Source: Octopus sinensis | Lineage: Eukaryota | Assembly: GCF_006345805.1 (NCBI RefSeq) | Contig: NC_043008.1 | Location: 75,206,001 to 75,270,000, forward strand | DNA length: 64,000 nt | Reading direction: 5' to 3' | Part shown: positions 1 through 64,000 of the stretch, one piece after another | Layout of the letters: each line of letters starts with the position of its first letter | How positions within the stretch are numbered: position 1 is the stretch's first letter | The notes under the pieces: generated by a model | The model's database searches: none | What the model was told of the DNA's origin: nothing | What the model saw: the letters and a program-made list of their open reading frames with translations, nothing else | Made by a program: the position numbers and the translations under genes

Positions 1-811
1 TTTCCAAAAATGTTCTTACATTAATTAATCGAATATATTATAGCTAGTTAAAGGGCAGAAATAAATAGGATGGCTTACTATGAATGCTGCAGACTAGAAG
101 AGCTTTCCTGTGATTTTATTTCCCTTGTACCATTTGCTTTTTAGGGTGAGCCTTTAACTTCTGATGGAGTCATAGGGGAGTCGTTATGATACACTATACA
201 CCAGTGTCATCTATCTAGTGTGGTTGTGTGTCAATATCTTCTGTATCTCCAGTTAATGACTTACATGCGTACAAGAAGATGTAAAGTGTCACTTAGGAAA
301 GGCAATAGGTAGATATTTCCTAATTATTATCGCTTCCCAACTGGAAATTGAACAGAATATTGAAGACAGATTGTAGAATATTACAGATAATTCAATCATC
401 AAATTGGTTGACTTAAATTTTAGTCTACAAAGTAAACTGGTTTTAGTATACATAGGTAAACTGATGCAAATTCCATTTCTGATTTCTGTTTTATTGCGAA
501 TTATACTTTGACGCTCGACTGACTCTTTAAATTGATCACAGTAATTAAACGAGATAAACTTCTTCATAGACAAAAGCGTAGGCCCCAATATTAAAATTTC
601 ATTTCATTCATCATGTTAATGTGACCGAGATATTTCACCGACGATTTACCATCGTTTATTAAAGCAGATCAATATCCTACGTACTGAAATCGATAGAGTT
701 TCTCATACAATTGGTCCTACATATCGTAATAAGAGATGAGGTAAATATGTATTACTGCTTGAGCTAAATAAATAAGAAATAAATAATTATACGCTTTCCA
801 AAAGCAGTACC

Positions 812-1130
812 CACACGTCACTACAATAACTAAGAAACTATAATAGCCACGTCACCACATATCTAGTCACTACTATATGCTCATCACTACAATAACCATG
901 TGACTATAATAACCACTTCACTAAAGCAGTCACCCTACTACAACCAGGTCATTATGACAACCATGTCACAGCAGTAACTACGTTATTACAACTATAATAC
1001 TGCATTAATTATAATAACCATTTCAGCATATCAGTCCATAGCAATAACCACATCAGTGCAAATAAGCATTCCACTACATTAAACATAGCATTACAATAAT
1101 GATTTCTCTGCAACAACTATATTAATGCAA
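812..1130. repeat. Degenerate ~17-18 bp minisatellite (unit like catgtcactacaataac)
   Basis: Recurring cacgtcactacaataac / catcactacaataacc / catgtgactataataacc motifs; boundaries approximate. Confidence 0.4.
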
Positions 1131-1889
1131 CGAAGAAACACTTCAATGATTAGGCTGAATTCAACAACCAGACTAGCTTCACTAGATGTGGCCTAACTTT
1201 GATAGAGAGCTGAGAATGAAATAAAAATAATAACTCACAGTTTAGTAAAACAATGACGAAGAGAGATATAGCAAGTTTCATGGTGCAGCTTCTACAATTG
1301 GTACCTAGTTGCAACTGCAAACTACTCTAAAAATCTTGCATTTATAAAGAATCTTTGTCTTGCATTCTATAGTTCCCGTGTGATACAGAAAAGCTGTTAG
1401 TTTGTTATTATTTGTTAAGATAATGACCAATGTAGAGTATTTTTCATCTCTAAATATTGAAAAGTACCAAATGGTAGATGTTAACTTAATTCTTTTTTCT
1501 TGTAAGCGTAATACCAGTCAAGAGTATTGTTGTTCCAAGTATTAGTTTGACGTGAATGATCACCACTATAACGAAAACTATTAGGTTAAGTTGTATACAT
1601 TAGGTTAAGTTTATTTACTTACTGTATTCGAAGCCTATTATTATTGTCATTGTTGTTATTTTTGTTGCTGTTATGATTGATTAGCATACCCTTCACGTCA
1701 TAGGTATCTGCATGAGTTCAGATTGATAATACTATTGAATGAATATTTGACAATTAAAACTCGTTCAATAGCAAAATGAAGAATTACTAAAACGACATAA
1801 ATGAAACCATATTGTATTTTCCTTTTCAAATGTCATAAAGAACATACTTAACACTCAGTGAGATGCACAAATACACGCGCACGCACTCG

Positions 1890-2001
<112 letters not shown>

Positions 2002-2810
2002 GCACAAGTAAATACGCACACATAGACATTGATAAAACTGCATCCGGAAGTTAGGTTCCATCTTCAAACTCAGAGGATTCTTCGTGACTTGTTCAGTTCC
2101 GGACTGACTACAAATCTCAAATAAGGCAAATATTTGGATACCTATGACACTAAGACATCTACATACCAAGGACGATATCACTACTACATATCTGGGGCAG
2201 TAGCACTGATACAGACACACTGTTCTTAAAACTTATTCAAAAGAGACTAATCAACGAAGTAGTAAGAGTTCACTCACCAACGAAGTTTTATAGAGGATTA
2301 TAGATACGTAGAATCTTCCCTTTGACTTTTCTAAATATATTAACAGTTTCTCTTCCTCACAGTCATATTGTTTCTGAGTACCGCCATATACAACCACTTG
2401 CTGTGTAGGTTTTTTTGTCTCTAACCACTCTCACATTCAACTATACTTCTTTTCGTCGACAAATATATTATCGAATTGTTTCCATTATGACACTACCATA
2501 TCATTTCTACAGACATCCAACCATGCATGTTGAAATTAAACACTAACCGCAAAAGAAACCAAAGAAAAAAAAAACGAAAAAAAAATGACGCTGGGAAGGT
2601 TAAAGGCAGTGCACACCCTCCCTAACGAAATCATAAAACAACAAATATTGATGATATGAGTGAGAGATATACTGATTAACTGATAGATTGGTTATTGATT
2701 TCTATATCAAAAGAAGCTTGTGAAAGAGAGTATGACTTAATAAATTGAGAATATATGTGAATATATCATACATACATGCATCCACACATCAATACAAATA
2801 CTTATGGAAA

Positions 2811-2860
2811 CACACACACATGTATGTGCATATATATATATACACATATATATATATAAT

Positions 2861-2922
<62 letters not shown>

Positions 2923-3016
2923 ACATGTATGTTTATATAAATATACATGTAAATATATATGTACGTATATGTACAAGTGTGAGTGTATGTATGTATATAA
3001 ATATATATATATATAT
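2811..3016. repeat. Compound (TA)n/(CA)n microsatellite
   Basis: Direct inspection. Confidence 0.9.
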
Positions 3017-3895
3017 AGTGGGAGGTGAAAGTGGATATGGTGGTAGTAGGGCAGTCAATTCTCTATGCAAACCAAGGAAGTTTATAATTCAAATGGTATT
3101 TTTGAAATTTCTGATAGTATACGTCGACAGCAACATCCTAGAGAAGCGTCAGTGTTTTTCGGAGATGAATGCACAAAGGCATAACATCGGATACCACATT
3201 GCATCCCATCCAAACTCTCACGATTCTGCGAATATACCCTCAAAGAAAAAATTACCCTTTCAGACTGCATACTACACTGAAGCTTCCGTATTTAATCGAA
3301 AGTAAAGGCGTCTATATTTGAGGGCATAAGAGAGTAAGGTTATGTGATCCACCAGGGAACTTCAGTAGTTGAAGCACCAACTAGACAACAAACTTCTGCT
3401 AGGAAATCAGGGCGAAACTTGGTACAGGAATATTAAGCCTTGAAGTCACTGAATAAAATTTCAGTCCAAAACCAAAAATTCAAGCTGAGACTTCTAAAAT
3501 TGTTCGTCTGGCTCAGTAATATTATACGGGAGAGATAGATAGAACACAATGGTAGCTGACAACAAGCGGCTAAAAACGTTCGAGATGACGTGATACAGGC
3601 ATGCACTCCAGAGACTTGAACTGTCCATAGGATGGACAATAGAGACAAGCTGAAAATAGGAATGTATCGGTAAACATAACTGAAAACAGTGATATATTTT
3701 AGCCACCTTAACGGGGCCCAGAAAATCTAGGCTTGCATACCGTTTGATCTGCAGAAGATGAGTTCACAGGATTAAAAGAAATAGCAATAATGCGACGATA
3801 ATATAATCTTGATGAGGCAAGTACCAAGGAGTTGTGGTTATTTGCGAGGCTTTCAACCTCAGCAATAAGGATGGCCATATCATTTATATATACTA

Positions 3896-3983
3896 TGGCT
3901 GTGTAGTTAGAAGCTTGATTTCAAACTACATAGTTCCGGGCTTACCCAGATGCGTGGCATCTTCGGCAAGAGTTTTGTACTAT
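3896..3983 (+). mobile_element. Decayed 5' head of the abundant tRNA-related SINE family
   Basis: tggctgtgtagttagaagcttg...catagttccggg...gcgtggcatcttcggcaag resembles the reverse complement of the heads at 4530-4618 and 51950-52069. Confidence 0.55.
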
Positions 3984-4094
3984 GGTCACATGGCACCAAA
4001 ACCTTGCGAACGGATTTAGTAGACGGACATTGAAAGAAACTCGTCGTATGCACACACACGCGCGCGCACACACACACACATACGTACATATGTA

Positions 4095-4127
<33 letters not shown>

Positions 4128-4200
4128 TGTGCATGTATATATGCGCGCGCGCACACACAAATATATATATATATTCTTTTATTCTCTTATTTCTTTCACT

Positions 4201-4400
4201 CATTTGACTGCGGCCATGCTGGAGTACCACTTTTAGTCGAACAAATCAGCCCCAGGACTTATTCTTTTTAAGCCTAGTACTTATTCTATCAGTTTTTTTT
4301 GCCAATCCGCGAAGTTACGGGGACGTAAACACACCAATATCAGTTGTCAAGCGATGGTGGGTGACAAATACAAGCACACAAACACACACGTATATATATA

Positions 4401-4474
<74 letters not shown>

Positions 4475-4618
4475 TATACACACACAGTTTCCGTCTAATA
4501 AATTCCCTCACAAGTTTTGGTCAGTCCGAGGCTGAAGACATTTGCCCAAGGTGTCACACAGTGCAACTGAACCTGGAACCATGTGGTTGGGAAGCAGTCT
4601 TCTTACCACACAGCCACG
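4201..4618 (-). mobile_element. Bipartite SINE (head + internal TA/TG microsatellite + conserved tail)
   Basis: Near-complete match to the copy at 51654-52069 (ggccatgctggag, cccaggacttattc, aagttacggggacgtaaacacacca, gaaccatgtgg, ttaccacacagcca). Confidence 0.85.
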
Positions 4619-5734
4619 CTTATTCATGATCGCTAGATCGTTGATTCGATTACTGGACCGGGCGCCACCTTGAATTCTTGAGCAAAACACTTCATTTCTG
4701 CGAAAAAAAGTGTGATAGAGCAAACGGTATGTCAGCAGGAATACTTTTTGATAAATCTTCCGGTACTCTGCATTCTGAGTTCAAAACCCACCTGCCTGGA
4801 GAAGTCAATGAGATACTACACCAATATTCATACCAGGTCCAGTTATAGTAGCTGAAGTCCAGTAGTCTAATTATCTGCAGGGGAGGGTACTGCCCTCCCA
4901 GATAGTATAGAGTATGCTGGATAATGTTGACTACTACTATCCTAGCTAAACACACAAGCGCGTACACACCCACATGTAGATTAAAAAAATATAAATAGAA
5001 TAATATGTGTGGGATTTAAAATATTCATTTTTCTACAGCTATTTCAAAAACCATGCGTAACATTTTACCAAAAAATACAATTAAGTAATTAAAATTCTAC
5101 TTAAATTTAATCATAGAATATGTAAGACCTGTACCATCAGAACTATTTACGATTTGAATATAAATAGTAAAGTTCAAAGTGGCTCAAATGATGGTATCCC
5201 CTTCGACTAACATGTTTTTAATTATTTTAATAATAAAAAGTAACGTTGAGCATGATGAACGACCACCTATCACACGAAGTAGAGAAAGAGTAAAAGAGAG
5301 TGAGAAGTACAGAATAAACTTCTGTATTTGACAGGTATTTTATTTATGATCCAGGAAATATGTACACAAAGATGACCAAGGTTTGATTCGAATTCACGAA
5401 GAAGAGTCTCAGAACAAGTAGTGCAACATATTTTCCGACGCCTTATTAATTCTGCTTTTTGGCATTATATATATATATATATATATATGCACACATGTGT
5501 TTATTAATAGAATCGTGCACGTGTATAATGATATGTATTTGCATAAATAGACACATACACAAACAAATATATGGATATGATAAGAAATCAAACAGAAGGA
5601 AGATTCATTTCCATCATGAGATCTATAAAACCCTAGATGTTATGAAATTTACTCGTCATAAAGTTATGATTGATGTTACAAGATACTGCTGATATCAAAG
5701 GGTAAACTAATTGACTTCGATCAGTTCCATTATT

Positions 5735-5900
5735 TTTACAACCGTCATCATCATCATAACTACTACCATCTTCCTCACCACGATTCTACCCCCACCACTT
5801 CCTTCACTTTCTCATCATCAACATCGTCGTCGTCGTCGTCATCATCATCATCAACATCATCATCATCATAATCGTCATTATGCTCACCATCACCAACACT
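5735..5900. repeat. Mixed (CAT)n/(CGT)n/(CAC)n trinucleotide tract
   Basis: Direct inspection; produces poly-His/Asp pseudo-ORFs. Confidence 0.8.
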
Positions 5901-6116
5901 ACAATCAACAGCATCCACATTTGTCACCAAACTGCAAATGTAAGAGTCCGATATCCTCAAGTCATCTGTTTTTTGACACATATTGGTGAGTTGAATATTA
6001 TATATAATATTTTTCATGACTGACTCAATGATAATCCTGATAATAGCGACACAGTCACTTACATACACACACGTATGTAAGTATTCATATGTGTATGTAT
6101 AAGCGTATTGTTTACT

Positions 6117-6168
6117 TACGCCGGTCTAGTGTTACTAAATCTGCAGTTGGTGACACTAGACCGGCGTA
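6117..6168. other. 19-bp GC-rich hairpin with 14-nt loop
   Basis: tacgccggtctagtgttac (6117-6135) pairs with gtgacactagaccggcgta (6150-6168), one G-T wobble. Confidence 0.8.
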
Positions 6169-6347
6169 TACACAGAGAGAAGACCCTTGGCAGGACTTCT
6201 TAATGCTAAAAAGTGTAGTTAATCCCAAACCAGAAAATAGTTCTAAAGGTACGCCGATAATGGCACTAGAACGAATAAAAGTAAAAAATTATTAGTTAAT
6301 CCCATACACAAGTTTCCCTATTTACGAGCAAATAAATTAATTTGTTA

Positions 6348-6411
6348 TGGCGTAGTGGTTAAGAGCGCGGTCTACTAACCCCAAGATTCCGAGTTCGATT
6401 CCAGGCAGCGA

Positions 6412-6415
<4 letters not shown>
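6348..6415 (+). mobile_element. tRNA-derived SINE head (Pol III A and B boxes)
   Basis: A-box TGGCGTAGTGG 6348-6358, B-box GAGTTCGATTCC 6391-6402; no complete acceptor stem, runs directly into (AAT)n. Confidence 0.75.

Positions 6416-6492
<77 letters not shown>
6416..6492. repeat. (AAT)n microsatellite
   Basis: About 25 perfect units. Confidence 0.95.
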
Positions 6493-6496
<4 letters not shown>

Positions 6497-7327
6497 GGAC
6501 TAAACTAAATGCAAAAGAAATAGACAAAGAAATATCCAAACAATGGTTGAGAAGCTCAGGACTCAAAGCAGAGACAGAAGGATTTTTAATTGCAGCATAA
6601 GACCAAAGCCACCTCACCAGAAATTACCAAAAACATGTAATGAAAAGAAATATAACAAGTAACTGCAGAATATGTGGAGATGGACAAGAAACAATAAATC
6701 ATATTATCTCTGGCTGCCCAGTCCTGGCTAAGAAGGAATATATTCACAGACACGACAGAGTTGGGACCTATATACACTGGAAACTATGCCAACATTATGG
6801 AATAACAACAGAAAAAAGATGGTATAGGCACACACCAGAAAAGGTCACAGAAAACGAGAAAGCAACCATACTCTGGGATATGCCAATACACACAGATAGA
6901 GAAATTAAGGCCAACAGACCAGATATAGTTGTCAGAGATCATGAAGAAAAAAAATGCTTTCCAATTGATGTATCAATACCAGCGGATGACAACGTGTCAC
7001 TAAAAGAAATGGAGAAACTTTCAAAATACAAAGACCTGGAAATAGAGGTAACCAGAATGTGGAATCTAAAAACAGAAACAATTCCTATCATAATAGGTGC
7101 ATTAGGCATGATAAAAAAATATTCAGACAAATACATAACAAAAACACCAGGACTTACAAACACATATAACATACAGAAAATTGCACTACTAGGCACTGCA
7201 CGCATCCTACGCAGAACACTTTCCATACAATAACCATCAGAGCATCACAACAAATCACAGCACATACCCAAGGCACAGAGAGCTGTGCTCGGTAGTGAAG
7301 TGAAAGCACGATATAAAAAATATACTA

Positions 7328-7330
<3 letters not shown>
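6493..7330 (+). mobile_element. 5'-truncated R4/Dong-clade non-LTR retrotransposon (CCHC knuckle + restriction-like endonuclease)
   Basis: Frame from 6493: WLRSSGLKAETEGFLIAA*DQS (in-frame TAA 6598-6600), then ORF 6640-7233 with CRICG..ETINHIISGC, ANRPDIVV..IDVSIP, EKLSKYKDL, IPIIIGALG, QKIALLGTARILRR; short 3' UTR then (AAT)n. Confidence 0.9.
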
Positions 7331-7380
<50 letters not shown>

Positions 7381-7407
7381 TAAAAATAATAATAATAATA
7401 ATAATAA

Positions 7408-7438
<31 letters not shown>

Positions 7439-7500
7439 AAGAAGAAGAAGAAGAAGAAGAAGAAGAAGAAGAAGAAGAAGAGAAGAACAACAACAACAAC
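7331..7500. repeat. Compound (AAT)n-(GAA)n-(CAA)n microsatellite
   Basis: Direct inspection. Confidence 0.95.
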
Positions 7501-7531
7501 CTCGAAAAACCCAAGTTCGAAATTCCCCCAA

Positions 7532-7577
7532 GACACCTGATGAAAGCTGGATGGTATATCAGCCGAAACGTTGTGTT
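7532..7577 (+). ncRNA. Minimal type I hammerhead ribozyme motif in a SINE/Penelope-like tail
   Basis: GACAC-CTGATGA-A-AGCTG(10 nt loop)CAGCC-GAAA-CG-TT-GTGTT: stem I, core 7537-7543, stem II, GAAA 7565-7568, palindromic mini stem III (AACGTT); predicted cleavage after 7572. The stem II closing pair A7545-C7564 is a mismatch. Confidence 0.6.
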
Positions 7578-7699
7578 AAAAACAAACAACATGAGGACAA
7601 ATATCCGTCAAATGTAAATAATGTAAATAATGTACATAATTCCTAATCCCTTAAATATAGAAGGGGATACAAAGAGTTTTTCACAAAGCAATCACGGTG

Positions 7700-8220
7700 A
7701 ACACGTGGAACAAGATCGACAAATATCAAGCAGTGATATTTTGTCGAGGTCACAGCCCATAGAGAACTAGCCCGAAGATTTAGGAAAGCTTTGAAGGAAG
7801 CCGAACTCAACATTAAGATCATTGAAAAGCCAGGGAGCTCCATGAGATCACAACTTTGTAGGACGTACCCATTTGAGAATACCACATGCACCAAAGATAA
7901 TTGTGTGGTATGTAGAACTAAAAATGTAGTCTACAGCATCAGGTGCATATAGAGTGCTTGTAAAGACAAGAACATAATATACATAGATGAGACATCTAGA
8001 AATATTGCGGAAAGACAAATAATATTCGAGACATTCGGAAGACTAAAAAACAGTCCTCCATACCCTACCAACATGCCAAAACCAACATGGAAACACAGTT
8101 GGCCAACTTGACAACCACATTTTATCCAAGCACTCGAAACGACCCAACTCCCAGACAAATATAGGAGCACGTCCTCATAAATAGAGCATCTCCAGTACTA
8201 AATAGGAAATATAAGTAGAA
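7700..8220 (+). mobile_element. Decayed Penelope-like element, GIY-YIG endonuclease region
   Basis: Frame from 7740: FVEVTAHRELARRFRKAL..IKIIEKPG..CTKDNCVVCRTKNVVYSIRC*..IIYIDETSRNIAER, later RQI*EHVLINRASPVLNRK; VVY...YI(G/D)ET motif with stop codons. Confidence 0.65.
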
Positions 8221-8276
8221 GGCAGTCATATCCAGATACCCACAGTTCATATATGCACAGGTAGAGTTGTTATGTA

Positions 8277-8318
<42 letters not shown>

Positions 8319-8319
<1 letters not shown>

Positions 8320-9262
8320 CTTAACTTAGAATAACTTAGAAAGGTTTTGGCCAGTATTGGCCCAGGCCATGTCTAACTTAATAGCACCACCTGGTGAAGT
8401 CTTTCAGTTCAGGATTTGGGCACCAAGGCCCATTCGAGCAGAGAGTTATTGTTTGCGGAGACATATCCGGGTGTGGGTGGTTTGTCCGGTACTGCTTGAA
8501 GGAATTTGTCCAAAGACTTCTTGAATTTTGTGTGGTCAGTTTCTTTTTTGACGTGCCCTGGTGTAATGTTGAAGAGAGCAGGTCCAATTGAGGTGAAATA
8601 GTTGTGCCGTATTGTCGTTATGTGATGCGATTTAGATTTTTGTTGTGGACGGATGGCACGTGGTCCAAGCCTTGGATGCATTTTGAAGGTGATGCCAACA
8701 TCATTCGAACAGTGCTGGTGGAATATTTTCCACATCATACAGATAATGTAGCGTTCACGGCGTCGTTGGAGTGAATACAATTTCAGCTTCTCTAGTCTAC
8801 CCCAGTAGTCAAGGTCTGACATGCCATCTATCTTTTTTGTGATTGACCTTTGGGGAGCTTCAATTCTCATAATATTTTGTTTTGTGTAGGGAGACCACAG
8901 TGGACAGCAGTATTCAAGGTGGGGTCGGGCAAAAGTGGAGAAGAGAAGGATAATAGCGCGGGAATCTCTCGACTGGAAGGTTCTGAGAATCCAGGAACAC
9001 ATTCTGCGGGCCATGTCAACTTTGCTGCTTATATGTGTAGCCCAGCTTATGTTGTTGTCCACTGTTACTCCCAGGTCTCTGATGTTGTTGGATGCCATGA
9101 GAATTTCTCCAGAAGGAAGAGAGTATGGGAGTTTCAGAGCGTCCTCCCTTCCAAAGTGGATCAGTTCAAATTTGTCTTCATTTAGCAACATGTTATTCTT
9201 TTCCGCCCATTGGACAACAGCCAGTCGGTCTGACTGAAGGTTTATTCGGTCATCCACGCCGA
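8319..9262 (-). mobile_element. CR1-like LINE 3' fragment, copy 1 (RT C-terminal region + 3' UTR)
   Basis: ORF 8409-9257: LQSD..WAEKNNMLLNEDK, IRDLGVTVD, RPHLEYCCPLWSP, LYSLQRRRER; ctaagtt-type tail repeats; both ends in (TA)n. Confidence 0.85.
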
Positions 9263-9298
9263 ATATATATATATATATTATATATATATATATATATA

Positions 9299-10240
9299 AC
9301 TTAACTTAGAATAACTTAGAAAGGTTTTGGCCAGTATTGGCCCAGGCCATGTCTAACTTAATAGCACCACCTGGTGAAGTCTTTCAGTTCAGGATTTGGG
9401 CACCAAGGCCCATTCGAGCAGAGAGTTATTGTTTGCGGAGACATATCCGGGTGTGGGTGGTTTGTCCGGTACTGCTTGAAGGAATTTGTCCAAAGACTTC
9501 TTGAATTTTGTGTGGTCAGTTTCTTTTTTGACGTGCCCTGGTGTAATGTTGAAGAGAGCAGGTCCAATTGAGGTGAAATAGTTGTGCCGTATTGTCGTTA
9601 TGTGATGCGATTTAGATTTTTGTTGTGGACGGATGGCACGTGGTCCAAGCCTTGGATGCATTTTGAAGGTGATGCCAACATCATTCGAACAGTGCTGGTG
9701 GAATATTTTCCACATCATACAGATAATGTAGCGTTCACGGCGTCGTTGGAGTGAATACAATTTCAGCTTCTCTAGTCTACCCCAGTAGTCAAGGTCTGAC
9801 ATGCCATCTATCTTTTTTGTGATTGACCTTTGGGGAGCTTCAATTCTCATAATATTTTGTTTTGTGTAGGGAGACCACAGTGGACAGCAGTATTCAAGGT
9901 GGGGTCGGGCAAAAGTGGAGAAGAGAAGGATAATAGCGCGGGAATCTCTCGACTGGAAGGTTCTGAGAATCCAGGAACACATTCTGCGGGCCATGTCAAC
10001 TTTGCTGCTTATATGTGTAGCCCAGCTTATGTTGTTGTCCACTGTTACTCCCAGGTCTCTGATGTTGTTGGATGCCATGAGAATTTCTCCAGAAGGAAGA
10101 GAGTATGGGAGTTTCAGAGCGTCCTCCCTTCCAAAGTGGATCAGTTCAAATTTGTCTTCATTTAGCAACATGTTATTCTTTTCCGCCCATTGGACAACAG
10201 CCAGTCGGTCTGACTGAAGGTTTATTCGGTCATCCACGCC

Positions 10241-10242
<2 letters not shown>
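9299..10242 (-). mobile_element. CR1-like LINE 3' fragment, copy 2 (tandem duplicate, 980-bp period)
   Basis: Every ORF in the track recurs with identical translation at +980 (8409/9389, 8850/9830, 8935/9915, 8378/9358). Confidence 0.85.
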
Positions 10243-10285
<43 letters not shown>

Positions 10286-10413
10286 GGTAGGTACATAGGT
10301 ATATATATATATATATATATATATGTAGGTAGGTACATAGGTAGTACGGACAGACAAGTTCACACACACATAGACAAATGAAGACTGGAAGACATGACCA
10401 TATACACACACGC

Positions 10414-10485
<72 letters not shown>

Positions 10486-10487
<2 letters not shown>

Positions 10488-11004
10488 TGATAAATGCCCT
10501 GATGGCTTCTGATCTTAACTGATTGGAAGTGCTATCATGTACATTGTTTTGTCTTGGTATAAAAGATGGGCTACAGCAAAAATTCTATTCAATATCTCAG
10601 AATTGCTTGTCAGTTGTTTGACCTTAACCAGTTGACCACGTCCCTTAGTGACTGACGATATGTACATCTCTCATCACGAGCAGATGTATTGGGGGAGCAG
10701 CATAGCCATGTAGTGAGCGGGATTCTTTGGGGTTTCAATAATTCACCTTTGGAAACATGGGTGTTTCGTTCAACATCCTTAAACAACCCTTATTCAGGGA
10801 CCTTTTGAGCGAGATGGGTTACTGGAACTGGGCCCCACCTGCAAGGTCATGTGCTTTTTATCTTGATATGAGATCACCATGTCGTGCACATATGGTTGTG
10901 ATGCATATACCTGGTGTACCCTTATCAGATAGGTAGTCATGATGTGTATACTGGGCTTCGTAATTTTACCCCAGTGTTACTTTGATGGCATGAGCTGCTC
11001 TCTC
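10486..11004. mobile_element. Non-coding ~520-bp repeat element embedded in (AAT)n
   Basis: Higher-complexity, more GC-rich block bounded by (AAT)n at 10418-10485 and 11005-11065; no long ORF. Confidence 0.5.
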
Positions 11005-11017
11005 AATAATAATAATA

Positions 11018-11066
<49 letters not shown>

Positions 11067-11100
11067 TTTGAAATTTACCATGGTGGAATATACCGAGGTG

Positions 11101-11231
11101 GAATCCACTCATAAGGCTTTGGTCGACCCGAAGCTATAGAAGAAGACACCTGCGGAAGGTGCCATGCAGTGCGACTGAAGCCGGAACCATGTGATTTAGG
11201 AATAAGGTACATACCACACAATCACGCCTGC
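11101..11231 (-). mobile_element. SINE head fragment (same family as 51654-52069)
   Basis: aaggctttggtcgacccgaagctatag..gaagacac..gaaccatgtg..taccacaca. Confidence 0.7.
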
Positions 11232-26262: not shown

Positions 26263-26394
26263 CTCCTGTTTGACCCCATCCAGCAATAACACATTCCCTC
26301 GTAAAGCTGTCACCGTACTGCGCCATTGGTATCGGTTGCCGACATGGATTGAATGTTATTGCTTTGGGCAAAGTCAGTACTGTTACATCGTTCT
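26263..26394 (-). CDS. S1A serine protease, exon 4 (catalytic Asp)
   Basis: tttcag|AG AAC GAT..GGA G|gtaagt; (Q)NDVTVLTLPKAITFNPCRQPIPMAQYGDSFTRECVIAGWGQTG; Asp codon 26387-26389. Not in the ORF track. Confidence 0.93.
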
Positions 26395-26889
26395 CTGAAA
26401 TTTAAAGTAATTGTATCAATTTCTGCAGTAACTTCAACCAATGCGAATCTTAGAAATATCTGTTTTGTATTTCAACTCCAAATTAACTCAGCTATTACAA
26501 CTTAATTTGGACAGAAGTTCCTTAACACCTTCCATTCTGACATTTCACTTCTAAATGTTATACTTTTACGATGGTGGTCTTAAAAGTAAGTTTAGGGAGC
26601 GATTTGTTTGACTAAACCCTTCAAAGCGGCTCTATTCCAAGAAATGAAAACAAAAGATGAAAGATAAAAAATACGTGATTTTCTTGTACAAATACATACA
26701 TATGCTTATACATACATAGCCATATACACACATATACATATACATAATATGCATACATATTTATACATATATGTGTGTATTAGTGTGTGTGTGTGTCTAT
26801 ACATATGTATATTAAAGCTAAAGCATGAAATAAAACAAAATGTTTAAAAGTATATATAATCTACAGTGTTGAGCAATGATCATTATGTA

Positions 26890-28136
26890 CAGGGTGCGTA
26901 AGATATTTGAGGGCAGATTTATGCTTAATAAAAAGAAACAGATATATAACAGATAACTTTATTTATGAAAAAAATGCTACGAGGATAAAAATAACACTCT
27001 TTTCTATAATGTTATTCGATAAAGCCACCTTCAGCTTCAACAACTGCTTCTATATGAAATCTAAATCGCTACATACTCGAATCACGTAGTCTCGGTTCAT
27101 TTTGAACATTACTCTTACAATGACAGCTTTCATAGAATCTTTGGTGTTATGGGCGTGTTCATTGACCTCTCTCTCAACAACGCTCAATATGTTATAGTCC
27201 GTTAGCTTGAGATCAGGGGAATTATGAGGCTAAATGTTAGGGGTTATGTGATCAGGAGAATTTTCAGCCATCCATTCCTGTGTTAGAGCCATGTGTGATA
27301 GTGCAGAGTCTTACTGAAGCACATATGGCCTTCCATTGCATACACTGTCTATCCAGGGCTTAACAGTTATTTCCAGGGCCTCATTGTAGGCGGCAGAGTT
27401 AACTTGTGGAAATAAGTAAGGGGGCATCACATGTCATTCATTGCTGACAACCCCTAAAGCCATGACAGTTGCAGAAAATCTTGTGTGTATAACACTTGGA
27501 ACTTCAGAAGAGTCTGCACATAATCATCTGTTATTTCTCCTGTTAACCTTTTGATCTTGGCCGAAGACTTTCTCGTCTGAGAAAAACTAAATAAAATCTT
27601 CTTCTGCTGGATTTTTCAGCTTGTTTGTGAGCCTTTAAATCTGATGTAGTGATTTTCTTTTGCTTTTTCTAAGAAATTGACCTTTCCTCATCATATAAGA
27701 CTTATATCTGATGTCTTCGCGGACAACATTTCTAACTGTTCCTTCTGAAACATGGAGATCTTTTGCAATTGGCTTCATGAACTTTCTGGGATTGTAATCA
27801 ATGTTCTGTTGAACTTGGTGGATACATTCAGGTGTTCTGATAATTTCAGAACGTTTTGAATATTTTTTTATGCTTTAATACTGGTGACACGTTTCCATCT
27901 TCAGTCTCTAGCTCCTTACAAACTTTGTAGACGAAAGATCTAGCAATTTTTAAAACGCGAGATATTTCTAAATCACTATGCTCAGCCTTTATAACTACAA
28001 TAACAACCTGCCTGTTCATTTCTTGAGTAAGCTGAGGCTCTGCCATTATCATTTTCTGAAACAAGATTGTCCAGAGTTCGCAAGAAATTCAGCAATGACT
28101 CCCAAAATGTATGTCTCAAATACCTTACGCACCCTC
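26890..28136 (-). mobile_element. Full-length decayed Tc1/mariner-superfamily transposon, maT (DD37D)-like, in intron 3
   Basis: TIRs CAGGGTGCGTAAGATATTTGAG / GAGGGTGCGTAAGGTATTTGAG with TA on both sides; HTH ORF 27846-28064; FFSDEK, Q*DSALSH and NSPDLKLTDY motifs; 36 codons between second and third Asp in this copy. Confidence 0.8.
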
Positions 28137-28368
28137 TATATGCCTCACGAAAATACTAAATATTTATCACCAAAAGACGGGTGCAATAAAAATATGTGGA
28201 AGTAAACATGCCTAAATGTATTCCGTTCAAAAACACATTATACTGTGTTATCTAGTGCTTTGACTCAGCAAAGTAATATATCTTCCGTCGGATTACGATA
28301 AAACATAGTTTTAATAACAAAAAGAAAAAAACAGCACGAGAAAGAAATATAAAAATATAGAAACATAC

Positions 28369-28493
28369 GAAATTTAGGCGGCCCTGTATACTTTTTATTG
28401 GCGTGTATATTGTCTTTGGTGACAATCATACTTTCTTTCATGTTGTCTATGTTATTTCCACCAGCAGAAACTTTCACATGTTCGGCACCAACA
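28369..28493 (-). CDS. S1A serine protease, exon 3
   Basis: cattcag|T GTT GGT..TTT C|gtatgt; (V)VGAEHVKVSAGGNNIDNMKESMIVTKDNIHANKKYTGPPKF; phase 2 in and phase 1 out match the neighbouring exons. Confidence 0.88.
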
Positions 28494-31086
28494 CTGAATG
28501 AAGAAGAAATATATATTTCTGACACTGGCACAAGAAAATTTACAGTAAATATTACCACTCTTATTTAAACAATTTCTGAAATATTCTGTAATATTACATT
28601 TGTATCAGAATATAAAGGTATATCCCGTAGAAAATACATATCAAATATGCCGATGCATGATACAACATTTTAACCTTACTACTATCCCTAAATATATGAA
28701 TCATCTTATGTTCCAGTTATAAAAGGTAAACTTTAAATAATGTGGGTTAAGATGGATGACACTTAGGAGCCGGTTAACCCCTGCGGTGATTACTGCCGTA
28801 ATGGATTATACATACAGTTATCTTAAAATATTCGTTAATTGTAGAGATATTAAATATTGTGATGTCGTTTAGACCTGGTCAGCCTCGATTGAATAGACCT
28901 AATATTAAATTCTTTCCTTCTATAACTATTACGTATATTTTTATTTGACATAATGCGATTTGAGTACGATTTAGTTACTATTTGCAGCAGGTCGAGTGGG
29001 CCCACAGACGAGAGTATTCAGAATTATCCAAGCTGTTCCTTTTCCTTTAAGACGGAAAATAAAATTTAAGAGGAATGTGATTGCTATTTTTAGTATGATA
29101 TGTGACTGTATAGATGCACTTCCGTTACGAAGATGGATAGCAATGATAAATATTCCTGCTGATTTTGATGCTGCTTCTGCTGTTGTTATTGTTTATGTAT
29201 GTATACGTGTTATATCTGTCTAAACGTGGTGACATATACAATGTAACAATGTCGTGTATGGCAACTGTTGCTGGGAGAACCGACTTCACATATTTTATGT
29301 AACATCCAGGAGAATATTAAACACATCTCAGGAAAACAAGACCTGTATTTCATTAATTGAATTCAATTGTTAAACTATAAAGTTGATTTTAAGATTATAA
29401 AATATCAAGCTTGGAACCACATTAGCATTTATTTCACAACGTAGTATTTTCATTGAATATATCGCAGCGAATACTAAAGCGAGCTCCCGTTGAAATAATA
29501 ATTTGTTTGTCGTTACATATGTAATCTGATAGTAAGCTCTCCCTTAGCTACGATGCTAATCTGCAAAACAGATACTCTGTGAATGGAGTTTTAAGAGATT
29601 TATATAGAAAAAGCTCCAGGTATCTACTTGGTTATTTCTGAAGCCATATCGAAGCCGTTTCAGCTCATAAAATACACTCACACTGTGATAGTCACTAAAG
29701 GCATATGAAGGTCTCTAACTAAGATTTGTACCTCAAATCGATACTCCCTTTACATGCTATTCAATATTTACCCTTGTAAAATATCATATAACTCATTTGT
29801 GGTGGAGGCATGTAACTATCAATAACTCTCCTTCCTATCCTGCTGTTTCTACCTATTATCAATAACAAAACTTGTAAAACTACGGGTCGACGCTGTCAAT
29901 TGCAGGTTGTATGCAGAGTACAAGTGGTCCACTGATAAGTACTGACTATCCGTATCGAAGTGGAATTTAAACGCTGAATGAAAAGATTCACGGCAACACT
30001 GCAAATCGTTTCGTCTGACACGTTAAGAGACTCAACAACCCTTACTGTTCATTAATTTATCGAATCTGAAAACGTAAAAAAGCGCAAAGCGGATGCCAGT
30101 GGAGGTTGAACACAAAGCACAGAGAAACAGAACGAATATCGCAAGGCATCCCACTAGATACTTTAATGACTCGGCCAATTTTATTGTCTGTTGCTTACTG
30201 TTGCAAGTAGAGAAAATATTGTTAACAACTGTTCCTTTGATCTGATGCTGCTGTTAAACCTCCACTAAGTAAAAAGAGTGTTTGAAGTTATAATTCACTG
30301 GGATGATTTACACTAGAGAAACCAATGTGGAATTTAGACCATGAAGTATAGTCTCTAAACAGAATATGCATGTTCGATCTCCGTATATTACAACTGTTTA
30401 ATTCATCAAAGCCAGATCAATGAAAAGAAAATTACTCTTAATGGAATCTGAAATTAAATCAGTAATATTCCAAAGTAATAACATAATAGGTAGTCGATTG
30501 GTGAAACTGCTAAAGAGGTAACTGATTTAGTTCCTTACGTTCTGTGTTCAAATACCACGGATGTAAAATTTTCCACTCATTTTTGAAGAGGTCAATTAAT
30601 CTTCTCTTTTCTACGTTCTTTCTAACTTTTTTCTTACGGAATCGACTTCGTTACGCAGTACAATCGTAAGGATAGCTCTGAGTATAAAAAATAGAGAAGT
30701 GACAAGCTACGAATTCTCAACTACTTCTAACCTTACATACAATAAAAACAGTCCTAAAACAGGTAGAATGCAATCACTAGATTGGCCGATGTGATGGATA
30801 GCACCGGCAATCAAAGAAAGCCTTTGTGGTTGGTCTCGATAGTCTTCACAAGTTTGTCTTTGCAGTTCCCCTCATTTAGGCTCTACAGTCTGTATTAACT
30901 GTTATCAGCCTTCATCAGTCAGTACCTACATCCTGTGATAATTGGTCTTAATGCTCCGAAAAAATTGGCCTGTACAGTCGTCACCAATTAATCCCTGCAG
31001 TTATCATGGTTGAATTTCTACAACTTTTGTCAGTTGGCCTCTGCGGTTTTCATGAATATAACATTTACAATAGAATATTTACTTAC

Positions 31087-31276
31087 ACACAATGGGCAGC
31101 TGTGAGAATATGCATGCTGTCTATAATTGATCCCCCGCAGAGAAAATACCCTTTTGCAGTTTTAATTATCAGGGCCACCATCCAAGGAAATTCACAGGTG
31201 GTGGCATATGATCCATCAATAATATGGTGAAGGTTTCGTTTTACACGTGCAACTGATCCATCGATGTTGCCACAAA
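31087..31276 (-). CDS. S1A serine protease, exon 2 (propeptide, mature N-terminus, catalytic His)
   Basis: tttcag|TT TGT..TGT GT|gtaagt; CGNIDGSVARVKRNLHH-IIDGSYATTCEFPWMVALIIK..FLCGGSIIDSMHILTAAHC; His codon 31092-31094. Confidence 0.95.
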
Positions 31277-32503
31277 CTGAAATATAAAGCAATATCTAAT
31301 CAGCATATGTATTTTCTTAAGATAGATTCAGCGATATTATATAGAATTAACATTGGATTAAATTTCAATCTTTCGAATCTTACTGTCCCCAATATTCATC
31401 TGACAGGACATGGTACATAAATTTTTCCCTAAATCTAATTTGCTATCCCGCAATCCAATTATCTTAAAGTTTAATTCCACTGTATTCATCTCTTTTCCCA
31501 ATTCCGCACCCTTAATTCTTAATCCAATTACATCACAGAAAATCGAAAGAAGAGATACTTTAATAGTTGGCAGAATAAACGATTTAACTACCAATTAAAC
31601 CTGCTTAATGCAAGGTCTTGAAAGAAATGTGTCTCAATTACAGACGATATAATGATCTAAAAATAATTTCTCTCCCTTCCTCTTTCTCTCTGTCTCTCTA
31701 TTATAAACCTTATCATATAACGCAATCTCAGTGGATAACTGCTAACTATATCAAAAAATCACAAGTTCTCTCAATTACAAATGCCATCACGCTATAGCAG
31801 GACAATATCTTTCTCAGATATAAACATTATCACAGAGAAATCTTACTCTCTCGACCGCCCCCTTTCTTTCTACTTCTCTCCCTTTCTCTCAATTACAATC
31901 GCGATCTTAATAAGATTTCGTAATGTTGAAATTTTTTTTCTCTTTGTTTGATTAGTGACTAACAATTCAGTAAAATTTTGATCAGATCAAAGAAAATACG
32001 AAACGTTTTGACACGTCAATGCAGACAGTAAGAATAAGTAACATACGAAAATAGACATACATAACTTAAATGAGCAAAAAACAAAATAAACTATAAAAAA
32101 TATTTTTCTCCGATGTAAATGTGCATTTCTTTTGTAAATTTTTCCAGAAAATCTGCTTGCTAGCTATTGGGGTTTTTGGATCCAGAAAGTTTATTTTTAG
32201 GTCACTCGGACTCATAAAACTGGAACTGAAAAGATCTCACCAAATTAAAGCTAAACACATTGAAGTCCATGGTTTGCTGAACAGGCCAAAATACGTTCGT
32301 AGTCATTTATCTTATTTGCCTAAATCATATGGATTATCTTAGGTTATGGTTAATATTTTTTCCACGATACATAATATTTACGGGTTAGATTGTTTTAGTG
32401 TTACTTTCATTAAGCATATTTTAATTGACTTAACTATTATTTATACATGCAGATGACGATTATCTCTGTTTAAGTTATTTTCTGAATATATCTAGTTTTC
32501 TAA

Positions 32504-32820
32504 GCGCATGGCTCAGTGGTTAGAGAGTCGGGTTCACAATCATGTGGTAGTAAGTTCGATTACCGGACCGAGATGTCAGTTGTGTTCTTGGGCAAGACAC
32601 TTTATACTATGTTGCTCCAGTTCACTCTGTTGTAGAAATGAGTTGCGACGTCATTGGTGCTAAGCTAAATCGGTCTTTGCCTTTCCCATGGATAACATCA
32701 CTGGCGTGGAGAGGGGGGCTGGTATGCATAGGCGATGGCTGGTCTATCAGAAACAACCTCACTCGGACTTGTGCCTTGGAGGGGAACTATCTAGGTGTAA
32801 TGCCTTGGGCATTCATGACC
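32504..32820 (+). mobile_element. tRNA-derived SINE in intron 1 (third family)
   Basis: A-box TGGCTCAGTGG, B-box AAGTTCGATTAC, core tgtgttcttgggcaagacacttta..ctccagttcactc. Confidence 0.75.
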
Positions 32821-33728
32821 TAGTTTTCTACGTCAACCGTTGTACAACATTATACATTGATTTAATGATTCTCCCGCCTTACTTCGTTTTTTCTTGTTAG
32901 ATTTATTGAAGCTCCCTGCATTAACTATTTAATGGCTAACTTGCTTTAAGGTGACAATGTTTAAAGTACAGAGCAAAATCAAATAACAATAGAATCGTTA
33001 AAAAAGAAAATGTGTTTCCCTCCACCCATCCACGAATAAGTTTTAATTTGCTCCAAATCTACTTGTGAAATAATAGGTAGCCAACGTAGATTATAGTTTT
33101 CTATAATTATCAGACAGCTACGCTATTCTTGTTTTTGTGAAATCAATAAGCGTTAACTAGGTACGTGAGGTACGACAATTCCCCATTACAAGGAGTGCCA
33201 ACACTAGTAGTTACGAGTTATTCAAAGGTTCTGGTGCCGACTAAGATAGTGTAGCTATAAATATTTGTCTCATCCATTTCACTCAGCAAACGTCTTTGAT
33301 AAGTAACCGCCTTATCAGTATTTTCTTAAAGAAAATAACTACCTACAAACGAATTATAATGTTTACCCATATTTTGTTTCGTTGGTGTCGTCCAAGTATC
33401 TCTCTTAGATTCTGCCGAGTAATTCATAATGATGCTAAAACAAGGCTACAAGATAGAATTTTGACAAACGTTAGAAATTCGGTTGAAAATAAAATGTGCT
33501 GTCTGATTTTTATGATTCCAAATATATTTTAGCAACTTTCAAAATAATATATTCTATGAGATGTTCTAATGATTTGAAACACTAAGCTCCAGGCAATAAA
33601 TTTGTCAGATGTTTAGATTTTTTTTTTGCCGTGACTAGCATTTAGAAGTTTCTACCAGACCTCGTTAAATATGCTAAAACGTTTCTCTCATCTATCGTAA
33701 AAAATATAAATAAATTCTGAAAACTTAC

Positions 33729-33789
33729 GTGCAACAGTCACTACTACTGTCAGGAGTAGGATAATGTTTACAAGTGAATTCATCTTCAT
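33729..33789 (-). CDS. S1A serine protease, exon 1 (signal peptide)
   Basis: ATG AAG ATG..GCA C|gtaagt = MKMNSLVNIILLLTVVVTVA, hydrophobic core ending in V-A; phase 1 matches exon 2. Joined CDS is 813 nt = 270 aa + stop. Confidence 0.8.
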
Positions 33790-33790
33790 T

Positions 33791-33826
33791 GAATGATAGG
33801 TTTTAGAGGAGAAACCAGAATTTATA
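33791..33826 (-). promoter_or_regulatory. TATA box + initiator core promoter of the protease gene
   Basis: TATAAAT at 33826-33820 and TCATTC at 33796-33791; first T of TATA is 32 nt upstream of the Inr A (33794). Confidence 0.65.
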
Positions 33827-34887
33827 AAGACTTTTTGTTACGTGTGTCAGCGATTATTTTACACGAGCAGACAAAAATAACAAACGTCATCCGTTTCAAG
33901 TAATAATGCATTAAAACTGGTCACCACTTTCTAAACATTCTCACAATTAACAGGTGACAATTATTAAAGTACAGAACAAAATGAAATAGTAAAACAGGTG
34001 TTAAAAAAAGGAAAATGTTTCCACTCCACCCACCCACGAATAAGCTTAAATCATATTAGTGCTGCTATTGATTTTCAAATTTATCAATAATTTTCAGATA
34101 TACAAAATATGACAATCCTTAAACTGATTTCAATGCAAAAATTCTAAATTCATCTGTTGAAAGTAACAAAAGTAAAAAAAAATTGCTATCTCAGAGATTA
34201 TATAAATCTATAAATTGATTAGACGTTTCGCGTTTATAGCAATGTTTCATTAAAAAGCCAAAAAATTCGGATATATTCTCGACAGTTTGCAATGTTACTG
34301 AAATATTATACTATCATTTCACAAATAAAATAAATATATTATCAACATATTACAGTTATTATTGAAACTTCAAATCATTACTATTGATTTAATTTAAACA
34401 ACGCTGATTGAAAATTAATAATTGATACTACTTCAATTCCATTTATTTTTGGTCTTTTATTGTATTAATTGTGATGTATGTTGTTTGAATTATTTTTAAC
34501 TCGTAGTTATTTCTCTTCAATTTTAATCTTAGGTCGTTAAGAAGATCACTTCTCAAACACGTAGTTCCACGTTCAAACCCACATTGCGGCGCTTTCAGCG
34601 TTTTATATCATACCTTTGAATGTAATAATATATTGTGTAGATATACTTTAGTCCCAGGTGCAACCTGCTAAATTACACATAGGGCCAGAGCTATCCCAGC
34701 CATGACTATTCTAATTTTCTGTATATCTAAACTTAACATAGGCTACTGAATCCTTCATTATATAACTGGAAGGTAAAGTTTCAAAGAATTTCGCTACTAT
34801 TTGTAGTAAGATAATCGTTCACATTGAATTCCCCTCGATGGCTCGGATGGAATTTAGTACACAACCGGTATAAATGAGAAATCAGCC

Positions 34888-34957
<70 letters not shown>

Positions 34958-35107
34958 AAATATTATATATATATATATTATATATATATATATATGATCA
35001 TTCTCCTACGCTCATGTGTAGGTAGACACACAACAAGCAGCCATTCCTACAAAAATTCTTACTATAAATTCTTCCTATGACCTTAAACGATATTTAGCCT
35101 AACCACA

Positions 35108-35152
<45 letters not shown>

Positions 35153-35154
<2 letters not shown>

Positions 35155-35612
35155 CTGGACGCTATACACACGCCAAGAACGTCGCCTAAACATCTTTCAC
35201 CTGCGCTGCCTCCGAAAATTCCTCCGCATCAAATGGCAGAATCATATCCCCAACAAAGATGTCCCTCAGGCAAGCAGGAATACCAAGCATGTTTGCACTC
35301 CTCACACAAAGACGTATGAGATGGCTTGGGCATGTTAGCCGTATGAAAGATGGCAGAATCCCCAAGGACATACTCTACGGAGAGCTCGCTAGGGGTACTA
35401 GGTCTGTGGGTAGACCGACCTTACGTTACAGGGATGTTTGCAAAAGGGATATGAAGGCCTGCAACATCAATATTAGCGGTTGGAAGGCAGTTGCCGAACA
35501 GTCTTCGCTACATTTGCGGTACCTGCCAGAGGGAGTGTTTGTCCCGGATAGGACTACACAGCGCCACTCCATTGTCTCCCGAGACAGAAAGGATGCCAAT
35601 ACAATACAATAC
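35153..35612 (+). mobile_element. RTE-clade LINE 3' fragment
   Basis: WTLY..RRLNIFHLRCLRKFLRIKW, frameshift, RRMRWLGHVSRMKDGRIPKDILYGEL..GRPTLRYRDVCKRDMK, then YICGTCQRECLSRIGLHS and (aatac)n tail; starts at (TA)n. Confidence 0.85.
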
Positions 35613-36383
35613 AATGTATGCACATATTAGAACACCGTATGCTGTGTTAGAAGCCTCGATAGATATTCTCATAAAAGCGCTTGGTGCATAAAGTACATAC
35701 ATATATAGTAGCAGACGAGAATCGACTGTCATAGGCACCGGAATTCCCTTATTACGTTTCCTGTTATTGGAGCTCATCAGTGGGAAACGTCTGGTCACTG
35801 CATGTCAGTTAAATCTAGCTGCTACCATATATAGTATATCACCATATTTTCCGGTATTGATTGTCGCAAAACAGCTAGCAGGATTATAAAATATTAATTA
35901 TTAGCATCGGAAACAGTATAGCTACCAAAATGTAATCTTTATATCTAACTTAAAATAGTTGTCTTATCAGCACACTGAACAGTGCACCATTAGCTATGAG
36001 CGATCTTCCCATATAAGTGCTTGGTGCAAAAAGCACTCAAATCGGAGCAGACAAGAATCATCTATGGACGCCGTAATTCCCATATCACGTAATTTTTTTT
36101 TACTGGAAATCCTCACTTGGAATCCCAGCACTCATGACAGTCGAATCTCGTTTACTACAATCTATATATGTACTTTAATGCGACAAGCAGCTATATAAGA
36201 ATGTCTCTCAAGACTAATACCGTAGTATGCAGTCTTCTAACAAAACATCGATGTTAATTTGGATATAAATATTATCTTTATTATACTGCTTCCGTCTCTT
36301 ATGATTATATATACATATATGCCTACATGCACACACATACACACAAACACACAGACACGCACACACGTCCACATACACATATG

Positions 36384-36535
36384 CGGTGTGTCTATGTGGT
36401 AAAGAGAATGCTTCCCAACTATGTGCTTTTGGTTCAGTCCTACTGCGCGGCATCTTGGGCAAGCGCCTTCTGTAGCAAAAGGCTGACCAAGCGCTGTGAG
36501 TACATTTGGCAGACGGAAACTGAAAGAAGCCTGTC

Positions 36536-36537
<2 letters not shown>
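36384..36537 (+). mobile_element. SINE head (family of 51654-52069)
   Basis: ggttcagtcc.actgcgcggcatcttgggcaag..gcagacggaaactgaaagaagcc. Confidence 0.7.
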
Positions 36538-36566
<29 letters not shown>

Positions 36567-36570
36567 CATA

Positions 36571-38008
36571 CAGAGGTTGCACAAAATAATGGAAACACCT
36601 TAAAATTAAATTTATTTCAATATGGGATAGGACCGCCTTTGGCAAAAATTACAGCTTGAATTCTACAAGGTATGAACTCGTACATACTTTGAATTGTTTC
36701 TAAAGGAATTGTTGTCCATTCTTCAAATAAAACAGTCTCCAGTTCTTGTAGTGATGATAGTGGAGAATATCGACTCCTTACTTGTTTTTCTAAAATGCAC
36801 CATAAAGGTTCAATTATATTGAGATCTGAGGAGTGGAGGCCAGATAAGATGTTCAATATCACTAGAATGTTCCTTATGTCCTTCAGTAACAATCTTAGCT
36901 GTGTGAATTGGTGCATTACCATCCTGAAAGATTACGCTTCCCTCCGGAAACAATTCCACAACCATACGATGAATTTGATCAGATAAAATGCTTAAATAGT
37001 CTTGACTATTTATTCTGCCATGAAGGGAACCCATTGGGCCGGCGGATTTCCAAGATATAGCCTCTAGATCATCACAGACCCTCCTCCATGTTTAACAGTT
37101 GGAAGAAGGCAGTCTGAGTCAAATGCTTCTTTTGGCGATCTCCACGCGTATACTCGGCCGGCAGTCGGAAATAAGGTAATTGATGACTCGTCCGAGAAAG
37201 TAACATTCTTTAACTAATCTAGGGACCAATTTTGCAGGTTTTTACTCCACTCTAAACGCATCGCAACGTTTGTTTTTGAAGTAGTGGTTTTCTGATTGCA
37301 GCCTTTCTGGGAAATCTAGCTTCGTACCACTCCTGGCGAACAGACTTTGTGGAAACTGGATTCTCGAGGTGTTCATTAAGCTCTGCAGTAATTGTGCAAT
37401 CTGCACTTTTGTGATCCTTTCTTACAATTCGCATAAGAGTCCAACGGTCCCTATGTAAAGGTTTTGGTTTTCTATCGGAGTTTTGTTTCGACGAGGAGGT
37501 TTTTCCCTCTTTCTCAAAGGATGTCATTACATTTGAGACAGTATTTCTAGATGCACCAAACATTTCAGCTGTTTTTGTTACCCTAGCGCCTGCCATACGA
37601 GCACCAACAATTTGACCTCGTTGAAAGTCCGATAGATCTGTCATTTTAATGAATTTTAATTACCTTTTTCTAATGATATGTGAAAAGAAACAGCAATTTT
37701 AGCAAAACTGTTTTGTCGACGCCCCCAGACAATAAAGTAAGCTAGCCCAATACGTAGATATAGCGGGAGAAGTCTGGACGTCCAGGAGTTGAGTAGAGGT
37801 CTTCCGAACGTGCGATATAACAGTGGTGACGAGGATTTCTTAGCTCACACAGCCACTGTGTAGTATTGCGATATAACAAAAACATATTAAGTAATACTAA
37901 TAATAAATCTAAGAACATAAACACAAACAAGCTTTTGACGGATTTATGGAGATTTCAAAATTATGATGCTATGATGCTAGGTGTTTCCATTATTTTGTCC
38001 AACCCTTG
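36571..38008 (-). mobile_element. Full-length decayed Tc1-family transposon
   Basis: 30-bp TIRs (CAGAGGTTGCACAAAATAATGGAAACACCT / CAAGGGTTGGACAAAATAATGGAAACACCT), TA at 36569-70 and 38009-10; ORF pieces 37252-37644 (HTH), FSDES, FQDGNAPIH, DLNIIEPLW; frameshifted. Confidence 0.9.
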
Positions 38009-39460
38009 TATGTATAGTTCATAGATGAGACTCAGATATTCTCTGTAGCGAATACTCTTAGTATCGCCCAAGGGATTTAAACTTGAGTGGTTATAGAACT
38101 AAATGTAGGGATAAGCATGTTGGATCAATATATAAAGTATATAAAATACATGAAATACCAAAAAAAGTGTATATATGTTTAAATAAAAAGGTTCGACTTA
38201 CACAGAATAAAAATGATACAGAGAATGAAAGGTTGAAAAAAAAATTATTGCAAAATCAACAGCTGTTTCTGGGGGCTCGGTGGCCCAAAATAATGTTTGT
38301 AGATTGATACCATTGTAGGATGAGACGAGCATCCGTCTTCAGAGAAGTGATCTTATATTTGAGGTGTCAAAGGTGAGACTTTTAAAGGTGAACATCTTTC
38401 GTGTGTGTGTGCATTTGCATTTGTTCCTGACCACCACTTGACAACCGACGCAAGTTTACTAAAGTCCCTGTAATTTAGCGATACAACAAAAAATATCCGA
38501 TACGATTAGTATCGGCCTTAAGAATAAGCATTGAGTTTAAGCTGATCGTCTAAACCCATTAAAGTCGTCTCTCATCATGGCCGATGTTCAAAGACTGAAA
38601 CATGTAACATAAGTTATAGATGTTTCCTTATAACACCACGTATGTTATATAATGTTTCTTATATGAACATTTTAAACTAAATTGCTTTTCTCTTTTTAAA
38701 TACATTTTACAATTTGTCTAAAACACCCGAAGAAAGATAGTAGCTAGAACGTACCAATAACTATAATCTTACTTTACTTTGAGATTTAAACACTAATTTT
38801 AACCTTCTGATGTGTTCCTTTCTCACTGTTTCTACCATCTTATCTAACTTTGTTTTATCTTGTGTCTCCATATTTTTATAATATTCTTATCGGATAATTG
38901 TAACACTTTGCATTCCACTATCTTTCATATTTATGTTATTATAAGTTAAAACTTTTCCATATATTTCAGTAAAACTATGTACTACTCCAACTCGACAGAT
39001 ATCTTTATTTATACCAAAGAAAATTATTTAGTTTTCTCTACCAACATTCAGTAATGCAGTTACGCCAAATGTTTTGATTATGATTATTAATATTGATATG
39101 AAGTTTGATGGATCGAAAGTTCAATAGAAAAGCCGACAATATATCTTGCGGTTTCGGCTGTTTATGTGAATTCAGTTCCTGACTAAACCAACATTACCTT
39201 CCATATTCAGGGTATCGATAAAATAAAGTATCAATGAATGTAGAATGTAGATTTGATATGCATTCACAGAACGATGACGCTTTATTTATGAAACACCTTT
39301 ACCAATTCACTGTAAGTTATACTATATAGACATCAGTTATCTCAATATTTTAAGTATTCAGCGATTTTAACAGATCCGAAAACACGATATTATCTCAAGT
39401 TTTCTGTATATGTTCTTATATCTTAAAAAAATAATAAACTGCCCAAAGACAAAATTAAAA

Positions 39461-39463
<3 letters not shown>

Positions 39464-39535
<72 letters not shown>
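39464..39535. repeat. (TAG)n microsatellite
   Basis: Direct inspection. Confidence 0.9.
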
Positions 39536-39536
<1 letters not shown>

Positions 39537-39756
39537 AGTGCGGGATAGAAAAAGAAGAGCATCTGCAATAACAAGGACGGATACAACGACAGAGACGGAA
39601 TAAAAAAAAAGCATCTTTGCAATATTCAAGAAACTTTACTGTAGTTTATAATCCCCTGCTAAACACATAACAAAATTCTCTTTGAGAGATGTGATTCACA
39701 GATGTGTTTCTGTCATTTTATTCAGCAAACAAAATACAAAATGTAATAACATAATA

Positions 39757-40131
39757 TCTCTCTCTATATAAACGGCAGTTTGTCTGTGTGTGTTTCTGTG
39801 TGTCTGTTTTCTCGTACCCTCACCCTGACCACGGCTTTCAACCGATTCTGATGAAACTTGACACACACATAGCCCAATGTCATAATTCAAAACTAACTAA
39901 TTTTGAAAAGTTCCCCCAGTTCTGAAAAAAATCGATAAATTCGACATGGGGTCGAGAATCAGAAACACAAACCGCAAACTGTCTAGGGGACGCAACTCCA
40001 CCATTTTTAACTAAAAAAAAAATTTACCATCATTTTTTTCCATCTTTTGGCTATTTTTGGGCTATAACTCTCTAAAAATGCTTTATAGTTATTTCCCTTA
40101 CAAACCTGAGCAACGCCGGGCGATACTGCTA

Positions 40132-40132
<1 letters not shown>
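39757..40132 (+). mobile_element. Non-autonomous Helitron
   Basis: 5' TC..tctatatataaa; 3' subterminal hairpin cctgagcaacgccggg (about 40105-40120) then CTAG 40129-40132; sits between A and T, no TSD. Confidence 0.75.
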
Positions 40133-40174
<42 letters not shown>

Positions 40175-40339
40175 ATATATGTGTGTATGTGTGTGTATGT
40201 GTGTGTGTGTGTGTGTGTGTGTTTGTGTGTGTTTGTGTGTATATATATGCTGCGGATAGATGGAACTCGTCATAGTAGGATTCTATTTAACAGACGTCTA
40301 ACAGAAGGCAAACTCTCATTTTAAAACTACTGAGTCAGT

Positions 40340-40795
40340 GTTTGGAACGATCCTGCTAGAAACAAGATACTGCAACATTGTCACCCTCTATAAGAACAAA
40401 GGAAAGAGAAGCGACTGTAATAGCTACTGAAGCATCTCACTACTAGGCATCGTTGGGAAGATTTCTGACCGCGTGGTCCTGAACAGACACCAGAAAATCG
40501 CTGAGACAATATACCCTGAATTTCAGTGTAGTTTCAGGTCAGAACGATCCACCATCGACATGATCATCTCTATTCGATAGCCAAACTATCATTAACCACT
40601 CGAAGGCTTCTGACCTAGTTAGTAGAGACGGGTTCTTCAAAATCCTTGGCAGGATAGAATGCCCTTGAAGACCTCTCGGGATAGCCCAGTCGTTTCATGC
40701 GGATATGAAGGGCTTCATTTAATTTCATGGCCCTTTGTCAGAAGTGTTCAACATATGCAGCGGTGTATCAGCTGAAACAAAATGCTCCCGACGCA
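40340..40795 (+). pseudogene. Decayed RTE-clade reverse transcriptase fragment
   Basis: NIVTLYKNKGKRSDCNSY*SISLL..GKI..VVLNR..YPEFQCSFR.ERSTIDMI..KASDLVSRDG.FKIL..SEVFNICSGV; several stops and frameshifts. Confidence 0.75.
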
Positions 40796-40841
40796 GATCC
40801 ATGAGTTTTTGATACAGACAGATGATACAGGCGGACAAGAC

Positions 40842-40901
<60 letters not shown>

Positions 40902-41206
40902 CGTATGTAAGTGTGTATACATACGTACACTCACACACATATATTGAAGTATAAGCAGCTTTATTACCGATATCACATATTAAATGTATTTGTTTTGGTT
41001 TGTTTATGTGCTTTTTAACTGCGAAATTGCGTCGGGAATATGTATGTTTAAAACGCTGATGCAATCCCACTCACAGTTTATATGCCTATAAATATTACAT
41101 ACTTTATGTGTGTGTCATCGGTTATGTCTACATAAAGATATACATAGACATATAAATGTATATGTACATACACACTAACACACGTGCGCGCACGCACACA
41201 CACGCA

Positions 41207-41298
<92 letters not shown>

Positions 41299-41325
41299 TA
41301 TGTATCTATCTATCTATATATATAT

Positions 41326-41389
<64 letters not shown>

Positions 41390-43310
41390 CTGTGTATATA
41401 TATCTGTAAATTAATATGTTACCATTATACAATAGTCAAGATAAAACTCTGAGTTTCAGATGCCGAAGTGGAAAACCACAACACCATCTCTTCGGTTATC
41501 TGGCCATCTGAAAACGCTATGAAAAAATACCGTTATATAAAGGGTAATTACTGTGTTATAATTCCGCTACTTATATAAATTAAGATTAAATGTTCATAGT
41601 AAACACGTAAACATGGCTACTCATACGCTCACATGTGTGCTCGCGAACCTACGTGCGTACTAATACGTCACTATGAAAACGTACACATCTTCACTCGCAT
41701 TTTTCGCCAAATGTATACGCATATATATACAAACTCATACACACACACGCGTTCATACATACGTCTATATACGCACAAATACAAGAAAAAACATGGTTAA
41801 AGGTAACAATACAGAAAAAAACATAAGGAAGTATACAAAGCATAAAAACCACGTTCATATACGGATATGCCCTTATGCACTCGTATACACACACGCCCAT
41901 ATATGTACATACGCGCACATATTTATATACGCATACACACACACGCATACACAAAAAAGGAATATACATATGCCCAAAATATATATATCATGCGGTAAAG
42001 CTTCAAGAAGTAGAAAAGTACTCGATCAGCTACGAGAGTAAAGATACTCTTATAATAAAAGTCACAAATCTTGTTTAATATAGCTGCCAAAACCTGTCGA
42101 AAAATAATTTATTTCACCATTCTTTCAAGTTGAGAACAGGACCATTTCCCAGGTGTCTTTTGTGCATGTGACGTTTAACAAAGGATGCAGATAAGGAAGA
42201 AGACATGAAAAAAACATGAGGGAGATAATCCATGTTACAATTATTCGATGTTAAGGAGATGTGAACAAGATGCTAGTGGTTTGCAAAATGTCTAGTGGTC
42301 TACATTTAAATTCCAATAAAATCCATTTCTTGAAATATGGACATATAGAAAAAATCTCGTTCCTGGAATTTATATATTTGTTGGAGGTTCTCATGTTCTT
42401 TAAGAGATACAGATTCCCAAGGGAACGTACTGAGCAGTTTTTAGACACGTTAATATAAGGTGTGCTTTTAGAGCGCTTTTTGCAGTTGATGTCGAAATTA
42501 ATCCCTTCGTATTTAAGTTTTCAAATTAAAGCCGAAATGTCATCATATGCTACTTACCATAGTGCCTAAAATTCGAAAGATGGTTGTTGTATCTGGATTA
42601 AAATTTTCCTTCCATGCATATAAATACATACATATAATATACATACATATATATGTATATGTTTGTCTATTACGTTGAAACATGTGACATGGAATGTGCA
42701 GAATTGACGTCAAAACATTTACGGAGTAAATCATAGGCTAATTCGCCTAAGTGACATGTTATGCGTCCCGTTGGAGGATTCCAGGCTCTAATCTGTCATG
42801 GAAAATTGAGGGTGGGTTGTATGTGATTTTTGAACGCACTGAAAAGCTGTCAGTGGATATACTCTCCTTTCCGGCAGTCGGCGCTGTGTCTACCACGACC
42901 CATTATATGGCTGACGGTCCGATGAATATAGGAGTAATGGAGATATTATATACTCCGGAAAGGGGTTGCAATGGGAGACGGCAAAGGGGAAGTGCACTTT
43001 TGAAATGTTGCAGAAGGCGAAAAGTTGACATTGGATTGCTGGTGTGGCTGTAGAATAAGAAACACAAAGTGAGTTTATACAGTCACATGAGAATATGTAG
43101 CAATGAATTACTTGAAAAAATAAGGCGTAATGGATTATCGTGTAGTTGGTGGGAGTAACTGGAGAATATGCTTTGATATTGAACCCCACTAAGGAGACCG
43201 CTTTGTTGGTACCGTCTTCGGGATTGTTGGTATTATACCGAAATAGTATCAATTTTTATCATTCACAAAGAGCAGTGGATACTGAAGTGCATCGTAAGAT
43301 GTAATAATTC

Positions 43311-43925
43311 CTACAAATTCTCGTGGTAAATATTCTTTGTTTTACCTTCTAGAACAAATGCGAATAGAATTTTTTGCTCTAGAGCAACCAACATTAAATT
43401 GCTCATAATTACTCTTCCAAGTGAAATTCTACCAGAGACAGTGTTTGACCCTGGGATATATTGATAGACATTACGATGCTGATACGAATAGGAGATTGCA
43501 CTATTCTGAATCAAAAACGAATTTCTGGTCCCAATAGAATGAGAGGAATTCTGGGTATGAAAACAACTTCTCCTTTACCACATTCTGAGAGAATGGTGGC
43601 ATCAGCAACACGTAGCATTATTTTCTTTACCACCAGGCATCTCCCATTGCAAAGTGTAGGTGGATCCCAAATCTTCAATAACATTACTGGACTTTCAGTT
43701 CTAATCTGTGTGGAGGTAGTCCTGGAGGCTTAAATGAATTGAGAAATTCTGTTGGATAATTTAGCGCCTCTTCTGGATCTGGGATTATATCAATTGACTT
43801 ATAGATGTGAGGACTTTCAGAACGGTACTGCAACAGGTTTTCATTAATATTACCTACAGTGCTGTTTTTTTGGAGCCAATTGAGATTATGATAATTTTTG
43901 ACTAATGGATATAATTGAGACAATT
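43311..43925 (-). mobile_element. Helitron RepHel C-terminal PIF1-like helicase fragment
   Basis: YKSID..NYPTEFLNSFKPPGLPPHRLELKV, then DPPTLCNG..GEVVFIPRIPL..MSINISQGQTL, ending GKTKNIYHENL*; frameshifted. Confidence 0.85.
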
Positions 43926-44277
43926 AATTTTTGAAAGTTAATTCGCAAAAACTTACCTCCCTTCTCCATGTAACCCAGGAACGGGTAGTTGCTGCTCCCA
44001 GGGGGTGGGGTCGTTATTCATTATGTGAAAACTTTCAAGAGTCTAAAACCATCTGTTGAACATAAGTAATGTATGTTCCCAGTTTGGAGAAAACCAGTTG
44101 AAAAATACAGCCGTTATAATCATTTACACACATACAGAGAGATAGAGAGTGAGAGAGAGAGAGAGAGGAAGAGAAAGAGAGAGAGAAAAAGAGAGAACGG
44201 AATTTATATTATATATATATATATATATATTCATATGTATATATATGTATGCATGAATGTACATATATATACACATG

Positions 44278-44334
<57 letters not shown>

Positions 44335-44399
44335 GTGAGAAAGTTGGTGTGTGAAAGCACGTGGTTGAATATATAGAATATAGTAAAAAGTGAAAAAAC

Positions 44400-45727
44400 T
44401 ACAGAAGGCTTGTTTTAAAAGGTTAAAAAATATATATTTGAGTCATTATGTCTGAAGAATGTTATAAATTTTTTTCATACAATGACATAGTTTTTGAAGA
44501 AATGACCGGTTTCGCGTTCAGCTTTTCAAATTTATTACATCGTTATGTTTACGTTGAGAAGTGTGAAGAAAGAGTTCCAAATAAGGGGAGGTAATAAGCG
44601 ATTTCTTCCGTTGTAAGGGAGATAATCGCTTAATATTTCTTGCCTTTTTTTGGAGTGAGTTTCTCTGTATAAGAATGTTGGAATGGTTAAGTTTGGGCTT
44701 GTATTTTTCAATGAAGAATGTTTCCTTTTTTAGTCTAATTTGTGTTGGTGTTCCGAAAGCACATTGGAAAAATGGAAAGATTAAACATTGTGGTAGTAGT
44801 TGCTTTGCGCATTTCTCAATGTGCTCACTAAAGGGGATCATTCTGTATTCTGGGAATGCAATCTTTTGTCGATGCAGTGTGCATCTACGTCTGAGTGATA
44901 GTCCCGTGGACCCCACGTAGTTTTGGTGGCAGCCCGAGCATTTTATGACATAAATTATGTTTTCAGAGGCACAAGTAAAATTAGATTTGATCTTGAATTT
45001 CTGTCCCTCTTTGAAGAGGAATTCTGATCCTTCTAGCAGGTTTGGACATGTTGCACAGTTCGGTCTACCACATTTTGTTACTTTTGCATCCGTAATTTCA
45101 GAAAACAATTTTACCTTTGTGAGAATCTTTTTAAGTGATTTAGGTTGTTTGTAGCTTTTAATGATTTGGTGTATGTTTAGAATTTCCTTTAATTTGGGGT
45201 CCTTATGAAGTATTGGTAAATTCTGGGTGATGATGGTGAAGGCTTCTTTGTTTCTGTGGTTGTATGTGGATATGTAAGGTAGTATTTTCGGGGAAGGTAT
45301 GTAGTTGTGGTGAACTTTTCTCAAAGTTTCTATGTTGATTTCTGTTGCACGTCTGATCCCATCCTCTATGAGTTGAGCTGGGTAATGTCTGTCAATTAGG
45401 GTGTTTTTGAGTTCTTGCAGTCTAAAGTTCCTGGTATTTTGTTCTGACACTATTGTGCATATCCTTCTTGCAAGGTTAAAGGGGATGTTTGTTTTAGTGT
45501 GTCTTGGGTGGCATGAATCAAAAAGTAGGTATTGTTTGGCGTCTGTGGCTTTGTAAAAAATGTATGTTTCTATTTTAAGGTTAATTTTTTTAATTAGTAT
45601 ATCTAAGAATGGGAGCTCCTTTTTGTTGTATTCCATTGTGAACTGTATATTTGGGTTTATGCTGTTCAATAGGTTTTTGAATTTTAGGAGCTTATCTGTG
45701 TTTTCATTCCAGAGTATAAACCAATAT
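44400..45727 (-). mobile_element. 5'-truncated Penelope-like element (RT C-terminus + GIY-YIG endonuclease)
   Basis: ORF 44518-45840, genuine part below ~45727: LNSINPNIQFTME..LPFLDILI, YLLFDSCHP.HTK.NIPF, CGRPNCATC, NIIYVIKC..C.QNYVGST..LRRR..H; ~400 uninterrupted codons. 3' boundary approximate. Confidence 0.9.
44500..44533 (-). ncRNA. Degenerate minimal hammerhead motif at the Penelope 3' end
   Basis: AAAT-TTGAAAA-GCTGAACGC-GAAA-CCGG-TC-ATTT; GAAACCGGTC and stem I intact, core differs from CTGAAGA at two positions. Confidence 0.35.
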
Positions 45728-45745
45728 TTATATATATATATATAT

Positions 45746-47282
45746 ATACAAGTAATAAGAGAGAGACCACATGTGGTCACTCTAACGATAGAAATAGATC
45801 CGCAAAGGGAATCCACCACTAAAGAATTGTTCTTAAGCATTAATTCAACACGCCAAGAATGTAAGCGGGCAGGACAATTGAAAAATAACGAAAAAATAGA
45901 TTAACTCTATACAATTGTTTCATCGTTAATAGATTGTGTAATTTTACTTACACAATCATTTTCGAATCCTCAGTAGAGTATATCAAAAATATAATTTGCT
46001 GAACCGAACGCCAAAATCCATACGAAGCCGAGCAAAGGGGAACGGCACAGCCGATTATATTTGCAGTTACGTTCAAATATCCTCATTCCTGGCGCGTTGA
46101 AAATACCGGATGTAAATACTACTCCAGTAATTTATTGCCGGTTTCAGAACATATTAATTTATAATTGAAATAACAATAAGGGTAAAAAAAATTGAATATT
46201 AATTAATAACATCAATTTAAAACACCAAGTGGCCTAGCGTAAAAAAAAAACTGTGATGCAGTAAAAATTATTAATACAAGTAATGAGAGAGACCACATGT
46301 GGTCACTCTAACGATAGAAATAGATCCGCAAAGGGAATCCACCACTAAAGAATTGTTCTCAAGCATTAATTCAACTCGCCAAGAATGTAAGCGGGCAGGA
46401 CAAATGAAAAATAACGAAAAAATAGATTAACTCTATACAATTGTTTCATCGTTAATAGATTATGTAATTTTACTTACACAATCATTTTCGAATCCTCAGT
46501 AGAGTGTATCGAAAATATAATTTGCTGAACCGAACGCCAAAATCCATACGAAGCCGATAAAAGGCGAACGGCACAGCCGATTATATTTGTAGTTGAGGTT
46601 CAAATATCCTCATTCCTAGGGCGTTGAAATACCGGATGTAAATACTACCCCAGTAATTTACTGCCGGTTTGAGAACATATTAATTTATAATTAAAATCAC
46701 AATAAGGGTGAAAAAAATTGAAGATTAAATAATAACATCAATTTAAAACACCAAGTGGCCTAGCGTAAAATAAAACTGTGATACAGTAAAAATTATTAAT
46801 ACAAGTAATAAGAGAGAGACCACATGGTCACTCTAACGCTAGAAATAGATCCGCAAAGGGAATCCACCACTAAAGAATTGTTCTCAAGCATTCTCGGCTT
46901 CGTATGGATTTTGGCGTTCGGTTCAGCAAATTATATTTTCGATATACTCTACTGAGGATTCGAAAATGATTGTGTAAGTAAAATTACACAATCTATTAAC
47001 GATGAAACAATTGTATAGAGTTAATCTATTTTTTCGTTATTTTTCATTTGTCCTGCCCGCTTACATTCTTGGCGTGTTGAATTAATGCTTGAGAACAATT
47101 TTTTAGTGGTAGATTCCCTTTGCGGATCTATTTCTATCGTTAGAGTGACCACACGTGGTCTCTCTCTTATTACTTGTATTAATAATTTTTACTGTATCAC
47201 AGTTTTTTACGCTAGGCCACTTGGTGTTTTAAATTGATGTTATTGATTATTATTCAAATTTTTTCACCCTTATTGTGATTTT
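45746..47282. repeat. ~527-bp unit: 2.2 head-to-tail copies plus ~390-bp inverted block
   Basis: Unit starts at 45746, 46274, 46799; orientation switches at 46892/46893; inverted unit start at 47179. Confidence 0.9.
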
Positions 47283-47285
47283 CAT

Positions 47286-47334
<49 letters not shown>

Positions 47335-47595
47335 ATAAAATAGGGTAATAATAAATTATTATTACCAGTGGCCTAGCACAAAAAACGAACTAGCATTAAA
47401 AACTATATATCATTCATATAGAAATACAATAAGAGACTTCCAAATAGGAAAGCGTTGTGTTAGAACACAAAAAAGGAATGAAAATTAAAAACATTTACCA
47501 TCTCCACTATATCCCAGACCGACGGTTTCTAGCAAAAAAGTATTCGCTGAAGGCTATATATATATATATATACTTATACATACAAACTTTGAAAC

Positions 47596-47650
<55 letters not shown>

Positions 47651-47657
47651 TTTATTA

Positions 47658-47726
<69 letters not shown>

Positions 47727-47774
47727 CATCATTATTATTGTTATGATGATGATGATGATGATGATGATGATTAT

Positions 47775-48720
47775 GATTTCTATTTTAATTCTTTTTTCTG
47801 ACTTATCTATGCCACGTCTCAGCCCCTTCACGCAGCTTAGAGAGAGAGAAGACTTTTTCAACACATTTGCTGTTCCAAGTATTGCTGGCAACTTGTACGT
47901 CACATAACGTTTGGTATTTGCACCTTCTCAAGACAGAATACTACTTTCTTTGAAATGGTCAAAAGTGCATCGATCATAATAGATAACACTCGCTTTTGAG
48001 GCTTTGGTGGTGCATTTCACTTCCAATCTAGGCCTTGCTACTTCTCGAGTTTCTCGTATACTGTCTCCACAATATTCTAGCTTGCAGATATAACTACGTT
48101 TGAATACCTTCTGTAGAAATGTGATGTTGCAGCTTCCTATTTGTATAGAGTGACATAACGCATGTGTGTTTGACCTGATCATTCTCAGCTATTTGTAAAG
48201 GTTGGTGCTTAGATCATTTGGAACATTCTAGGTCATAATCCCCGCACAATTAACATTGTATTCGTACTACTAATTCGTTTTCGCCTTTTTGTACTCCTTT
48301 TGGTTCAGTTTTGAGCCTCTAATAATTACGTCTAACTATCTCAGATGATTTTTCTCATAATTTACATAACGTCAATACTGCTGTTTTATCAGTTGCTGCA
48401 CTTGATTGACTTGGTTCGAAATGATTCTTGAGCAGTCTTTCAGACTCTATGTCTTAACTATCTCCAGGATTTTTCATCAGCTTCATTCGTTGTTTGCTAG
48501 TAAAAGTCTTCGATTAGGACTTTCTCTTTCCAGTTGATGACCTTTGCTTTATTAGCCTTCATTTTATACATGGACAGGGTCTCACTATAGTCACTGATCG
48601 CCTTTTCACTATTCCCTCTACCAACCAATCGTTTTCCACCTTCCTTCTAAAGTAAGCAAAGCCTCGCTACATTACTCCTAGGATGAAGGTATCCATTCCT
48701 AGCTATAATTTTAGTAGTGT
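47775..48720 (-). mobile_element. Decayed R4/Dong-type retrotransposon between trinucleotide arrays
   Basis: Minus-strand pieces LHPRSNVARLCLL*KEGG and PAILGTANVLKKSSL; 3' end abuts (ATC)n/(AAT)n 47596-47775, 5' side near (CAT)n 48824-48967. Confidence 0.65.
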
Positions 48721-49876
48721 TTCTATCCGTGTTGACTAGTTACTTCTTTGTCCATCCAACAGCTACTGCACAGTAGTGTACTATATCTACAGCACAAACG
48801 TTGATGCTTATAATCAGATATTATCATCATCATCATCAACATCATCACCATCATCATCATCATCATCATCACCACCACCATCATCATCATCATCATCATC
48901 ATTTTCATCATCATCACCCTCCTCCTCCTCCTCCTCCTCCTCATCATCATCATCATCATCATCATCATTCGTATATGTGTGCCAAATTATAGAATTAATA
49001 ACTGTTTATTACTCTCCAATAATTCTTTTTAATTTATAGTCCGTTCGTTGTTGGAGAAAATGCAACATTACAAAAATACCTGTAATGAAATATATTAAAC
49101 ATTTCATGTCACAAATTGCTGTTAACTATGTTAGTTAATTAGTTTTTAAGCCTCAGTTATATAAATTTGAGTAACTTTTGTTTCATGTAAATAATACCTG
49201 ATGTATTATTATGGAATGTGCATGCATATCTTGGGATTTCTAATTCTTTAGCTGCATTCTGTAATTTTGCGATGGATTCAAACTCTTCTGGTAAATAGAA
49301 TAACTTATTTCCATATCCATACTTGTATGGGTGTGAGTACGTGTATATGTTTGTTTTAGCCGATGCTAGAACGGCCTGCAGATGACAACATAGTCTCCCT
49401 AATATTTCTATTATTTTCTTTCATCAATTTGAAAAGAAGAATTTCTTTTCTCAAATAATACAGTATCCTTAACCAAATGTAAATATCTATTTTCTGTTGT
49501 TATTCTTTGACATTACTTTGCATAACTTACATTACTCTACATCTGTCTTGTTCAACGTAAACCGATGTACATTTAAATATGATTTATTACATTGATTATA
49601 TACTTTTTACATATTTGGATTGCTGGAATCTTTAGAGAATTGGGCAATAGGAATGATGATATTTATGCAGAATTTATGGTTAAACTACAAAAACAAAAGC
49701 AGATGAATGAAAACAAAATAATGAATGGATATTAGTATAAATCGATCATTTTCTCTGAGGTTGACAGAAGGTCATTCATATCTATATATTATCGACTTAG
49801 TAGAGAATTGGGAAAATTAAACAACGTTAAAGGGGTGAGAAAGGAAGTATCTGAATGTACATACATACGTACATAC

Positions 49877-49945
<69 letters not shown>

Positions 49946-50004
49946 ATACATATACACATACAAATATATATATATATGTATATATTTATCACAATAAAAA
50001 TATG

Positions 50005-50295
50005 ATGCAAAGGATTTAGCGGTACATATGTTTCTGGCTTTTATTAGACGGTTTATATCAATGCATAATTGATGTAATTGTTATGTCGATAGCCTTCTTC
50101 AGCCGCGTACAATTACTACTCCAGGGACATGTATTACATTATAACGTAATTACATTTATAACGTAATACATGTCCCTGGAGTAGTAATTGTACGCGGCTG
50201 AAGAAGGCTAATGACATACAAATTACATCAATTATGCATTGATATAAACCGTCTGATAAAAGCCAGAAACATATGTACCGCTAAATCCTTTGCAT
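50005..50295. repeat. 291-bp near-perfect palindrome
   Basis: Arms 50005-50137 and 50163-50295 are reverse complements with few mismatches; 25-bp spacer. Confidence 0.9.
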
Positions 50296-50398
50296 TACGT
50301 TTTTATTTTGATAAATATACTCTATCACCTACACCACTAAATGGCATATACAGGTGCTTACAATTATCAAGTATTCACCGTGAATTTTATATATATAT

Positions 50399-50635
50399 TG
50401 TCCCGAGGGAGATCAAAGAGGAAAAGGATCCCATCAACTTTAAACGGAGTCTGGATAGATTCCTTCAAAGAATACCGGATAAGCCACCCATAATTGGATA
50501 CAACTCACCCAACAAGAACTCACTACTTAAACAAAACTTGACTTAAACAGGATTCGAATAATCCTATCAGTTGGTGCTGTTAGACATGTCCTGGACCAAT
50601 CTTTGGTCGAAACATATCTAAGTTTATCTAAGTTT
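50399..50635 (+). mobile_element. Short 3' end of a CR1-like LINE related to 8319-10242
   Basis: VPREIKEEKDPINFKRSLDRFLQRIPDKPP..NKNSLL matches VKKETDHTKFKKSLDKFLQAVPDKPP..NNNSLL; same gttagacatg..ctaagtt tail into (TA)n. Confidence 0.8.
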
Positions 50636-63841: not shown

Positions 63842-64000
63842 TATGGCAGTCCATAAATATAGAACGAAAGCTGCCGTTGATTAGCTCCAAGAGGCCAACG
63901 CCTCTAAGTCACTCTAAAGGAGATTAGGACAGCGGTACTGGATATTAATAGTTGGAGCTAATCAGCAGCAGCTTTCATCCTATATTTATGGAGTGCCATA
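63842..64000. repeat. 49-bp inverted repeat, 61-bp spacer (MITE-like; may extend past the window)
   Basis: tatggcagtccataaatatagaacgaaagctgccgttgattagctccaa versus reverse complement at 63952-64000, about 6 mismatches. Confidence 0.8.

What the first reader, a model, noticed from the sequence alone, without database searches (positions are those of the whole stretch)
31200..31260. Atypical zymogen activation: RVKR-NLHH-IIDG
Seen: the mature N-terminus IIDG follows His, not Arg/Lys; a furin-type R-X-K-R site ends four residues earlier. Established: granzymes and cathepsin G are activated by dipeptidyl peptidase I removing a dipeptide. Inference: two-step activation by convertase cleavage then removal of NL and HH dipeptides, or a pH/metal-sensitive His-His switch. 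This could be a safety catch for a stored gland enzyme.
Basis: partly seen in the sequence, partly recalled or inferred. Interest (0 to 1): 0.7.

Follow-up and report, generated by a model that had tools for sequence, protein, structure and literature searches.

The report
Octopus protease zymogen with His cleavage site
The motif is real: an Octopus sinensis secreted chymotrypsin-type protease gene has a histidine, not the usual arginine or lysine, before its activating cut, plus a convertase-type site four residues upstream; this points to an untested multi-step switch-on shared in part by neighbouring octopus protease genes.

Summary
On the minus strand, window 31247-31212 encodes R31-V-K-R34 / N-L-H-H38 / I39-I-D-G42. 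It lies in exon 2 of a six-exon gene whose 270-aa product is identical to RefSeq XP_029643765.1, "chymotrypsinogen A" of Octopus sinensis. Ile39 is the canonical Ile16: Pfam and solved mature proteases both start aligning there.

His at P1 is rare (0 of 143 background S1 domains). So is an R-X-K/R-R site displaced upstream of P1 (0 of 141).

The gene sits in an octopod tandem cluster of four S1 genes. All four have His/Arg-rich propeptide ends, mostly non-canonical P1 residues (His, Asn/Ser, one Lys) and a rare Glu189.

RVKR plus the 4-residue spacer is seen only in this gene and its O. bimaculoides orthologue (RVKR-HLHH-IIDG). Those two species are too close for this to weigh much.

The convertase-then-DPPI model fits this gene in register and composition. 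In several relatives the last dipeptide starts with Arg, or Pro lies in register, which would block DPPI. An enzyme cutting after His, as for Drosophila Persephone or the mite Der p 1 system, is therefore at least as likely for step two.

Nothing is shown experimentally. Gland expression of this gene is unverified. I rate it a new variant of a known kind, of moderate interest.

The parts
33729..33789 (-). Exon 1: ATG and signal peptide (MKMNSLVNIILLLTVVVTVA plus the first base of Leu21). GTAAGT donor.
   Evidence: tblastn to the O. bimaculoides orthologue gives 95% identity. The model equals RefSeq.
33821..33826 (-). TATAAA, ending 31 nt upstream of the ATG (about 37 nt start to start). Possible core promoter; weak evidence in AT-rich DNA.
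   Evidence: Read directly from the sequence.
31087..31276 (-). Exon 2: propeptide L21-H38 and the start of the catalytic domain, through TAAHC (His57 = H82, 31094-31092).
31272..31274 (-). Propeptide Cys22, the ancestral 'CG' motif. Its canonical partner Cys122 has been replaced by Pro148 (26329-26327).
   Evidence: 33 of 77 homologues have both cysteines; this gene and its orthologue keep only the propeptide one.
31236..31247 (-). R31-V-K-R34: a proprotein-convertase (furin-type) R-X-K-R motif.
   Evidence: It lies in a segment with pLDDT below 50, so it is probably exposed. Displaced motifs of this kind: 0 of 141 background domains.
31224..31235 (-). N35-L-H-H38: the four-residue spacer, with P1 = His38 and P2 = His37.
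   Evidence: O. bimaculoides has HLHH, with a synonymous change in the His37 codon.
31212..31223 (-). I39-I-D-G42: the mature N-terminus (Ile16-Gly19 in chymotrypsin numbering).
28369..28493 (-). Exon 3 (VGAEHVKVSAGGNN...PPKF).
   Evidence: Phase-constrained exon search. Confirmed by tblastn and by identity to RefSeq.
26263..26394 (-). Exon 4: Asp102 (D128, 26389-26387), the clade-specific Cys143, and Pro148 in place of Cys122.
21482..21624 (-). Exon 5, ending ...GGAEACH. Glu189 = E214 (21493-21491).
15397..15558 (-). Exon 6: GDSGGP (Asp194 15555-15553, Ser195 15552-15550) through the stop codon. AATAAA follows 95 nt downstream at 15302.
1239..1281 (-). Exon 1 of the next tandem paralogue, chymotrypsin-1 (XP_029643801-like). 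The rest of that gene lies beyond the window's left edge.

Best explanation
This is the activation junction of a secreted S1A (chymotrypsin-fold) zymogen of Octopus sinensis. The gene is one of four tandem, octopod-specific protease genes. The enzyme becomes active only when Ile39 is freed as the N-terminus, so that it can pair with Asp194. Because P1 is His, a trypsin-type activator is unlikely. I think activation is sequential. Step 1 (inferred): a furin/PC-type convertase in the secretory pathway cuts after R31-V-K-R34. This releases an untethered N-terminal peptide that carries the now partnerless Cys22, and leaves a zymogen extended by N-L-H-H. Step 2 (inferred): a papain-family cysteine peptidase working at mildly acidic pH removes N-L-H-H. 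It does so either by one endoproteolytic cut after His38 (as for Persephone or the mite Der p 1 system) or by two dipeptide removals by cathepsin C/DPPI. Comparison with paralogues favours the endopeptidase route as the clade's common mechanism. DPPI remains possible for this particular gene.
For: Shown here:
- Gene model and identity to RefSeq.
- Full-length Trypsin domain starting at residue 39 and alignment of residue 39 to residue 1 of solved mature proteases.
- Intact triad and Asp194.
- Confident S1 fold with a disordered propeptide, residues 21-37 at pLDDT below 50.
- Purifying selection, pN/pS about 0.32 against O. bimaculoides.
- P1 His absent from 143 background domains.
- A displaced R-X-K/R-R motif absent from 141 background domains.
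- The orthologue keeps RVKR plus a 4-residue X-L-H-H spacer.
- Cys122 is lost, so the propeptide is not tethered to the enzyme.
- Relatives share His/Arg at P2 and P3 with variable P1. TMPRSS12-like paralogue: HRH|I in four species including Argonauta. Chymotrypsin-1: KHN, KHS or RHS|I. Squid SP1-SepT-2 (a more distant relative, outside the cluster): RH|I.

Precedents:
- Persephone has P1 His, is first cut upstream, and is then matured by cysteine cathepsin 26-29-p (PMC5823974).
- Mite S1 zymogens with non-basic P1 are activated by the cysteine protease Der p 1 through a shared propeptide end (PMC3978338).
- Cathepsins B and L are prominent in the octopus digestive gland, and DAP I activity has been reported in cephalopods.
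Against: No cleavage has been observed; both steps are inferred from sequence. RVKR is not found in any paralogue. Its conservation rests on two species whose introns are still 85-91% identical. No orthologue from a more distant octopod was found. The tissue and compartment of expression are unknown for this gene. Whether octopus has a His-accepting cathepsin could not be tested. The P1 of chymotrypsin-1 toggles between Asn and Ser, so 'cleavage after His' is not a clade-wide rule.
Confidence: 0.45

Rival explanations
1. One reading: a convertase cuts after RVKR, then DPPI (cathepsin C) removes N-L and then H-H. Trimming stops once Ile39 inserts into the activation pocket.
For: The spacer is exactly 4 residues, has no Pro, and neither dipeptide starts with Arg or Lys. 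The same holds for HLHH in O. bimaculoides. DPPI trims dipeptides until a stop sequence and works best at acidic pH (PMC11337848). Granzymes are activated this way in granules (PMC4251435). DAP I activity has been reported histochemically in cephalopod digestive organs.
Against: The relatives with the most similar junctions are DPPI-incompatible under the mammalian rule (my own knowledge): TMPRSS12-like R-H, squid SepT R-H, granzyme-B-like R-K, and Argonauta chymotrypsin-1-like with H-P in register. Known DPPI substrates carry a dipeptide directly after the signal peptide, usually ending in Glu. An even, Pro-free 4-mer is not improbable by chance.
Confidence: 0.22
2. A single endoproteolytic cut at His38|Ile39 by a His-tolerant activator. 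RVKR is unused, or serves another purpose such as sorting or release of a small peptide.
For: Relatives lacking any convertase motif still have His at P1 (the TMPRSS12-like paralogue in four species, and squid SepT). They must therefore be cut directly after His.
Against: An exposed R-X-K-R in a secretory protein is normally cut by convertases (general knowledge). Displaced motifs are absent from 141 background domains, and the motif is kept in the orthologue.
Confidence: 0.15
3. Auto- or trans-activation within the cluster. The Glu189 enzymes accept protonated His (or Lys) at P1, giving a pH-gated mini-cascade. The member with Lys at P1 would be the entry point.
For: Glu189 is found in all four paralogues and is rare elsewhere: 11 of 365 S1 domains, and 8 of those 11 come from this cluster. 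Three of four paralogues have His at P1 or P2. One has Lys at P1.
Against: Chymotrypsin-1 has Asn or Ser at P1. Squid SepT has P1 His but Thr189. No specificity data exist for any member (PMC7656900). The claim that Glu189 favours His is only a geometric argument.
Confidence: 0.1
4. Annotation artefact, or a non-activated, decaying gene.
For: No transcript or peptide for this gene was found in the sources I could search. The O. vulgaris annotation holds only a 95-aa fragment.
Against: The same 270-aa model was independently predicted in two species. All splice sites are canonical, the reading frame and triad are intact, and pN/pS is about 0.32.
Confidence: 0.03

Closest known systems
Drosophila Persephone (CLIP-domain S1 protease) matured by cathepsin 26-29-p
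   Same: His at P1 of the activation site. Sequential activation: an upstream cut first, then removal of the remaining residues by cleavage after His (PMC5823974).
   Different: Persephone has a CLIP domain that stays disulfide-tethered, and a broad-specificity 'bait' region cut by microbial proteases. Here there is no CLIP domain, no tether (Cys122 is lost), and the upstream site is a defined convertase motif. The octopus activator is unknown.
Granzymes, cathepsin G, chymase and neutrophil elastase (DPPI/cathepsin C-activated granule proteases)
   Same: A very short N-terminal extension keeps a stored S1 enzyme inactive. Exopeptidase trimming would stop once the Ile-Ile N-terminus is buried. 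The II-x-G start is shared.
   Different: Those zymogens carry a single dipeptide directly after the signal peptide, usually ending in Glu. Here the propeptide is 18 residues and needs a prior endoproteolytic cut, after which two dipeptides remain. Structural matches to that clade are only 24-27% identical in sequence (cathepsin G, chymase, duodenase, granzyme H), so there is no orthology.
House dust mite Der p 3, Der p 6 and Der p 9 zymogens activated by Der p 1
   Same: A set of co-occurring digestive S1 zymogens with non-basic P1 and a shared propeptide C-terminal motif matched to a papain-like cysteine protease (PMC3978338).
   Different: The mite motif is Pro/Ala/Gly/Thr-type, not His/Arg-rich. 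There is no convertase site. Activation has been shown in vitro for the mites and not at all for octopus.
Vertebrate chymotrypsinogen A (the RefSeq name of this gene)
   Same: Signal peptide, then a short propeptide beginning with Cys-Gly, then a single S1 domain. About 31% identity.
   Different: Arg15 at P1 and trypsin activation; the Cys1-Cys122 tether; a Ser189/Gly226 pocket. None of these is present here (His38, Pro148, Glu189/Ala226). The name reflects similarity only.
Cephalopod-specific posterior-salivary-gland S1 peptidases (e.g. SP1-SepT-2 of Sepioteuthis, R4FI31)
   Same: About 40% identity. Shared extra disulfide (Cys48-Cys143 equivalents) and loss of Cys122. SP1-SepT-2 also has His at P1 (RH|IVNG).
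   Different: Those have Thr/Ser/Ala at position 189, 2-4-residue propeptides, no convertase motif and no propeptide Cys. Gland expression is documented for them and for chymotrypsin-1, not for this gene.
Snake-venom serine proteases (my own knowledge, not tested here)
   Same: Gland-stored S1 enzymes whose short propeptide ends in a non-basic residue, with an activator that is not well defined.
   Different: An unrelated lineage, with no His-rich end and no convertase motif.

Membership tests
Peptidase family S1A (chymotrypsin fold) | Full-length match to the Trypsin domain model | tested here: met
   PF00089, E = 5.2e-48, residues 39-264 covering model positions 1-220 of 220.
Peptidase family S1A (chymotrypsin fold) | Catalytic triad His57/Asp102/Ser195, plus Asp194 and an Ile16-type N-terminus | tested here: met
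   H82 (TAAHC), D128 (NDVTVL), S220 and D219 (GDSGGP), I39-I-D-G.
Peptidase family S1A (chymotrypsin fold) | Two-beta-barrel fold | tested here: met
   AlphaFold2 mean pLDDT 88.7, with residues 39-270 mostly above 90. Foldseek top hits are crayfish trypsin, kallikrein, enteropeptidase and chymotrypsin, TM-score (target-normalised) 0.81-0.88.
Vertebrate-type chymotrypsinogen A | Arg at P1 (Arg15), for activation by trypsin | tested here: not met
   P1 is His38.
Vertebrate-type chymotrypsinogen A | Cys1-Cys122 disulfide tethering the propeptide | tested here: not met
   The Cys122 column holds Pro148. 42 of 77 homologues have Cys there.
Vertebrate-type chymotrypsinogen A | Ser189/Gly216/Gly226 specificity pocket | tested here: not met
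   Glu189, Gly216, Ala226, read from EACHGDSGGP and SYGAAKCQSGMAVY.
DPPI (cathepsin C)-activated granule proteases | A pro-dipeptide directly after the signal peptide | tested here: not met
   The propeptide is about 18 residues (L21-H38). Only after a hypothetical cut at RVKR do two dipeptides remain.
DPPI (cathepsin C)-activated granule proteases | Residues before Ile16 compatible with DPPI: even number, no Pro, no dipeptide starting with Arg or Lys | tested here: met
   N-L and H-H; H-L and H-H in O. bimaculoides. The rule itself comes from my knowledge of the mammalian enzyme.
DPPI (cathepsin C)-activated granule proteases | Actual dependence on DPPI | not testable with these tools
   Needs biochemistry.
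Proprotein-convertase (furin/PC) substrates | R-X-K/R-R motif in a secretory protein, in an exposed segment | tested here: met
   R31-V-K-R34. N-terminal hydrophobic signal sequence. Residues 21-37 have pLDDT below 50.
Proprotein-convertase (furin/PC) substrates | Cleavage at the motif in vivo | not testable with these tools
   No N-terminal proteomic data were found.
Persephone-type sequentially activated S1 zymogens | His at P1 of the activation site | tested here: met
   His38. Persephone His143.
Persephone-type sequentially activated S1 zymogens | CLIP prodomain and a protease 'bait' region | tested here: not met
   No CLIP domain (PF12032) was found in the Pfam scan. The propeptide is only 18 residues.
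Persephone-type sequentially activated S1 zymogens | Final maturation by a cysteine cathepsin | not testable with these tools
   Needs biochemistry or genetics.
Cephalopod posterior-salivary-gland S1 clade | Sequence affiliation with published gland S1 peptidases | tested here: inconclusive
   SP1-SepT-2 is the best non-cluster single-domain hit to the cluster profile (E = 2.7e-61, about 40% identity) and shares the Cys48-Cys143 pair. No phylogeny was built.
Cephalopod posterior-salivary-gland S1 clade | Expression in the posterior salivary gland | not tested
   Shown only for the neighbouring chymotrypsin-1: qPCR/RNA-seq marker and 8 peptides in the O. vulgaris gland proteome. The window gene's orthologue was not found in the truncated supplement files held.

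The most novel reading that the evidence does not exclude
The four tandem Glu189 proteases form a histidine-directed, pH-gated activation cascade. The member with Lys at P1 is started by an ordinary trypsin. Its shallower acidic S1 pocket then cuts after protonated His in the others, including His38|Ile39 here. In this gene the convertase cut first unmasks an N-terminal X-X-His (N-L-H, or H-L-H in O. bimaculoides). That is a copper/nickel-binding ATCUN-type motif, which could lock the N-terminus until acidification.
Probability: 0.08. Interest if true: 0.7.

Novelty: new variant of a known kind. Interest (0 to 1): 0.36.

Why it matters
Serine proteases dominate octopod salivary-gland ('venom') expression, yet none has been characterised functionally (PMC7656900). 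How they are kept silent and then switched on is unknown.

A clade-specific, non-trypsin activation junction would mean several things. These enzymes could not be activated by the usual laboratory route, trypsin. Recombinant work would need the right activator. Octopods may have rewired zymogen control towards cysteine peptidases or pH, in parallel with insect Persephone and dust-mite digestive proteases.

The practical value is a concrete, cheap biochemical test. The conceptual value is one more independent case of non-canonical S1 activation, together with a rare Glu189 pocket whose specificity is unknown.

Tried and rejected
1. A protein search with the 64-aa exon alone found nothing because of the word-index limit. 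The full model was needed.
I found exon 3 with a phase-constrained splice search instead.
3. Exon-versus-intron conservation between O. sinensis and O. bimaculoides is not informative. Introns are 85-91% identical, so conservation of the motif across these two species is weak evidence.
4. I considered that VKRNLHH is an insertion between an ancestral Arg P1 (S-V-A-R, compare Bulinus S-V-H-R|IIGG) and Ile16. Distances from the propeptide Cys to Ile16 range from 7 to 32 residues in homologues, so this is neither supported nor excluded.
5. Legumain as activator of chymotrypsin-1 (P1 Asn): rejected, because P1 is Ser in O. bimaculoides and Argonauta.
6. DPPI as the clade-wide activator: rejected, because of Arg-initiated last dipeptides and Pro in register in the relatives.
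7. Searches for expression or N-terminal evidence, by accession numbers in full texts and in the supplements of three papers, gave nothing for this gene.
8. The coordinates of the AlphaFold model were not available to scripts. I inferred the Cys48-Cys143 bond from perfect co-occurrence (9 of 9), not from distances. The position of Ile39 in the model could not be inspected.
9. No orthologue from more distant octopods was found, and no Argonauta orthologue.

Full report
**What is at the coordinates**

The window is AT-rich eukaryotic DNA (about 34% GC) with long introns, microsatellites and transposon remnants. The finding lies on the minus strand. Reverse-complementing 31295-31086 gives one open stretch reading ...VCGNIDGSVARVKRNLHHIIDGSYATTCEFPW...TAAHCV. 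It is flanked by a TTTCAG acceptor and a GTAAGT donor.

I built the gene from splice phases and S1 landmarks. It has six exons, all GT-AG: 33789-33729, 31276-31087, 28493-28369, 26394-26263, 21624-21482 and 15558-15397.

The 270-aa product is identical, residue for residue, to RefSeq XP_029643765.1, "chymotrypsinogen A" of Octopus sinensis. The model was therefore reached independently by NCBI's pipeline. The O. bimaculoides orthologue XP_014772671.1 is 95% identical and has the same length.

The motif is R31-V-K-R34 (31247-31236), N35-L-H-H38 (31235-31224) and I39-I-D-G42 (31223-31212).

**Is Ile39 really the mature N-terminus?**

The Pfam Trypsin model aligns from residue 39 to residue 264, covering model positions 1-220 (E = 5.2e-48). 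Solved mature chains of plasma kallikrein, factor XI, enteropeptidase and TMPRSS13 align their residue 1 to residue 39. His57, Asp102, Ser195 and Asp194 are present.

An AlphaFold2 model is confident for residues 39-270 (mean pLDDT 88.7). It leaves residues 21-37 below 50, which suggests a flexible, exposed propeptide. Foldseek returns ordinary S1 proteases.

**Is it more than chance?**

I took 143 S1 domains from the best library representatives.

| Feature | Background count |
|---|---|
| P1 = Arg | 94 of 143 |
| P1 = Lys | 24 of 143 |
| P1 = His | 0 of 143 |
| His share of the last eight propeptide residues | 2.6% |
| Domains with two or more His in those eight | 2 of 143 (both octopus chymotrypsin-1) |
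| R-X-[KR]-R ending at P1 | 3 of 141 |
| R-X-[KR]-R ending upstream of P1 | 0 of 141 |

The arrangement is unusual. Against O. bimaculoides the coding sequence shows 14 synonymous and 13 non-synonymous codon differences (pN/pS about 0.32), so the gene is under purifying selection. Within the 12-codon motif there is one replacement (N35H) and one synonymous change in the His37 codon.

However, introns of the two species are still 85-91% identical. Two-species conservation of the motif therefore carries little weight.

**Genomic and family context**

The gene is one of four tandem S1 genes on one chromosome. In O. vulgaris they are CAI9731159 to CAI9731162. In O. sinensis they are XP_029643779 (named granzyme B(G,H)), the window gene, XP_029643801 (chymotrypsin-1) and XP_029643720/21 (chymotrypsin B / TMPRSS12-like). 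Exon 1 of chymotrypsin-1 is inside the window at 1281-1239. In O. bimaculoides it starts 6 kb downstream of the orthologue.

The propeptide ends are as follows.

| Protein | Junction |
|---|---|
| Window gene | ...RVKRNLHH\|IIDG |
| O. bimaculoides orthologue | ...RVKRHLHH\|IIDG |
| Chymotrypsin-1, O. sinensis / O. vulgaris | ...HEQQHKHN\|IIGG |
| Chymotrypsin-1, O. bimaculoides | ...KHS\|IIGG |
| Chymotrypsin-1-like, Argonauta | ...HRKHEHHPHRHS\|IIGG |
| TMPRSS12-like, four species including Argonauta | ...SHHRH\|IMGG |
| Granzyme-B-like | ...RHAHHRK\|IWNG |
| Sepioteuthis gland SP1-SepT-2 | ...RH\|IVNG |
| Another Argonauta protein | ...RLHR\|IVNG |
| Sepia S1 peptidase | ...IRK\|IVGG |
| Gastropod Bulinus homologue | ICGQANSVHR\|IIGG (canonical) |

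The clade-level feature is a His/Arg-rich propeptide end with a relaxed P1. RVKR and the propeptide Cys-Gly are peculiar to the window gene and its orthologue.

In the mature domain the window gene is 61-62% identical to chymotrypsin-1 of both Octopus and Argonauta. Those two are 72% identical to each other. The duplication therefore probably predates the Octopus/Argonauta split. No Argonauta orthologue was found.

**Other clade signatures**

All four paralogues carry Glu at position 189, at the bottom of the S1 pocket. Glu189 occurs in 11 of 365 background domains, and 8 of those 11 come from this cluster.

Cys48 and Cys143 co-occur perfectly in the 77-sequence alignment (9 of 9, none alone), so they probably form a lineage-specific disulfide.

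The canonical Cys122 is Pro148 here. 42 of 77 homologues have Cys at that column, and 33 have both it and the propeptide Cys. The window protein keeps the ancestral propeptide Cys22 without its partner. The propeptide is therefore not tethered to the enzyme, and the precursor has an odd number of cysteines.

**Mechanism**

What is shown: this is an intact, selected S1 zymogen gene whose activation bond is His38-Ile39, with an exposed convertase-type motif four residues upstream. Everything beyond that is inference.

A trypsin-type activator is unlikely. Serine proteases that accept His at P1 are few, as noted for Persephone (PMC5823974).

An exposed R-X-K-R in a secretory protein is a standard convertase substrate (general knowledge). 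I consider a first cut after Arg34 likely. That leaves N-L-H-H-Ile39. Two routes could remove the four residues.

Cathepsin C/DPPI removes N-L and then H-H. This fits the register. Starting from L21, DPPI would stall at the Arg- and Lys-initiated dipeptides R31-V32 and K33-R34 (mammalian rule, my own knowledge). The convertase cut would thus be needed to let DPPI in. After it, exactly two permissible dipeptides remain, in both species. DPPI trims until a stop sequence and prefers acidic pH (PMC11337848). It activates granzymes in granules (PMC4251435).
- **Route b.** An endopeptidase cuts after His38. Precedents are Persephone, which is first cut upstream and then matured after His143 by cysteine cathepsin 26-29-p. 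Another precedent is the mite zymogens Der p 3, 6 and 9. These share a non-basic propeptide end matched to the cysteine protease Der p 1 (PMC3978338).

The relatives tip the balance towards route b as the common mechanism. In TMPRSS12-like (R-H), squid SepT (R-H) and granzyme-B-like (R-K) the last dipeptide starts with Arg, and Argonauta chymotrypsin-1-like has His-Pro in register. All of these would block DPPI, yet TMPRSS12-like and SepT have His at P1.

My best estimate is a two-step activation: a convertase cut, then a papain-family cysteine peptidase (confidence 0.45). The strict convertase-plus-DPPI version is at 0.22. A single cut after His is at 0.15. Glu189-mediated auto- or trans-activation is at 0.10.

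**Ideas not excluded**

After the convertase cut the N-terminus would be N-L-H (H-L-H in O. bimaculoides). That is X-X-His with a free amine, the ATCUN copper/nickel-binding pattern (my own knowledge). A bound metal would occupy the amine that DPPI needs, giving a metal- or pH-dependent lock. It rests on a single residue position and is speculative.

The Glu189 pocket might favour a shorter basic side chain such as protonated His. That would allow a pH-gated cascade within the cluster. Chymotrypsin-1 (P1 Asn/Ser) and SepT (P1 His but Thr189) do not fit neatly.

**Gland storage**

Serine proteases dominate octopod posterior-salivary-gland expression and have not been functionally assessed (PMC7656900). 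Chymotrypsin-1 is a gland marker in Paroctopus digueti, O. maya and O. hubbsorum (PMC12607849). Its O. bimaculoides orthologue A0A0L8HH16 appears in the O. vulgaris gland proteome with 8 peptides (PMC7693380 supplement).

For the window gene itself I found no expression or peptide evidence. "Stored gland enzyme" remains an assumption.

**Comparison and novelty**

The protein is a bona fide S1A peptidase. It is not a chymotrypsinogen A in the vertebrate sense, because it fails the Arg15, Cys1-Cys122 and Ser189 tests. It is not a granzyme-type DPPI substrate by architecture. It shares only the P1-His and two-step logic with Persephone.

The gene is already annotated. As far as the library searches show, the activation junction, the His-rich propeptide ends of the cluster and the Glu189 signature have not been discussed in print.

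I class it as a new variant of a known kind (non-canonical S1 zymogen activation) and rate its interest at about 0.36. It is real, unusual and cheaply testable. It is also entirely predictive, supported by shallow phylogenetic depth, and has several plausible mundane resolutions.

Noticed in passing
window 1239-1281 (-), TATAAA at 1341-1346: Exon 1 (signal peptide MKLAISLFVIVLLN...) of the tandem paralogue chymotrypsin-1 (XP_029643801-like). The rest of the gene lies beyond the left edge. Its propeptide ends ...HEQQHKHN|IIGG, which is non-canonical too.
   Followed up: partly
window 17851-20200 (intron 5): About 2.35 kb of almost pure (TA)n-type microsatellite, GC about 1.3%, inside the protease gene's last intron. 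The O. bimaculoides gene spans 11.4 kb against 18.4 kb here, so part of the size difference is repeat expansion.
   Followed up: no
window 31272-31274 (Cys22) and 26327-26329 (Pro148): The propeptide keeps the ancestral Cys-Gly motif but its canonical partner Cys122 is now Pro. This leaves an odd, probably free, cysteine in the precursor. Its role (dimerisation, thiol switch, or a relic inside or near the signal-peptide cleavage region) is unexplained.
   Followed up: partly
window 31194-31196 (Cys48) and 26342-26344 (Cys143): A pair of cysteines that co-occur perfectly in homologues (9 of 9; cephalopod clade plus the Bulinus homologue). This implies a lineage-specific extra disulfide. It could not be checked on model coordinates.
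   Followed up: partly
window 21491-21493 (Glu214 = position 189): Glu at the bottom of the S1 pocket, shared by all four tandem paralogues and rare elsewhere (11 of 365 domains, 8 of them from this cluster). Substrate specificity is unknown.
   Followed up: partly
window 36620-37659 (-) and about 27050-28090 (-, intron 3): Tc1/mariner-type transposase remnants with weak HTH_Tnp_Tc3_2, HTH_23 and DDE_3 hits and broken frames.
   Followed up: partly
window 44518-45840 (-): A 440-aa ORF with a weak GIY-YIG domain hit. It looks like the endonuclease end of a Penelope-like retroelement.
   Followed up: partly
window 8409-9257 and 9389-10411 (-): Two long ORFs (282 and 340 aa) in a locally GC-richer island (42.7%) between the two protease genes. 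There is no Pfam hit. A nearby segment (10845-11049) matches an unrelated place in the O. bimaculoides locus, so this is probably repeat-derived.
   Followed up: no
outside the window: O. sinensis XP_029643720 versus XP_029643721 (TMPRSS12-like paralogue): Isoform X1 differs from X2 by a Gly-Lys-Arg insertion just upstream of VFSSHHRH|IMGG. Alternative splicing would thus add a dibasic site ahead of a His-rich spacer, echoing the RVKR-NLHH layout.
   Followed up: no
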